From an uncultured Oscillospiraceae bacterium (lineage in GTDB: Bacteria > Bacillota > Clostridia > Oscillospirales > Acutalibacteraceae): DNA of 64,000 bases. This document shows positions 1 through 64,000 of this stretch, in pieces (positions within the stretch are counted from its first letter, which is position 1; each line of letters opens with the position of its first letter). The notes under the pieces were generated by a model. It saw only the letters and a program-made list of their open reading frames with translations, was not told the DNA's origin and searched no databases. The DNA is taken from assembly GCA_900540295.1 (NCBI GenBank), contig UQFM01000002.1, forward strand, positions 5,491 to 69,490, written 5' to 3'. A program made the translations under genes and the position numbers.

Positions 1-393
1 GATTTCGATTTTTCACAATACACCTATGTGGTGGATGCGATTGACACCGTTGCGGGAAAAATCGCATTGGCAGAGCACTGTCACGAAGCAAACGTACCGC
101 TGATTTCCTCGATGGGCGCGGGCAACAAGCTGCATCCCGAATTATTCGAGATAGCGGATATTTACGAGACCTCTGTCTGTCCGCTGGCGCGCGTGATGCG
201 CACGGAACTGCGCAAACGCGGCATTCCAAAACTGAAAGTTGTGTATTCCAAAGAAATTCCGCAAAAGCCTGCCGACGGCAAAGTCCCTGAAAGCCGCGGA
301 CGGCATTTGCCGGGCAGTATATCCTTTACCCCGTCCGCCGCAGGCTTGATTCTTGCAGGCGCGGTCGTGCGGGACATCCTCAATATAGAATAG
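1..393 (+). CDS. tcdA: tRNA threonylcarbamoyladenosine dehydratase (ThiF/MoeB family), 5'-truncated by window edge
   Basis: Frame 1 is open from nt 1 (DFDFSQYTYVVDAIDTVAGKIAL...). The C-terminal region is typical of TcdA/CsdL E1-like enzymes. Stop at 391-393. Confidence 0.7.
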   Translation, partial: DFDFSQYTYVVDAIDTVAGKIALAEHCHEANVPLISSMGAGNKLHPELFEIADIYETSVCPLARVMRTELRKRGIPKLKVVYSKEIPQKPADGKVPESRGRHLPGSISFTPSAAGLILAGAVVRDILNIE

Positions 394-405
394 GAGAGAA
401 ACAGT

Positions 406-1524
406 ATGCAATACCGTAATTTCGGCAAAACAGGCGAAAAGGTTTCCGCGCTTGGCTTCGGTTGTATGCGTCTGCCTACACAAAACAATCTTCTGCACAG
501 CATTGACGAACCCGAGGCTATGAAAATCGTCCGCGAGGGCATTGACCGAGGCATCAATTACATAGATACGGCATTTTTCTATCACAACGGCAAAAGCGAG
601 GGTTTTGTCGGTAAGGCATTGCAGGACGGCTATCGCGAGAAGGTTCTGCTTGCCACAAAATCGCCGTTCGGCGGATTCAAATTCGGTTTTGAATTCGACA
701 AAATTTTGGATACGCAGTTAAAACGCCTGCAAACCGACCATATCGATATGTATTTACTGCATGCGGCGGATTTAAAGTCATGGAAGAATTCCGCACTGAA
801 ATTTGATTTGCTTTCTAAAATGGAAAAAGCACGAGACGCAGGCAAGATTCGGTATATCGGGTTTTCTTTCCACGACAGCTTCGAGGCGTTCATGACGATT
901 TTAAACGGCTACGACCGTTGGGATTTTTGCCAGATTCAGTATAACTATGTCAATACCGATTATCAGGCGGGCACAAAGGGCTTGGAAGCCGCCGCCGCAA
1001 AAGGACTCGGCGTCATTGTGATGGAGCCGTTGCTCGGCGGAAAATTGGCGTTACCGACCGAAAATGTAAAATCCGCGCTCCCCACGGGCGTACCGCCCGT
1101 ACAGGCGGCGCTTGACTTTATTTGGGACAGACCCGAAGTCAGCCTGCTTTTAAGCGGTATGAGCAATGCACAGCAGGTGCGGGAAAATCTGCAATACGCC
1201 GAAGAGAGCCGCATTGGGAAACTCGATGAAGTGCAAAAGGCCTGCTATCCCAAAGCAAAACAGATTTTTGATACCGCCGCGCGAGTCTCCTGTACACACT
1301 GCGATTACTGCATGCCCTGTCCCGTCGGGGTAGAAATTCCCGAAATTTTCGCCTGCTACAATAAAAGTGCGGCAGATAAGAACGGTGCGAAAAAACAGTA
1401 TAAGAAAATCAAAGGTGCGGCGCAAAAATGCGTTGCCTGCGGAAAATGCGAAACAAAATGCCCCCAACAGCTGCCGATTCGCGAAAAATTAAAAGAAGCC
1501 GACGCGTTTTTCAAAGGAGAATAA
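406..1524 (+). CDS. aldo/keto reductase with C-terminal 2x[4Fe-4S] ferredoxin domain
   Basis: RBS AGGAGAGAAAC precedes the ATG. N-terminus GFGCMRLP is AKR-like. C-terminus carries two Cys clusters: CTHCDYCMPCP and CVACGKCETKCP. Confidence 0.8.
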   Translation: MQYRNFGKTGEKVSALGFGCMRLPTQNNLLHSIDEPEAMKIVREGIDRGINYIDTAFFYHNGKSEGFVGKALQDGYREKVLLATKSPFGGFKFGFEFDKILDTQLKRLQTDHIDMYLLHAADLKSWKNSALKFDLLSKMEKARDAGKIRYIGFSFHDSFEAFMTILNGYDRWDFCQIQYNYVNTDYQAGTKGLEAAAAKGLGVIVMEPLLGGKLALPTENVKSALPTGVPPVQAALDFIWDRPEVSLLLSGMSNAQQVRENLQYAEESRIGKLDEVQKACYPKAKQIFDTAARVSCTHCDYCMPCPVGVEIPEIFACYNKSAADKNGAKKQYKKIKGAAQKCVACGKCETKCPQQLPIREKLKEADAFFKGE

Positions 1525-1527
1525 TCT

Positions 1528-2104
1528 GTGGAACGCATAAGAGAAAAGCCAACCGCCTTTTCCGCGCGCACGGTTGCGACTGCGGCGCTTGTCTGTGCAC
1601 TTTCCGTTCTTGTGCCGCAGGTATTCCATTTGATTGGCGGAAAACCGCTGGGAAATGCATTTTTACCGATGCACCTGCCCGTGCTTTTGGGCGGATATTT
1701 GCTGAATCCTGCCGCCGCCATGCTTTGCGGCATGCTTTCACCGATACTCGGTTTTTTACTGACGGGTATGCCCGCCGTGCCGCGGTTGTTCTTTATGATT
1801 TTTGAATTGGGCGCTTACGGCTTGTTTACTTCGCTGTTTGCACGCAAGTGCCGACTGCCCGTATTTTTGCCTGCCGCTGTCAATGCTTGCAGGCAGAGCG
1901 GTCTACTTTTTGAGCTTGGTGTTCGCATTGAACCTTTTGCATTTAAAAATTTCCGAAACGCCCTCTGCCGCGGCGGCACTCGTTACCGCCGTAACAACGG
2001 GTGCACCCGGCATTATTTTACAGCTTTGCGCCGTACCCGCATTACTTACGGCAATGCGCAAAGCAAAGGTGATACATTATGAACCGAGATTTGGAAAACT
2101 GTAA
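1528..2104 (+). pseudogene. ECF-transporter S-component-like membrane protein, apparently frameshifted (frame 1 to frame 2 near 1850-1895)
   Basis: A GTG start with RBS AAAGGAGA begins a membrane protein in frame 1 (1528..~1890). Its hydrophobic C-terminal continuation (LAGRAVYFLSLVFALNLL...VTAVTTGAPGIILQLCAVPALLTAMRKAK) is only in frame 2 (ORF 1802..2104). Frame 1 after ~1890 becomes basic and non-membrane-like. Confidence 0.4.
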
Positions 2105-2498
2105 ATCCGTTTTGCATGCGGAAGGCTGTACCTGCGTGGCCCGGCAGGACGGTCAGTTGTATACTGCCACAGAGCGCGGTATCCGTCCGCTGATGCAATG
2201 GCTGGAATCGGGTGCTTTACACGGCGCCGTGCTGGCGGACAAAGTAATCGGCAAAGCGGCGGCGTTTTTATTGGAAAAAGGCGGCGTAACCGCAATCTAT
2301 GCCGATGTTATCAGTGTGCCAGCCGCAGAAGTGTTGGAACGCGCCGACATTCCGTATAGCTTCCGAACGAAAGTCCCGTATATCCAAAACCGTACAGGTA
2401 ACGGCATGTGCCCTATGGAAAGCGCCGTGCTGTCGGTAAAAGACGCGGACGAGGCATATTTAAAATTGCAGGAAACCCTGCGGAATTTAGCAAAGTAG
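2079..2498 (+). CDS. small conserved hypothetical protein (DUF1893/TM1506-like)
   Basis: 139 aa. RBS AAAGGTGA sits 6 nt upstream of the ATG. Translationally coupled to the upstream membrane-protein gene. Confidence 0.6.
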   Translation: MNRDLENCKSVLHAEGCTCVARQDGQLYTATERGIRPLMQWLESGALHGAVLADKVIGKAAAFLLEKGGVTAIYADVISVPAAEVLERADIPYSFRTKVPYIQNRTGNGMCPMESAVLSVKDADEAYLKLQETLRNLAK

Positions 2499-2569
2499 GG
2501 GAAAATGGTTTGCCCGCCGAAGTATGGGATGTTCATGACGCACAGATATGGTTATCTTATATCAAATCA

Positions 2570-2606
2570 AAAGCACGCTGAACCCTTGTCAGCGTGCTTT
2601 CATTTA
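2570..2606. terminator. bidirectional rho-independent terminator
   Basis: Hairpin AGCACGCTGA-acccttg-TCAGCGTGCT is flanked by an A-run upstream and TTCATTT downstream. It lies between convergent genes. Confidence 0.6.
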
Positions 2607-2621
2607 GGCTACTTTGTCTTT

Positions 2622-3485
2622 TTATTCCTTGCCGCCGCAGGCACAGAACGGACCTGCGCTGTTGCAGCAACTGCCGCTGCCGTCATTCGGCGGGAAGAAG
2701 GCGTCCACGGGGAACTGAATCTTACGGAATGCCTCGCACGGATCGTCGGTATCACAGCTGCATTCCTTTTGCGGAATACAGAAGTCGTAAGCGGGAATCA
2801 GCATCTGCACATCGCGCTCTAACTGAATAATTGTGAAAATACCGATGGTAACCGCCACAACCTTTTCCTCGTGACGCCCTCTGCCGTAATCCTCGGGGAA
2901 TTCCTCGCGGAAAGCACGGCGCACACAGTGCGGTATAGGCATACAGCTGTCGTTCAAGCTGCAGCAGCAGTCGCACGGGCGGCACAGCTTCGCATCCAAA
3001 CAAATCGGGTCTGCGACCTGAATTTTTGCACGCGGGTTCGTGTTGGTCGGAATAAGCTGATTGTCGTCGCCGTCTGCACGGTATTCGGACGAATACACGC
3101 GCACATTGCCGTCACTGCCGTACAGAATGCACTTTTTAGAAAATGTTGAAAATCCGCACAGTGTCTCAGGCGGCGTACATGCGCCTGTAAATACTTCGAC
3201 TGTGACCTTGAAAAAGAATGTAATATCTACCGAATAACAACCGCGGTTAAACGGCACCTTTTCCACATCCATAAACACATTGAGAATTTCCGTGCCGCGG
3301 CAGCGCACACCGGTTGCATGCTCAATGGTTTCCTGACACTGCGGCGGGAAATACACGCGCAGGTCGGCAAGGCAGTCCTTGTCGGCACAGGAATCATACA
3401 CACGGTTGGTGTCGATGCAGACCGCCTCGCGGATTCTCGGGAGTCCGCCCTTGTCGTTCTGACAGCAGGCTTTGTTCTCTGCCAT
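2622..3485 (-). CDS. cysteine-rich hypothetical protein (~36 Cys in 287 aa, CC/CCC/CxC clusters)
   Basis: Start MAENKACCQ... is preceded by GGAGGAATTTGT (revcomp of 3486-3500). No signal peptide. Motifs include CDCCCS, GSCCNSAGPFCACGG and ACCQND. No confidently recognised family. Confidence 0.7.
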   Translation of the reverse strand: MAENKACCQNDKGGLPRIREAVCIDTNRVYDSCADKDCLADLRVYFPPQCQETIEHATGVRCRGTEILNVFMDVEKVPFNRGCYSVDITFFFKVTVEVFTGACTPPETLCGFSTFSKKCILYGSDGNVRVYSSEYRADGDDNQLIPTNTNPRAKIQVADPICLDAKLCRPCDCCCSLNDSCMPIPHCVRRAFREEFPEDYGRGRHEEKVVAVTIGIFTIIQLERDVQMLIPAYDFCIPQKECSCDTDDPCEAFRKIQFPVDAFFPPNDGSGSCCNSAGPFCACGGKE

Positions 3486-3584
3486 ACAAATTCCTCCTGA
3501 ATATAAGCATCTGCAATGCTTCTGATAAAGTATGAACTTTATTAACATTGTATGGCAAATTTTCGGTTGTGTGACGGATTTTCG

Positions 3585-3614
3585 GATGAAAAATGCGGCG
3601 GGAGCTTACTCCCG
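3585..3614 (-). terminator. putative terminator downstream of dut
   Basis: Hairpin GCGGGAG-ctta-CTCCCGC is followed on the minus strand by ATTTTTCAT. Confidence 0.35.
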
Positions 3615-3767
3615 CCGTGTCTGTGTATTCGGTATACCGTGTGCTGTGTGCGCAAACTCCCTCAGTCACACACTTCGTGTGTGCCAGCTCCCTCGGGGAG
3701 GGAGCGAAAAGAGGTTTATAAATTAAAAACTTCACCTGACGGTGCAGAATGACAAGCGTATGCAGAT

Positions 3768-4211
3768 TTATTTTGTCCCTGTTGACCCGAAGCCGCCCGC
3801 GCCCCGTTCGGTTTCGTCTAAATCCGCCGCTTCTTCCACGGGCATCACGGAAACGGGCATCACCACAAGCTGTGCAATGCGTTCACCGGGCTGGACGGTA
3901 TACGGCTCTTTGATTTGATTGATGACGCCGACCTTGATTTCACCGCGGTAGTCGCTGTCAATCACGCCGACGGAATTGAGCAGCCCGATACCGTGCTTAA
4001 TCGAAAGTCCGCTTCTGGCAAATACAAACGCGCCGTACTGCGCACTCGGCAGTGCGATAGCAAGCCCTGTGGGAATCAGCGCGGTTTCGCCGCCCGCGAG
4101 CGTCAGCGGTTCGTCGATGCACGCGCAAAGGTCTAAGCCCGCGCTCCCTGCGGTGGCGCGGTGCGGGATGACTGCATTTTCGTGTACTTTTTTAATTTTC
4201 AAGGTTTCCAT
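3768..4211 (-). CDS. dut: dUTP diphosphatase
   Basis: 147 aa. Motifs AGSAGLDL, GVIDSDYRGE and RIAQLVV are typical of trimeric dUTPases. Confidence 0.9.
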   Translation of the reverse strand: METLKIKKVHENAVIPHRATAGSAGLDLCACIDEPLTLAGGETALIPTGLAIALPSAQYGAFVFARSGLSIKHGIGLLNSVGVIDSDYRGEIKVGVINQIKEPYTVQPGERIAQLVVMPVSVMPVEEAADLDETERGAGGFGSTGTK

Positions 4212-6238
4212 TATTCAACACCTCTGTAAAATAATCCTCTGGTATATTCGCCGACAGGGGCTTCGCCCGCCGCATACGCGCGCAAAACAGCGGCACATTC
4301 CGTTTTAGATTCCGTTGTAAAATCATATAAATGAAAATCCACATTGCAAATTTCCGAAAGACGGTCACCCAAATAAGTGGGGCGGGAATTGAAAATTTCG
4401 GAAAAGCCGTTTTCGCAAAGCACAGGGAAGAAAATCCCCTTGCGGTCGGTAAGACCGCTTTGCCGTCCGCACTCCTTGCAGGATTTGCCGTTTTTCACGG
4501 GACAGTTTCGTGTCAGCATCAGTGGCGTTCTGCCGTATACGCACACACCGCGCGGCAAACTGCCGCCGAGAGCGGCGATTTGCGAAACGGTTAATTCCTC
4601 CGAAAGCGTGGCTTCCGCCGCGCCGATTTCCGCAAGCTCTTCGAGCGCCAATGTATTGAATATATTGAGAAACGCGCCGCCGATAATTTCCACACCTGCA
4701 TTTTTCGCGATGGCGACCGCATCCAGCGTATCACACAGCGCATAAGCTGCGCCGCTGTTTCTTAACTGTTCTGCAATCTTCTCTTCCGTGCCGAACAGTC
4801 CGCGCGGCAGGTATACCCCTGCCTGATAGGATTCCAGCACGGCACGCGGTGTACCGAGCGGCAAAAATATACGGTCAGCCGTCACACCGTCAGGGATTTG
4901 CGAAACCGAGCGAAAGCGAAGATACCGCTTCGGTATGCCTGCCGTATGTGCAGAAAAGTCAAGCGGTACATTTGCAGTGCGTTTCGGTTCTGCCGCACAA
5001 ATTTGTGCTTCCAATTCCGAGAGTGCCGTTCGGCGCAGTGCATTTAAAGCAGACAGCGGCAGACTGACATTGTCGGAAAACCGACAGTGAATATCCTGCG
5101 CATAAAAAACCGTACCACCGCATTTTTGCAGCTGCACACACGCTTTTTCTTCTGTCAGCGGTACGGATTTCGCCGTTTCGCAAAGGCGCTCTCCGACCGC
5201 CACGGCACGGTATTTACCGCACGCCGCTTTCAGCGTCGGCACCTCGCCGACCTTTGCCTGCAAAGTAAAATCCACAGGAAATACCGTGCGCTCTTTTTCA
5301 TACAGCGCGGCGTATTTTTTGAACAGTGCATTTGTCGCCGCCGTTACATTTTCTTTTTGCCGCGTACCGAACATCTCTTTGCCGAGTGTGTTTTGAAAAT
5401 AGCCGTCCGTAAATCCCGAACGGGAAAACAGCGCGCCGAGCTCTGCCTTTTGCTGTGCGGTATAAGTGCCGTCCAGTGCCGATTTGCACGCCGTCACCGC
5501 CGCCGCCACATATTCCGGGCGTTTCATTCTGCCCTCAATTTTAAAGGAATCTATTTGAAGTGCGGCAAGTGTTTGGGCATTCTCCAATAAAGATAAATCT
5601 TTCAGACTTAAATCATGCCCTGTGCCGCCCTCTGCGGCAAACGACAAGCGGCACGGCTGGGCGCAGAGTCCGCGGTTGCCGCTCCGTGAACCGAGCATCG
5701 CGCTTAAAAGGCACTGCCCCGACACACACATGCATAAAGCACCGTGCACAAACATTTCCAATTCCAGGGGTTTGTCCTTACAAAGCGCCTCGATTTCCGA
5801 TGCGGACAGCTCGCGCGGCAGTACCGCACGGGTAAATCCGCGCGAACGCAACAGAGAAAGCCCCGCCCTTGTGCCGACGGACATCTGTGTGGACGCGTGC
5901 TTTTCCATATCGGGACACATCTGCCGCACCAAACGCAGCGCACCCAAATCCTGCAAAATCAGCGCATCTGCGGCTTCCCGACAGGTGCGCTGCACGGTTT
6001 GCTGCAAGGCGGCAAGCTGATTGTCCGCCGCCAAGGTATTCAAAGTTATATGAAACCGCACACCGTGCAGTCTGCAAATTTCGGCGGCACGTGAAAACGC
6101 CTCGCCGTCAAAATTGTCGGCATTCCTGCGGGCATTAAAATCCCCCGCGCCGAAATACACCGCATCCGCACCGCTGCGCACGGCGGCTGTCAAAGCTTCC
6201 GCATTGCCGCAGGGGGCTAAAATTTCGGGACGCATCAT
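4211..6238 (-). CDS. U32 family peptidase (long form, PrtC-like with C-terminal extension)
   Basis: 675 aa. N-terminus PEILAPCGNAEALTAAVRSGADAVYFG is typical of peptidase U32. Confidence 0.85.
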   Translation of the reverse strand: MMRPEILAPCGNAEALTAAVRSGADAVYFGAGDFNARRNADNFDGEAFSRAAEICRLHGVRFHITLNTLAADNQLAALQQTVQRTCREAADALILQDLGALRLVRQMCPDMEKHASTQMSVGTRAGLSLLRSRGFTRAVLPRELSASEIEALCKDKPLELEMFVHGALCMCVSGQCLLSAMLGSRSGNRGLCAQPCRLSFAAEGGTGHDLSLKDLSLLENAQTLAALQIDSFKIEGRMKRPEYVAAAVTACKSALDGTYTAQQKAELGALFSRSGFTDGYFQNTLGKEMFGTRQKENVTAATNALFKKYAALYEKERTVFPVDFTLQAKVGEVPTLKAACGKYRAVAVGERLCETAKSVPLTEEKACVQLQKCGGTVFYAQDIHCRFSDNVSLPLSALNALRRTALSELEAQICAAEPKRTANVPLDFSAHTAGIPKRYLRFRSVSQIPDGVTADRIFLPLGTPRAVLESYQAGVYLPRGLFGTEEKIAEQLRNSGAAYALCDTLDAVAIAKNAGVEIIGGAFLNIFNTLALEELAEIGAAEATLSEELTVSQIAALGGSLPRGVCVYGRTPLMLTRNCPVKNGKSCKECGRQSGLTDRKGIFFPVLCENGFSEIFNSRPTYLGDRLSEICNVDFHLYDFTTESKTECAAVLRAYAAGEAPVGEYTRGLFYRGVE

Positions 6239-6606
6239 TGCTCGTCCGTCTGCGGTGCAAACAAGTTCATTTGATTGGATTTTGCTTTCGCCTCCGTGCG
6301 CACACGGTCCAATTCGCGCTTATAAAAATCGCGCTCGGTCTGCGCCTCGGAAGCATCCTTTAAATAATCCTTAATCTGCGCACGGTAGCCCTCGGCGGTT
6401 TGCTCCGATTTTCTTGCTTTGTCGGCGAATTCAATCGCCACAAGCACCGCCGCCTGATTGGTGGACATAAAGGGATTTGCACCTTGCAGTTCCTTCATCT
6501 TGCTGTCAATTTCCGTTGCGATTTCATTGGTGTACTCCGCGGTCTCATCCGTAATGAGTGAATAATTCACACCCGCTATAGTTACCTTGACTCTGTTTCT
6601 TTCCAT
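6235..6606 (-). CDS. zapA: cell division protein ZapA
   Basis: MERNRVKVTIAGVNYSLITDE... with RBS GAGGTG. ~123 aa. Overlaps the U32 start by 4 nt. Confidence 0.75.
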   Translation of the reverse strand: MERNRVKVTIAGVNYSLITDETAEYTNEIATEIDSKMKELQGANPFMSTNQAAVLVAIEFADKARKSEQTAEGYRAQIKDYLKDASEAQTERDFYKRELDRVRTEAKAKSNQMNLFAPQTDEQ

Positions 6607-6724
6607 ATCCGAACACCTCAAATCCATAGATTTGCCTGTTTTTTCTATTATACTTTAAATTTTGCGAAACTGCAACCTTTTGTATAAGGATAAAACAGAA
6701 TTGATTCGCACCCGCGGAATGCAG

Positions 6725-7035
6725 AAGCTTGTCATTCTGCGCGTTCGCGAAGAATCGCACACGGCACGGAGTAAATCTGATTCTCGGTAGGGCGCGGGCT
6801 TGCTCGCGCCGCAGAATTTCATTAGATTTTTCGGACGAACACAGTTTGCCCCTGCGGGATTGGGATGTGTCTTTGGATTGTGCGAATTTCGCGGGCGATT
6901 TGTGAATCGCCCCTACACAGTCGGCGTGTTGCCGTTGGGGTGTACGATTTTTTTACGGGCGCGCAATGCACGCCCCTACGGGTTTGTCCGTTTGCGGGTC
7001 GCTGGGGATACGGCTGCGCGAAATTTTATCGGATT
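6725..7035. repeat. REP-like repeat cluster R1 (module A at 6731-6760 plus several hairpin-CTAC units)
   Basis: Contains TGTCATTCTGCGCGTTCGCGAAGAATC, GGGCGATTtgtgAATCGCCCCTAC and GGGCGCGCAATGCACGCCCCTACGGG. Members of the same family recur at eight other loci. Confidence 0.8.
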
Positions 7036-7041
7036 TCGCTT

Positions 7042-7068
7042 CCGCAACCGTTAGTTGCGGCTTTTTTT
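7042..7068 (+). terminator. rho-independent terminator immediately after repeat cluster R1
   Basis: CCGCAACC-gtta-GTTGCGG followed by CTTTTTTT. Confidence 0.6.
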
Positions 7069-7182
7069 GCTCTGCAAACCAAAAGCGGTTGTATAAATTT
7101 GTGAAAAAGCGTAAGATTTGAATATAGGCAAAGCACGATAAATATACTGCCGTCGCTGTGCGGCGAAAAGGAGCGTTTTCGG

Positions 7183-7854
7183 ATGGGTTACTTAGACAAA
7201 ATTAAATTGGCGGACTATTCGCGTGCAGAGGATTGGCTGAATTCCATTTCCCATATGGTCGGCGGCGGACTTTCGGTATTGGCGCTGTTGCTGTGTCTGA
7301 TTCGGGCGATTGTCGCACGGCGGTGGGATTATGCGGTTTTAAGCATCATTTACGGACTGACGATGATTGCGATGTATTCCTGCTCCTCAGTCTATCACGC
7401 ACTGCGCCCGAACCGCGGAAAAAAAGCAATGCGTCTGGTCGACCACGCAATGATTTACCCGATGATTGCAGGCACAATTACGCCGTTTGCCGTTTTGGTT
7501 ATCGTACCGCAAAACGCTGTGCTGGGCTGGGTGCTTACGGCGGTCGCATGGGTGACGGTTGCGGCGGCTGTGCCCATCACGCTGACGCTGTTCAACAAAA
7601 CAAAGGTTACACAGATGATATTGTATTTGGCGCTCGGCTGGATGATTATCGTTGCGGTCAAAACCCTTTGGGAATGCTTTGACCGCACAGGCACAATCCT
7701 GATGATTGCAGGCGGTGTGGCATATACACTCGGTGCGGTTATATACGGTATCGGCGCAAAGAAAAAATATTTTCACAGTGTGTTCCATTTCTTCGTTTTG
7801 CTCGGCTCGGTTCTGCATTTCTTTTCTTTATATTTATATGTATTTGTAAAATAA
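7183..7854 (+). CDS. hemolysin III family channel protein (PAQR/YqfA)
   Basis: 223 aa with 7 TM helices. Typical motifs SxxxH.. and HxxVLxGxxxHF. Confidence 0.8.
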
Positions 7855-7863
7855 GAAAACAGT

Positions 7864-7979
7864 TGACAAGACTTGACAAATCTGTTAAAATACCATTTGC
7901 CGCATATTGGGGGCGTGCCGAAAGGCACACAAAGCGCATGCGCCCCGCAGTAGCGAGTCTATATAAGGTAGGTTTAAAC
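7864..7979 (+). promoter_or_regulatory. sigma-A promoter plus ribosomal protein L21 leader
   Basis: TTGACA (7864-7869), 17 nt, TAAAAT (7887-7892). A structured leader follows (GGGGCGTGCCGAAAGGCACACAAAGCGCATGCGCCCC) ahead of rplU. Confidence 0.6.
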
Positions 7980-8291
7980 ATGTACGCAGTAATCGAAACC
8001 GGCGGCAAGCAGTATAAGGTTCAGCCCGGCGATGTGATTTACATCGAAAAGCTTGCAGTCGAAGAAAACACAGATGTCACCTTTGACAAGGTCATCGCAG
8101 TCGGTGCAGACGACGGTATTAAGGTCGGCGCACCCTATGTAGAGGGCGCAACCGTGACCGCCAAAGCTCTGAAAAACGGCAAAGGCAAAAAGATCGTTGT
8201 GTTCACTTACAAAGCAAAGAAAAACGAGAAGCGCAAAAAAGGCCATCGTCAGCCCTACACAAAGGTTGAGATTGCCGCTATCAACGCGTAA
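7980..8291 (+). CDS. rplU: 50S ribosomal protein L21
   Basis: [25 protein letters not shown]... The internal Met of ORF 7863..8291 is used as the start. Confidence 0.9.
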
Positions 8292-8609
8292 ATGATTTTT
8301 GCAGTTTGCAGTTTCGGCGAACACGGCGCGGCGGGATTTACCGTGCAGGGGCATTCGGGCAGTGCCGAAGCGGGCGAGGATATCGTCTGTGCGGCAGTTT
8401 CCTCGGCGGTCTATATGGCGGTGAATACACTTACCGATGTGCTGATGCTCACACCCGAAACGGAAGTACGCGACGGATTTTTATCTGTGCGGCTTCTGAA
8501 ACAAGAGACCGAAGCTGCGCTCCCGATTTTAAAAGGGCTTGCCCTGCATCTTCGGGGGCTTCAGGAAGAATATCCCGATTATATCCAATTTGAAAGAGGT
8601 GCACTGTAA
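8292..8609 (+). CDS. prp: ribosomal-processing cysteine protease Prp
   Basis: 105 aa between rplU and rpm[19 protein letters not shown] is typical of Prp. Confidence 0.85.
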
Positions 8610-8893
8610 TGCTTAAGATTAACATTCAGCTTTTCGCGCATAAAAAAGGTATGGGTTCGACCAAAAACGGTCGTGACTCCGAATCCAAAAGACTCGGCGT
8701 AAAGCGTGCGGACGGTCAGTTCGTTTTGGCGGGCAACATCCTCGTCAAACAGCGCGGCACGCACATTCACCCCGGCGAGAATGTAGGCAGAGGTTCCGAT
8801 GACACCCTGTTTGCGAAAATCGACGGCAAAGTGAAGTTCGAGAGAATGGGCAAAGACCGCAAAAAGGTCAGCGTCTATGCTGTTGAACAGTAA
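8609..8893 (+). CDS. rpmA: 50S ribosomal protein L27 (with Prp-cleaved N-terminal extension)
   Basis: [32 protein letters not shown]... Confidence 0.9.
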
Positions 8894-8911
8894 TTGCTGT
8901 AAAGCTTGATG

Positions 8912-8949
8912 AAAAGGACAGAGAAGCACGGCTTCTCTGTCCTTTTTTA
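8912..8949 (+). terminator. rho-independent terminator of the rplU-prp-rpmA operon
   Basis: GGACAGAGAAGC-acg-GCTTCTCTGTCC followed by TTTTTT. Confidence 0.8.
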
Positions 8950-9059
8950 TGTCGGGGGTCAATTTATGATAAAGCACAGGGGCAAATGCTTTTTTCCTGT
9001 GTTTTTATTTTCTATTCGGACACGTGCGTTATGGTTATGCAAGCAAGCCTTTTGCATAG

Positions 9060-9165
9060 CAGGCCTCTACGGCGTGTTTTGCCGATGACCCAATTCTGCC
9101 GCAGAATGGTTTTCATTTTGTCGATCTCACGAAGAAATTCGATTTGGGATGTTAATTTTTGACTA
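9060..9165 (-). pseudogene. remnant of the 5' end (~35 codons) of the HD-domain gene found intact at 10808..11395
   Basis: Revcomp reads ..SQKLTSQIEFLREIDKMKTILRQNWVIGKTRR, versus the intact MDSQKLTSQIEFLREIDKMKSVLRQNWVIGNARR. The ATG is destroyed, the copy carries several synonymous changes, and similarity breaks after codon ~35. Confidence 0.7.
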
Positions 9166-9352
9166 TATTGTAGGGGGCGACGGTCTCGCCTGCCGGCTTG
9201 GTCGGTGCTTCTGCATACTTCCGTATGCAGAGGTCTCCACCGGAGACCCGCACCCCGCCCTACCGAGAATCAAATTCATCCTGTGCCATGTGAGATTCTT
9301 CGCTGACGCTCAGAATGACAAGTCTGCGCAAACTGTGTAGGGGCGGATGTCC
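9166..9352. repeat. REP-like repeat cluster R2 (module A reverse at 9292-9322)
   Basis: TGTAGGGGGCGAcggtcTCGCC..., CCCTACCGAGAATCAAATTCATCC and GAGATTCTTCGCTGACGCTCAGAATGACAAG. The same edge architecture is seen in R3. Confidence 0.8.
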
Positions 9353-9469
9353 TCGTTTGATACCATTTCAGGTAACAGATTAAACCGTTTCATTTCAAGA
9401 CTCTAATCTGTTACCCATGTCCTTACACTCCTGTTACCTTTCTTTACTCTTGACAGTCCTCATCCGCCC

Positions 9470-10537
9470 CTACGGTTCGCATATTAACTGCGTCGTTGCC
9501 GAATCCATCGCGCGCAATGCCTTTTGCGCCCATACATTCTGCGGCTCGATTTGCAAAACGAAACGGAGCCTGCCGATTAAATGCGCCGCGTACCGCTCGG
9601 CGTTCGGCACGCCGTTTTCTATAAAATCCGTTCTGTCGGCGTGCAAAATGCTGTCGGCAACACCGAATTTTAATGCGTAATAGACTTCTTGGCGCAGACC
9701 GCGCTTGTAATCGGCAGACACAGATACTTTTTCATTCACGGTAAGCCCCGTCACGCTTTGACGGGTCGCATTCGTAAAGAATTTGGTTTTGCGCTCGTTT
9801 AACACAAAGCCCATTTCGCGGAGCATTGCTTGCGCTTTTTGATAAACCGCATACAGCGGCACATCTGCCGAAAAGGTCATATCGTCACAGTAGCGCGTGT
9901 AGGCAATGCCGCGCGCGGCACACCACTTGCCGAGGTTGTCGTCAAAATTGCGCATAACCAAATTGGAAAGCGCGGGCGAAGTCGGCGCACCTTGGGGAAG
10001 CGCTTCTTCCCGACAGCAGAGGGTGGTCAGAAGCACGCCGACGGATTTCGGGAAATAGCGCGTGTGGAATGCGGCACTGTAAACCTGCCCAAAGCGGATG
10101 CTGCCGAAAAAATCCGTGATATCCAGCTTTAAAAGATAGCGTTTGCCGACGTGCGGGGCGGCATTTGCGCGCAACGAACTGCCGGGTGCATAAGCCGTTG
10201 CATACGGCGAAATCGGCAGTTTTTGCAGAATCTGCCGCAGAATACGGACTTGCAGTGCGCGAAGCTCTGCGTTCGGCACATACAGTCGGCGCACGCCGCC
10301 GTTCTTTTTGCGGATTGTCACCGCGCGGTACGCATCGTCTGCGTGATTCCAATAATTGTACAGCTTGCGTCTGCCGATTTTTAAGCAAGCCGCAGTTTGG
10401 TAGGTATCATACAGAAATGGCAGGGGCTGTACTAAGGTATAATCCAATACCATTTCGGTTGCCGCCGCAATGCCGAATTTCCGCACAAATGCCATATCGC
10501 ATTCCGAAAATCGGACGGTATCTCCCAGCACTTGCAT
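9470..10537 (-). CDS. retron-type reverse transcriptase
   Basis: 355 aa. RT motifs: RKKNGGVRRL (domain 1); NAAPH (retron-specific NAxxH) in ANAAPHVGKRYLLKLDITDFFGSI; LPQGAPTSPALSNLVM; YCDD catalytic box; VTG in RQSVTGLTVN. RBS TGGAGTGA sits 6 nt upstream of the ATG. Confidence 0.9.
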   Translation of the reverse strand: MQVLGDTVRFSECDMAFVRKFGIAAATEMVLDYTLVQPLPFLYDTYQTAACLKIGRRKLYNYWNHADDAYRAVTIRKKNGGVRRLYVPNAELRALQVRILRQILQKLPISPYATAYAPGSSLRANAAPHVGKRYLLKLDITDFFGSIRFGQVYSAAFHTRYFPKSVGVLLTTLCCREEALPQGAPTSPALSNLVMRNFDDNLGKWCAARGIAYTRYCDDMTFSADVPLYAVYQKAQAMLREMGFVLNERKTKFFTNATRQSVTGLTVNEKVSVSADYKRGLRQEVYYALKFGVADSILHADRTDFIENGVPNAERYAAHLIGRLRFVLQIEPQNVWAQKALRAMDSATTQLICEP

Positions 10538-10562
10538 ACAAGGTCACTCCAAAAAATAAAAA

Positions 10563-10761
10563 TCCGCACTTCGCAGTACAAAATGACGCGGTAAAAGCGC
10601 AGGCGAACCCGAAAATCACGCAGTGATTGGTAGTTCGTCGGAGCGTTACCGTGCAACGTTTTTTCCGTGGGAAAAACGAGCATCGGGGATGGAAAACCAA
10701 GCGGCGACTCGCCGCTCTGCTTGAAACTGTTTTCAAGCTGTACACTACTGCAAAGTGCGGA
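10563..10761 (-). ncRNA. retron msr-msd non-coding RNA (candidate)
   Basis: A 16-bp inverted repeat a1/a2 spans 10746-10761 / 10563-10578 (TACTGCAAAGTGCGGA vs revcomp TACTGCGAAGTGCGGA) with one G-U position. A G lies immediately 3' of a1 as a candidate branch point. The 5' part has two short stem-loops (GCUUGAAA/UUUCAAGC and GCGGCG/CGCCGC). The 3' part has a long interrupted hairpin (CGGUAA..CGAAC..AAUCAC-ugc-GUGAUU..GUUCG..UUACCG). It ends 25 nt before the RT start. Confidence 0.75.
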
Positions 10762-10771
10762 ATATATACTA

Positions 10772-10800
10772 ATCATATCGGATATGTGGCGGGGTGTCAA
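10772..10800 (-). promoter_or_regulatory. consensus sigma-A promoter driving the retron ncRNA-RT transcript
   Basis: Minus strand reads TTGACA, 17 nt, TATGAT. The predicted TSS is ~4 nt upstream of a1. The -35 box lies 7 nt after the HD gene stop. Confidence 0.7.
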
Positions 10801-10807
10801 TACGGCA

Positions 10808-11395
10808 TTATTTCAATAGCCCTTTTTTGTAACACGACTCCACGGCAAACTCCACAAATGCCCAAAGCGCGGGAAGAACCTCTTTGGTCAACGCATTGCG
10901 TGCATAGACCTGTTCGCGGGTGACGGTGCGCCCTTTCCAAGAGGCACCGTCCGTATAGTAGTTTAACAGTAGGGGCTGTAAGCGGTCAATCGCGGCGGCA
11001 TACTGCGCATCGTCGGTTTCGGCTTTGTCGAATTCTTCCCATAGTGCGCGGTAGGCTTTGCCCTGCTCGTCGGGCAGGAGCGCTTCCACGCGGTCAGCGG
11101 CAAGAGCTTCGCGTGCCTGCTGTGTTTCCACAACGTCCTTGTCAAAACACGGTGTGTCGCCCGCATAGATTTCCACCAAATCGTGAACCAACAGCATACG
11201 GACGGCACGGTCAATATTGACTGTGGGCTTCGCGTATTCAGAGAGCGTGAGCGCCATCATCGCCGCGTGCCACGAGTGCGCGGCGTCGTCCTCACGGCGT
11301 GCGTTGCCGATGACCCAATTCTGCCGCAAAACAGATTTCATTTTGTCGATTTCTCGAAGGAATTCAATTTGAGAGGTTAATTTTTGACTATCCAT
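10808..11395 (-). CDS. HD-domain phosphohydrolase, YfbR-like 5'-deoxynucleotidase family
   Basis: 195 aa. AAHSWHAAMMAL and LLVHDLVEIYAGDTP match the YfbR HD motif. Co-oriented with and immediately upstream of the retron. Its 5' 105 bp is duplicated as a fragment at 9060-9165. Confidence 0.8.
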   Translation of the reverse strand: MDSQKLTSQIEFLREIDKMKSVLRQNWVIGNARREDDAAHSWHAAMMALTLSEYAKPTVNIDRAVRMLLVHDLVEIYAGDTPCFDKDVVETQQAREALAADRVEALLPDEQGKAYRALWEEFDKAETDDAQYAAAIDRLQPLLLNYYTDGASWKGRTVTREQVYARNALTKEVLPALWAFVEFAVESCYKKGLLK

Positions 11396-11437
11396 TTATA
11401 TCCGCCTTTTCTTTTGATAGTTGGTTTTCGACTATAC

Positions 11438-11690
11438 ATGTAGGGGGCGATTTTTTACATCTGCATGTACTTGCGTTTACAAACCGTAGGGGCGTGCATT
11501 GCGCGCCCGCCGAAGTCTGATGAATTTTGCGGACGGACGAGGACGTCCGTCCCTACGCGCAAATCCAATTCATTTTGTACTGTGGGCAGGACGGACAGCC
11601 ACAAGGGCTGTCCCTACGGGTTGCGAATCAAATTCACCTTGTTCTGTGTGCGATTCTTCGCTGCGCTCAGAATGACAGATTGTTCCACAT
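11438..11690. repeat. REP-like repeat cluster R3 (module A reverse at 11650-11678)
   Basis: Contains CGTAGGGGCGTGCATTGCGCGCCC, GGACGGACGAGGACGTCCGTCCCTACGCG, GGACGGACAGCCacaaGGGCTGTCCCTACGGG and GCGATTCTTCGCTGCGCTCAGAATGACAG. Confidence 0.8.
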
Positions 11691-11694
11691 TCCG

Positions 11695-14600
11695 TCAATG
11701 CACCAAATAGCCGAAAACTTCACGCAGGGTATCTAGCGGCGTTTGGCTGTCGCCGATTTTTACGGCAATGTGCTTTTTGCCGCAGTCCGCAACCGACACT
11801 CTGCCGCGCAGTGCGCCTGACAGGTTCAATACCATTGAGGTATCCATTTCGTGGACATATAAAAGCACGCTTTGTCCCTTTTGCCCGATTTCGTAAATGC
11901 CCTTTGCCGCCGCCGTGTTGCGCAGTAAGGAGATGTCAATCAGCCCCTCTACCGAGCGCGGTATTGCACCGTAGCGGTCACGAAGCTCGTCGCGCACATC
12001 TGCCGCGTCCTCTGCGGAGCGAATATCCGCGATACGGCGGTAAACGGCAAGCCTCTGCGGAATGGTGTCGATGTATTTTTCGGGAATGTGCGCATCAATT
12101 TGCATATCGATTAAGCAGTCTTTTTGCTTTAAGGGATTTTGTTCGCCCTTTTCCTCGCTGACGGCTTCGCCCAACAGCTGTAAGTACATATCATACCCGA
12201 CCGCTTCCATATGCCCGTGCTGCTGCGCGCCCAAAACATTGCCCGCCCCGCGGATTTCGAGGTCGCGCATCGCGATTTTAAAGCCCGACCCGAATTCCGT
12301 GTATTCGCGGATTGCCGACAGTCTGCGGTTCGCAATCTCCGACAACTCTTTGCCGCGCGTGAATGTGAAATAGGCACTGGCACGGCGCGCACTTCTGCCG
12401 ACGCGTCCGCGAATCTGGTGCAGCTGTGCAAGGCCCAAACGGTCCGCGTCCTCAATAATCAGCGTGTTGCAGTTGGGGACGTCCACGCCCGTTTCAATAA
12501 TCGTGGTGCATACGAGAATGTCAATATCGCCTTCCAACAGCCGCCGCCAAATATCGCCGAGTTCATCCTCTGCCATTTTGCCGTGCGCCACGGCGACGCG
12601 TGCCTCGGGAAGCAGTTCCGCGATTTCGCCTGCACGCTGGTCAATGGTTTCCACGCGGTTGTGCAGGAAATACACCTGCCCGCCGCGCCGCAGTTCTTTT
12701 TCCATCGCCTGTAACAGAATGCCCATATCGTATTCAATTACATAGGTCTGCACGGGGGAGCGGTCCTGCGGGGCTTCCTCAATGACCGACATATCACGGA
12801 TGCCCGTCATCGCCATATTGAGTGTGCGCGGAATCGGCGTTGCGGACAGCGTCAGCACGTCTACCGTGGGGAACAGTTCCTTTAATTTTTCTTTCTGCGC
12901 CACGCCGAACCGCTGTTCTTCATCCACAATGAGCAATCCCAAATCCTTGAATTTTACGTCCTTGGAGACAAGTCGGTGCGTGCCGACAATCAAATCTATA
13001 TTGCCGCATCGCAAATCTTTGAGGATTTTTTCCTGCTGACGGGCGGTGCGGAAGCGTGAAATCATTTCCGTTTCAATCGGGAAGCCCTCAAAGCGGTTTA
13101 AAATGGTGCGGTAATGCTGTAATGCCAAAATCGTGGTCGGCACCAAAATAGCGCATTGCTTGCCGTCCGCTACGCATTTGAATGCGGCGCGCAGAGCGAC
13201 CTCGGTTTTGCCGAAGCCTACGTCGCCGCAAAGCAGTCTGTCCATCGGGTAGCTTTTTTCCATATCGCCCTTGATTTCGTCAATCGCGCGTAGCTGGTCG
13301 GCGGTTTCCTCATAGGGGAAACGACGTTCAAAGTCACTTTGCATATCAATGTCGGGGGAGAAGGCGTACCCGGGGGCGTTTTGCCGTTTGGCGTAGAGCG
13401 CAATAAGCTGGTCTGCCATATCCTTGACCGCCGTGCGCACGCGCGAACGCGTTTTTTCCCATTCCTTGCCGCCGATGCGGTTCAATTTTACGGTGCGTCC
13501 CGTTTCCTCGTGCGGACCGATGTATTTGGAAACCAAATCCAGCTGTGTAACGGGGACATACAGCACATCGCTTTTGGCGTAACGGATTTTAATGTAATCC
13601 TTGGTGATTTTGCCGACTTCTAATTTCTGAATGCCGTCAAATACGCCGATGCCGTGCGCCGCGTGGACAACATAGTCGCCTTTATGCAGTTCGTCTAAAG
13701 AGTGCAGTCCCTGTCCCTTTTTAAACCCCGCGCGGGATTTGCGTTTCGCCTGTACGGCGGCGCGGGTATAGGTATAGACATAAAATTTTTCGTGCGGATA
13801 AGAGAATCCGTAGGAGAGCGTTCCCGAAAGCACTGTCACGCGCCCTTTCGGGAATGCGTTCGGCGTTACGGGGAAATACAGCGCGGGAATGCCCTCGGCT
13901 TCCAAATCCTCTGCGAGGGTTTTGGCGGATTTTTCCGTGCCGCCGAGCACAACGACCGTCGCATCCTTTTGCAGGATGGGCTGAATATCCTCGCAAAGTA
14001 TATCCAGCTTGCCGTTCCAGCCGGGCAGTTGTGTCGCAGTAAAGGTGACAAGGTCTTTTACAGGTGTGTCAAAGCTCCCGCGTGCAAAATTGTCAAGATA
14101 AATGACGCTGTGTTTTTCGTAGGCACGGAACAGCTCGGCAGGCGTTAGATGAAATTTATCTACACCCTTACAAAGCTGTCCTTCCTCCAAAAGTGCCTTG
14201 ATTTCTTCCTGTATCAGCTTTGCGGAGGCGTTTGCGCGCTCTTTCACATTGGCGCTTTCACAGATGAAAACAAATGTGTTTTCATCTGCATAGTCGAAAA
14301 CTGTCTGCGCACTTGAAAAAGCGAGCGGCAAGTACTTGTCGGTGGAGTTTAATTTCACACCGCTTTTCAGTCGGTCAATATCACTGAACAGTGCTTCTTT
14401 TTGCTTGGCGGCGTGCTTGCCCTTCAGTGTTTTCGAGAGGGCTTCGATTTTTTCAATCAACACGCGGTCGCTGTCAAACAGTACTTCTTTGGCAGGCATT
14501 AAAGCGAATTCCGTCAGGCGTTCGTTGCGGCGCTGAGAACGAATATCGAAGTAAGACATACTGTCTACCGTGTCGCCGAAGAACTCCACGCGCACGGGGT

Positions 14601-15165
14601 TTTCCTCCCCGGGCGAGAACAAATCAAGGATTCCGCCGCGCAAAGAAAACTGCCCTGCGCCTTCGACCATATCACAGCGGGTGTAGCCGCTTTCAAGCAG
14701 TACGGAAACAACCGATTCAATTTTAATATCTTTGCCGACTTTTAAGGTACAGGCGCGTTTTTGCAGTTCCTCGGGCGGAACGGTATACTGCATCGCTGCC
14801 GAAACCGCACAGACCACCGCCTGTACATTGCCCGCAAGCATTGCCGTCAGCGCCTTTAAGCGCCGCTGTTCGTATTCGTGCGAGCGTGTTTCGGTTGCCG
14901 TGTGAAACACAAATTCACGTTCGGGGTATAAAAGCGCCGACATGCCGAGGGTGTTTAAATCCTCGGTAAGCTTTGTTGCGCTTGCCTCATCGGGCATGAC
15001 GATGAGGGCGCGTTTCCTGAGCGCGGCGCAGAGCGCGTCGGCAATATGGGCTTTGTGAATGGCAGAAAGCCCCAAAACACCGAGCGGCAGACGCCGTTTC
15101 TGCACGGCGGTCAGCACAGCGCGGTATTCAGGGGAGTCTTTGAGAGATTCTCTGAATCCGGACAT
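11695..15165 (-). CDS. mfd: transcription-repair coupling factor
   Basis: 1156 aa with the UvrB-homology N-terminus, RecG-like SF2 helicase motifs and a TRG motif. Confidence 0.95.
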   Translation of the reverse strand: MSGFRESLKDSPEYRAVLTAVQKRRLPLGVLGLSAIHKAHIADALCAALRKRALIVMPDEASATKLTEDLNTLGMSALLYPEREFVFHTATETRSHEYEQRRLKALTAMLAGNVQAVVCAVSAAMQYTVPPEELQKRACTLKVGKDIKIESVVSVLLESGYTRCDMVEGAGQFSLRGGILDLFSPGEENPVRVEFFGDTVDSMSYFDIRSQRRNERLTEFALMPAKEVLFDSDRVLIEKIEALSKTLKGKHAAKQKEALFSDIDRLKSGVKLNSTDKYLPLAFSSAQTVFDYADENTFVFICESANVKERANASAKLIQEEIKALLEEGQLCKGVDKFHLTPAELFRAYEKHSVIYLDNFARGSFDTPVKDLVTFTATQLPGWNGKLDILCEDIQPILQKDATVVVLGGTEKSAKTLAEDLEAEGIPALYFPVTPNAFPKGRVTVLSGTLSYGFSYPHEKFYVYTYTRAAVQAKRKSRAGFKKGQGLHSLDELHKGDYVVHAAHGIGVFDGIQKLEVGKITKDYIKIRYAKSDVLYVPVTQLDLVSKYIGPHEETGRTVKLNRIGGKEWEKTRSRVRTAVKDMADQLIALYAKRQNAPGYAFSPDIDMQSDFERRFPYEETADQLRAIDEIKGDMEKSYPMDRLLCGDVGFGKTEVALRAAFKCVADGKQCAILVPTTILALQHYRTILNRFEGFPIETEMISRFRTARQQEKILKDLRCGNIDLIVGTHRLVSKDVKFKDLGLLIVDEEQRFGVAQKEKLKELFPTVDVLTLSATPIPRTLNMAMTGIRDMSVIEEAPQDRSPVQTYVIEYDMGILLQAMEKELRRGGQVYFLHNRVETIDQRAGEIAELLPEARVAVAHGKMAEDELGDIWRRLLEGDIDILVCTTIIETGVDVPNCNTLIIEDADRLGLAQLHQIRGRVGRSARRASAYFTFTRGKELSEIANRRLSAIREYTEFGSGFKIAMRDLEIRGAGNVLGAQQHGHMEAVGYDMYLQLLGEAVSEEKGEQNPLKQKDCLIDMQIDAHIPEKYIDTIPQRLAVYRRIADIRSAEDAADVRDELRDRYGAIPRSVEGLIDISLLRNTAAAKGIYEIGQKGQSVLLYVHEMDTSMVLNLSGALRGRVSVADCGKKHIAVKIGDSQTPLDTLREVFGYLVH

Positions 15166-15183
15166 AGATAAGGTACTCCAATA

Positions 15184-15792
15184 TTAAGAATTATATAGAT
15201 TCATTGCTTTGTCGGTTTCGCCGTCCAACAGCAGTTCTACGGCGGCGCAGGCGTTTTCGAGTGCGGATTTAAGCGGTGCTTCCTCATCCTTTTTGAATTC
15301 GGAAAGCACCCAATCAGCAAGGTCATAATCAGGGTGCGGTTTTTTGCCCACGCCGATTTTGATGCGCGGAAATTTGTCGCTTGCGAGGTGGTAAATGATA
15401 TTTTTAATGCCGTTGTGCCCGCCGTCCGTACCCTTGCGGCGAATGCGAAGCTTACCCACGTCTAAAGAAATATCGTCAAACAGCACAAGAATCCGTTCGG
15501 GCGGAATTTTGTAAAATGCCGCCGCCTCGCGTACAGCTTCGCCGCTTAAATTCATATAGGTTTGCGGTTTTAAAATCAAACAGCGGTGTCCGCCGATGAC
15601 CGCGTCGCCCAAAAGGGAACGGAATTTCAGCTTTTTCACGGTGAATCCGTGCTTTTGGGCGAGCATATCCACGCACAAAAAGCCTGCGTTGTGGCGCGTG
15701 AATTCGTATTTTCGGTCGGGATTGCCCAGTCCCACAATCATAAATTCGGGCGCGCCGACAGAGGAAGAATTGAAAGTTTTACGCTGGAACAT
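15184..15792 (-). CDS. pth: peptidyl-tRNA hydrolase
   Basis: MIVGLGNPDRKYEFTRHNAGF... core. The start was chosen at MFQRK because of RBS GGAGA. The longer upstream ORF extension is rejected. Confidence 0.8.
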   Translation of the reverse strand: MFQRKTFNSSSVGAPEFMIVGLGNPDRKYEFTRHNAGFLCVDMLAQKHGFTVKKLKFRSLLGDAVIGGHRCLILKPQTYMNLSGEAVREAAAFYKIPPERILVLFDDISLDVGKLRIRRKGTDGGHNGIKNIIYHLASDKFPRIKIGVGKKPHPDYDLADWVLSEFKKDEEAPLKSALENACAAVELLLDGETDKAMNLYNS

Positions 15793-15793
15793 C

Positions 15794-16510
15794 TTATTTC
15801 TCCGCCGCCCCGTCCCGACGGGTGACCCATCCTTCTTTGTTGACCTGCCGCGCGCGCGCAATACCCAAAGAAACATCGGGTACATCCTCGGTGATGGTCG
15901 AGCCGGCGGCGGTGTATGCACCCTCGCCTACGGTGACGGGTGCGACGAGATTTGTGTTACAGCCGATGAAGGCGTCGTCTTTAATCGTGGTGCGGAATTT
16001 CGCTTTGCCCGTATAATTCACGGTGACTGTGCCGCAACCGAAATTGACGCGCTTGCCGACGTCGGAATCGCCGACATAGGTTAAGTGGGAAACCTTTGTG
16101 CCTGTGTCGATATTGGAATTTTTTACTTCCACGAAATTGCCGAGATGCACGCTTTCGCCGACAACGGAATTGGGGCGGATGTGTACAAACGGCCCGATAT
16201 TCACGCCGCCTTTGACAACAGAATTGTAGCATTGCGTGCTGTTGAGTTTTGCATTGTCCCCCACCGTGCTGTTTTCAATTAAACTGTTCGGGCCGATAAC
16301 ACAGTTTTCGCCAATGGTGGTTTCGCCGCGCAAAATTGTGCCTGGTAAAATTTGTGTACCCGTGCCGATTTTTACGGTTTCGTCTATCATAACGCCGTCA
16401 AAGCAGGGGATTTGTACGTCTGCCGCAACGTGGCTTTCTAAGATGGCGATGCGTTTTTCTTCGCCCTGTCTTTGTGCGAGGACAAGGGAATTTATCGGAG
16501 ATTCGGTCAT
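15794..16510 (-). CDS. left-handed beta-helix acetyltransferase equal to the C-terminal half of GlmU (GlcN-1-P N-acetyltransferase domain only)
   Basis: 238 aa. It aligns with the GlmU linker plus LbH domain (..HLTYVGDSDVGKRVNFGCGTVTVNYTGKAKFRTTIKDDAFIGCNTNLVAPVTVG..QVNKEGW). No uridyltransferase domain is encoded upstream. RBS AAAGGAGC. Confidence 0.7.
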   Translation of the reverse strand: MTESPINSLVLAQRQGEEKRIAILESHVAADVQIPCFDGVMIDETVKIGTGTQILPGTILRGETTIGENCVIGPNSLIENSTVGDNAKLNSTQCYNSVVKGGVNIGPFVHIRPNSVVGESVHLGNFVEVKNSNIDTGTKVSHLTYVGDSDVGKRVNFGCGTVTVNYTGKAKFRTTIKDDAFIGCNTNLVAPVTVGEGAYTAAGSTITEDVPDVSLGIARARQVNKEGWVTRRDGAAEK

Positions 16511-16531
16511 TGTAAAAGCTCCTTTAAAATT

Positions 16532-16726
16532 TTAATTTTGTTTATGTACCATTTTATATTCATCGTATGCGCTGAAGTACGGACAGCTTTGCGTGTTGAA
16601 ACTTAAAAAGTTCACCATTTCGTCTTCGTCCAAATTGATTTCGCAGACATACTGTTCGCTTTCCTCGTCATAATCGTAATATGCGCAGAAATCACAGCGC
16701 GACGCGGGCGCTTTTGTATTTTCCAT
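16532..16726 (-). CDS. small Cys-containing hypothetical protein (DUF-type, CDFCAYYDYDEE..YVC)
   Basis: 64 aa, acidic. Translationally coupled to the cyclase gene (ATGA overlap). Confidence 0.5.
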   Translation of the reverse strand: MENTKAPASRCDFCAYYDYDEESEQYVCEINLDEDEMVNFLSFNTQSCPYFSAYDEYKMVHKQN

Positions 16727-17331
16727 TATGCTTTACCGCTCCAAAAAATATAGTCGCTGATGAGCACGGCGCGCGTGAACGCCGCTTCCGCCCCGCCGAT
16801 TTTCACAGGGGGCGCGATTAAAAAGTATTCGCCGTTTGACGTTTCGGAAAGATTCAAGCCCTCTAACAGCACCACATTTTCCTGCAAAAAGGCGCGGTGC
16901 GTCTGCCCCGTGCCGTGCGGCGGTTCTACGGTTAAACCGTCCGTGCCGCAAAGCTTACAGCCGTAATACGCCATCGCCTCGGCGGCGGTTTCATGAATAA
17001 ATGCCTTGCCGCCGCTTTTTAAAAGAATACGCTCAACGCCGCGCGGAAATGCATTTTCCACAACCTCGCCTGTAATGATGCCCGGGGAAACCTCAATTAC
17101 CCTGCAAGGGCCGATACAGGTTTCGAGAGGGATTGCGCCGACGTCGGGCGCGTCTTCCAAAAAATGCAGCGGTGCATCCATATGGGTGCCGTTATGTAAC
17201 CCCGCATACAGCGCGTTTAAGTTGTATGCATCGCCGTTTTGCAGTTTGGCAATCGGCGAAAGTTCGGGAACGGGGTCACCCTCATAAACTTCCGCCGTCA
17301 GTAAATCGTTGGAAATATCGATGATTTTCAT
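16726..17331 (-). CDS. cyclase family protein (kynurenine formamidase-like)
   Basis: HNGTHMDAPLHF is the signature motif of the putative-cyclase family. Confidence 0.8.
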   Translation of the reverse strand: MKIIDISNDLLTAEVYEGDPVPELSPIAKLQNGDAYNLNALYAGLHNGTHMDAPLHFLEDAPDVGAIPLETCIGPCRVIEVSPGIITGEVVENAFPRGVERILLKSGGKAFIHETAAEAMAYYGCKLCGTDGLTVEPPHGTGQTHRAFLQENVVLLEGLNLSETSNGEYFLIAPPVKIGGAEAAFTRAVLISDYIFWSGKA

Positions 17332-17349
17332 AACAAGCCCCCTTTTTTA

Positions 17350-17697
17350 ATTTATGTTATTTGTTTGTCATTCTGAGCGAAGCGAAGAATCTCACATCGC
17401 ACAAAGTAAATTGTACAATCGGTAGGGCGGGGAAGATTTCCCTATTAGGGAAAATGTCACAAAGTGACAAAAGGGTGATGGCGTAGCCGTAACTTGCCCC
17501 TGCCGCAACTCGGTACAAAATTTCTACTCTGCTCGGGCGCGCAATGCACGCCCCTACGTTCGGTGCGTTTCCGTAAAATTGTGCAGATTCCGCGGGCGCT
17601 TCGTGAAGCGCCCCTACGATTTTTGCGTTGCCATTAGCATTGTGCAAAATCCAACCTTGCTCGGACGGACGGGGACGTCCGTCCCTACGCGGTACAC
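17350..17697. repeat. REP-like repeat cluster R4 (module A forward at 17355-17384)
   Basis: TGTCATTCTGAGCGAAGCGAAGAATCTCAC, then GGGCGCGCAATGCACGCCCCTACG, GGGCGCTTcgtgAAGCGCCCCTACG and GGACGGACGGGGACGTCCGTCCCTACGCG. Confidence 0.8.
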
Positions 17698-18419
17698 AAC
17701 ACCAACTCCCGCAATTCTGCGCAGTCCGCTTGTGAGAATCCGTTTTCTGCCAAAATGGCGAACAAATCATTGTCCCGAAAATATTGCAGCAGCGCTTCCA
17801 TATGCGCGGGTGCGGAAGAGAGCATCGGCAGCATTTCTTCGTAATTCGGCATGGATTCCAAAATTTTATGCAGACCGTTGCGGTTGTAGGTGTTCGATAC
17901 CTCGTAATCCGCCAAAATATCCGCGTCATATGCGCCGAGGATTGTCAGCAAAACCGCCGCAAGCACGCCTGTGCGGTCCTTGCCTGCGGTACAGTGAAAA
18001 ATGACCGCGCCGTCCCGAAGTCCTGTTTTCACGGTGTGCAGTGCGGTGCACAGCAAATGCGGTGTTTTGCGCACCATATCGGCGTAGCATTCCGACATAC
18101 TGCGGCGAAATGCCGCGGCGGCGCCCTCGTCTAAATTGTGTATATCCAAATTTTCTTCCTGCATTGGGCAGTGGCAAAGCGCAATGCCGCTTGGCACGCG
18201 GTCAGGAAAGGTTTCCGTTTCGGAAAGACTGCGCAAATCCACTACGGTGCGCACGCCTTTTTGGTACAATACCTGCCATTCTTCGGCGTCCAGTGCGCTT
18301 AACGCGTCTGCGCGGAACAGGCGGTTCCACCGCACCACCCTGCCGCTTTCGGTGACAATGCCGCCCATATCGCGCACATTAAACGCGTGCGGCAAAATCA
18401 GATGTTTGATGCAGTCCAT
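17685..18419 (-). CDS. protein-tyrosine phosphatase family protein (CX5R)
   Basis: HCTAGKDRTG active-site loop. Confidence 0.8.
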   Translation of the reverse strand: MDCIKHLILPHAFNVRDMGGIVTESGRVVRWNRLFRADALSALDAEEWQVLYQKGVRTVVDLRSLSETETFPDRVPSGIALCHCPMQEENLDIHNLDEGAAAAFRRSMSECYADMVRKTPHLLCTALHTVKTGLRDGAVIFHCTAGKDRTGVLAAVLLTILGAYDADILADYEVSNTYNRNGLHKILESMPNYEEMLPMLSSAPAHMEALLQYFRDNDLFAILAENGFSQADCAELRELVLCTA

Positions 18420-18431
18420 AGCATACCCCTC

Positions 18432-20276
18432 TTAATTTTCGATAAAGTACTTTTCATACCAAAGAATGAAGCAGTAGACAGACCAGACCTTTTTCATATT
18501 GTGCGCCGTACCCGCCTTATGGTCGTTCAACAGCTTTAAAATGGAAGCGGTGTTAAAGAATTGTTTCGCTGTGTCGCTTTCGAATTTCTCTTTCACCTGT
18601 GTGTAAAACTCGTCGCGTTTGAGCCAGTCGTTGAGCGGCGTTAAAAAGCCGGTTTTGCGCATTTTTGCGGTTTTTTCGGGCAGCTGCTTTGCCGCCGCCC
18701 CGCGCAGTGCCAATTTGGTGGTCTCCTTGCTGACACGGTAACGCGACGGAATCTGCAATGCGACCTTCAGCATTTCGCGGTCTAAAAACGGCACGCGCAG
18801 TTCTAAGGAGTTCGCCATACTCATACGGTCGGCTTTGACCAAAATATCCTGCACAAGCCAGGTGCGGATGTCCGCATATTGCATTTTTGTGATGTCGTCC
18901 TCGCCCTGTACCTCGTCAAAATACGGTTTCGTAAAGACGGACGGGTCGGGTGCGTTTACGGGTGTTTTAAGAATTTTATTGACTTCGCTGTGGTTAAACA
19001 CATAGTTGTTGCGGATATAGCGTTCCTCAATCGGATGACTGCCGCGTGTTAAAAAGCGCTTGCCGTGGAAATTCGGCAGCTTTGAAGCGACAGATGCCGC
19101 CGCACGGCGAAGTCCCTGCGGCAATTTCATATAGTTTTCAAAATCCAGTGGTTCGCGGTAATAGTGGTAGCCGCCGAACAGCTCGTCTGCACCCTCGCCC
19201 GAAAGCACCACCTTGACCTGCTCGCTGGCAAGGCGCGCCAAGAAATACAGCGCAATCGCCGACGGGTTGGGGAGCGGCTCATCCATATAATACTGCACCT
19301 GCGGCGTAATATTAAAATACTCCTCGGCGGTGATTTTCTTCGTGTAATTCCGCACGCCCTCGGTTTTTGCAAATTCTTCTGCGGCGGCAAGCTCGGAATA
19401 TTTCTCTTCCGCATAGCCTACGGAGAAGGTTTTTACATCGTTGTGCTTTGCCATTTCGTGTACAACGTAGCTCGAATCCACGCCGCTCGACAGGAAACAG
19501 CCGACCTCAACGTCCGCTATCGCGTGCGCTGTGGTAGAGCCTTTAAAGGTTTCGTCAATCCGTGTTTCCCACTCTGCGAGGGATTTTTCGTCGTCAATAT
19601 CGAATTTCGGCGTGAAATACCGTGCGGAGGAAAATTCGCCGTTCTGCCATGTAAAGTACGCACCCGGCTCCATTTTATAGACGTTTTTAAACATCGTCTC
19701 GGTGTCGGGCAGATATTCAAAGCATAAATATTCGGGCAGTCGCTTTTCGTTCAATTCCTTTTTGAATAAAGGATTCGACAGAAAAGACTTGATTTCCGAC
19801 CCGAACAGGAAATTGCCCTCGTTTAAGTAGTAGAAAAACGGCTTGATACCGAAAATATCGCGCGCGCCGAACAGTTTTTTTGCCTGCTTATCCCAAATGA
19901 CAAAGGCAAACATCCCGCGAAGCCGCGGAAGCAAATCCTTGCCCCATTGCTCGTAGCCGTGCAAAAGCACTTCGGAATCCGTTTCGGTTTTGAAGATGTG
20001 ACCCAAGGTCAAAAGCTCTTCGCGAAGCGGGCGGTAGTTGTATATTTCGCCGTTGAACACGAGAACCTTCGAGCCGTCCTCATTGAGAATCGGCTGACTG
20101 CCGCCGTCCAAATCGATGATGCTCAAACGGCGAAAGCCTAAGGAAACGTCGCCGTCCACGTAATAATCGTCCTGGTCGGGGCCGCGGTGGATGATTCTGT
20201 CCGCCATCGCCTTAATGATTTTTTCGTTTTCCGCAATATTTTCGGTACTGTTTACATATCCGACAAATCCACACAT
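18432..20276 (-). CDS. asnB: asparagine synthase (glutamine-hydrolysing) family amidotransferase
   Basis: MCGFVGYV N-terminal nucleophile. 614 aa with the PP-loop SGGVDSS. Confidence 0.9.
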   Translation of the reverse strand: MCGFVGYVNSTENIAENEKIIKAMADRIIHRGPDQDDYYVDGDVSLGFRRLSIIDLDGGSQPILNEDGSKVLVFNGEIYNYRPLREELLTLGHIFKTETDSEVLLHGYEQWGKDLLPRLRGMFAFVIWDKQAKKLFGARDIFGIKPFFYYLNEGNFLFGSEIKSFLSNPLFKKELNEKRLPEYLCFEYLPDTETMFKNVYKMEPGAYFTWQNGEFSSARYFTPKFDIDDEKSLAEWETRIDETFKGSTTAHAIADVEVGCFLSSGVDSSYVVHEMAKHNDVKTFSVGYAEEKYSELAAAEEFAKTEGVRNYTKKITAEEYFNITPQVQYYMDEPLPNPSAIALYFLARLASEQVKVVLSGEGADELFGGYHYYREPLDFENYMKLPQGLRRAAASVASKLPNFHGKRFLTRGSHPIEERYIRNNYVFNHSEVNKILKTPVNAPDPSVFTKPYFDEVQGEDDITKMQYADIRTWLVQDILVKADRMSMANSLELRVPFLDREMLKVALQIPSRYRVSKETTKLALRGAAAKQLPEKTAKMRKTGFLTPLNDWLKRDEFYTQVKEKFESDTAKQFFNTASILKLLNDHKAGTAHNMKKVWSVYCFILWYEKYFIEN

Positions 20277-20291
20277 GGTGCTTACCTCGTT

Positions 20292-21011
20292 TTAGGCTCT
20301 GTCCGCCTTAATATTTTTGCCGCAAAGCGTAATGCTTGCGCGTGCCAGGCATTCCATGGAATCCACGATATCGGCACGGTTTAAATTGAAATCCTTTTTG
20401 ATAACGGAAAGCTCTGTACAGCCTAAAATGACTGCGTCCGAGCCTGCTTTTTTCAGTTCCCCGACGATGCGCAGGAATTCGCAGATATCCACTTTTTCGC
20501 CTGCCTTGACCTGGTCGTAAATGATGTGCATCAGCGATTTTTGGTCATCCTCGTTCGGCACACGGCAGGAAAGTCCGTGCTTTTCAATTATAGATTGGTA
20601 TGCGCCCGACTTTACCGTCCCTTCCGTCGCCAAAATGCCGAGCGTTTTCAGATTCGGCACGGTTTTTTCGGCATAGGAAACGGTTTCTTCTAAAATGTTA
20701 ATAATCGGGACGGATACGCTTTTTTGAATTTCATCAAAGAAATAGTGCGCGGTATTGCAGGGAATTACAATGTAATCACAGTCGTCGCGCTCCAACTGCT
20801 GTGCATCCGCAATCATAACGGGCAGGGGGTTAGGTTTCGTGTTGTCCAAAATATATTCCGTGCGGTCAGGAATGGACGCGTGATTTAAAATTACCATAGC
20901 AATATGCTCTTGGTCGCTTTTGGCGTCCGTCATTTTAATGACCAAATCGGCAAAATAGATGGTTGCAAGCGGACCGACGCCGCCCAAAATGCCCAAAACT
21001 TTTTCTTTCAT
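20292..21011 (-). CDS. aspartate/glutamate racemase family protein (likely aspartate racemase)
   Basis: GILGGVGPLAT and PCNTAHYF motifs. 239 aa. Confidence 0.8.
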   Translation of the reverse strand: MKEKVLGILGGVGPLATIYFADLVIKMTDAKSDQEHIAMVILNHASIPDRTEYILDNTKPNPLPVMIADAQQLERDDCDYIVIPCNTAHYFFDEIQKSVSVPIINILEETVSYAEKTVPNLKTLGILATEGTVKSGAYQSIIEKHGLSCRVPNEDDQKSLMHIIYDQVKAGEKVDICEFLRIVGELKKAGSDAVILGCTELSVIKKDFNLNRADIVDSMECLARASITLCGKNIKADRA

Positions 21012-21020
21012 AGCTGTTCC

Positions 21021-22232
21021 TTAAAAATATTTATGGAATTTGCGGTACTGGTTGAAAAGTGCCGCTACGGCGTAGAACCAATGCTTCAGATTCTTATCCG
21101 CTTTGTAAAGCAGAGGGTAAGACACTTTGCCCGCCTTGAACAGTGCCTTTGCCTGCGCTTTCAATTCGGGGTCGGAAACGTATTTCATAATGACGCCCTT
21201 CGGCACAACGGTATACAGATGGATATTGTCCGCCACGGTGTATTCAGGCAGGTTGTTGTAAATATAGTCGTCCACAATCCACTTTACGGTGTTGAAGCCG
21301 CTGCCTGTAACATAGAAGCTACTGCGCCCTAAACGCACGTTGATTTCAAAGAATTTGTATTTCCCGTCGCGGCGGTCATATTTAATATCGAAATTCGCAA
21401 AGCCGACATAGCCGATATGCTCCAAAAACTTGGTCGCCGCCGCCACGATTTCGGGATTCACTTCATTGATAATTGCCACAGGGTTGCCGATTGCCGTCGG
21501 CGTGTGGTCTTCCAACAGCGTGCGCCCGAGAGAGGCGAACCGCACCTTGGAATTTTGGTCGCAGTAGCAGGTCAGTACGCGCATATAGGTGTCGTCCCCG
21601 GGGATTTTGTCCTGAATCAGGAACTTGTAGTCATAGCTTGACTGCTCCAAATTGCCGAGCATTTCGCGTAAAGACGCTTCGTTGTCAAAGCTGAACACTT
21701 TTTTCTTGCCGGGGAATTTCGCGTAGTGATACATAGCGGAGTTCGCGGGCTTTGCAATGACGGGGTATTGAAATTTAAAGCTTAAATCGTTTTCTTCCCC
21801 GCAGGTGTAGGTGTAGGTCTCGGGATAATCCAACCCCAATTCCTCAAAAATCTCATAGAACTTGTCCTTCAAAACGATTTTATTAAGCAATTCCTCGTCA
21901 ATATAGGGTACAATGTAATAGGGCTGTAAAACCGCTTTGCTTTCAATCAGCGCACGGACGTACCAGTCACCGCAGCCGAGTACAATCAGCTTCTTTTTGC
22001 CCTCAAATTCCCGCCCGACTTCCAAAAGACGTTCTACAAGAACTTCCTTTTTTTCGAGCCCCTCGAACACACGGTTTTCAATAATGTCGGAATTGGCGAT
22101 GTACCCGCCCTCGGACATACTCAACACGAGCGATTTGATGCCGTATTCCTCATGGAAACTGCGCGCTAAGGAATAGGCGGTAATATCCGCACCCAAAATC
22201 ACGGGTAAAAATTCTCTTTCCTGAAATTGCAT
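21021..22232 (-). CDS. ATP-grasp carboxylate-amine ligase (D-aspartate ligase-like)
   Basis: ATP-grasp signatures VIAKPANS...G and FEINVRLGRSS. Immediately upstream of the racemase, as in the enterococcal/lactococcal asl-rac pairs. Confidence 0.7.
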   Translation of the reverse strand: MQFQEREFLPVILGADITAYSLARSFHEEYGIKSLVLSMSEGGYIANSDIIENRVFEGLEKKEVLVERLLEVGREFEGKKKLIVLGCGDWYVRALIESKAVLQPYYIVPYIDEELLNKIVLKDKFYEIFEELGLDYPETYTYTCGEENDLSFKFQYPVIAKPANSAMYHYAKFPGKKKVFSFDNEASLREMLGNLEQSSYDYKFLIQDKIPGDDTYMRVLTCYCDQNSKVRFASLGRTLLEDHTPTAIGNPVAIINEVNPEIVAAATKFLEHIGYVGFANFDIKYDRRDGKYKFFEINVRLGRSSFYVTGSGFNTVKWIVDDYIYNNLPEYTVADNIHLYTVVPKGVIMKYVSDPELKAQAKALFKAGKVSYPLLYKADKNLKHWFYAVAALFNQYRKFHKYF

Positions 22233-22409
22233 AAAACGACCTTCTTTGATTTCACATCCGCAGATTTTTTCGGAGAACCTACAGGAATATTATGTATCTG
22301 TATATTATAAGATATTACCTATTATATGTCAAATATAAGACGAAGTTTTTTGCGGGTCTTACGGGGAAAAGCAAATTTGGATTCTGTTTGCCGAAAAGCA
22401 AAAGGCATA

Positions 22410-22438
22410 TTGACAATCGTACAGAATTTCTTTATAAT
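22410..22438 (+). promoter_or_regulatory. perfect consensus sigma-A promoter upstream of the Fic gene
   Basis: TTGACA, 17 nt, TATAAT (22410-22415 / 22433-22438). Confidence 0.6.
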
Positions 22439-22481
22439 GATACAAAATAGTATCAATAATAATCAGTTCGGAGCGTGCGAA

Positions 22482-23639
22482 ATGGATGCCATTCGATTTT
22501 CTGAAATGCTGTCAGACAAGCATTTTGTCGATTTTAAAAAGTTAAAATATAAATATCCGAATGATTTCAGCGCATTTTTAGAGGTTTTGAAGCATTCTTA
22601 CTACACCCGTCTGCCGATATGCGATTTTAAAGGTGAAAATTTGGTCTATTTAAATGCTTGCATAGGCGTAAATTTGGAGACGGTGAAACTGCTTTATACG
22701 CCGCAAAACGCGGCATTCGGCGTAAAAGCGCTGGAAGAGGAAATTGTTGCAACCTCTTTAATAGAGAGCATTGACTTTAACCGCGACAGTGTCCGCAGGA
22801 TTCTGAAGGGATTTGCACCGCAGGATGAGGAAGAGGACAGGATTTTAGGTCTGAAGCGCGGATTTGAATTTATCAGCAACCGTGAGAATACGATAACGGA
22901 AGAAAATCTGTTTAAACTTTACAAAATGTCTATCGGCAATTTTTTGGAGGCGGAAAATCAGTTGCAGGCAGGGCGTTTGTACCGTCACGACGCAGTATTT
23001 GTGTTGAGTGATAAAGTGGAACACAGAGGCATCGACCATCGCAAACTGCCGCGCTGTATGAAAGACCTTGTCGGGTTTGCCAATGCAAAGGACGGGATAA
23101 ACGATTTGCTGAAAGCGGCAATGCTGCATTTTTATATCGCTTTCCTGCATCCGTATTTTGACGGAAACGGCAGAATGGCGCGTTTTGTGCATATGTGGTT
23201 TTTAATTCAGAAAGGGTACGCCTCTACACTGTTTGTGCCGTTTTCAAGTTATATTGAAAAAAGCAAAAAAAAATATTATGATGCGTTCACTTTTGCGGAA
23301 GAGAATTTCAAATTGTCCGATGTTATAGATGTCACGCCGTTTCTTTTGTATTTCATCGAGCATGTGTACGGCAAAATGACGAAAGACGCCGTACAGCCCC
23401 GCACCTTAGAGGCATACCGCGACGCGCTCGCCGCAGGCAGACTGACGGAAAAGGAAGCCAAGCTGTGGCAATTTGTTTTATCTGCATATGCAGGAACGTC
23501 GTTCACAACCAAACAGCTCGAAAAGGACTTCGGCGACGCCGCGTTTGCGACTGTCCGCAGTTTTGTATTGAAATTTACGGATTTAGGACTGTTGCACGCG
23601 CAGAAAATGAAAAATAAGGTTTTATACAGCGTGCGGTAA
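22482..23639 (+). CDS. Fic family protein (AMPylase/Doc-Fic fold)
   Basis: Fic motif HPYFDGNGRMAR. The start was taken at MDAIRF, so the upstream part of ORF 22326.. is treated as untranslated. C-terminal winged-helix-like tail. Confidence 0.8.
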   Translation: MDAIRFSEMLSDKHFVDFKKLKYKYPNDFSAFLEVLKHSYYTRLPICDFKGENLVYLNACIGVNLETVKLLYTPQNAAFGVKALEEEIVATSLIESIDFNRDSVRRILKGFAPQDEEEDRILGLKRGFEFISNRENTITEENLFKLYKMSIGNFLEAENQLQAGRLYRHDAVFVLSDKVEHRGIDHRKLPRCMKDLVGFANAKDGINDLLKAAMLHFYIAFLHPYFDGNGRMARFVHMWFLIQKGYASTLFVPFSSYIEKSKKKYYDAFTFAEENFKLSDVIDVTPFLLYFIEHVYGKMTKDAVQPRTLEAYRDALAAGRLTEKEAKLWQFVLSAYAGTSFTTKQLEKDFGDAAFATVRSFVLKFTDLGLLHAQKMKNKVLYSVR

Positions 23640-23653
23640 AGGAGAAAACAGTT

Positions 23654-24388
23654 ATGCAAAAAACAGCAATCATCACAGGCGGCGCGACGGGCATCGGGCG
23701 GGCGGTTTCGCTGGCGTTTGCCCGTGCGGGATATGCGGTTGCGGTGCTTTACAAAACCTCGGAAACGGCGGCGCAGGCGCTGGTTCGGGAAATTGAAAAC
23801 GGTGGGGGACGCGCGGTTGCCGTATCTTGCGATGTGCGGGACAGTGCGTCTGTACAAAACGCTGTCGATACCGTACGTGAAAAGCTCGGCAAAACCGATG
23901 CGCTTGTCAACAACGCGGGCATATCCGAACAGCTTCTGTTTACCGATATTACGGATGAAAAATGGGCGGATATGCTGTCGGTACATTTGACAGGCGCATT
24001 TTATATGACGCGCGCGGTTCTGCCCGATATGCTGCATCAAAAGTACGGGCGCATCGTGAATATTGCCTCGATGTGGGGGGAGACGGGCGGCTCGTGCGAG
24101 GTGCATTATTCGGCGGCAAAAGCGGGGCTTATCGGTATGACGAAAGCGCTTGCCAAAGAGCTTGCGCCGTCGGGCATTACAGTCAATGCGGTATCCCCCG
24201 GGGCGGTGGATACCGATATGATGCGGCGTATGGGCGCGGACGTCTGCCGTGCGGTCGCCGAGGAGACGCCGACGGAGCGCTTGGGCACCCCCGAGGAAAT
24301 CGCGGCGGCGGTACTGTTTTTGGCGGGGGAAAATGCGGGGTACATCACGGGGCAGACGCTGTCCGTTAACGGCGGAGCAGTAATTTAG
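23654..24388 (+). CDS. SDR family oxidoreductase (FabG-like)
   Basis: TGGATGIG Rossmann motif and the YSAAK catalytic motif. Confidence 0.85.
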   Translation: MQKTAIITGGATGIGRAVSLAFARAGYAVAVLYKTSETAAQALVREIENGGGRAVAVSCDVRDSASVQNAVDTVREKLGKTDALVNNAGISEQLLFTDITDEKWADMLSVHLTGAFYMTRAVLPDMLHQKYGRIVNIASMWGETGGSCEVHYSAAKAGLIGMTKALAKELAPSGITVNAVSPGAVDTDMMRRMGADVCRAVAEETPTERLGTPEEIAAAVLFLAGENAGYITGQTLSVNGGAVI

Positions 24389-24481
24389 GCAGTAAAATTC
24401 GGGAAACTTTACTATTTTCCCGAAACAAGTTCTTGCTTTTCTGTGCAAAATACGATATGATTATAGCAATAAAATTCCCCC

Positions 24482-25423
24482 TTGGGCGATTCTTTTTGCA
24501 GAGAGTTGTCCTTTAGTGAGGTTTGTATTTTGGAAAACAAGAATGTTTTATCCGCCTTATCAGGTGGTATATATCTTTCAGAGCTCAATTTAGCCGGCAC
24601 GCATGACAGCGCGACGGCTTTTTGCGCATTTTCACGGCTTGCAAAATGCCAAACGCATACGTTCCGAGAACAGTTAAATATGGGTGTGCGGCTGTTGGAT
24701 ATCCGCCTGTGCCGCACGGGTAACCGCTTTTATTTGGTGCATGGGAAAGCGAATTGCTATCGGGATGCATCCAAAAAAGAACGCCTGACCTTTGACGAGG
24801 TGTTCGGGATTCTGAAAGCATTTTTGCAGGAGAATCCACGCGAAACAGTGGTTTTGAGTATCAAGCAGGACAGAGGCTGTCTGCAACAGCCGTTTTTCAA
24901 GGCGTTTTACAACCAATATATTCGCGGACAGGAAAACCTGTGGTATTTGGAAAACCGTGTGCCGCGCCTGTCGGAGTGCTGCGGGAAGCTGGTGCTGCTG
25001 CGCCGCTGTAAAAAGGCAGAATCCTTTGAAAATATAAATTCGTGCGGATTGGATTTTTCCGTGTGGGAGGACCAAGCGTCCCGCACCGAGACCGCGCCGC
25101 TGACGGTCACGCAGTCTGCGGATTGCTGTGCATCGGTGCAGGACCGTTATCGCCTTGCACCCGAACGGAAATGGATGGACTGTGAAAAGCCGTTTTTGGA
25201 ATCGGCGCGTCCGTCGCCGCACAAAATATATCTGCACTATTTAAGCACCTGCGGCGGGGGCGGTGTTCCCGAGGAAAACGCGGTGTATGTGAATGCGCAG
25301 TTCTCGGAATATCCGTTGCCGAAAGACCGCGCGTGCGGGTGGTTTTTCCTTGATTTCCCGACCGAAGCGCTTTGTGACAAAATTATGCGCTCCAATTTAG
25401 ATCTGTGGGGGGATAAAGTATGA
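24482..25423 (+). CDS. PI-PLC X-domain phospholipase C-like protein
   Basis: GTHDSAT motif. The start is uncertain; TTG is used in the ORF track. Confidence 0.6.
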   Translation: MGDSFCRELSFSEVCILENKNVLSALSGGIYLSELNLAGTHDSATAFCAFSRLAKCQTHTFREQLNMGVRLLDIRLCRTGNRFYLVHGKANCYRDASKKERLTFDEVFGILKAFLQENPRETVVLSIKQDRGCLQQPFFKAFYNQYIRGQENLWYLENRVPRLSECCGKLVLLRRCKKAESFENINSCGLDFSVWEDQASRTETAPLTVTQSADCCASVQDRYRLAPERKWMDCEKPFLESARPSPHKIYLHYLSTCGGGGVPEENAVYVNAQFSEYPLPKDRACGWFFLDFPTEALCDKIMRSNLDLWGDKV

Positions 25424-26385
25424 AAACCGCAGGGATAGTACTTTTGATTTTGCTCGGCGTGCTCCTTTTGATTCTGTTTTTGGGCTGTGCGTTTGTGTTC
25501 AATCAGCTCGTTTGGCGCAAAACAATTCCTGTGCCGAAATTTATTGAAAAAATGATTGCGGGCAATGAAACGGCAGATACCGTTTATGAGGCGGATGCAA
25601 AAACCGCCAAAGCCGAATTTTGCGCATTGCCGCGCGAGGATGTTGTTTTGATTGCGCCCGACGGTGCGAAGCTCATCGGGCGTGTGCTTGTGCCCGAACA
25701 CCCGAACGGCAGAACCATGCTTTTATGCCACGGCGCGCGCAGTTCGGGGCTGGGGGAATATCGTTTCATGGCGCCGTATCTTTATAAAAACGGCTACACC
25801 TTGGTCATTCCCGACCATCGCGGATGCGGCGAGAGCGACGGAAAATATATGGGCTACGGCACGCACGAATCCAAAGATACCTTTTTGTGGCTGCGCTACG
25901 CGAAGGAGCGTTTTCCCGAAAACAGCATTTTCCTGTTGGGAGTTTCCATGGGCGCGGCAACCGTTTTGATGATGAGCAATCATTTGGAAGATACGGCGGT
26001 CAAAGGCGTGATTGCCGACTGCCCGTACACCTCGGCGTGGGATGAATTCTCTTATCAGATTCACACTTCTTTCCGGTTGCCCGATTTCCCGTTTTTACAT
26101 ATTTGTGATTTATACAGCCGTCTGTTTTGCGGCTATGGCTTTAAAGCCGCGTCCTCGCTGGACGCTGTAAAGTGCGCAAAAAAGCCGATTCTGTTCATTC
26201 ACGGTGCGGCGGACGATTTTGTGCCGACCTTTATGCAGGATATTCTGTTTGACGCATGCCCGACAGAGAAAGAAAATCTGACGGTTGACGGCGCGGTACA
26301 CGCACGCAGTTATTACACGAATCCCGAAGCCTATAACGCGGCTCTGTTGCAATTTATGGAAAAATATGACGGAGAACACAAATGA
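25420..26385 (+). CDS. alpha/beta hydrolase with N-terminal TM anchor
   Basis: GVSMGAA nucleophile elbow. Catalytic Asp/His region in the C-terminus. Confidence 0.75.
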   Translation: MKTAGIVLLILLGVLLLILFLGCAFVFNQLVWRKTIPVPKFIEKMIAGNETADTVYEADAKTAKAEFCALPREDVVLIAPDGAKLIGRVLVPEHPNGRTMLLCHGARSSGLGEYRFMAPYLYKNGYTLVIPDHRGCGESDGKYMGYGTHESKDTFLWLRYAKERFPENSIFLLGVSMGAATVLMMSNHLEDTAVKGVIADCPYTSAWDEFSYQIHTSFRLPDFPFLHICDLYSRLFCGYGFKAASSLDAVKCAKKPILFIHGAADDFVPTFMQDILFDACPTEKENLTVDGAVHARSYYTNPEAYNAALLQFMEKYDGEHK

Positions 26386-26846
26386 AAACCCTTTTGGAAA
26401 CGCGGGTGCATTTAACGCCCGCTATGGAAAAAACAAATATTTCGTTGCCGTTTTGTGTACCCGAAAACGCGAAGCAGTTACGAATTACATACAGCTATGC
26501 CCCGAAGGAGCTATCGGGCGCGGCGGGGGCGAAGCTTTCAGAGGACTGTCTTTTGCGCGATGCGGGCGCATTTCGCGGGGAATACCCTGCGGCGGACCGC
26601 TTTTTGCCGCTGAAAAATCTGGTGACGCTGTCTTTAGACGACCCGCGCGGGTACCGCGGTGCGGCACACCGCCAAGCGCCGCGGCAGGTGCACAAACTGT
26701 CTGAATCCAAAGCCTCTCCGGGCTTTTACAAAGGCGCAATTTCGGCGGGGGAATGGAAGCTTACCTTAAATGTACACGCATTGGTGACGGAATTTTGCGA
26801 CTGTGCAATTCAAATCGAAGCAGAGGCGGGTGAAGGGAATGCTTGA
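26382..26846 (+). CDS. hypothetical protein
   Basis: 154-aa ORF translationally coupled to both neighbours. Confidence 0.5.
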   Translation: MKTLLETRVHLTPAMEKTNISLPFCVPENAKQLRITYSYAPKELSGAAGAKLSEDCLLRDAGAFRGEYPAADRFLPLKNLVTLSLDDPRGYRGAAHRQAPRQVHKLSESKASPGFYKGAISAGEWKLTLNVHALVTEFCDCAIQIEAEAGEGNA

Positions 26847-27810
26847 TGCCAAAAACTGGTTCGCCTGTGAACTGCACTGCCACACCGTCCACAGCGACGG
26901 CGATTTTACGGCGGAAACCCTGCTTGCGACGGCGCGGGAACGAAAATTAGACGGCATTTGCCTGACTGACCACAACACGCAGTCGGGCGTGCCTGAAGCA
27001 CAGGCAATCGGCACGCTTCCCGTACTCGGCGGGATGGAATGGACAACATATTTCGGGCATATGCCCGTACTCGATTGCAAGCGTGACGTAGACTGGCGGG
27101 ACGCACTGCCCGATACGATTGACGAAAAACTGCGGCAGGTGCATGAAAACGGCGGTATCTGCGGCGTAGCGCATCCGTTTCAAATCGGAACGCCGATTTG
27201 CACGGGCGGGCATTGGGATTATAATGTGCAGGATTGGGCGCTTGTCAATTATATGGAAATCTGGTCGGAGGGTGCGCCGTATTTAAACACGGCAAACCGC
27301 CGCGCCATCCGGCTTTGGGAGTCGATTCTTGACCGAGGCTTTCATTTAACGCCCACCTTCGGGCGCGATTGGCACAGACCGACTAAGAATATATACCCTG
27401 CGGCGTGCACGTATTTACTGTGCGACGGCAAAGATTTAACGCCTGAAAACATGAAGACGGCAATCCTTGCGGGACGCACAGTCGTTTCGGCAGGGCCGCT
27501 GTTTTATTTCGAAACGGAAACAGGCGCGACAGTCGGCGATACCGTGCAGTCGGGCGAAACCGTATTTTGTATCCATACAAATACGGCGCGTGCCGAGTCC
27601 GTACCGCATAGTGACAGGTACACACCGAAAACGGTACGTGTTTTTACAAACGGCGGGGAACTGCTTGCGGAACAGCCTTTCTGCGGCGGGGAACTGCAAA
27701 TGACACTGCCGCTTGTGCCTGCGCATTGGTACCGTGCGGAGCTTTGGGGCGAAATTAACGGCGAAGAAAACTGTCAGCTCGCCGTAACCGCACCGATATA
27801 TACCGCCTGA
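26839..27810 (+). CDS. PHP-domain metallohydrolase (CehA/McbA-like)
   Basis: ELHCHTVHSDGD and CLTDHN metal-binding motifs. Confidence 0.75.
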   Translation: MLDAKNWFACELHCHTVHSDGDFTAETLLATARERKLDGICLTDHNTQSGVPEAQAIGTLPVLGGMEWTTYFGHMPVLDCKRDVDWRDALPDTIDEKLRQVHENGGICGVAHPFQIGTPICTGGHWDYNVQDWALVNYMEIWSEGAPYLNTANRRAIRLWESILDRGFHLTPTFGRDWHRPTKNIYPAACTYLLCDGKDLTPENMKTAILAGRTVVSAGPLFYFETETGATVGDTVQSGETVFCIHTNTARAESVPHSDRYTPKTVRVFTNGGELLAEQPFCGGELQMTLPLVPAHWYRAELWGEINGEENCQLAVTAPIYTA

Positions 27811-27832
27811 CCGCGTACCAATACAAACCAGT

Positions 27833-28197
27833 GGCAATGCACACCCCGTAGGGGGCGACGACTCGGCGCCCCGCAAAAATCTGCACAAACCGTAGGGGCG
27901 AATGCCTCCCTTGTGAAAGGGAGGTGGCACGGCGAAGCCGTGACGGAGGGATTCCCACCCGCGAAATCCGTGCAAACCAACGGCGGGGCACACACCCGTA
28001 GGGGCGTGCATTGCGCGCCCGCACATTTCGCGCAAATTGACGGTTGTGTACAAACCCCGTAGGGGCGAACTGTGTTCGCCCGATGAAATTTGCTGAAACT
28101 TTGCGGGTCGTCGCGGACGCCGACCCCTACAATTGTGCATCCAATTTTAATTGTTCTGTGTAAGAGTCTTCGCCTAAGGGGCTCAGAATGACAAATT
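27833..28197. repeat. REP-like repeat cluster R5 (module A reverse at 28164-28196)
   Basis: Four or more CGTAGGGGCG-hairpin units (GGGCGAACtgtgTTCGCCC, GGGCGTGCATTGCGCGCCC, GGGTCGTCgcggaCGCCGACCCCTAC) followed by GAGTCTTCGCCTAAGGGGCTCAGAATGACAAAT. Confidence 0.8.
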
Positions 28198-28290
28198 TGT
28201 GCGAACCTATTGCGGGCAAAGTTCGGCTCCGAACATAAAAAGTTTTTGTTTTATCGATAGAGGTACGACACAAAAAGGAGAGAGATACAT

Positions 28291-29745
28291 ATGGCGAATC
28301 TTCAGAAACCGCGTGAACGGCGTTATGTCGGTGTGCGCGAAACCGTGCTGTACGGCGTGGCAAACGGCGGGCAGGTCATCGGTTACAACATGGTGCGTAT
28401 GCAGTTAACCTTCTATTTGGTTACGGTATTCGGCATTCCCGCACCGGCAGTTGCCACCATGATTTTCTTTATGGGGCTTTGGGATGCCTTCAACGACCCG
28501 ATTATGGGCATGATTGTAGACCGTACCCGCACGCGGCACGGCAAGCTGCGTCCGTTTTTGCTGTTTGTGCCGATTCCGTTGGGGATTGCCACCGTGGTCT
28601 TTTTCGGCGGCGCACAGTTCCTTTCCCATGTGCAGTCGGACGCGCTGAAAATCGTTTATATGTGCATCACCTATTTCCTATGGGAATTCCTTTATACCAT
28701 CGGTGACATCCCGTTTTGGGGGCTTTCGGCGGCGATTTCACCGAATCCCGAGGACCGTTCCCGTGTCATTACCTCGGCGCGCTTCATTTCGAGCATCATC
28801 GGCGGACTGCCCTCAATTCTGATTTCCGTCTGCATCGATTTGTACCGTAATGGTGTGATTCCGTGGGATTTGCGTCAGGTATTCCTGTTTCTCGGCGTTA
28901 TTGCGGGTACAGTCGGCATGGGGCTGTTCTCTTTGGCGGGTATTTTCTCCCGCGAGCGTATTGTACAGACCAGCGACGAACCGAAAATCAGCGACTGCTT
29001 CCGTTATCTGTTTAAAAACAAGCCGTTACTCTTACTGGTGCTTTCCTCTGTACTCGGTACGGTCGGCGGGATTGCCGATACCTTTACGCAGTATTTCTAT
29101 GCGCTGTCTCTGGGGCTTGCAAGTCTTTCCATCGTGGTCGGTATTCCCGGGACGATTGCGGGCTTCTTCGCCTATCTTTTGTTGCCGAAGCTCGAGCGGC
29201 GCTGGAGCTCCAAGCAGATTGTCATTCGCATGGCGATTCTGCGCGCGGTTGTGACCGTCGGCATTTTCCTGTTGGGCTGCCGTTCTTATACCGATGCACG
29301 CGTCATTGCGCCGCTCATGGCACTTCAGGGCGTGTTTACGAGCCTGATTTCGAGTGTCAACATGGTTATCCCGACCAAAATGGTGGGCGACACCGTGGAT
29401 TACATGGAGTGGAAAACGGGTGAGCGCGGCGAGGGCATGACCTTCTCGCTTCTGACCTTTATCAGCAAGCTGACAGGCTCTTTGAGCACGGCGGTTGCCA
29501 CGGCGATTATTCCGCTTATCGGGCTTCAGCAGGTCGGCGCGGAAATGACGCTTGCCGAGGGGGGAGCTGTCAACACACGTCTTTGGCTATGGGGTCTTGT
29601 TACGATGATTCCTTCTGTTTTAAATCTGCTTTCTTTGATTCCGTATATCTTCTATGATTTGGATCGCAAAAAGCTTGACCAAATTCATGCGGAAATCCGC
29701 GAACGCCGCGAGCAGGCGGCGCAAAGCGCAGGGGAGGAAGCGTAA
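28291..29745 (+). CDS. GPH family (glycoside-pentoside-hexuronide:cation) MFS symporter
   Basis: GLWDAFNDPIMGMIVDRTRTRHGKLRPF signature. 12 TM helices. Confidence 0.85.
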   Translation: MANLQKPRERRYVGVRETVLYGVANGGQVIGYNMVRMQLTFYLVTVFGIPAPAVATMIFFMGLWDAFNDPIMGMIVDRTRTRHGKLRPFLLFVPIPLGIATVVFFGGAQFLSHVQSDALKIVYMCITYFLWEFLYTIGDIPFWGLSAAISPNPEDRSRVITSARFISSIIGGLPSILISVCIDLYRNGVIPWDLRQVFLFLGVIAGTVGMGLFSLAGIFSRERIVQTSDEPKISDCFRYLFKNKPLLLLVLSSVLGTVGGIADTFTQYFYALSLGLASLSIVVGIPGTIAGFFAYLLLPKLERRWSSKQIVIRMAILRAVVTVGIFLLGCRSYTDARVIAPLMALQGVFTSLISSVNMVIPTKMVGDTVDYMEWKTGERGEGMTFSLLTFISKLTGSLSTAVATAIIPLIGLQQVGAEMTLAEGGAVNTRLWLWGLVTMIPSVLNLLSLIPYIFYDLDRKKLDQIHAEIRERREQAAQSAGEEA

Positions 29746-30995
29746 TGGCGAAAAAATCATTCAAAATCTTCGGCTGTCTTGCCATTATTTGCATTTTGCT
29801 GTTTGATACACTGTGCGTAGGCTTTGCGGCGGAGAAAACGGAGGAAACACAGTTGCAGTTCCGTGACGGAAAGTTTAAAATTTTAGTTTTATCCGATTTG
29901 CAGGATACACATACGCCGCAGAAAGAAACAACTGCGCTTATGCACGCGGCGATTGACCGCGCGAATCCAGATTTGATTATATTGCTCGGCGACAACACCG
30001 CAGGCTGGTGGAAGGGTGTGGACAAAGCGCAGACGGAAGCGGCAGTGGATGCGGTTGCGAAGCCGATTGACGAGCGCGGGATTCCGTTTGCGCTGGTATT
30101 CGGCAATCACGACCACGAGGGGCTTTGCGATGAAAATAACGGCATGACCGAGGAAGAGGCAAAGGAATGGATTCTTGCCTGTTTCCAAAAATATAAAACC
30201 TGCCTCGCCGTCGAGGGCGAGGAGCTGACGGGCGTCGGCACTTATAATTTGCCGATTCTCGGCTCAGACGGCACAAAAAATGTGTTTAATCTTTGGCTCA
30301 TGGATTCCAACCCCTATACGCCTGATGAAGAGGGCGGCGGTTACGGCTATGTGCATGAGGATCAAACCGCGTGGTATCAAAGGACGTCCGATGCGCTGAA
30401 AGCCGAAAACGGCGGCGAGCCGCTTCCGTCTCTGGTATTTCAGCATATCATCGTACCCGAAGCTTATGAGATGTTCAACACCGTGAAATTCGGCACGAAG
30501 GGCGCGGTACGCGGACACGGCAGTTACAGTGACCGTTGGTTTACGGCGAATCCCGAATATATTTATGAGGGCGAATTAAACGAAGGACCCTGCCCGCCTG
30601 ATGTGAACCACGGGCAGTTCGACAGTTGGTTGCAGCAGGGCGACGTTATCGGCGCGTTTTTCGGGCATGACCACGTGAACGATTTTGCAGGTGTTTACAA
30701 GGGCATCCACCTTGTCGCCTGCCCAGCGGTGACGTTTTACAGTTACGGCAATCACCGCGGCGTGCGCACGATTACGCTGAATGAATCCGACCTCACAAAA
30801 TTCGACTCTGAAATTTTAAGCTTTGACGAGTTGACGGGCTTAAAGGTATACAATCTCTATAAGAAGAACCACGGCTATATTGAATACAAAAACAATTTTC
30901 TGCCGGCATTTTTCGGCGGAATTGCGGCGGCAGCTGTACTGACTGTCGGCGGGGTATTCCTCGGCAAGCATCTGAAAAAACGTAAAAACAAATAA
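29745..30995 (+). CDS. secreted/membrane-anchored calcineurin-like metallophosphoesterase
   Basis: Signal peptide. GDNTAGWW and GNHDHE motifs. C-terminal TM plus KKRKNK. Confidence 0.75.
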   Translation: MAKKSFKIFGCLAIICILLFDTLCVGFAAEKTEETQLQFRDGKFKILVLSDLQDTHTPQKETTALMHAAIDRANPDLIILLGDNTAGWWKGVDKAQTEAAVDAVAKPIDERGIPFALVFGNHDHEGLCDENNGMTEEEAKEWILACFQKYKTCLAVEGEELTGVGTYNLPILGSDGTKNVFNLWLMDSNPYTPDEEGGGYGYVHEDQTAWYQRTSDALKAENGGEPLPSLVFQHIIVPEAYEMFNTVKFGTKGAVRGHGSYSDRWFTANPEYIYEGELNEGPCPPDVNHGQFDSWLQQGDVIGAFFGHDHVNDFAGVYKGIHLVACPAVTFYSYGNHRGVRTITLNESDLTKFDSEILSFDELTGLKVYNLYKKNHGYIEYKNNFLPAFFGGIAAAAVLTVGGVFLGKHLKKRKNK

Positions 30996-31016
30996 ATCCA
31001 AAGGATAAATATATTT

Positions 31017-34000
31017 ATGGAAAAGCAGAAAAAACCGACAATTTATACGGTTGCAACCGCGCATTTGGATACCGTGTGGAACTGGGATTTTGAACGCACC
31101 GTGCGCGAATACATTCCCGCAACCTTAGACGACAACTTTAAGCTGTTTGAAAAATATCCCGACTATGTATTCAGTTTTGAGGGCGCGCGCCGTTATGAGC
31201 TGATGGAGGAGTATTACCCCGAAAAGTTTGAACAGCTCAAAAAATATGTAGCGGACGGACGTTGGTTTGTCACGGGCAGTGCCTATGAAAACGGCGACGT
31301 TAACGTACCCTCGCCCGAAGCGCTGTTTCGCAATATTTTATACGGCAACCGCTATTTTGCGGAGAAATTCGGCAAAACGAGTGTAGATATTTATCTGCCC
31401 GACTGTTTCGGCTTCGGCTATGCTTTGCCGAGCATCATCAAGCATGCGGGGCTGTTGGGCTTCACGACGCAGAAGCTGACTTGGAGCTCCGCTTACGGTA
31501 TTCCGTTTGATTTGGGACTGTGGCAGGGTGTAGACGGCAGTCGTGTATATGCGTCTTTAGACGCGCAGGATTACAGTGCGACGCTCTCGTCGGTGCGCGA
31601 ACACAAGAATGCGCCTGATAAGCTTAAAAACAATATAGAAAAATATGATTTGCCGATGACCTATCTTCTGCACGGCACGGGTGACCGCGGCGGCGCGCCG
31701 AAAGAGAAATCCGTGCGCACCGTGGTACGCGAGAAGCAGAAAAACGGCGCGGACGGTACAGACGTCGAAATCGTCAGTGCAGACAAGGTGTTCCGCATTA
31801 TGGATACGGAGTTAACCGCCGACCAGAAAGTAAAACTGCCTGTGTGGAACAATGAATTGGTTTCTACCGACCACGGCGTCGGCGGCTACACCTCGCGTGC
31901 AACGGGCAAGCGCTGGAACAAGCTGAACGAACAGCTTGCCGATGCGGCAGAGCGTTTTTCGTCTGTGGCGGCATATCTCGGCGCGGGCGCCTATCCCAAA
32001 GCGGAGCTGGACACCGCTTGGAAGCGTGTGATTGCGCACCAATTCCATGACGACTTACCGGGTACTTCGGTAGAACGCGCCTACAAGCGAAGCTGGAACG
32101 ATTATGCGCTGAGTCTGAATCAGTTTTCTCAGATTTATGAAACGGCGGCGGCACAGGTTGTTCGCCAAATGACCGTGCCTTTCAAACGCGGTACGGCGGT
32201 AGCGGTTTCCAATCCCACGCAGTTTGAAAGAACGGAAGCGGTTAAATGTATACTGCCTGAATTTCAAAATGTACGGTATATACGCGTGAAAAATGCGGCG
32301 GGTACGGCTGTTCCGTCACAAATTTCCGACGGCGTGGCTTGGTTCACTGCAACAGTGCCCGCAAACGGCATGGCGGTGTACTGCATTACGGCGGCAACAG
32401 AACCGTATGCAGACCAAAATGTGCTTTCCTGCACCGAACGCAGTCTGGAGAATCAAAAATACAAGGTGCTGTTGGACGACAACGGCGACATTTGCTCCGT
32501 TTTTGACAAGGAGTTGAAAAAAGAACTGCTATCCGCGCCCGTGCGTATGGCACTGCATAAATACAACGGTTCACACGACTGGCCCGCATGGGAGCTTACC
32601 TATAAAGAGGTTATGGCGAAACCGAAAGCCTATGCCGCCGATCCGACCTTCCGTGTTTCGGAGGACGGCGCGGCACGCGTATGCATAGAGACGCGCCGAA
32701 AGGCGGGGGATTCCGTATTTGTACAGCGTATTTCGCTCGGATACGGCGAAAAGACCGTGCGTGTGGAAAACAAAATAGATTGGTGCAGTCCCCGCACACT
32801 GTTGAAAACGCCGTTTTCTTTTACCGTGCAAAATGAAAACGCGGCATATGATTTGGGTCTCGGCTTTATTCGCCGCGGCTTAAACACCGAAAAGCTTTAC
32901 GAAGTTCCCGCGCAGAATTGGGCAGACATCAGCGGGGCGGAATTCGGTGTGTCTGTCTTGAGCGACTGCAAATACGGCTGGGACCATCCGACTGCAGATA
33001 CGCTTCGGCTGACGGGAATCCACACCCCGCGCGCCGATTACCGGGGGGACAGTCAGCAAAGCTGTATGGAATTGGGACGCAACCGTTACGCATTCGGCAT
33101 TTTCAGCCATGCGGGTGAAAATTTAACCGAAACACAGGCGGCGGGCATTTGCTTCAACCAGCCCATGCGCGTGTTCAAAGCCGAATGCGGCAACGAGGGC
33201 ATTTTGCCGAGCGAATATTCTTTTGCAGGCGTGTCCGACCCTGCTGTTTTGCTGCGTGCCGTCAAACAGGCCGAGGATGGAAAGCATTGGATTCTCCGTG
33301 TGAACGAAGGCGTGGGCGAAGCGCATGAAAAGGTAAAAATTACTGCGGGCGAGGGAATAAAGTCCGCTTGGATTTGCAATGCGTCGGAGGAAATCCTGGA
33401 AGAGGCGCGCGTGGAAAACGGCGAGTTGATTTTCGATATTGCGCCGTTTGCGCCGATGACCTTCCGTTTGGAACTGCAAGCGCCGAATGTATGCGCGCAG
33501 GCAAACACGGGTACGCCCGTGCGTCTGCCGTATAACTGCGCCGCAACTTCATCGAATACCAGCCGTAAGAACGGTATTCTGAAAGGGTACACCCTGCCGT
33601 CTGAGCAGTTCCCGCAGGAAATCCGCTGTAAGGATGCGGTATTCTCGCTTTCCGACGCCGAGCAAAACGCGCTCGTCTGCGGCGGGCAGACCGTACAACT
33701 GCCGAAAGGCACGAAGAAAGCCGCGTTACTGCTGACTTCCTTAAAAGGCGATAAGGATATACCGTTTCGGAGCGGTACGCAGATACAGCTCGTATCCGTA
33801 CCGGATTTTCACGAGCGTCTGGGCGCAGGCGACTTATATGCGGCGGGTGAATCGGGCTATCTGAAACGCTGTACGCTTGCAAAGGAATTTACGCATTTGC
33901 ACAGTGCGGCAGGCGATGAAATTGCCGTGCAGACATACTTGTTCTATGCGGAAGTGGATATCACGGACGATACGCTCGTACTGCCTGTGGAGGATGCAAT

Positions 34001-34193
34001 TGTTGTGTTTGCGGTAACCGCGTTTGCAGAACCTGCGTGCGGCGGCGCGTTATTCCCCTTGAACGATAGATTGGAAAAAATTCCGATGACCTACCGCCGT
34101 CCGAAGCGGGAAAACCGTTTGAGCCGAATGGATAACCTCATCACCGCCCTCGGCAAAACCAAGGTGTTCGGGAAAAAGATAGAGGAACTGTAA
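31017..34193 (+). CDS. GH38 alpha-mannosidase
   Basis: 1058 aa. N-terminal HLDTVWNWDF...GGRWF..LPDCFGF is typical of GH38. Confidence 0.85.
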   Translation: MEKQKKPTIYTVATAHLDTVWNWDFERTVREYIPATLDDNFKLFEKYPDYVFSFEGARRYELMEEYYPEKFEQLKKYVADGRWFVTGSAYENGDVNVPSPEALFRNILYGNRYFAEKFGKTSVDIYLPDCFGFGYALPSIIKHAGLLGFTTQKLTWSSAYGIPFDLGLWQGVDGSRVYASLDAQDYSATLSSVREHKNAPDKLKNNIEKYDLPMTYLLHGTGDRGGAPKEKSVRTVVREKQKNGADGTDVEIVSADKVFRIMDTELTADQKVKLPVWNNELVSTDHGVGGYTSRATGKRWNKLNEQLADAAERFSSVAAYLGAGAYPKAELDTAWKRVIAHQFHDDLPGTSVERAYKRSWNDYALSLNQFSQIYETAAAQVVRQMTVPFKRGTAVAVSNPTQFERTEAVKCILPEFQNVRYIRVKNAAGTAVPSQISDGVAWFTATVPANGMAVYCITAATEPYADQNVLSCTERSLENQKYKVLLDDNGDICSVFDKELKKELLSAPVRMALHKYNGSHDWPAWELTYKEVMAKPKAYAADPTFRVSEDGAARVCIETRRKAGDSVFVQRISLGYGEKTVRVENKIDWCSPRTLLKTPFSFTVQNENAAYDLGLGFIRRGLNTEKLYEVPAQNWADISGAEFGVSVLSDCKYGWDHPTADTLRLTGIHTPRADYRGDSQQSCMELGRNRYAFGIFSHAGENLTETQAAGICFNQPMRVFKAECGNEGILPSEYSFAGVSDPAVLLRAVKQAEDGKHWILRVNEGVGEAHEKVKITAGEGIKSAWICNASEEILEEARVENGELIFDIAPFAPMTFRLELQAPNVCAQANTGTPVRLPYNCAATSSNTSRKNGILKGYTLPSEQFPQEIRCKDAVFSLSDAEQNALVCGGQTVQLPKGTKKAALLLTSLKGDKDIPFRSGTQIQLVSVPDFHERLGAGDLYAAGESGYLKRCTLAKEFTHLHSAAGDEIAVQTYLFYAEVDITDDTLVLPVEDAIVVFAVTAFAEPACGGALFPLNDRLEKIPMTYRRPKRENRLSRMDNLITALGKTKVFGKKIEEL

Positions 34194-34377
34194 AGCGATT
34201 TTGTGATTGTTCACAGCGTTTATTGTCTGATTTTTGTCGAATCTGTGCATAGCTTTTTTACTTGCGGTATGGTATGCTGTGCACAGAGGGAAAAAGAATC
34301 TTTGTGTCGGGACAAACTGTTTGCGGTATTACGGTTTAGACTTCGCGAGGTCGAGAGGGTTATATAGGTTTAAATTA

Positions 34378-34426
34378 GAAAAGGTGATACCTGCAAATGC
34401 CGTAGGTGTCACCTTTTTGTTTTGTC
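34378..34426 (+). terminator. rho-independent terminator/attenuator in the leader of the ABC-2 operon
   Basis: AGGTGATACCT-loop-AGGTGTCACCT followed by TTTTGTTTTG. A 4-codon mini-ORF (MVRV) with a strong RBS follows. Confidence 0.5.
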
Positions 34427-34541
34427 TGTGCTTTTTTAGAGAGGAGGAGCGTCCGATGGTTCGCGTATGAAAGGATTTTGTTACAGAAATTCAACAGAAA
34501 GTACAGCAAAGCCAAATGAAAAATCGAAAGGATTGAATTTT

Positions 34542-34943
34542 ATGAAAGCAAAAAAACTGATTTCCGGCTGTATTGCCGCATTGTTGGCAATTTTGACCTT
34601 AAGCTTTTCTGTGGCGGCAGAGTCACAGGATATTTCCGTTTCCGTTACATTGCGTGCAAATTCTGCGAATACGCTGATTGCATCTGCGACAAAAACCACA
34701 CCGGATACACATTACGATGAGTTCAAGTGGACGGACGGAACAACAAACACATTAAGGGTTTGGGTTCGCAATGCCAGAGGTTATATTGTCGGACCAAAAA
34801 CGCAAATATACAAGAACGCAGGGTTTACAAAAATATGGTATAGACAGGACGAGACCTTTACAACCGGCTCGGTAGCATATATGTATGCAGAGCAGCCGAA
34901 TGTGGCCTCGAAAACATTGTACGGTACAGCGAGATTCCAGTAA
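34542..34943 (+). CDS. small secreted protein (signal peptide plus ~107-aa mature domain)
   Basis: MKAKKLISGCIAALLAILTLSFSVAAESQ signal peptide. It is the first gene of the ABC-2 exporter operon. Confidence 0.6.
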   Translation: MKAKKLISGCIAALLAILTLSFSVAAESQDISVSVTLRANSANTLIASATKTTPDTHYDEFKWTDGTTNTLRVWVRNARGYIVGPKTQIYKNAGFTKIWYRQDETFTTGSVAYMYAEQPNVASKTLYGTARFQ

Positions 34944-35021
34944 TTCCGATTAGATAATTTCCGGTCGGGGGCAGTGCCGTCTGCACGGGGTTACCGCTCC
35001 CGACTGTTTGTAGGTGATACT

Positions 35022-35891
35022 ATGAAATTCCAAATGAAGCTGCTGTGGAAAACCCCTTCCTTTTGGCTGATGCTGGGCTTTATGTGTCTGTTTTGTGTGG
35101 GAACCTTTTGTGCAAGCTGTCTGCCGTATTACGGCATAGAGTTTATGGCGGTTCCCGCCGCTGACCAGCTTTATATCGGCAGGGGTACGGTGAGCCAAGT
35201 CTATCTTCTTGGTGTTTTGCTGCCGCTGATTGCAGCACTGCCGTTTGCGGACTCCTACTTTTGCGAGAAGCAAAAAAACACATTGCCGATTTTGCTGACC
35301 AAATATAAAACTGCGTCACAGTATTTCTTTTCCAAGGGTGCGGCAGTGTTTCTTTCTGCGGTATTGCTGGTGCTGGTGCCGTTTTTACTGAATATGCTTT
35401 TAAATCTGCTTGCCTTCCCGATAAGTGCAATTGCAGATTATACCAATCTGAGTACAGATCAAAGTATGTATTATGTGGAACCGTATATTACGGTCAATGT
35501 TCTGTTTCCGCGTTTGCTGGTATTACATCCGTATCTTTACAATTTCCTGTTTTGTATTGCAATCTCTCTTTTTTCGGGATTGTTGGGCGTAACGGCATAT
35601 GTGCTTTCTTATTTTGTGGCGCGAAACCGCATTTGGGCGATTGTTTCTGTGTTTATTCTCAACAATCTGCTTGCCATTGTCTCGGGAATGTGCGAACCGA
35701 AAGCGAATTTCGCATTTTTACAATATCTGTTTGTCATAGACAGCCACGAGGGCAAAAAGCCTTGGATGTTTTTTGCGGCACTTGCCGTGCTTCTCCTTGC
35801 TGTTGCCTTGCTTTCCCGTAGGGCGATTGCCAAATTGGATAACGTTTTGTGTGATGCAGGAGCGTCAAAAAAGCTATGGAAAAGAAATTGA
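35022..35891 (+). CDS. ABC-2 family transporter permease
   Basis: Six predicted TM helices. RBS AGGTGA. Confidence 0.65.
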   Translation: MKFQMKLLWKTPSFWLMLGFMCLFCVGTFCASCLPYYGIEFMAVPAADQLYIGRGTVSQVYLLGVLLPLIAALPFADSYFCEKQKNTLPILLTKYKTASQYFFSKGAAVFLSAVLLVLVPFLLNMLLNLLAFPISAIADYTNLSTDQSMYYVEPYITVNVLFPRLLVLHPYLYNFLFCIAISLFSGLLGVTAYVLSYFVARNRIWAIVSVFILNNLLAIVSGMCEPKANFAFLQYLFVIDSHEGKKPWMFFAALAVLLLAVALLSRRAIAKLDNVLCDAGASKKLWKRN

Positions 35892-36658
35892 AGAATCGGA
35901 ATACCGCCGGCGTTTTTGCCGTGGCCGTGATTTATGCCGTTTTTAAAATCGGCTTGATGCACGGGGCGCCCTTTCATGGCTTTTCGGACGTTTTTATGAA
36001 TATGATTTATTCTCCCGCCTCGGTAGAGGGCGCGTTGTTGTCCTTTGTCATTGCGCTGATTTTGCCTATGGCACTGCAAATCCTGACGGCGTCCTGTGTA
36101 ACGGAGGATTTGTCGGGGGCAGTTGTGTATATTCTGCCGCGTGCAGGTACGCTGCGGCGTTGGTTTTTCGGGAAGGTGCGGCAACTGCTTTCGGCATGTA
36201 CGGCGGCGGTGAGCACTGTGACGCTTTGCATCGGCGGTTACAGCGCATATCGGTACGGAATGCCGTCAAAAAATGATTGGCGCATTTTGCTGACAGTTTT
36301 CGGAACGACTCTGCTGTTTTGTTTTTGCGCGGTTCTGTTCGTCAATGTTTTATCCGTTGCTGTAGCAGAAAAATGGGCGTGCTTTGCCGGACTTGCGGGA
36401 ATGCTTTTGTGCGCCGCTGTAATTTATCCGACGCGCCGCTGCCTGCCCTTGCTGCTTGCCAATCCGATTTACAACTACTTTGTCTTGTGGCGGAAAAACG
36501 CATGGTTTTTCCAAATAGGCTACGATGCGGAATTTACGCAGGGTGACTTCTTACCCGTAGAAACGGCGGTGCTCCTTTTTGCGGTGTGTGCGGCGGCAGA
36601 AATCCTTATCGGTTTGGCAATACTTCGGAAAAAGGACTTTTTATCTTGTGGGAGATGA
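35876..36658 (+). CDS. ABC-2 family transporter permease (second)
   Basis: Polytopic membrane protein overlapping the previous gene. Confidence 0.6.
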   Translation: MEKKLKNRNTAGVFAVAVIYAVFKIGLMHGAPFHGFSDVFMNMIYSPASVEGALLSFVIALILPMALQILTASCVTEDLSGAVVYILPRAGTLRRWFFGKVRQLLSACTAAVSTVTLCIGGYSAYRYGMPSKNDWRILLTVFGTTLLFCFCAVLFVNVLSVAVAEKWACFAGLAGMLLCAAVIYPTRRCLPLLLANPIYNYFVLWRKNAWFFQIGYDAEFTQGDFLPVETAVLLFAVCAAAEILIGLAILRKKDFLSCGR

Positions 36659-36662
36659 GCAA

Positions 36663-37310
36663 ATGGACAAGCCCTATATCAAAATTGAAAACTTAACTAA
36701 GGAAATCGAATCGGAAAAGGTTTTAAATCACATATCTCTGGAAATCCCGAAACAGAGTATCATCGGCTTTGTGGGCAGAAACGGCAGCGGAAAAACCATG
36801 TTGTTTCGCGCCGTAGCGGGCTTAATTACGCCGACCGAGGGAACAATTACCATCGACGGTCAAGTGTTGGGAAAGGATATTTCTTTCCCACCGAGTTTAG
36901 GGCTGCTGATTGAAAATATCGGACTGTGGAGCTATATGAGCGGCTTTGAATGCTTGCAGACGCTTGCCGAAATCAAAAAGCAAATTGGAAAATCGGAAAT
37001 TTTGCAGACGCTTGAGCGTGTGGGACTCGACCCGAACAGCAAGAAGCGCGTGGGGAAATACTCTCTTGGTATGCGGCAGCGGCTTGTGATTGCACAGGCA
37101 ATTATGGAAAAACCCGATTTGCTGATTTTGGACGAACCGACAAACAGCTTAGATGAGGACGGCGTAGAGCTGCTAAATAAAATTCTTTTGGAGGAACGTG
37201 CGCGCGGTGCGACCGTTCTGCTGGCGAGTCACGACAAAGCGGAAATCGAAGCCATATGCGACACAACCTATAAATTGGTATCCGGAAAGGTGTGTGAGAA
37301 AAATGCGTAA
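36663..37310 (+). CDS. ABC transporter ATP-binding protein
   Basis: Walker A GRNGSGKT, signature YSLGMRQR, Walker B LLILDEP. Confidence 0.9.
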   Translation: MDKPYIKIENLTKEIESEKVLNHISLEIPKQSIIGFVGRNGSGKTMLFRAVAGLITPTEGTITIDGQVLGKDISFPPSLGLLIENIGLWSYMSGFECLQTLAEIKKQIGKSEILQTLERVGLDPNSKKRVGKYSLGMRQRLVIAQAIMEKPDLLILDEPTNSLDEDGVELLNKILLEERARGATVLLASHDKAEIEAICDTTYKLVSGKVCEKNA

Positions 37311-38010
37311 GCTGCAAATGGCAGTAGCCGCAGTTGTGTCTGTCTCTATTCTGGTCGGTATCGGCGTGGGAATTGCCGTAAGGCGAAGCTATGTGTACAC
37401 CTCGGCAACCGCAGAGGAGCGGCAGGCTTATGTACTCAGCCTGTCGCAGATGCCTTCTGCGGACACAATCGAGGATGACATCCAAACGTATTTGGCGGAC
37501 ACGGATTTGATTGCAAAGGTGCGCTTTACAGGCGAACGCGCAGACCGCTATAACGCCGAATTAAGCACTGTAGAGGTGCTGGAGGTCTATGTCGGCGATA
37601 AATCGTATGAAAATCGGACGATAGGTATGTATGAACAGTTTCGCTTTGCAGATAGAGCCGGCAGAATAGATTGTCTTTCCTGCTTTTTGCCGATGCAGGC
37701 GCAAAAGGAGTATTATGTTTTTCTGAAACGCAAAGTGTATACCGATGCATATCAGCAAAAGCTGCCTTATGAAGAATTTCGTCTGTATTGCGGGAGCTTT
37801 GGCGGATGCTTTGCGGCAGAAAATGAACCCTTGCCGTTTGTTGCGGTGGAAAATCCAACCTGGCAGAAGCTTGCCGAATACGATTTCATCTATCGGAACA
37901 CAGAAGAGTTCGACCGCTGTATGACGCAGAAAAATGCAATACTCGAGTATTTCGGCATACCGTATACATACCCGACTTATGCGGAATTGATTGCGCACAC
38001 AGGTGCATAA
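37303..38010 (+). CDS. membrane-anchored hypothetical protein (N-terminal TM, extracytoplasmic domain)
   Basis: MRKLQMAVAAVVSVSILVGIGVGIAV TM anchor. Overlaps the ATPase gene by 8 nt. Confidence 0.55.
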   Translation: MRKLQMAVAAVVSVSILVGIGVGIAVRRSYVYTSATAEERQAYVLSLSQMPSADTIEDDIQTYLADTDLIAKVRFTGERADRYNAELSTVEVLEVYVGDKSYENRTIGMYEQFRFADRAGRIDCLSCFLPMQAQKEYYVFLKRKVYTDAYQQKLPYEEFRLYCGSFGGCFAAENEPLPFVAVENPTWQKLAEYDFIYRNTEEFDRCMTQKNAILEYFGIPYTYPTYAELIAHTGA

Positions 38011-38323
38011 GCCCGTTTCATCCGTTTTTTCACCCCGTTCGGAATTTTTGCCGAATGGGGTGAAATTGTTGTATTGCCAAAATCGGAAGATTGCGGTATG
38101 ATATATTTGTATAAATATTTTCTGTCGGAGGTGACCCGATTGATGAAAACGCTGAAAACCGTATTCACTGTGCTTGCGGCGGCAGTTTCCTTTTTTACAA
38201 CCGTGCTTTGCATGCGCGATGTTTTGGCGGCACGCGACGATTTGCAGAAAGAAAGCCGCTGATATTTGGCGGCATAGCAGACGGAAGCGATGATAAGAGA
38301 AAGAAAAGCGAAAGGGGAAACCT

Positions 38324-39853
38324 ATGGCAAATAAAATCACGGAATTTTTAGACAGTAAAATTGTAAAAAAGGACGTCGGCGAGGAAACTTTTCTTACCTG
38401 GCGCGAAAACATTTCCTATGCGCTCGGACGCGGCGCGCAGGGCATGTTTACCTCGATGACAGGCTCGAAGTATTTAAACTACTTTTTAACCAATATCCTT
38501 TTGGAACGGTTTGCAACACCGGAGCGACCGGGCAGGCCGATGGAAATTGCATCAAAAATCCGTTTCTTCTGCGGCATTTTCGATGCAATTAACGACCCGA
38601 TTATGGGCATTATCGTGGACAAAACCCGCACCAAAGAGGGGCAGATGCGTCCCTATATCCGCATTGCGCCGTGGCTTGTCGCTGCCGTAATGCTCCTGTT
38701 CTTTTTGGGTATCCCGGGCGGTATGCCCGACTGGGCATGTATTGCATGGACCGTCTTTTTGTTTGTCGGCTTAGATGTCACCTACACCGCGTTCGACATT
38801 CCCATGGGCGCGCTTGCTTTTGCGATTACGCCGAACGGCATTGAACGCACAAAATTGTATGGTATCAGCTCCATTGTCCGCTCTATTTCGGGCGCATTGC
38901 CCGGGCTGTTTGTCGCCTGCGCGGGGTGGCTGCCGTATTTCAGCACGCACACCTCAAAGGCATATTTGACAGGCGCGGTGGTTTCCGCAGTCGGGATTCT
39001 CGGCTTTACCCGCATCACCTACAAAAACACCACCGAACGTACCGTACATCACGAAGAAGCGCCGTCCGTCAAGGACTGCTTTTCTTTGCTGTTCCGCAAC
39101 AGACCGCTGTTGATGCTGTTTCTTGCCAATCTGTTTTTCCTGCTTGTTAAGGTGGCAAATCAGGTTTCGTTTTATTTTGTTGCGGACTTAATGTTTACTA
39201 CAAAATACAACGTGTTTATTGATGTTATCACCTTTCCAGCGTTCCTGCTGGCAGGTATCGGCGTGCCGAAGCTGATGGAAAAACTCGGTACACGCGCCGA
39301 TCCGCGTAAATTCTACCGTATTTGCTGTGTGGCGGCGATTGCGGGGCATGTGCTGTTTACCTTAGTCTGCTACGACGGATTTTTGCAAAAAGACCCGGGC
39401 ACGGTTATCTCTCTGCCTATGGGCATTTTGACCGTGCTGTTTACAGGTCTTACCACCATTCCGCTGGAATGCAAGAATCTGATGCAAAAGGAAATGGAAG
39501 CGGAAACCGTCGATTATATTGAATGGAAAACAGGTACGCGCGTGGAAGGCATTATGCTGTCCATTATGTCGTTTACAGGCAAAATTGAAAATTCCGTTTC
39601 CTCTTCCATCGGTTTTGCCGTACTTGCTTATACAGGCTATATTGCGCATACCGAAGGGTCTTTGATTCAGAATGCCGCGACCAATCAGGCGCTGTTCTTT
39701 ATGACAACGCTTCTGCCCGCAGTCGGATATTTGCTGATGCTGATTCCGATGGCGTTCTACAACATTTCGGGCAAGAGCCACCGCATGATGATTGAAGAGC
39801 TGAAGGCGCGCCATGAAGCACAAGAAACCGCGCCGTCCGCAATCGGGGAATAA
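38324..39853 (+). CDS. GPH family MFS symporter (paralog of 28291..29745)
   Basis: GIFDAINDPIMGIIVDKTRTKEGQMRPY signature. Confidence 0.85.
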   Translation: MANKITEFLDSKIVKKDVGEETFLTWRENISYALGRGAQGMFTSMTGSKYLNYFLTNILLERFATPERPGRPMEIASKIRFFCGIFDAINDPIMGIIVDKTRTKEGQMRPYIRIAPWLVAAVMLLFFLGIPGGMPDWACIAWTVFLFVGLDVTYTAFDIPMGALAFAITPNGIERTKLYGISSIVRSISGALPGLFVACAGWLPYFSTHTSKAYLTGAVVSAVGILGFTRITYKNTTERTVHHEEAPSVKDCFSLLFRNRPLLMLFLANLFFLLVKVANQVSFYFVADLMFTTKYNVFIDVITFPAFLLAGIGVPKLMEKLGTRADPRKFYRICCVAAIAGHVLFTLVCYDGFLQKDPGTVISLPMGILTVLFTGLTTIPLECKNLMQKEMEAETVDYIEWKTGTRVEGIMLSIMSFTGKIENSVSSSIGFAVLAYTGYIAHTEGSLIQNAATNQALFFMTTLLPAVGYLLMLIPMAFYNISGKSHRMMIEELKARHEAQETAPSAIGE

Positions 39854-39856
39854 CCT

Positions 39857-41284
39857 ATGGCGCTGCTGAAACTGACCGTCATTGCCGATACCCATTATTA
39901 CGACGATTCGCTCGGCACAGCGGGCGGGGCATACGAACTGCGCAGTGCTTCCGACCAAAAATGTCTAGCCGAAACCGACGCAATCCTTTCTGCGGCATTT
40001 CAAACAATCGCCGAGAGCGACTGCGACGCCGTTTTGCTTGCAGGGGATTTGACCAACGACGGCGAACGGATTTGCCATGAAAAAATGCGCGAAAAGCTGT
40101 ACCGACTGCAAAAGCACAAACGGGTATTTGTAACCACGGCGACGCACGACTGGTGCTGTGACGGCAATCCGCGCCGATTCGCGGGAGACTGTGTATATAC
40201 GGATGTGGAAACCGTACCGCATGAAGAATTATATGATTTTTACGATGACTTCGGGACTGCCGCCGCGCGCGATAAATTCATGACGCATCTCGGCACAGCG
40301 TCTTATCTTGCGGATTTGTCGGAGGATGTGGTTTTGCTCGCGCTCAACGACGACCAGAACGGCAAGGGCAAAGCAGGATATAAGGCGGATCATTTGCAGT
40401 GGATTTTAGAAACGGTTCGCCGTGAAACTGCGGCAGGCAAAACGGTCATCGGTATGCAGCACCATTTGCTGTATCCGCATTTGTCGCCGCTGGTGACAAA
40501 CGGCTGTTGCTGCGGTGACCGAGACGAACTGTCGGAACAGCTTTGCAACGCGGGACTTCGCCTGATGTTTGTCGGGCATTCGCATATCCAGCGCATAGAC
40601 CGCTATGTCTCCGAAAACGGAAACGAACTGATAGAAGTCAATGTCGGTTCGCTGTGCGGGTATCCTGCGCCGATGGTGCAGGCGGAAATCACCGCGGACG
40701 AGATTCGCATACACACCGATTTTTTGAAGAGCTTTTCCTATAACGGCAAAACGGTAGATGCGCAAAGCTATCTGCGCGCGCACGCGGTGCATCTCATCGG
40801 CGGAGTTTTGGATACGCTCGCCTGCGGTGACAGACAGGCAATGGCGAAAAAACTCGATTCCTTCGGCATGCCTGATGCACAAAAAATTGCTGAAAGTTAC
40901 GGCGGTATTTTACAGTTTGCCGCACGGAAAATTTTAACGCTGACTGTCGGAAAAGTCTATCGGATTTTACGCTGTCTGCCTGTGAAAACGGGTTTTTCCG
41001 CGCAGGATATAGAGGCGATGCGCAATGTGCCTTTGACAGATATTGCAAATGATTTGCTGTTGGCGGCGCTTTCTGGCGAACCCGCAGGCGCACAGAAACC
41101 GTCTGCTTACACAAATATTCTGCGTGCGGCGGGTGAATTGCCTCTGAAAATGTTGCTTGCCTTTCACATAGACAGTGAAAAAGCACAGGCATTTTGCACG
41201 GAACTGTGCAACCTCATAACCGAGCTTTGCACAGGCGGTGCTTTAGATAATCATACGCTGAAAATTTCGAGGAAAAACCGATGA
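39857..41284 (+). CDS. calcineurin-like metallophosphoesterase (cytoplasmic, with C-terminal extension)
   Basis: VIADTHYYDD, LLAGDLTNDG and VGHSH motifs. Confidence 0.75.
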   Translation: MALLKLTVIADTHYYDDSLGTAGGAYELRSASDQKCLAETDAILSAAFQTIAESDCDAVLLAGDLTNDGERICHEKMREKLYRLQKHKRVFVTTATHDWCCDGNPRRFAGDCVYTDVETVPHEELYDFYDDFGTAAARDKFMTHLGTASYLADLSEDVVLLALNDDQNGKGKAGYKADHLQWILETVRRETAAGKTVIGMQHHLLYPHLSPLVTNGCCCGDRDELSEQLCNAGLRLMFVGHSHIQRIDRYVSENGNELIEVNVGSLCGYPAPMVQAEITADEIRIHTDFLKSFSYNGKTVDAQSYLRAHAVHLIGGVLDTLACGDRQAMAKKLDSFGMPDAQKIAESYGGILQFAARKILTLTVGKVYRILRCLPVKTGFSAQDIEAMRNVPLTDIANDLLLAALSGEPAGAQKPSAYTNILRAAGELPLKMLLAFHIDSEKAQAFCTELCNLITELCTGGALDNHTLKISRKNR

Positions 41285-41763
41285 AAACACTGATTTTATA
41301 TGCGACAAGACACGGTTCCACGGCAGAGGCGGCACGGCGGATTGCCGCGCGTATGCCAAACTCCGATGTGAAAAATATCAAAACGGATGCGTTTCGGCTT
41401 GCAGACTATGACCGAATTTTGATTGGCAGCTATATTCGCATGGGCATGTTTGACCGAAAAATCCGTGCGTTGCTGTTAAAAGAAATTGCCGTTCTGCGTG
41501 AAAAGATATTCGGCATTTTTGTGTGCTGTTGTTTCACGGAGAATGCGCAGACATATTTTCAAAACAATGTGCCGCCCCAGCTTTTGGAGACGGTACAGGC
41601 GACTGCGGCGCTCGGCGGTGAGCTGGACCGTAAAAAACTGCACGGCATGGATAAATATGTGGCGAATATGGTGCTGAAAGCCGACCATGCGCGCGGAATT
41701 TTGCACACGTTTACGCTGAAAGAAGAAAATATAGAAGCATTTGTAAACAAGATGCAGATGTAA
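41281..41763 (+). CDS. flavodoxin-domain protein
   Basis: MKTLILYATRHGSTAEAA flavodoxin-like N-terminus. Confidence 0.7.
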   Translation: MKTLILYATRHGSTAEAARRIAARMPNSDVKNIKTDAFRLADYDRILIGSYIRMGMFDRKIRALLLKEIAVLREKIFGIFVCCCFTENAQTYFQNNVPPQLLETVQATAALGGELDRKKLHGMDKYVANMVLKADHARGILHTFTLKEENIEAFVNKMQM

Positions 41764-41794
41764 GCTGAGGAAAGCCGACCCTGATATGTTAAAA

Positions 41795-41845
41795 GTGACC
41801 CCCGATAAAGAGAATGCGAAACGGCTTCTCTTTATCGGGGGTCGT
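41795..41845. terminator. bidirectional rho-independent terminator
   Basis: ACCCCCGATAAAGAGAA-loop-TTCTCTTTATCGGGGGT between convergent genes. Confidence 0.7.
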
Positions 41846-41871
41846 AATTATTGTCTGTTCTGTAATTTTCT

Positions 41872-42657
41872 TTACTTACCGAAAAAATATCCAATCACGG
41901 TAAACCATTCGCGGACGATAAAAGTGGGCAGGGAAAATGTGCCCGAATGCGCACAGACCTTATAGGTCGAAAGCCCGCATTTTTCGGCAAGCAGACCTGC
42001 GCGGAATTGGTGAAAGTCCGTGGTAATCAGCACCACGGTGCCGCCCAAATTCTGCGCCTCTAAAATTTCCTTGGAAAACTGCATGTTTTCGGCGGTAGTG
42101 GTAGATTTATCCTCTTTATACAGCCGTTCGGGTGCAATGCCTTTTTGTGTGAGCGCAATATACATCGCTTCCGCCTCGGACAGATTTTCACCGTCGCCCT
42201 TGCCGCCCGATAAAATGCACTTTGCCTGCGGATTTTCTGTCAGATATTCAAACGCCGCGTCAATGCGCTTTTGCAGCATTCGGCTCGGTTTATCGCCGTC
42301 CACCGCACAGCCGAGCACAATCGCCGTTGTATTTTCGGGGATGCTCTGCGAAGCGGAAAAGCCGTACACCACAAGCGCCGTTACGGCAGATACATACACA
42401 AAAACGGCAATCAGAAATACCGAAACTGCCGCAAGCAGAATTTTGCCGCGTTTTTGTGTGCACAGATGTGCAATTTTTGCTTTTACACGCGGGAAAAACA
42501 GCGAAAGCAAAAAGACGAGCAAACCCAAAGCCATGCCGACCGCGGAGCCGCTGTTAAACACAAACGAAGCAAGCGGCGAAAACAAAAGCACAATCGCCGC
42601 GCCGAAAAGCATACCGAAAATCTGCCCGACAGACGGGCGTTTTTTTGTGGTTGACAT
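41872..42657 (-). CDS. YdcF/DUF218 (SanA-like) membrane protein
   Basis: TM N-terminus plus a DUF218 domain (ILSGG..G). Start at MSTTKK with RBS AAAGGAGA. Confidence 0.7.
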   Translation of the reverse strand: MSTTKKRPSVGQIFGMLFGAAIVLLFSPLASFVFNSGSAVGMALGLLVFLLSLFFPRVKAKIAHLCTQKRGKILLAAVSVFLIAVFVYVSAVTALVVYGFSASQSIPENTTAIVLGCAVDGDKPSRMLQKRIDAAFEYLTENPQAKCILSGGKGDGENLSEAEAMYIALTQKGIAPERLYKEDKSTTTAENMQFSKEILEAQNLGGTVVLITTDFHQFRAGLLAEKCGLSTYKVCAHSGTFSLPTFIVREWFTVIGYFFGK

Positions 42658-42784
42658 CGATGCATCTCCTTTTTGTTTCGTACCCGTCTTGATAAAACAG
42701 GAATTTTTTTTGCTCGGCGCTTTACTTACCCGCAATTGATTTGCGAATGCCGTGGCAATAACCGATGACGCGTTCCGCGATGTT

Positions 42785-42860
42785 CATCAGATTCCACGGG
42801 CGCGCAATGCACGCTCCTACGGGGTTGGCACAGATTTGTCATTCTGAGCCGATAGGCGAA
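42785..42860. repeat. REP-like repeat cluster R6 (module A forward at 42827-42858)
   Basis: GGGCGCGCAATGCACGCTCCTACGGGG plus TGTCATTCTGAGCCGATAGGCGAAGAATCTCC. Confidence 0.8.
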
Positions 42861-42885
42861 GAATCTCCCGCAGAATGAAGTGAAG

Positions 42886-44172
42886 TTACAGCAATTTTTC
42901 AACATCCGCAAGGCGGATGCGTTTGGAAATGATATACGTTTTGCGCACCTGCTTGCCCTTGTCAGTTTTATATGTACCGTCCTCTTTTTTCTCCGCGGAG
43001 AAAATGCCGTACGAGGCGGTCACAACCGTCCCGTCGGAGAGCACAACATTGCCGCAGTAGCCTGTGTCCGCATTGGCGGTTACGCTCGGGGCGTTTTGGA
43101 AATCCAAATAGGTATGTGCAATTTTGATGCGGTACTGCCCCTCTCTGCCGTTTTTCAAATCGGCATATGTGCCGACCCAAGCAATCCAGCCCTCGGAATA
43201 CCACTTCATGGACTTTTTCTCGAAATGACTTTCCCACTTTGCTTTATCGCGTTCGATGGAACGGAAGGTAATAAACAGACGACCGTCGGGCAGCCACTCT
43301 GCGTGATGGCGTTCGCCGTTCAGCGCGGCGGGTGCTTCGACGGGCTTCGACCAGGTTTTGCCCTCATCTTTTGAAAAACTCAATAGCGAATTGATTTTTT
43401 TAGAATTACTGCGGGTAATGAGCATCAATTCGTCTCCTTGTCCGCCGTCCGAGCGCACACACTCCACTTCGCACATGTTGGAGTGCTTTTCCATACCGCG
43501 GTAGGCGGAAAAATACGGCGTAGGTCTTGACCAGTGCATATTGCCTGCATCGTCAAACGTTAAAATTGTTTTGTAATTTACAAAATTTCGCTCATGGAAC
43601 AGCCCCATCCACTTGTCCGCAAATTTTCCGTTTTCTTTTAAGCGCGTCAGCGAGCTCATCGGTACAATCGGAAGGCAGGAAAAAACAGGGTCGTTTTTTC
43701 CGTAAAACAACTGATATTCGCTCCATGTTTTGCCCTCATCCGAGGAAACGGAACAATTGAAGCCGCCGGGCGTCGGCAAATTCGGCCATTTCGGATTGCC
43801 GCAAATGAGAATCAGCTTGTCGTCCCAATCGTGCTCGGAAAATTCCAAACGGTAGACTGTCGGTGTTTCCAGCGAGGTTTCCCAGCTTTTCGGCGGATTT
43901 TCGATGGCGTCGGAATAACTTCTGCCGCCGTCATGACTGATGCGCGACAGCGTTTTGCCCTTACCGTGTCCTTCGGGGAAGAATGTTAAAATCGATTCGT
44001 CATTTAAAAGTACGGAATCGGGATGACCTAAATACCCTTGCCCCGCATCCACCGTAGTTTGCGTGAACAGTTCCGAAAGGGCATCGTCTGCGCCGTCGGG
44101 ACGCACGCTCAAATCGATTTGCGGAATGGTATAAGCCTTGCCGGGGGTACGGTATTTGCTGTTCCAAAACAT
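42886..44172 (-). CDS. BNR/Asp-box repeat glycoside hydrolase (sialidase-like), cytoplasmic
   Basis: Asp-boxes SSDEGKTW, SKDEGKTW and SHDGGRSY. No signal peptide. Confidence 0.65.
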   Translation of the reverse strand: MFWNSKYRTPGKAYTIPQIDLSVRPDGADDALSELFTQTTVDAGQGYLGHPDSVLLNDESILTFFPEGHGKGKTLSRISHDGGRSYSDAIENPPKSWETSLETPTVYRLEFSEHDWDDKLILICGNPKWPNLPTPGGFNCSVSSDEGKTWSEYQLFYGKNDPVFSCLPIVPMSSLTRLKENGKFADKWMGLFHERNFVNYKTILTFDDAGNMHWSRPTPYFSAYRGMEKHSNMCEVECVRSDGGQGDELMLITRSNSKKINSLLSFSKDEGKTWSKPVEAPAALNGERHHAEWLPDGRLFITFRSIERDKAKWESHFEKKSMKWYSEGWIAWVGTYADLKNGREGQYRIKIAHTYLDFQNAPSVTANADTGYCGNVVLSDGTVVTASYGIFSAEKKEDGTYKTDKGKQVRKTYIISKRIRLADVEKLL

Positions 44173-44243
44173 AGCTGTTGCCTCCGTTTATAAAGAAAAA
44201 TATTTTTAAACTGTGAAACAGGAAAGTCTTTTACGGGTTTTTA

Positions 44244-44368
44244 AGTAGGGGCGAACTGCCCGCCGAAATCTGATGAAATCCTGCGGCGGGGGCAAGATCT
44301 CGCCCTACCGAGAATCAAATCCACTCTGTGTCATGTGCGATTCTTCGCCTACGGCTCAGAATGACAGA
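44244..44368. repeat. REP-like repeat cluster R7 (module A reverse at 44337-44367)
   Basis: GTAGGGGCGAACTGCCCGCC..., CCCTACCGAGAATCAAATCCAC and GCGATTCTTCGCCTACGGCTCAGAATGACAG. Confidence 0.8.
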
Positions 44369-44399
44369 TTGGTGCTATACCCTACGCGCGAAGGGCAGA

Positions 44400-46187
44400 T
44401 TATTTCTGCCAAAACCAACGTTTTTTCTTTTCCTTTTCAAGCTTTGGCGTATCGATAACGGAAACGGCAGCGGACTTTGTGCCCTCTTGCTCAAAAATGA
44501 CAATTTCATTTTCCGCTTTCAAAACGCCCTTCGGAATATACAGCGTGACCTGCGGACCTGCTTCCCAATACCGTCCGAGGTTAAAGCCGTTTATAAACAC
44601 ACAGCCTTTTTTAAACCCGCTCATATCCACAAAGCAGTCTGCATCCGTCGCGGCTTGGAAGGTGCCCTTAAAGAATTTGGGGAAGGTTTCTGCCGCCGTG
44701 CCGTACTGCAAATTTTCAATATTATCCAACGGAATGGTATACACATCAAAGTCAAACAAAATCTGATCGCCGAGCATCACACGGGAAATGCCCTTGCGGT
44801 CATACAGATGCTTGCCGTAGTTGACGCGCCCCATGGCGTCCACCAAAATGTCGATGCGCTTTTCGCCCTTAAAACCGCCAAGCTGGACCGAAAATCCGTC
44901 GCCGTTTTCCAGCTTCGGATTTTCATGGCGGTAATAGGTCTTTTTGAGCTTGCCGTCCACAAACAGATAGGCGTTGTCGTGCACGCCCTCTACCTGAAGC
45001 TTTGCAGGCTCATATTTGCCGCGAATCACCGTAGAATACAGAATATACCCAAAGTTCTGCCCGAAATATTCCATGCTTTCGGGCGCAGGCGCATAATGCT
45101 TTTCCGCGATGTTCGGAAGATTCTCGAACAAATCCGCTGTTTCCGTCAGCTGCACCTCGCCGATATACTGCAATTTCGGTTCGGGCGGCAGAACGCCTTT
45201 TTCAATGCCCTGCTTCTCACAAAGCAAATCCCGAATTGCGTGATACGCCGGAGTATATGCGCCCCATTCCGTCAACGGCGCGCTGTAATCGTAGCTGGTG
45301 ACGGTTGGCTCATACGACTTGCGGTAGTGGTGATTTGCACCCGCAGTGAACCCGAAGTTCGTGCCGCCGTGGAACATATACAGATTAAAGCTCGCATCCA
45401 TATCCAAAAACGCATGGATTTCCTTTTGAATTTCATCCGCAGCGCGCGTATGGTGCTTATCCCCCCAATGGTCGAACCAACCGCCCCAAAATTCGCCGCA
45501 CATATAGGGCATATTTTTTTGATAGTCATCTAATTTTTTCAGCCGTGTTTTTGCACGCGAGCCGAAATTCATCACCTTAAACACATCCGGCAGTCCGCCG
45601 CCGGACAGCATCCAGTCACAGTCACCGTCCGAAGTGAACAGGAACGAATCCATACCTGCATCCGCCATAATTTCACGGACAGTCTGCAAATATTGCTTGT
45701 CATTGCCGTAGCTGCCGTATTCATTCTCAACCTGCATGGCGATGATATTGCCGCCGTTTTTGTTTAAAAGCCCGTTGATTTGCGCACCGAGTGCGTTGTA
45801 ATACCGCCGTACGCAGTCGAGATACGGCTTGTAATTACAGCGCAGACGCATATTTTTATCCTTTAACAGCCATGCGGGGAAGCCGCCGAAATCCCATTCG
45901 GCGCATATGTACGGACCGGGACGCACAATCGCATATAAGCCGACCTTTTGCGCAATACGCAGAAATTCCGCAATGTCGAGCATGCCCGTAAAATCGAATT
46001 CCCCCTCGCGCGGTTCGTGGAGATTCCAGCAAGTATAGGTTTCGACTGTATTGAAACCTGCCGCCTTCAGTTTTAAAAGTCGGTCTTCCCAATATTCGCG
46101 CGGCACACGGAAGTAGTGTATCGCACCCGAATAAATCGAGAACGGCTTGCCGTCTAAGAAAAATTTTCTGTCTTTGACTGTTAACAT
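44400..46187 (-). CDS. GH35 beta-galactosidase
   Basis: FSIYSGAIHYFRVPREYWEDRLLKLKAAGFNTVETY is a typical GH35 N-terminus. Confidence 0.85.
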   Translation of the reverse strand: MLTVKDRKFFLDGKPFSIYSGAIHYFRVPREYWEDRLLKLKAAGFNTVETYTCWNLHEPREGEFDFTGMLDIAEFLRIAQKVGLYAIVRPGPYICAEWDFGGFPAWLLKDKNMRLRCNYKPYLDCVRRYYNALGAQINGLLNKNGGNIIAMQVENEYGSYGNDKQYLQTVREIMADAGMDSFLFTSDGDCDWMLSGGGLPDVFKVMNFGSRAKTRLKKLDDYQKNMPYMCGEFWGGWFDHWGDKHHTRAADEIQKEIHAFLDMDASFNLYMFHGGTNFGFTAGANHHYRKSYEPTVTSYDYSAPLTEWGAYTPAYHAIRDLLCEKQGIEKGVLPPEPKLQYIGEVQLTETADLFENLPNIAEKHYAPAPESMEYFGQNFGYILYSTVIRGKYEPAKLQVEGVHDNAYLFVDGKLKKTYYRHENPKLENGDGFSVQLGGFKGEKRIDILVDAMGRVNYGKHLYDRKGISRVMLGDQILFDFDVYTIPLDNIENLQYGTAAETFPKFFKGTFQAATDADCFVDMSGFKKGCVFINGFNLGRYWEAGPQVTLYIPKGVLKAENEIVIFEQEGTKSAAVSVIDTPKLEKEKKKRWFWQK

Positions 46188-46282
46188 ATGTTTTCTCCTA
46201 TGGATTTATTCTTGGTATTTATGTGGAATTTCATCGGATTTGAGCGGGCGAACACAATTTGCCCATACAGGTTTTGTACGGG

Positions 46283-46362
46283 ATTGTCATTCTGAGCGCA
46301 GCGAAGAATCGCCCTCGGCACAAGGCAAAATTGATTCGAGCGTAGGGCGCAGGCTTGCCGGC
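46283..46362. repeat. REP-like repeat cluster R8 (module A forward at 46285-46313)
   Basis: TGTCATTCTGAGCGCAGCGAAGAATCGCC plus GCGTAGGGCGCAGGCTTGCC. Confidence 0.8.
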
Positions 46363-46378
46363 ACCGTTCGGCTTGCCT

Positions 46379-47233
46379 TTACTGCGCCAGCCCTAAGTAT
46401 TCTTCTAAGCACTGCCCGCTTTTCTGCATATCCTTTGCCGCCTTTTCACCGACATACCGCCAGTGCCACGGCTCATACATCACGCCCGTAATCTGTGTTT
46501 TGTTTTCGGGATAACGCAGAATAAAACCGTATTCGTGCGCGTGCGCCATGAGCCAGGAATACTCCTTAGTGGAAACGAAGTCCGCGCTGGCGCTGACCAC
46601 GTCCATGGCGAATCCCATATTGTGTTCGGAATGCCCTGCGGGTAAAATGCGTTCCCGTGTTTTGACAATCGCGTCCGCTTCGGAAAAGCCCTGTCCTTTA
46701 TAATATTCTGCTTTGCGGTTGAAGTTGTCTTTCTGCCGTGCATAGGAGCGGTATCCTGAATACGGTGTTAACGTACAGCCGTCCGCCTTTGCCGCCGCAT
46801 ACATCGCCGCATACTGCGGGGCGACACGTTCATCCAGCTGTACCGAGCTGCCCTCGACTGCCGCCGCCAATTTCGGTTCGTACCCTTCGGGCAGGCGGTA
46901 GGAGAGATTGACAACCGTCAGCTCCCATTTGTCGCCCGTCGGCGAAACAATGACGGGATTATCCGCGCTTGCCGCAGGCAGAGACACGGGCGGGGCTTTG
47001 GCAGTACTCGGTTCTGCGGTTGTCGATACGGTTGTGCTTTCCGTCGGTGCTTCGGTCGGCGCGGATGCCGATTCGGGTTCAGCTTGTGCTTCCGTCGGTA
47101 CGGTTGTTTCCGCCTGTTTCTGTATCGCCCGTTTTTGCGTCACGGCAAAACCTGTGCACAGTGCCGAGAGTATTACAACCAACAGCAGCGCCAAAACGCC
47201 TTTCGCTTTTACGGATTTTTTTATTTTTGCCAT
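46379..47233 (-). CDS. M15B/VanY-type D-alanyl-D-alanine carboxypeptidase (membrane-anchored)
   Basis: HSEHNMGFAMDV and EPWHWRYVG motifs. The start was trimmed to MAKIKK (RBS AAGGA), giving an N-terminal TM plus a Thr/Pro/Ala-rich linker. Confidence 0.75.
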   Translation of the reverse strand: MAKIKKSVKAKGVLALLLVVILSALCTGFAVTQKRAIQKQAETTVPTEAQAEPESASAPTEAPTESTTVSTTAEPSTAKAPPVSLPAASADNPVIVSPTGDKWELTVVNLSYRLPEGYEPKLAAAVEGSSVQLDERVAPQYAAMYAAAKADGCTLTPYSGYRSYARQKDNFNRKAEYYKGQGFSEADAIVKTRERILPAGHSEHNMGFAMDVVSASADFVSTKEYSWLMAHAHEYGFILRYPENKTQITGVMYEPWHWRYVGEKAAKDMQKSGQCLEEYLGLAQ

Positions 47234-47452
47234 ATTGATAATTCCTTTTTTCGGTGCATTGCATCTGCTTGTCTGTGCAGACTTTTCATATATGCCTATT
47301 TTAGAGTTTTTGCCGCATTCTGTCAACAGAAAACCCCGTTTTTGCGGGTGAAAGTGCCGAAAATCTGTGCCGCGTCTTGCGGTTGTCTGCGCGGTATGGT
47401 ATGATGAGAACAATGAAAGCAAACGAATATTTAAAAATGGGACGGATGTAGA

Positions 47453-47866
47453 ATGTGGGCTGTATTTGCCGTGCTTTCCGCCGTGTTTGCGGCACTGACT
47501 TCCATTTTCGCAAAGGTTGGAATTGACGGCGTGAATTCCAATCTCGCAACGGCTGTCCGCACGGTGGTAGTTGTTGTGATGTCTTGGGGCATGGTGTTTC
47601 TGACACATGCGCAAAGCGGTCTTACGGAAATCAGCAGAAAAAGCTGGATATTTTTGATTCTTTCGGGATTGGCGACGGGCGCTTCATGGCTTTGTTACTA
47701 CCGTGCACTGCAAATGGGCGAAGCCTCTAAGGTTGTGCCGATTGATAAGCTGAGCGTTGTGCTGACGCTGGTGCTCGCCTTTGTGTTTCTGCACGAGGAA
47801 TGCACGGCAAAATCGCTTGTCGGCTGTGCGCTCATCGGCGCAGGTACGCTGCTGATGGTTTTGTGA
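47453..47866 (+). CDS. EamA-like (DMT superfamily) small transporter
   Basis: 137 aa with four TM helices and a YYRALQ motif. Confidence 0.7.
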   Translation: MWAVFAVLSAVFAALTSIFAKVGIDGVNSNLATAVRTVVVVVMSWGMVFLTHAQSGLTEISRKSWIFLILSGLATGASWLCYYRALQMGEASKVVPIDKLSVVLTLVLAFVFLHEECTAKSLVGCALIGAGTLLMVL

Positions 47867-48057
47867 AAATTCCCTATCGACTTTTTTTCTTATATATGGT
47901 AAAATGACCAAAAGCATTTATTTTACCGTTGATTTTGTGTCCCTTTGGCTCTGCCTGACGGCGAACCGCTAAAGACGGACGAATTTTGCCGTTACGACGG
48001 CGGCAAAACAAATCATATTTATATTACTTTTTTATTATTGCATTTTGGAGTGATTCT

Positions 48058-49317
48058 ATGCTGGCGCGTGAAAGCAACGCGAACTATCCTTCCCGCCGCA
48101 GGGAAATGACCAACTATACGCTGCGTGAGGTCAAAAAGGTCTGCTCGGAAATCGGACCGCGCGAATCGGGCGAGGAAAGCGAGCGCAAGGCGCAGGCTTA
48201 TATTGCCGAATCCATGAAGAATGTCGCCGATTCCGTGGAGACGGAAGAATTTGAACTGCATCCGAAGGCGTTTATGGGCTGGGTGCTTGTAGATGTTGTG
48301 CTGATGATTGTTTCTGCGGTTTTGCTCATTTTGTCCCGATTCGATGCTGTACCGTCCCTGAGTACCGCCTTTAACGTCGGCGCGCTGGTGCTGTCTGCAC
48401 TTTCGTTAGTATTTATGGTTGCAGAATTTTTATTCTACAAACCGATTTTGGACCCGTTTTTTCCGAAGCGGCAGTCCTGCAATGTTGTGTGTACGCGCAA
48501 GGCGGCGGGCGAAACCAAGCGCCGCATTATTTTCAGCGGGCATATCGACTCCGCCTATGAATGGACATATACGCACCTCGGCGGCGGCAAGCTGTTGACC
48601 GCGGTTATCGCGCTTGCATTCGGTTCGGTGTTTGTACAGTTTGTTTTGGATATTCTTTCTCTCTGCCCCGTTCCCGAATGGCTTTCCACCGTAATTTTGG
48701 TGCTTGCATTCGTGACGGCAGTTCCGATTTTACTTGGTGCATTTTTTGTAAACTGGAAGTTGGTTGTGCCCGGCGCAAACGACAATCTGACAGGCGTGTT
48801 CGCCTCTATGGCAGTGCTTCGTTACATGGCGGCAAACGATATCCGCTTTGAAAATACAGAGGTGGTCGCCGTTTCCATGGGCTGTGAGGAAGCGGGTCTG
48901 CGCGGTGCAAAAGCGTTTGCGAAAAAACACGCAAACGAGGATAACATCGAAACCGTATTTGTCGCAACCGATACACTCCGCGATTTCGACTTCATGGGCG
49001 TGTACAACAAAGATATGTCCGGCACGGTGAAATTGGATGCGCGTGCCGCCGCCATGGTCAAAAAGGCAAGCGAAACCGCAGGCTACAATTTGGATTATGC
49101 CAACGTATTTTTCGGTTCGTCCGACGCCGCCGCCATTCAGCAGGGCGGCATGAACGCCGTCGCACTCGCGGCGATGGATCCCACCCCCGCACGCTATTAT
49201 CATACGCGCGGCGATACAGCGCAGAATTTGGACCCAAAAACCGTAGAAGCGGGTATTGATATTCTTTTGGAAACTGCCTTCCTGTTCGACAGCGAAGGAT
49301 TAAAAGACGTTTATTAA
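48058..49317 (+). CDS. M28 family peptidase with internal TM segments
   Basis: RBS TGGAGTGA. GHIDSAYEWTY..NDNLTG..CEEAGLRGA resembles Zn-aminopeptidases. Confidence 0.65.
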   Translation: MLARESNANYPSRRREMTNYTLREVKKVCSEIGPRESGEESERKAQAYIAESMKNVADSVETEEFELHPKAFMGWVLVDVVLMIVSAVLLILSRFDAVPSLSTAFNVGALVLSALSLVFMVAEFLFYKPILDPFFPKRQSCNVVCTRKAAGETKRRIIFSGHIDSAYEWTYTHLGGGKLLTAVIALAFGSVFVQFVLDILSLCPVPEWLSTVILVLAFVTAVPILLGAFFVNWKLVVPGANDNLTGVFASMAVLRYMAANDIRFENTEVVAVSMGCEEAGLRGAKAFAKKHANEDNIETVFVATDTLRDFDFMGVYNKDMSGTVKLDARAAAMVKKASETAGYNLDYANVFFGSSDAAAIQQGGMNAVALAAMDPTPARYYHTRGDTAQNLDPKTVEAGIDILLETAFLFDSEGLKDVY

Positions 49318-49340
49318 ACATCTGAAAAGGGGTACCGATT

Positions 49341-50426
49341 ATGCAAACCAAAGCTATGAAACCCGTCTGTGTACTTTTGGCTGTCCTTTTCGCGATGGTG
49401 GCGCTCACCTCCTGCGATTTCAGCTTAGACAGTCTGACAAAACAGAACGAAGGTCCTGAACCCGTCGCCGTTACGCTGAAAACCGATTTGAAGGATGCAA
49501 TGTTCACCTTCACCTACGGTGAACTGAAAGAGGTTCTGCCCGCAGATTTGCTTGCAAACCTGTTTGAGGACTTTGAGGAAAAAGACGACAGCACGACGAT
49601 TGAACTGAATTACAATGAAATTAAAGCGCGCTATTCGGGCAATAAGGATGAAAATCTGTTTGCCAACGTACTTGCGCTTTTGGACGACAGCGAACGCGCC
49701 GCGCTGGAGACAAACCGCGCCGAGGTGCTTGCGTATTACAACCGTATTGCGAATGCGGTGAAAGCACAGAAGCCCCAGACGGAATACAACGAGGACTTTT
49801 GGGTGGCAGACGATACTATTGCGTTTACCGACCAAAACGGCACCGTATCGAACGAGGATTCCGCCATCGCAAAATCTGCCCGTCTGTATAAGGACTTTAT
49901 TTTAGAAGGCGTGAAAGACGCGCTGCCGCACGGCAAAACCGATGCGAATGCGTCTTTGGACGATATTTTGTATTTGAAAGGCAGTTCGGTTGTCTCGGAA
50001 CTGACGCTTGCGGATATTGATGCGCTCTATTCCTCTGTTACGGCAACAACCGAAAAAAATTCCGCAGATGAAAAGGTGGTTACCGAGCTTACGCGCACCG
50101 TGGAAATTCATCTGAAAAACGAGAACGCCGCGATTCGCAAGGCGTACTCCTTCCGTGAGCCTGCCGATGTACTCGCCAAGCTCAACCGCCCCGAAAACTC
50201 CTTCACAGTCAACTCGGCGGAATTCGAGCCGTTTGACTGCGTGATTACCGCTGTATTCAATGCGGCGACCGACGAGCTCATTTCTCTTTCTTACGACAGA
50301 AACATGAAGGTTACCGCTTCGCTCACGGGCGAAGGCTCTTTGGCGTCACTCGGTACGCAGACACTGAACTTCAACTGCGGCGGCAATATGTATTATCACT
50401 TCGGTTGGGAATCGGAAGCCGAATAA
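49341..50426 (+). CDS. lipoprotein, hypothetical
   Basis: Lipobox LTSC after a signal peptide. Confidence 0.6.
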   Translation: MQTKAMKPVCVLLAVLFAMVALTSCDFSLDSLTKQNEGPEPVAVTLKTDLKDAMFTFTYGELKEVLPADLLANLFEDFEEKDDSTTIELNYNEIKARYSGNKDENLFANVLALLDDSERAALETNRAEVLAYYNRIANAVKAQKPQTEYNEDFWVADDTIAFTDQNGTVSNEDSAIAKSARLYKDFILEGVKDALPHGKTDANASLDDILYLKGSSVVSELTLADIDALYSSVTATTEKNSADEKVVTELTRTVEIHLKNENAAIRKAYSFREPADVLAKLNRPENSFTVNSAEFEPFDCVITAVFNAATDELISLSYDRNMKVTASLTGEGSLASLGTQTLNFNCGGNMYYHFGWESEAE

Positions 50427-50503
50427 AATTCCCCTGATGATTCTGTATACCCGCAACGCCCTGTATGTATTTACAGGGCGTTTTTTCAAAGGAGAGAGAC
50501 TGT

Positions 50504-51865
50504 ATGACAGACCGGGAACGCATGGATTTGTATACAAGTATTGTACCGAATGCGCGCCAGCTGCGGATTCAGGAAATGAAATACTACGCTTTTGTGCATT
50601 ACACCGTGAATACCTTTACGGGGCGTGAATGGGGAAACGGTAAGGAGTCCGAACGGATTTTCAATCCGAAAGCGCAGGATACGGACAGTTGGTGCAAGGC
50701 AATTAAGGATGCGGGTATGAAGGGATTAATTTTAACCTGCAAGCATCACGACGGCTTTTGCCTTTGGCAAACGAAAACCACCGAGCACTCCGTCAAAAAC
50801 AGTCCCTACAAAAACGGCAAGGGCGACGTAGTGCGTGAAACGGCGGAATCCTGCCGTAAATATGGCTTAAAATTCGGCGTTTACCTTTCGCCTTGGGACA
50901 GAAACTGCCCGCTGTACGGCACGCCCGCCTACAATGATTTTTACATTGCACAGCTGACGGAGCTTCTGACAAATTACGGTGAAATCTTTATGCTTTGGCT
51001 GGACGGTGCGTGCGGTGCAAAGGCGGACGGTCAGCCCCAACAAAAATATGATTTTGAGCGCATTTGGCGCACGGCGGTGGAGTTACAGCCGAACATCGTC
51101 ATGTCGGGCTGTGCGCCCGATGTGCGCTGGATTGGCAACGAAAGCGGCAAAACGCGTGAAAGCGAATGGAATGTTGTGCCGAAATTTCAGTTCGACCAGC
51201 AAAATATCGCCGCCAACTGTCAGGATACCGACGATATGCGCGCATTTCAAAAGCGGTGTCAGGACGTCATGTTGCCCGATATGGGGTCCAGAAAATTTTT
51301 GGCGAACTATGACGAATTCATGTGGTATCCCGCCGAAGTGGATGTTTCAATTCGGCTCGGCTGGTTTTACCATCCTCTGCAATGTTTTACACGCAAGAGC
51401 GTTGACCATTTGATGAAGATTTATTACAACTCTGTCGGCAACAACAGTCTTTTACTGCTGAATATCCCGCCGAACCGCAAAGGGAAGTTTTCCAAGGGCG
51501 ATGTTCGCCGTCTGCGGGAAATGGGCGCATGGCTCAAAAAAGAAGAAAACTGTCTTTTGGAAAGCGAAAAAACAGTTTCGGACGGCGGGCGGGAAATCAC
51601 CCTGCGCTTCCCGCGCCAATCGGTGGACCGCGTGTATCTTGCCGAGGATACTACGAAATCCCAGCGTGTGGAACGCTTTGAAATCTATGACGGCGCAAAT
51701 CACTGCGTATTTCAAGGCACGATTATCGGGTTTTCCCGTATCGCGATTTTTGACGCGCCCGTCACAACGGATACATTGCGCGTTGTGATTACCGAATCCC
51801 GCAACGAGCCGTATCTTGAAACCGCCGAGGTTTACAAAACAGGCGCATACAGACCGAAAAAGTAA
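50504..51865 (+). CDS. GH29 alpha-L-fucosidase
   Basis: YYAFVHYTVNTFTGREWGNG...CKHHDGFCLW is a GH29 signature. RBS AGGAGAGAGA. Confidence 0.85.
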   Translation: MTDRERMDLYTSIVPNARQLRIQEMKYYAFVHYTVNTFTGREWGNGKESERIFNPKAQDTDSWCKAIKDAGMKGLILTCKHHDGFCLWQTKTTEHSVKNSPYKNGKGDVVRETAESCRKYGLKFGVYLSPWDRNCPLYGTPAYNDFYIAQLTELLTNYGEIFMLWLDGACGAKADGQPQQKYDFERIWRTAVELQPNIVMSGCAPDVRWIGNESGKTRESEWNVVPKFQFDQQNIAANCQDTDDMRAFQKRCQDVMLPDMGSRKFLANYDEFMWYPAEVDVSIRLGWFYHPLQCFTRKSVDHLMKIYYNSVGNNSLLLLNIPPNRKGKFSKGDVRRLREMGAWLKKEENCLLESEKTVSDGGREITLRFPRQSVDRVYLAEDTTKSQRVERFEIYDGANHCVFQGTIIGFSRIAIFDAPVTTDTLRVVITESRNEPYLETAEVYKTGAYRPKK

Positions 51866-51904
51866 ACTCTGTGCCATATCCCATGCAGGGGCGCAAAAAA
51901 TATT

Positions 51905-52080
51905 TCTTGACAAATATACAAAAATATAGTATCCTATTTGAGCAATAAAGAAGAATCGTTCCGTTCTCACCTGTGCGTTGCGTACAAAACAGGTCAATAC
52001 CGTTTGAATTTCGTTATTTACGGAGTTTTTGTGTATTCGCGTGAACGTGTTCTTCGTTCACGCTTTTTTAATTTTGTAAG
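51905..52080 (+). promoter_or_regulatory. promoter plus L20-type leader/attenuator of the infC-rpmI-rplT operon
   Basis: TTGACA promoter, then a structured leader ending in the terminator-like hairpin CGCGTGAACG-tgttctt-CGTTCACGC plus TTTTTT just before infC. Confidence 0.55.
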
Positions 52081-52082
52081 GA

Positions 52083-52604
52083 GTGATCGCTATCAGTACC
52101 AGAGAAATGCAGATCAATGAGCAAATCCGCGACCGCGAAGTCCGCGTCGTAAGCGATTCGGGCGAGCAGCTGGGCATTATGTCGTCAAGGGATGCACGCC
52201 GCTTGGCAGAGGAAAAGAACCTCGACCTCGTGAAAATTGCGCCGATGGCAAAGCCGCCCGTTTGCAAAGTCATGGATTACGGCAAATACCGTTTTGAACA
52301 GGCAAAACGCGAAAAAGAAGCGCGAAAAAATCAAAAAACGGTGGAAATCAAAGAGATTCGTCTGTCTTTGAACATTGATACGCATGACTTTGAGACCAAA
52401 GCGAGACATGCCGAGAAATTTTTAAAGGCGGGCAACAAGGTTAAGGTTTCTATCCGCTTCCGCGGACGCGAAATGGCGCATACGAATTTAGGGCTTGACT
52501 CTATGGCGAAGTTTGCCGAGGCATGCAAAGACTTTTCTTCCATTGAAAAGCCGGCAAAGCTGGAGGGCAGACAGATGCTGATGTTCTTAGCGCCGTTAAA
52601 ATAA
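52083..52604 (+). CDS. infC: translation initiation factor IF-3
   Basis: INEQIRDREVRVVSDSGEQLGI... The exact non-canonical start codon is uncertain: a GTG abuts the RBS and ATC candidates lie nearby. Confidence 0.8.
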   Translation: MIAISTREMQINEQIRDREVRVVSDSGEQLGIMSSRDARRLAEEKNLDLVKIAPMAKPPVCKVMDYGKYRFEQAKREKEARKNQKTVEIKEIRLSLNIDTHDFETKARHAEKFLKAGNKVKVSIRFRGREMAHTNLGLDSMAKFAEACKDFSSIEKPAKLEGRQMLMFLAPLK

Positions 52605-52631
52605 GTTATCATTATTCAGGAGGAATTTGAA

Positions 52632-52829
52632 ATGCCTAAACTCAAAACCCATTCCGGAGCTAAAAAACGCTTCAAGCTGTCGAAAAACGGCAAGCCGATT
52701 CGTGCACATGCCAACAAATCTCACATTCTGACGAAAAAGAGCACCAAGAGAAAAAGAAATCTTCGCAAAACAGCTGTTGCGGATACAACCAACCAGAAGC
52801 AGATTAAACGCTTGATTCCTTATAAATAA
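52632..52829 (+). CDS. rpmI: 50S ribosomal protein L35
   Basis: [21 protein letters not shown]... Confidence 0.9.
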
Positions 52830-52876
52830 ACCGCAGGCTGTTCAGCCGCAAAAGAAATATTCGGAGGTAACTTACC

Positions 52877-53233
52877 ATGGCACGTGTTAAAGGCGCAATG
52901 ATGACGCGCAAAAGAAGAAATAAAACCCTGAAACTGGCAAAGGGCTACTACGGTTCCAAGAGCCGTTTGTTCAAGACCGCAAAGCAGGCGGTTATGAAGT
53001 CCGGTCAGTATGCATACATCGGCAGAAAGCAGAAAAAGAGAGATTTCAGAAGACTTTGGATTACAAGAATCTCTGCGGCTTGCAAAATGAACGGTATGAA
53101 TTATTCTTCGTTCATCAACGGTCTCAAGAAAGCGGGCGTTGACCTCAACCGCAAAATGCTTTCCGAAATCGCGATTGCAGACCCCGCCGCTTTCACCGCG
53201 CTTACAGAGCAGGCAAAAGCAGCACTGAAATAA
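52877..53233 (+). CDS. rplT: 50S ribosomal protein L20
   Basis: [26 protein letters not shown]... Confidence 0.9.
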
Positions 53234-53240
53234 GCAAAAG

Positions 53241-53280
53241 CCACGTCCCGCACTGTGTCGGGGCGTGGTTTGTGTTTTCC
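53241..53280 (+). terminator. rho-independent terminator after rplT
   Basis: CCACGTCCCG-cactgtgt-CGGGGCGTGG followed by TTTGTGTTTT. Confidence 0.7.
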
Positions 53281-53321
53281 CTCGTTACGAAGTTGTGCAG
53301 ATGTGCAGGGCTGAATTTTAT

Positions 53322-53645
53322 GTAACCCCGTAGGGGCGGATGCCTTCATCCGCCCGCCCGCAATCTGATGAAACTTCGCGGACGGACAAGGATGTCCGTC
53401 CCTACGCGTAGGATGAAAATATAGCACAACCTGTAAGGGGCGGGTTATTCCCCTGACAGGGGAAATGTCTGCAAAGCAGACAAAAGGGTTCCCGTTTTCG
53501 GAGAAAATCCACGCCCGCCCGAGTGCAGGTGGATTTCACACAAAATCGGTGGTGATACACAAACCGCGTAGGGGCGAACTGTGTTCGCCCGCCGAAGTCT
53601 GCTATAATTTTACGGAACAACACAGAGGTTGTTCCCTACACCGTA
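53322..53645. repeat. REP-like repeat cluster R9 (hairpin-CTAC units only, no module A)
   Basis: CCGTAGGGGCGGATGCCTTCATCCGCCC, GGACGGACAAGGATGTCCGTCCCTACGCGTAGG, CGTAGGGGCGAACTGTGTTCGCCC and GGAACAACacagagGTTGTTCCCTACACCG. Confidence 0.8.
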
Positions 53646-53661
53646 CGGAACGACATTTTTT

Positions 53662-54456
53662 ATGGATGAATTTATGAATCACATTTTGATTTCCGCATAT
53701 ACAAATGAAAAAATCAAAGAATACCGAAAGCTGCTCACTTCCCGCAAAGCGCGCCGCGAAAGCGGGCTTTTTCCGCTGGAGGGCTTGCGGCTCTGCGCCG
53801 ATGCGGCGGCAAGCGGATTCCCGATAGAAACGCTGTTTTTGACCGAATCGGCGGAAGAAAAGGGCGGCGAACGGCTGGAACTGCTGTGTAAAAACGCGCG
53901 CCGTATCTATACCGTTTCACCCGCCGTTGCCGAAAAAATGGCGGACACCGTGTCTACGCAGGGCGTATTCTGTACTGTGCGTATGGAAACGGAACAGATG
54001 TTTTGTGTACGCAGCGGCGGGCGGTACGTCGTACTTGACCGTGTGCAGAATCCGCAGAATCTCGGTGCGATTGCCCGCACGGCGGAAGCACTCGGTGCGG
54101 ACAGCATAATTGTTTTCGGGGGCTGTGACCGTTACAATCCGAAGGCTTTGCGTGCATCCATGGGTTCGCTTTTGCGCCTGCCTGTGTTTGAAACAGAAGA
54201 TATTGCCGAAACCCTGCACACTTTGGGCGAAACCGTTTTCACGTTTGCCGCAGTACCCGATGCGAATGCACTGTCCGTTTCGGACGCGGATTTTTCTAAA
54301 GGTTCGGCAGTCGTTATCGGCAATGAGGGCGAGGGCGTGTCCGAAGATGTATTGTCAGCGGTGCAAAGCCGTGTCACGATTCCGATGCGCGGCAATGCGG
54401 AATCCTTAAACGCGGCGGCCGCGGCAATTATTTTGATGTGGGAAATGACAAAATGA
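53662..54456 (+). CDS. TrmH/SpoU family RNA 2'-O-methyltransferase
   Basis: GNEGEGVS and AESLNAAAAAIILM are SPOUT motifs. The start is uncertain (MDEFMNHIL). Confidence 0.75.
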   Translation: MDEFMNHILISAYTNEKIKEYRKLLTSRKARRESGLFPLEGLRLCADAAASGFPIETLFLTESAEEKGGERLELLCKNARRIYTVSPAVAEKMADTVSTQGVFCTVRMETEQMFCVRSGGRYVVLDRVQNPQNLGAIARTAEALGADSIIVFGGCDRYNPKALRASMGSLLRLPVFETEDIAETLHTLGETVFTFAAVPDANALSVSDADFSKGSAVVIGNEGEGVSEDVLSAVQSRVTIPMRGNAESLNAAAAAIILMWEMTK

Positions 54457-55661
54457 ACGACGAAATTTATTGGATTTGGCTGCTGAAATGCTTCGGCTCT
54501 GCGGCGGCGATTGACGGTATTATACAGTATTTCGGCTCGGCGCGCGGACTGTACGAGGCGGGGAGTACCGAATGGCGGCTGTCGGGACTGCTCACGGCGA
54601 AGCAGATTGCCGCGCTTTCCAAGTGGTCGCCGTCACAGTCGGGCGATGTGTTAAAGGCGTGCCGCGAAAACGGCTGGGAAATTCTCACACCGCAAAGCAT
54701 ATACTATCCGCAGAGACTGCGGGAACTTCGCAATTTTCCGCCCGTGCTGTTTTTGCAGGGCGATAAAGAAGTGCTTCTGCGCGACGTCAAGCTGTCGATG
54801 GTCGGCACGCGCAGAGCGTCCAATTACGGACTGCGTGTCGCACGGCTTTTGGCAGAGGCGTTAAGCAAGGCGGGCGCGGTGGTGGTTTCGGGCGGTGCAC
54901 TTGGCGTAGACAGTGCCGCACATGCAGGCGCACTGCACGCACGCGGCAAAACGGTAGCCGTGCTCGGCTGCGGCTTGGGTACGGATTATCTGCGTGAAAA
55001 TGCACCTCTGCGCAAAGAAATATCCGAAAACGGGGCGTTGATTTCCGAATTTCTGCCGTTTTCCCCTGCATCCAGAACGACCTTTCCGCTGCGCAACCGA
55101 ATTATTTCGGCGCTGTCTCTCGGCACGGTCGTTGTGGAGGCGGGTGAAAAAAGCGGTTCTCTCATTACGGCGCGCTTTGCGCTCGAACAGGGACGCGATG
55201 TGTTTGCCGTACCCGGGGATATTATTTCCTCGGCGTTCACGGGTGCAAACAAATTGATTCGCGACGGTGCAAAACCCGTGTTTACCCCTCTTGATATTTT
55301 GGAAGAATATGTATATACTTACCCCGAAGAGATAAATACCGCGCACGCGGACCGAACACTCGGCGAGATGCTCCGTCAGTCGGGGCAAATGCAGGCGGCA
55401 CAGCGCACCGTGCATACGGCGCATAACGGAAATACAGGCAAAACGCTTACGCCGAATACCGCGCCGCCGTCCGTACCCCTGCCCGAAGCGGCAAGCGATA
55501 CGGCAAAAACCGTGTATGCGGTACTCGAAACGGCAAAACATATCGATGAAATCAGCGAAAAAACAGGCTTGCCTGTTTCCGCCTGTCTCGGCGCGCTGAC
55601 GGAGTTAGAGCTGTACGGCTGTGTACAGCTTGCGGAAGGCAAAAAATACAAAAAGATTTAG
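54453..55661 (+). CDS. dprA: DNA-processing protein DprA (Smf)
   Basis: Rossmann core VVSGGALGVDSAAH..VLGCGLG. ATGA overlap with the upstream gene. Confidence 0.85.
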   Translation: MNDEIYWIWLLKCFGSAAAIDGIIQYFGSARGLYEAGSTEWRLSGLLTAKQIAALSKWSPSQSGDVLKACRENGWEILTPQSIYYPQRLRELRNFPPVLFLQGDKEVLLRDVKLSMVGTRRASNYGLRVARLLAEALSKAGAVVVSGGALGVDSAAHAGALHARGKTVAVLGCGLGTDYLRENAPLRKEISENGALISEFLPFSPASRTTFPLRNRIISALSLGTVVVEAGEKSGSLITARFALEQGRDVFAVPGDIISSAFTGANKLIRDGAKPVFTPLDILEEYVYTYPEEINTAHADRTLGEMLRQSGQMQAAQRTVHTAHNGNTGKTLTPNTAPPSVPLPEAASDTAKTVYAVLETAKHIDEISEKTGLPVSACLGALTELELYGCVQLAEGKKYKKI

Positions 55662-55673
55662 GTAGGAAAGCAA

Positions 55674-57812
55674 ATGTCGAATTTGGTTATTGTGGAGTCA
55701 CCCTCCAAAGCAAAAACGATTCAAAAATATTTAGGCAAAGACTATACGGTCACCGCGTCTGTCGGGCATATCCGCGATTTGCCCGCCGCGCGCCTGAGCG
55801 TAGACGTAAAAAACGATTTTGCGCCGAAATACGCGATTGTCAAAGGCAAAGAAAAATTGGTGAAAGAGTTAAAGGCGCTGGTCAAGGAATCCGACAAGGT
55901 CTATCTCGCAACCGACCCGGACCGCGAGGGCGAAGCCATTTCGTGGCACTTGGCGAATGTGCTTGACTTAGACTTGAATGACGAAAACCGCGTAAAATTT
56001 AACGAAATCAACAAAACAAGCGTGCAAAAGGGCATTGCGAATCCCGAAAAAATCGATTTGGATTTGGTGGATGCACAGCAGGCGCGCCGTATCTTAGACC
56101 GTTTGGTCGGCTATAAACTGAGTCCGTTTGTGTCGCAGAAAATTCGCCGCGGGCTGTCCGCAGGCCGCGTGCAGTCGGTTGCGCTCCGTCTGATTGTGGA
56201 CCGCGAGCAGGAAATCCGCGCATTCAAGCCCGAAGAATACTGGACGCTCGACGCGAAATTTATTGCGCCGTCGTCAAAACGCGCGTTCTCGGCAACCTTT
56301 GCGGGGGACGAAACGGGCAAGGTGAAAATCACCGATAAAGCACAGTCGGACGCCATTTTGGCACGGCTTACGGACGCGTCGTTTTCCGTCACCAATGTGA
56401 AAAAGGGTACGCGCCGCCGTCAGCCCGCACCGCCGTTTACCACGTCTACCTTACAGCAGGAGGGTTCGCGCAAGCTGGGCTTCCAAGGCAAACGCACCAT
56501 GAAAGTGGCGCAGGAGCTGTATGAAGGTATGGAAGTCAAGGGCTACGGCACCATGGGTCTGATTACCTATATGCGTACCGATTCTCTGCGTATTTCCGAG
56601 GAAGCGCGCGCCGAGGGCAACACGTACATTGCGGAAAATTTCGGGAAAGCGTATTTGCCCGAAAAGCCGCGTTACTATAAAACCAAAGCCTCTGCGCAGG
56701 ACGGTCACGAGGCGATTCGCCCGACTGTGCCGTCGCTGTCACCCGATAAGGTCAAGGACAGCCTCAGTTCTGACCAGTTCAAGCTGTATTCGCTTATCTG
56801 GAAACGCTTTATGGCAAGTTTGATGGCAAACTGTGTGCAGGATACCGTCAAGGTGGAAATTCACGGTGCAAATGCGGAGGACGCGGCGCAGGAGAAGTAC
56901 TGCCTGTTTACCGCAAGCGGTTATACCGTGCGGTTTGACGGCTACACGAAGCTATATGTTGCGGGTACGGACGAGGAGGAAGAGGATGCGTCCAAGCTGC
57001 CTGTCATCAAAGAGGGTGACGCACTCAAGGTGAAGGAACTGCTCGGCAATCAGCACTTTACACAGCCGCCCGCACGCTATACGGAAGCATCGCTTGTCAA
57101 GACGCTGGAAGAAACAGGCGTCGGCAGACCGAGCACATATGTGTCCATTGTATCGACCATTACAGGACGCGAGTACGTCACGCGCGAACAAAAACAGTTA
57201 AAACCCACGGAATTGGGCGAAGCGGTTATCGGGCTGTTAAAGGACCAGTTCCCGAATATCGTCAACGTGAAATTTACCGCGAATATGGAAAACGACCTCG
57301 ACGAGGTCGAGCACGGCAAAGTGGATTATATCGCGATGCTCCATTCGTTCTACGACGGTTTTGACGAAGACCTGAAAAGGGCAAAAGAAAAAACCGAGGG
57401 TATGAAAATCAAATTAAAAGAGGATGAAACCGACATTCCCTGCGAAAAGTGCGGCAGAATGATGGTTATCAAAACCGGACGGTTCGGCAAATTCCTTGCG
57501 TGCCCCGGCTACCCCGACTGCAAAAACACAAAGCCGCTGGTGGTCGAAACCACGGCAACCTGCCCCGTCTGCGGCGGCAAGGTGATTCAGAAAAAGAGCA
57601 AGCGCGGCTACACCTTCTTCGGCTGTGACAATTACCCCGAATGCAACTTTATGACTTGGGATAAGCCCACCGATGAGAAATGTCCGCAGTGCGGCAAATC
57701 GCTGTTTAAGGGCAAGGGCGGTATGCTCAAATGCCTCGACGAAAAATGCGGTTTTGAAAAGAAAGCCGAACGCAAACGCAAAAAAGCCGATGCGGCAGAG
57801 GAAACCGTATGA
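55674..57812 (+). CDS. topA: DNA topoisomerase I
   Basis: Toprim N-terminus LVIVESPSKAKTIQKYLG. C-terminal C4 zinc ribbons. Confidence 0.95.
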   Translation: MSNLVIVESPSKAKTIQKYLGKDYTVTASVGHIRDLPAARLSVDVKNDFAPKYAIVKGKEKLVKELKALVKESDKVYLATDPDREGEAISWHLANVLDLDLNDENRVKFNEINKTSVQKGIANPEKIDLDLVDAQQARRILDRLVGYKLSPFVSQKIRRGLSAGRVQSVALRLIVDREQEIRAFKPEEYWTLDAKFIAPSSKRAFSATFAGDETGKVKITDKAQSDAILARLTDASFSVTNVKKGTRRRQPAPPFTTSTLQQEGSRKLGFQGKRTMKVAQELYEGMEVKGYGTMGLITYMRTDSLRISEEARAEGNTYIAENFGKAYLPEKPRYYKTKASAQDGHEAIRPTVPSLSPDKVKDSLSSDQFKLYSLIWKRFMASLMANCVQDTVKVEIHGANAEDAAQEKYCLFTASGYTVRFDGYTKLYVAGTDEEEEDASKLPVIKEGDALKVKELLGNQHFTQPPARYTEASLVKTLEETGVGRPSTYVSIVSTITGREYVTREQKQLKPTELGEAVIGLLKDQFPNIVNVKFTANMENDLDEVEHGKVDYIAMLHSFYDGFDEDLKRAKEKTEGMKIKLKEDETDIPCEKCGRMMVIKTGRFGKFLACPGYPDCKNTKPLVVETTATCPVCGGKVIQKKSKRGYTFFGCDNYPECNFMTWDKPTDEKCPQCGKSLFKGKGGMLKCLDEKCGFEKKAERKRKKADAAEETV

Positions 57813-59131
57813 AAGCCGCGGTAATCGGCGCGGGGCTTGCGGGTGCGGAAGCCGCTTGGCAGTTGAAAAAGCACGGCATTCAAGTCGATTTGTATGAGAT
57901 GAAGCCCGAAAAACGCTCGCCCGCGCACAAAAGCGATAATTTTGCGGAATTGGTCTGCTCCAATTCCTTAAAAGCGGAACGCCGCAATTCCGCAGCAGGG
58001 CTTTTAAAAGCGGAAATGGCGCGGTTCGGTTCGATTTGTATGGAAAGCGCCGCGCAGTCCCGCGTGCCTGCGGGCGGTGCTTTGGCGGTAGACCGAGATT
58101 TATTTTCGGGGTATATTACCGAAAAACTCAAAAATGACGCGGATATGCATATCCTTTATAAAGAAGTAACCGCCCTGCCGACAGATGCGGATGCGGTGAT
58201 TATTGCGGCAGGACCGTTGGCAAGCGACGGTATCTCGGAAACCGTCCGCACGCTTTGCGGGAACGGTCTTTCGTTTTACGACGCGGCGGCGCCCATTGTC
58301 ACCGCAGAAAGCGTGGATATGTCCTTGGCATTCACGCAGTCGCGCTATGACCGCGGCGGTGCGGACGATTACATCAACTGTCCGATGAACAAGTCGGAAT
58401 ACGAGGCGTTTTACGAGGCGATTGTTTCTGCCGAAAGTGCGGAGGTGCATACCTTCGACAAGCGAAAGGACGTTTATGAGGGCTGTATGCCGATTGAGGT
58501 TTTGGCGTCGCGCGGAAAAGATACCATGCGCTACGGTCCTTTAAAGCCAGTGGGGCTTCAGGACCCGCGCACAGGTCACCGCCCGTGGGCGAATTTACAG
58601 CTGCGCCGTGAAAATGCGGCGGGTACGCTCTACAATTTGGTCGGCTTTCAGACGAATTTGAAATTCGGTGAGCAAAAACGTGTGTTTTCCATGTTTCCCG
58701 CCCTTAAAAACGCGGAATTTGTGCGCTACGGTGTGATGCACCGCAATACCTTTATCGATTCCCCGCGTCTGTTAAACAGCGATTTCAGTCTGCGAAGCGA
58801 CCCGAAAATCTTTTTTGCGGGGCAAATTACAGGCGTAGAGGGCTATATGGAGTCCGCCGCCGCAGGCATTTTGGCAGGCATGAACGCCGCACGCCGTCTA
58901 TTGGGGAAGCCTACGGTGACACTTCCCGCAACCACAATGATGGGTGCGCTGGCGCGGTATATCAGTGACGAAAGTGTAAAACACTTTCAGCCGATGGGCG
59001 CGAATTTCGGCGTATTGCCGCCGCTTTTGGAAAAAATACGGGACAAAGCCGCCCGCTATACCGCAATTGCAGACCGCGCAGAAGCGGATTTAACCGCGTA
59101 TAAGGAGGAACAGGGCTTATGCATATTTTAA
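57809..59131 (+). CDS. trmFO: methylenetetrahydrofolate--tRNA-(uracil54-C5)-methyltransferase
   Basis: VIGAGLAGAEAAWQL FAD fold. Gid-family length. Confidence 0.9.
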   Translation: MKAAVIGAGLAGAEAAWQLKKHGIQVDLYEMKPEKRSPAHKSDNFAELVCSNSLKAERRNSAAGLLKAEMARFGSICMESAAQSRVPAGGALAVDRDLFSGYITEKLKNDADMHILYKEVTALPTDADAVIIAAGPLASDGISETVRTLCGNGLSFYDAAAPIVTAESVDMSLAFTQSRYDRGGADDYINCPMNKSEYEAFYEAIVSAESAEVHTFDKRKDVYEGCMPIEVLASRGKDTMRYGPLKPVGLQDPRTGHRPWANLQLRRENAAGTLYNLVGFQTNLKFGEQKRVFSMFPALKNAEFVRYGVMHRNTFIDSPRLLNSDFSLRSDPKIFFAGQITGVEGYMESAAAGILAGMNAARRLLGKPTVTLPATTMMGALARYISDESVKHFQPMGANFGVLPPLLEKIRDKAARYTAIADRAEADLTAYKEEQGLCIF

Positions 59132-60138
59132 TTGACGCATTCGGCGGCGACAACGCGCCTTTGGAAATCCTGAAAGGGGCGCGTGCCGCAAAAGATACAT
59201 TCCGCGAGGAAATCAGCTTGGTCGGTGATGAGACAAAAATCCGTGCCTGTGCCGAAGAAAACAACATAAATATTGCCGATTTGGGGCTTTTACAGGCGGA
59301 CGGCGTATTTCAAATGGAAACCCAGCCGACCGAAATCCTGAAATCAGGCAAAAATACCTCTATGGCAGTCGGCTTGCAAGCCCTTGCGGACGGCAAAGGC
59401 GATGCGTTCGTGTCTGCGGGCAGTACGGGTGCGCTGTTGGTCGGCGCAACGTTCATTGTAAAACGCATCAAGGGCGTAAAGCGTCCCGTCATCGGCGGTG
59501 TGATGCCCTCGAAAGACAAGCCGTTTATTTTGGTGGATACGGGTGCGAATGTGGAATGCACCGTGCCTATGCTTTGCCAGTTTGCAAATCTCGGCAGTAT
59601 TTATATGCAGAAAATTCTCGGTGTTCAGAATCCGCGCGTGGCGCTTGCCAATATCGGCACCGAGGAAACCAAAGGCACCAAATTGCAGGTCGAAGCGTAT
59701 AAGGCGCTTTCCGAAATGGAAAACATCAACTTCACAGGGAACATTGAGGTGCGGGACATCGCGTTCGGCGCGGCGGATGTGATTGTGGCGGACGGCTTTA
59801 CGGGCAACGTGATTCTCAAAATGTATGAGGGCGTCGCCAAAATGATTACGAACGAGCTGAAAGTGATGTTCAAGAAAAATCCGATTTCTATGCTGTCTTA
59901 TCTCGGCGTAAAAGCGGGTATGGATGCTTTTAAAGAGAAAATGAACTATAAAAAGTACGGCGGCGCACCGATTATCGGCGTGCAGAAAACCGTGATTAAG
60001 GCGCACGGCTCCTCGGATGCATACGCCATTGAGAACGCCGTGCGGCAGGCAATAGACTGCGTAAACGGCAATGTGGCAGGCGAAATTGCCGCAGTACTCG
60101 GGAAAGGTGGGACAGCGGATGGAAGCGTTACAGAATAA
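59119..60138 (+). CDS. plsX: phosphate acyltransferase PlsX
   Basis: IDAFGGDNAP..GSTGALL..DTGAN motifs. Confidence 0.9.
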   Translation: MHILIDAFGGDNAPLEILKGARAAKDTFREEISLVGDETKIRACAEENNINIADLGLLQADGVFQMETQPTEILKSGKNTSMAVGLQALADGKGDAFVSAGSTGALLVGATFIVKRIKGVKRPVIGGVMPSKDKPFILVDTGANVECTVPMLCQFANLGSIYMQKILGVQNPRVALANIGTEETKGTKLQVEAYKALSEMENINFTGNIEVRDIAFGAADVIVADGFTGNVILKMYEGVAKMITNELKVMFKKNPISMLSYLGVKAGMDAFKEKMNYKKYGGAPIIGVQKTVIKAHGSSDAYAIENAVRQAIDCVNGNVAGEIAAVLGKGGTADGSVTE

Positions 60139-60787
60139 CATCGGTTATCATTTCAAAAATACGGCATTGCTCTCCCGCGCGCTGACGCACTCCTCTTATG
60201 CCAACGAATACAATCTTGCGGCGGGCGACAACGAACGTCTGGAATTTTTGGGCGATTCGGTACTTGGCTTTATTACGGCGGAGTATCTGTTCGCAAATCA
60301 CCGTGATTTCCCCGAGGGCGAGCTTACGAAACTGCGTGCCTATGCGGTGTGTGAAACAAGTTTATTTGCGTATGCGCAGGAAATCGAGCTCGGAAAACAT
60401 TTGAAATTGGGCAAAGGCGAGGAGCGCACGGGCGGCAGAGAACGCCCTTCCGTGTTGTCCGATGCTTTTGAGGCGGTGATTGCCGCCATTTATCTCGACG
60501 GCGGGATAGACGAGGCAAAAAAATTTGTCCTGCGCTTTGTCGTACCCTATGTCGAGGCAAAGCCGACCTTTAAGGATTATAAAACAGCGCTTCAGGAAGT
60601 GGTACAGCAGAATCACGGCGAGGCGCTCCAATATGTATTGGTGTCGGAGTCGGGACCTGACCACAACAAGCATTTTGAAATTGAAGTGCATTTAAACAGC
60701 AATGTACTCGGGCGTGGCGTCGGCGGCAGTAAAAAGAAAGCGGAGCAAAACGCCGCCAAAGAAGCACTGGAGCTGATGGGGCTTTGA
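60119..60787 (+). CDS. rnc: ribonuclease III
   Basis: ERLEFLGDSVLG catalytic signature and a C-terminal dsRBD. Confidence 0.9.
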   Translation: MEALQNNIGYHFKNTALLSRALTHSSYANEYNLAAGDNERLEFLGDSVLGFITAEYLFANHRDFPEGELTKLRAYAVCETSLFAYAQEIELGKHLKLGKGEERTGGRERPSVLSDAFEAVIAAIYLDGGIDEAKKFVLRFVVPYVEAKPTFKDYKTALQEVVQQNHGEALQYVLVSESGPDHNKHFEIEVHLNSNVLGRGVGGSKKKAEQNAAKEALELMGL

Positions 60788-61791
60788 AGCACGCCAATGT
60801 TTCCGTTTTTGTGCCGCACATCGGCTGCCCGCATGCGTGCAGTTTCTGCGACCAGCGAACCATTACGGGCACTGCCGCCGCACCGACGGCGGACGATGTG
60901 CGCCGCGCTTGCGACGTCGCCGTAAAATCCGAAAAATGTAGTGCCGAAAACAGCGAAATCGCGTTTTTCGGCGGGAGCTTTACCGCAATCGAAAGGGAGT
61001 ATATGCTTTCTCTTTTGACTGCGGCATTGCCGTATATAGAGGGCGGTTTTTTCTACGGCGTGCGCATTTCCACACGCCCCGACTGCATCGACAAAGAAAT
61101 TCTTTCCGTCCTGAAAGCGTACCGCGTCACGACGATAGAACTTGGTGCGCAGAGCATGTCGGACGAGGTGCTTCGTTTGAATCAACGCGGGCACACCGCA
61201 GAGAACGTCCGCACGGCGGCGCGGCAAATACAGGCGGCGGACTTTTCCTTGGGACTGCAAATGATGACAGGGCTTTTCGGCAGTACGCCCGACCTTGACC
61301 GTTATACGGCGCAGGAATTTCTGAAACTGCACCCCGACTGTGTGCGAATCTACCCGACTGCGGTTTTGGAGCATACCGCGCTCGGCACGCTTTACAAAAG
61401 CGGGGCATACACCCCGCAAACGCTCGAAGAAGCCGTGCCGCTTTGCGCTGAACTGCTGGAGCTGTTCACGGAAAATCACATCCCCGTGATTCGCTTAGGA
61501 TTACACAGCGGCGGCAATGTAGAGGACGGGTACCTCGCGGGCGCATACCATCCCGCCTTTCGGGAGCTGTGCGAGGGCGAGATATATCTTCGGAAAATGC
61601 TGGGGGCGCTCGAAAATCTGCCGAAATCGCGTGTATATACGGTTGAGGTCTCGGAAAAAGCGCTTTCCAAAGCCAAAGGACAGCAGAAAAGAAACGAAAA
61701 AGCATTGCGAAATCTCGGGTTTCAGTGTACAATAAAGGGTAACGAATTTTTGAAAGCGTACGAAATTCAAATAAAGGAAACAGAAGCATGA
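60784..61791 (+). CDS. radical SAM protein (Elp3/MiaB-like fold) in the rnc-smc operon
   Basis: CPHACSFC Cx3Cx2C motif. Confidence 0.8.
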   Translation: MKHANVSVFVPHIGCPHACSFCDQRTITGTAAAPTADDVRRACDVAVKSEKCSAENSEIAFFGGSFTAIEREYMLSLLTAALPYIEGGFFYGVRISTRPDCIDKEILSVLKAYRVTTIELGAQSMSDEVLRLNQRGHTAENVRTAARQIQAADFSLGLQMMTGLFGSTPDLDRYTAQEFLKLHPDCVRIYPTAVLEHTALGTLYKSGAYTPQTLEEAVPLCAELLELFTENHIPVIRLGLHSGGNVEDGYLAGAYHPAFRELCEGEIYLRKMLGALENLPKSRVYTVEVSEKALSKAKGQQKRNEKALRNLGFQCTIKGNEFLKAYEIQIKETEA

Positions 61792-64000
61792 TTTTAAAGT
61801 CTCTGGAAATGCAGGGGTTCAAGTCCTTCCCGGACAAAACCGTGCTGGAATTTAATAAAGGCATCACCGCTGTTGTCGGTCCGAACGGCAGCGGCAAAAG
61901 CAACATTTCCGATGCGGTACGCTGGGTGCTGGGCGAGCAGTCCACCAAAAACTTACGCGGCGCGAAAATGGAAGACGTTGTGTTTATGGGCACAAGCCTT
62001 CGAAAAGCCAAAGGCTATGCCGAGGTCACCCTGCGTTTTGATAACAAAGACCGTTCGCTCGGGAAAGATACGGACGAGGTGGCGATTACCCGCCGCTATT
62101 ACCGTTCGGGCGAAAGCGAATATCTTATCAACGGCGAAAATTCCCGCCTGCGCGATATCAACGAGCTGTTTATGGATACGGGGCTTGGGCGTGACGGATA
62201 TTCCATTGTCGGGCAAGGCAAAATCGCCGAAATGGTTTCGTCCAAAGCGGGCGAACGCCGTGAAATGTTAGAGGAAGCGTCGGGAATTTCTCACTTCCGT
62301 TACCGCCGAAACGATGCGAACAAGCGTCTTGCGGCGGCGGAAGAAAACCTTTTGCGCCTTAGGGATATTTTAACCGAATTGGAAGGGCGCGTCGGTCCTT
62401 TAAAGACGCAGAGCGAAAAAGCCCAAAAGTTCTTGGTGCTTGCCGAGGAAAAAAAACAGCTCGAAATCGGCACGTGGCTCTATACGATTGACCGCACCAA
62501 CGACCGCCTGCGCGAGCAGGAGCATAAAATCGCCACTGCCGAAGCGGGACACAAGGCGGCGGCGCAGGAATTGGAAATCATCGGTGAAAAAATCGATAAA
62601 GCCGCCGAGGATACGCAAGCTATCAACGTGCAAATCGAAGAAGTCCGCAACGTTTCCGCAAAGCATGAGGAACAGGCGGCGGCGCTGGACGCACAAATCC
62701 GCGTAGAGGAAAACTCCGTTCAGCATAACGAAGAAGCGATAGAACGCCTTAAAAAGGACAAGCTTTCCGAAAATGAAACGGAACAGCACCTTGACGAGCG
62801 CATTGCCGAGGCAAAGCAGAATGCGGCGGCAAGCACGGCGCAGTGCGAAGCTCTGCAAGCAGAGCTTGCGGCACTTTCCACACAGCAGGAAAGCACACTT
62901 TCCGACGCCGCGCGGTATTCCGAGGAAGCGGCGGCGCTCTCGGGCGAAGTGTCGGCGTTGTCCGTCACCATAGCGGATAACCGCGTGACCGCCGAGACTG
63001 CCAATTCTTCCGTAGAGGAAATCCGCGCCCGCATCGCGGCGATTGACGCGCAGTTGGGCGGACGGCAGGATACATATACGCAATATAAGGCAAACGAAGA
63101 AAAAGCGCAGTCCGCGCTCAACGACTGTCTGGAAACCATAAAAAGTGTGCAAAATGCCATGGACGGCTATTCCATGCGCTTTGAAAGCCGCGCCAAAAAA
63201 GCGGAAACCATCAAGGCGAATATGGAAGAAAAGGCGCGCGAGGTGCATAAGATGCAGGACAGAATCCGCCTGCTTTCCGACCTCGAAAAGAATATGGAGG
63301 GCTACCAGGGCGCAGTCAAAGCCGTGATGCGCGAAGCGGGACGCGGCGCACTGCGCGGCATTCACGGTCCGCTTTCTCAGCTTATCTCCGTAAAACCGAA
63401 ATATTCCGTTGCGATTGAAACCGCGCTCGGCGCGGCGATTCAGAATATCGTGACTGACAACGAAAACGACGCCAAACGCGGCATTCAATTCTTAAAAGAG
63501 TCCCGTGCGGGGCGCGCTACCTTTTTGCCGATTTCGGCAATCCGTGCTCGTGCGCTCAACGAAAACGGACTCGACGACCAATACGGCTTTGTGAGCATTG
63601 CCTCGGATTTGGTGTCCTGTGACAGGCAGTATACGGAAATTATCCGCGCACAGCTGGGGCGCACCGTTGTCGCGGAGGATATGGACGCGGCAATCGCGAT
63701 TGCAAAACGGTATAACCACCGTTTCCGTATTGTGACCTTGGACGGGCAGATTATGAACGCGGGCGGCTCGATGACAGGTGGTTCGCGCACACAGAATGCG
63801 GGTATTTTAAGCCGCGGCAACGAGATTGAAAAACTGAAAACCGCTTTGCAGGCGGCGGAAACCGAACTGCGGGGAATGGAGTCCGACCACAAGCTGTTTA
63901 CCGAGGATTTAGCCGCCGCACGCGCCGACTTAGAGGGCGCGCAGGGCGACCTTTTGCGCGTCAATGAAGAAAAAATCCGCTGTGAGGGCGAGCTGAAGCT
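61788..64000 (+). CDS. smc: chromosome segregation protein SMC, 3'-truncated by window edge
   Basis: MILKSLEMQGFKSFPDKTVLEFNKGITAVVGPNGSGKSNISDAVRWVLGEQS... Coiled-coil follows. Open to nt 64000. Confidence 0.9.
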   Translation, partial: MILKSLEMQGFKSFPDKTVLEFNKGITAVVGPNGSGKSNISDAVRWVLGEQSTKNLRGAKMEDVVFMGTSLRKAKGYAEVTLRFDNKDRSLGKDTDEVAITRRYYRSGESEYLINGENSRLRDINELFMDTGLGRDGYSIVGQGKIAEMVSSKAGERREMLEEASGISHFRYRRNDANKRLAAAEENLLRLRDILTELEGRVGPLKTQSEKAQKFLVLAEEKKQLEIGTWLYTIDRTNDRLREQEHKIATAEAGHKAAAQELEIIGEKIDKAAEDTQAINVQIEEVRNVSAKHEEQAAALDAQIRVEENSVQHNEEAIERLKKDKLSENETEQHLDERIAEAKQNAAASTAQCEALQAELAALSTQQESTLSDAARYSEEAAALSGEVSALSVTIADNRVTAETANSSVEEIRARIAAIDAQLGGRQDTYTQYKANEEKAQSALNDCLETIKSVQNAMDGYSMRFESRAKKAETIKANMEEKAREVHKMQDRIRLLSDLEKNMEGYQGAVKAVMREAGRGALRGIHGPLSQLISVKPKYSVAIETALGAAIQNIVTDNENDAKRGIQFLKESRAGRATFLPISAIRARALNENGLDDQYGFVSIASDLVSCDRQYTEIIRAQLGRTVVAEDMDAAIAIAKRYNHRFRIVTLDGQIMNAGGSMTGGSRTQNAGILSRGNEIEKLKTALQAAETELRGMESDHKLFTEDLAAARADLEGAQGDLLRVNEEKIRCEGELK

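Follow-up and report, generated by a model that had tools for sequence, protein, structure and literature searches.

Copies of the module in the window

At the focal locus of the window (the whole 64-kb stretch of DNA that was analysed), the intergenic region next to a cyclase gene (16726-17331, minus strand) holds a cluster of GTAG-tagged REP hairpins. Between the gene and the cluster, 35 nt upstream of the cyclase start and antisense to the gene, lies a short hairpin preceded by a TGTC tag, called here the focal module, which is separated from the first REP by a linker (Table 1). The linker was delineated from the alignment of the module copies and from the repeat families D3, D6, D8 and D9. 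Six other assemblies of the species show no difference at the focal locus. The window was placed on contig CAJUBH010000003.1 of assembly GCA_910584415.1. An L21-Prp-L27 operon is also present in the DNA examined; together with the most similar repeat arrangements, which come from Oscillospiraceae MAGs, it would point to a gut bacterium of the Clostridia type.

The initial annotation of this sequence had described a module of about 30 bp recurring at eight places. Matches to the 13-mer TGTCATTCTGAGC with at most 2 mismatches were counted in the 64-kb window, yielding 9 matches for 0.94 expected, a number reached by 0 of 100 shuffles. A covariance model, R1, was built from 40 distinct module variants and used to score the whole window without filters. 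Exactly 8 matches with E<=0.002 were recovered in the 64 kb, 4 per strand, the next match having an E-value of 3.6. The recurrence is thus real and far above chance, and a chance origin of the module is poorly supported. Two of the positions given (17355 and 42827) fall about 10 nt too far left; at the focal locus, the span 17355-17384 cuts off the 3' arm.

Table 1. Positions of the module copies and of the features adjoining the focal copy in the window, with the reference forms of the module.
Feature	Position or sequence	Strand	Score	Description
Focal module	17366-17392	+	49.1 bits, E=5e-9	TGTC tag, hairpin ATTCT-GA-GC-GAA-GC-GA-AGAAT, invariant C
Linker, module to next GTAG REP	17393-17421	+		About 30 nt (CACAnnGCACAnnGTnAATT...TCG), kept among window copies
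GTAG-tagged REP hairpin	17422-17505	+		Nested insert in loop; first REP of cluster 17422-17688
Module copy	6730-6757	+	26.8 bits, E=6e-4	Between divergent genes zapA and hlyIII
Module copy	9293-9320	-	39.3 bits	Downstream of retron RT gene, REP on both sides
Module copy	11651-11677	-	45.7 bits	18 nt past mfd stop codon, sense orientation
Module copy, diverged	28163-28193	-	24.5 bits, E=0.002	7-nt loop, one stem mismatch
Module copy	42837-42866	+	36.5 bits	GCC/GGC upper stem
Module copy	44338-44366	-	34.3 bits	GCC/GGC upper stem, then one REPIN
Module copy	46285-46311	+	45.7 bits	Between two GTAG-type REPs whose tags face the module
Module site, consensus form	TGTCAYYCTGAGCGNAGCGAAGRRTC			Tandem G.A pairs and GNA triloop
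Module sequence	TGTCATTCTGAGCGAAGCGAAGAATC

The 8 copies all fall in intergenic regions where GTAG hairpins occur as well. Relative to the flanking genes, 3 of them are in sense orientation, 4 are antisense (among which the diverged copy, 98 nt upstream of an MFS transporter gene) and 1 is located between divergent genes. This lack of orientation bias with respect to transcription fits a role at the DNA level. The copies at 42837(+) and 44338-44366(-) bracket a BNR-repeat gene with their tags facing outward. The invariant positions, including the G.A pairs and the tag, are all kept in 6 of the 8 copies, the remaining 2 being degraded. In the copy at 6730-6757(+), A11 is replaced by C, so that one G.A opposition becomes a C-G pair.

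Anatomy and distribution of the hairpin

The layout of the module is TGTC-ATTCT-GA-GC(G/C)-loop-(C/G)GC-GA-AGAAT-C. The weak hairpin with a variable loop announced by the initial annotation was found again, in the window copies, as a lower stem of 5 bp, two tandem G.A oppositions that form a symmetric internal loop, an upper stem of 2-3 bp and a loop of 3-7 nt. The upper stem switches between GCG/CGC and GCC/GGC from one window copy to another. The arms, ATTCTGAGC and GCGAAGAAT, span 9 positions, starting with an A-T and then a T-A pair, and positions 6 and 7 are the conserved G.A mismatches. Since the ends (TGTC and C) are non-palindromic and the internal loop of the complementary strand would read TC/CT, the module is directional.

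The arms were then looked for in other genomes by searching the pattern TGTCATTCTGAGC-N3-9-GCGAAGAATC in a one-genome-per-species collection. The exact pattern was detected in at least 120 loci belonging to at least 16 phyla, including Nitrospirota, Bacteroidota, Chloroflexota, Acidobacteriota, Pseudomonadota, Desulfobacterota, Campylobacterota, Planctomycetota, Verrucomicrobiota, Bacillota and Patescibacteria, and in 113 stretches of viral contigs. With the covariance model, 235 copies were recovered in 100 loci of other genomes. The tag of 195 copies from other genomes is TGTC in 181 cases, CGTC in 8, AGTC in 3 and GGTC in 3, and TGTC in all 8 window copies. In these other genomes the loop is mostly a GNA triloop (59 GAA, 51 GCA, 23 GTA and 18 GGA). 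The tail starts with an invariant C followed by CT or CC, not CA. Over the 40 distinct variants, columns G2, T3, C4 and C26 are invariant, as is the G.A/GC core.

Base pairing was assessed on the best 150 of the 235 copies. In the 7 pairs, 100% of the cells are standard pairs and compensatory changes are seen in 6 of the 7, while controls with slid alignments dropped to 18-52% paired. The lower stem is found as ATTCT/AGAAT, ATCCT/AGGAT, ACCCT/AGGGT, ATGCT/AGCAT and ATGTT/AACAT. This 150-copy alignment was fitted to the model, a bias avoided by an independent count over all sequences sharing the core GAGC..GCGA. In the core-only count, the lower-stem pairing is bimodal, with a random peak at 2 pairs and 201 cases in which all 5 are formed.

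Nearest-neighbour folding recovered the hairpin with no stability beyond that of shuffles (-1.9 kcal/mol for the DNA form and -5.7 kcal/mol for the RNA form, both z values being close to 0, with z=-0.3 for RNA). The structure therefore rests on covariation. Two features give DNA unusual stability, tandem sheared G.A pairs in a 5'-Y-GA-R-3' context and C-GNA-G triloops, and energy models of the nearest-neighbour type perform poorly on both. As the computed energies are no better than those of shuffles, the stability of the module would come from these non-canonical G.A and GNA contributions.

The initial annotation had listed a terminator and a small-RNA end among the possible functions. More generally, and as has been put forward for many REPs, the module could act at the RNA level by stabilising transcript 3' ends, by being a site of processing or by terminating transcription. 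Three sense copies located just past stop codons (11677, 44366 and 9320) speak in this direction, as does a decayed copy at 3725-3754(-), which comes right after a stop codon and is followed by a T-run; many REPs are moreover considered transcribed (PMC3733652). We nevertheless hold an RNA-level element to be improbable. Of the 8 copies, 4 run antisense and 1 separates divergent genes, the RNA hairpin is weak (see the energies above), and the T-run of an intrinsic terminator was found after 0 of the 8 copies, on either strand. With Rfam 15 at gathering scores, no match was obtained in the window nor at the modules in 18 loci, and at E<=10 one cluster gave chance-level matches only. The RNA form of the related NTS hairpin, described below, is not bound by SsnA (PMC11893778), and the closest available relatives of the downstream gene are wholly devoid of the element. 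The terminator thus lacks a T-run, a stable stem and a consistent orientation, and the small-RNA end an Rfam match and an orientation bias.

Text searches of the literature with the DNA and RNA strings of the module and with its peptides returned primers or nothing, and the REP papers do not carry the motif in their text. Other elements were compared with the module on the basis of their consensus. A hammerhead ribozyme was ruled out as CUGA is found without the following NGA, a K-turn by the lack of a 3-nt bulge, an IHF site by the lack of WATCAANNNNTTR, and an outward -35 box (ATGACA) because the only plausible -10 puts the transcription start inside the RBS.

GIY-YIG genes bracketed by the module

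In other genomes the modules form 44 tags-outside (HH), 8 tags-inside (TT) and 9 tandem (HT) pairs. Single units also occur within genes, as in a Lacinutrix hisA-type gene (Pfam His_biosynth, 6e-71) in which one 27-nt unit is inserted in frame. Small ORFs flanked on both sides by such hairpins were sought in the module loci and in the viral contigs. Seed GIY-YIG proteins of 109 and 114 aa, matching PF01541 only, were identified at two places, one a Gracilibacteria locus (L020) and the other a viral contig (L307). At least 8000 homologues were retrieved with a profile built from these two seeds. Six of these were picked by protein identity alone, regardless of their context, two in MAGs (Verrucomicrobiae and Nitrospirae) and four in metagenomes. 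Scanning the viral contigs for the GIY-YIG nuclease yielded one extra locus only, which was added to the set.

In 9 out of 9 loci (L020, L307, L320, L321, L322 and L324-L327), the GIY-YIG gene is bracketed by the exact module with the tags outward. The module(+) precedes the start, with a gap of 13-100 nt calculated from the called or trimmed start, and the module(-) is located at or after the stop. The bracketed proteins are 103-116 aa long with PF01541 as sole Pfam domain; they gave nothing above the cut-off with NCBIfam, and their best PDB match is a weak one, to UPF0213 BH0048 (E=2e-4). The minus module overlaps the stop codon in 5 loci, and in L020 a variant copy of it encodes the C-terminus ..DSSLRSE and the stop. 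DSSLRSE* can therefore be the genuine C-terminus of a nuclease and not just a spurious ORF. Since the six picked homologues are the closest relatives of the two seeds, the 9/9 result describes one clade, not the whole family. For a more remote homologue (L047, 47-54% identity), the flanking hairpins belong to the same superfamily but have other stems, one of them the canonical ATTCCCGCG stem, as would be expected for co-varying enzyme/site pairs.

These genes had not emerged from the analysis of gene neighbourhoods. All-vs-all clustering of the ORFs of at least 90 aa in the 120 loci returned, as common families, only the paralogous Gfo/Idh/MocA, SDR, ABC and SpoIIE-GAF families. The nuclease was missed by this clustering because only 3 of the 120 loci hold a homologue, and it was not picked up by a crude GIY-YIG regex over the loci either. 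No transposase family recurs near the 120 loci. This last result bears on the possibility that the module is a terminal inverted repeat of a MITE or IS moved by a DDE transposase, or else a palindromic transcription-factor operator. The module does start with TGTCA and, in other phyla, often forms inverted pairs 17-45 nt apart. However, the gene found between inverted modules is a GIY-YIG protein of about 100 aa and no transposase, and in-frame insertions of single 27-nt units are seen. Each arm folds by itself into a hairpin that shows compensatory changes and has asymmetric, non-palindromic ends, neither of which a terminal inverted repeat or an operator needs, and a site identical over at least 16 phyla is unfit for a lineage-specific regulator. 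We consider both possibilities very improbable.

A gene of this type bracketed by its own hairpins has been characterised in Neisseria. The NTS is a 28-nt hairpin containing dRS3; SsnA, a single-domain GIY-YIG protein of 94 aa, binds it in its ssDNA form only (Chenal 2025, PMC11893778). SsnA cuts a few nt upstream of the hairpin, and the reverse strand, dsDNA and RNA are not substrates; the C just past the palindrome is key for binding and the three nt before the palindrome are key for cleavage (PMC11893778). The ssnA genes are flanked by their own motifs and the system lowers the integration of transforming DNA (PMC11893778). The module is likewise a directional hairpin of about 26-28 nt with GTC before the palindrome, C after it and ATTC/GAAT at the base of the stem, and its invariant GTC and C26 are exactly the NTS positions critical for cleavage and binding. 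Both systems are present in many phyla with hundreds of dispersed copies, and both have the order motif-small GIY-YIG gene-motif. They differ in the upper stem, which is T-GA-GC-GNA-GC-GA-A in the module, with two G.A oppositions and a triloop, and CCGCG-MAV-GCGGG in NTS. The putative partner proteins of the module form their own clade and, unlike in the Neisseria system, a partner gene is absent from the window, where the motif is joined to GTAG REPs.

The published SRM pattern, HGTCWYN(0-2)YYVSBRHN(0-5)WNVSBRGN(0-2)RNCYNB, is a search device derived from 29 genomes (PMC11893778). It matches the canonical NTS and no module variant, with one unrelated match in the window. Since the pattern is such a device, its failure to match reflects a different sequence class, not a different architecture. 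The module thus looks like an apparently undescribed class of Ssn site, with a nuclease clade of its own.

The module also fits the superfamily of CGTC-tagged REPs by its tag, the start of its stem, its HH dimers and its in-frame copies. These REPs have an unpaired CGTC tag, replaced by TGTC in many repeats, 8-9-bp stems starting with A-T then T-A (Di Nocera 2013, PMC3733652), a loop of 4-5 nt and a 3-nt tail fitting CCA; tags-outside dimers predominate and intragenic in-frame copies occur (PMC3733652). They were reported in five phyla, Firmicutes not among them, and no dedicated transposase was found, the protein partner being left open (PMC3733652). With CGTC-1 to CGTC-4 (including Rickettsia RPE-4 and RPE-6) the module has in common the CGTC/TGTC tag, a stem of 8-9 positions starting with A-T and T-A, a tail starting with C, the dominance of HH dimers, in-frame intragenic copies and an occurrence across phyla. 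In contrast to them, its loop is mostly 3 nt long (not 4-5) and its stem contains a conserved tandem mismatch. The peptides differ as well, CGTC-1 to CGTC-4 reading VIPAKAGI, RHSELVSGS, VIAGLDPAI and VIPWLDHGI and the module VILSEAKN, CHSERSEES and RFFASLRMT. The latter was noted in the initial annotation as a recurrent spurious peptide and is indeed read from the reverse strand of the module. Compared with CGTC-1, which is dRS3 in Neisseria, the tag and the ATTC/GAAT base are shared while the upper stem is the module's own.

As the module brackets the gene of a small enzyme predicted to cut ssDNA in other bacteria, it is most likely the recognition site of that enzyme. The clade would accordingly cut the module, by analogy with the related NTS site from which the biochemistry comes, and we infer that the dispersed copies descend from module-gene-module units. 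The window copies would then be, or have been, substrates of an Ssn-type enzyme. Among the functions suggested at the outset, that of a nicking site is favoured: its anatomy is that of the ssDNA hairpins which Ssn GIY-YIG nucleases cut, and it brackets genes for proteins of this type in the nine loci. The suggestion that it marks the boundary of a mobile or duplicated unit also finds a counterpart in these loci, the modules being the outward-facing ends of the module-GIY-YIG-module unit.

Composite units of the module and GTAG REPs

In this genome, a GTAGGG REP begins 30-34 nt 3' of the module in 7 of the 8 window copies, across the conserved linker. The exception is the copy at 42837-42866(+), which has a REP on its tag side only. 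In several copies, a REP ending in CTAC is located about 15 nt 5' of the tag. No tags-outside (HH) homodimer was observed within 120 nt in the window. The adjacent 9.6 kb to the left of the window (L328) contain five more modules, two of which sit in tandem units of about 145 nt, each combining a single REPIN (a doublet of GTAG REPs) with the linker and a single module. A REPIN-module junction like that of the window was also found in Oscillospiraceae and Ca. Fimenecus MAGs.

It had been proposed that the module always occupies the outer edge of a repeat cluster next to a gene boundary. This holds for 5 copies that are outermost, but for those at 9320, 46285 and 44366 the tag side is occupied as well, by a REP or a REP-like hairpin, and in the 9.6 kb to the left two clusters contain two modules each. 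The real regularity in this genome is the three-hairpin mosaic unit, not the outer-edge position. Nor is the module bound to hairpin-CTAC clusters in other genomes, where GTAGGG or CCCTAC was found within 100 nt of just 18 out of 213 copies; its link to REP clusters is particular to certain lineages. The idea of a distinct functional unit was borne out, the module not being a variant of the GTAG REPs. The GTAG tag was sought in the module and none was found, the GTAG hairpins being separate neighbours 30-34 nt away. Here the module also marks a boundary in a second sense, as one end of the module+REPIN unit of about 145 nt, repeated both dispersed and in tandem.

The module resembles GTAG REPs, REPINs and BIMEs with their RAYT (TnpA-REP) in being a short intergenic ssDNA hairpin with an unpaired tetranucleotide tag, in its doublets able to form long hairpins, in its mosaic clusters and in having a partner gene flanked by its own repeats; here it is physically part of the GTAG REP clusters. 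It differs from them by its TGTC tag and by its candidate partner, a GIY-YIG nuclease instead of an HUH/Y1 transposase. Its sequence hardly varies from one phylum to another, while the stems of GTAG REPs are specific to each lineage.

We also examined 80 metagenome loci with relatives of the adjacent cyclase (77-24% identity, 346 kb), in which neither the module nor a REP cluster was detected. Since these loci are devoid of them, the clusters are a lineage-specific expansion, not a conserved regulatory feature of the adjoining genes. No clean empty-site comparison was obtained from the same loci.

Because the linker is conserved, the unit that multiplies here would be the module+REPIN composite, and its spread in the window need not involve an Ssn. 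By tblastn, no GIY-YIG/Ssn homologue was detected in the 73.6 kb made up of the window and the adjoining 9.6 kb, nor in the Clostridia loci fetched. The window copies may thus be relics or passengers of the GTAG-REP system, given that the 73.6 kb have no nuclease gene and that the composite multiplies. In such a scenario, the module would be a former Ssn-type site without a partner enzyme here, one of three hairpins in a BIME-like unit that owes its amplification to the GTAG-REP machinery (RAYT), to slippage or to recombination, and its effects would be those of a generic REP cluster. The kept linker and the fixed spacing of the GTAG REP, the tandem composite repeats in L328, the junction found in other MAGs, the 2 degraded copies out of 8 and the absence of polymorphism at the focal locus among the 6 other assemblies all go along with it. 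Against it, every invariant position, with the G.A pairs and the tag, is kept in 6 of the 8 copies, which argues for continuing constraint or a recent origin. The search for an Ssn gene, besides, covered about 3% of a typical genome, and 81% of the genomes with more than 200 SRMs encode an Ssn (PMC11893778). We consider a relic or passenger less likely than not.

We consider it likely, without its being certain, that the module is a strand-specific ssDNA hairpin of the CGTC/TGTC REP superfamily, an Ssn-related motif (SRM) in the terminology of PMC11893778, and a putative site of an Ssn-type GIY-YIG nuclease, whose orphan copies are fused here to GTAG REPs. The proposed mechanism would begin when the TGTC strand turns single-stranded, as lagging-strand template, as incoming transforming or conjugative DNA or as phage ssDNA. 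The exposed strand would fold into a 9-position stem broken by the two G.A pairs and topped by a GNA-type loop. A small single-domain GIY-YIG nuclease of the Ssn family would bind the hairpin together with the C that follows it, and would then nick the strand to the 5' side of the GTC tag, at a distance of a few nt. It would leave the complementary strand, duplex DNA and RNA uncut. In this genome, the orphan copies, welded at 30-34 nt to GTAG REPs, would probably multiply within the module+REPIN unit.

More tentatively, the module may be the recognition hairpin of a pan-bacterial Ssn-type clade, a site near-invariant over at least 16 phyla and viral contigs and missed by the SRM pattern. Welded to GTAG REPINs in a lineage of gut Clostridia, it would bring two ssDNA-hairpin systems (GIY-YIG/Ssn and HUH/RAYT) into one unit, and these may cross-mobilise or jointly control ssDNA uptake or recombination. 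We would give this extended reading less than even chances.

Several consequences follow for the annotation and the biology of such repeats. The intergenic repeat clusters here are mosaics of two unrelated hairpin systems and not a single REP family. The module explains a recurrent class of spurious ORFs, with peptides such as ..CHSERSEES.., ..RFFASLRMT.. and ..DSSLRSE*. To our knowledge, no site-specific enzymes other than Ssn nucleases are restricted to cutting ssDNA, and any Ssn enzyme with its site is a potential tool; a candidate new pair is provided here by a 26-nt site and a defined protein clade, both widespread. Finally, the question of the partner of CGTC-tagged REPs was raised in 2013. 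For the module family, the answer appears to be the GIY-YIG gene that the repeat brackets.

Modules at the 3' ends of genes

At the loci elsewhere in which a small GIY-YIG nuclease gene is bracketed by modules, the module on the downstream side, either as such or in variant form, overlaps the stop codon of the nuclease gene in 5 cases (see table). In locus L020, the module copy encodes the last residues of the nuclease (..DSSLRSE) together with its stop codon. One frame of the peptide that the initial annotation called spurious, the module being read through as an ORF, is therefore a genuine protein terminus at this locus. In L321, L326 and L327, a different short hairpin repeat, CCGCACCCTT-N-AAGGGTGCGG, is also found repeatedly in the flanks of the GIY-YIG genes, next to the module-GIY-YIG-module units.

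In the window, the dUTPase-like gene is followed by TGTCATTCTGCACCGTCAGGTGAAGTTTTT, a module-like sequence that has decayed. It resembles an intrinsic terminator because a T-run follows it, despite the loss of its lower 3' arm, and it received no score from the covariance model of the module.

Coordinates of the features described
Feature	Locus	Positions	Strand	Remark
Module at nuclease gene stop	L020	6578-6603
Module at nuclease gene stop	L322	1513-1538
Module at nuclease gene stop	L327	1513-1538
Module at nuclease gene stop	L324	1513-1553
Module at nuclease gene stop	L325	1180-1205
Decayed module-like sequence	window	3725-3754	-	directly 3' of dUTPase-like gene stop
dUTPase-like gene	window	3768-4211	-
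Retron reverse transcriptase	window	9470-10537	-
Split GTAG REP	window	9337-9473		abuts retron RT stop codon
Non-coding stretch, 270 nt	window	10538-10807		upstream of retron RT
HD-domain (YfbR-like) gene	window	10808-11395		precedes non-coding stretch
GTAG REPs with nested loop inserts	window	17422-17505, 27892-27962, 53433-53521, about 3680-3740
BNR-repeat gene	window	42886-44172		single, sialidase-like

The retron locus and inserts in GTAG REP loops

A retron reverse transcriptase (RT) is encoded by the ORF adjoining module copy 9320; it matches RVT_1 in Pfam and, as its best PADLOC model, RT_Ec107-like (1e-119), with type III-A models ranking next. The non-coding stretch upstream of it could hold the msr/msd RNA; no retron RNA was found at this locus by Rfam. 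Part of the HD-domain gene, its 5' end (11294-11391), recurs on the far side of the RT at 9069-9166 (98 nt, 88% identical). Insertion or rearrangement of the retron cassette appears to have left this copy behind as a truncated duplicate.

In the GTAG REP (the separate GTAG-tagged hairpin repeat) next to the RT, an unrelated A+T-rich stretch of about 105 nt lies between the arms GTAGGGGCGGATG and CATCCGCCCCTAC, as if the loop had received an insertion. The loops of several other GTAG REPs contain nested inserts, 50-65 nt long and made of two small hairpins (for example CCCTATTAGGG + GTCACAAAGTGAC, or CCTCCCTTGTGAAAGGGAGG + GGCACGGCGAAGCCGTGAC), and these inserts are a further repeat family housed within GTAG REP loops.

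Module arrays and bracketed genes

Five additional modules lie on the same contig at 345-1256 and 7275-7851 of L328, the 9.6 kb directly left of the window, two of them within tandem units of about 145 nt composed of a REPIN (a GTAG-REP doublet), a linker and a module. One of these clusters contains an N run (assembly gap), hence the repeats break assembly. Modules are usually arranged as inverted pairs, whereas 5-6 modules of Pedobacter nototheniae (L060, 3512-4077) form a head-to-tail array, all in the same orientation and spaced by about 101-135 nt.

Within the window, the BNR-repeat gene is bracketed by modules 42837-42866 (+) and 44338-44366 (-), tags outward, the same geometry as that of the modules flanking GIY-YIG genes elsewhere. 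This bracketing recalls the way in which copies of the NTS, the ssDNA hairpin cut by the GIY-YIG nuclease SsnA, cluster around particular genes in Neisseria.
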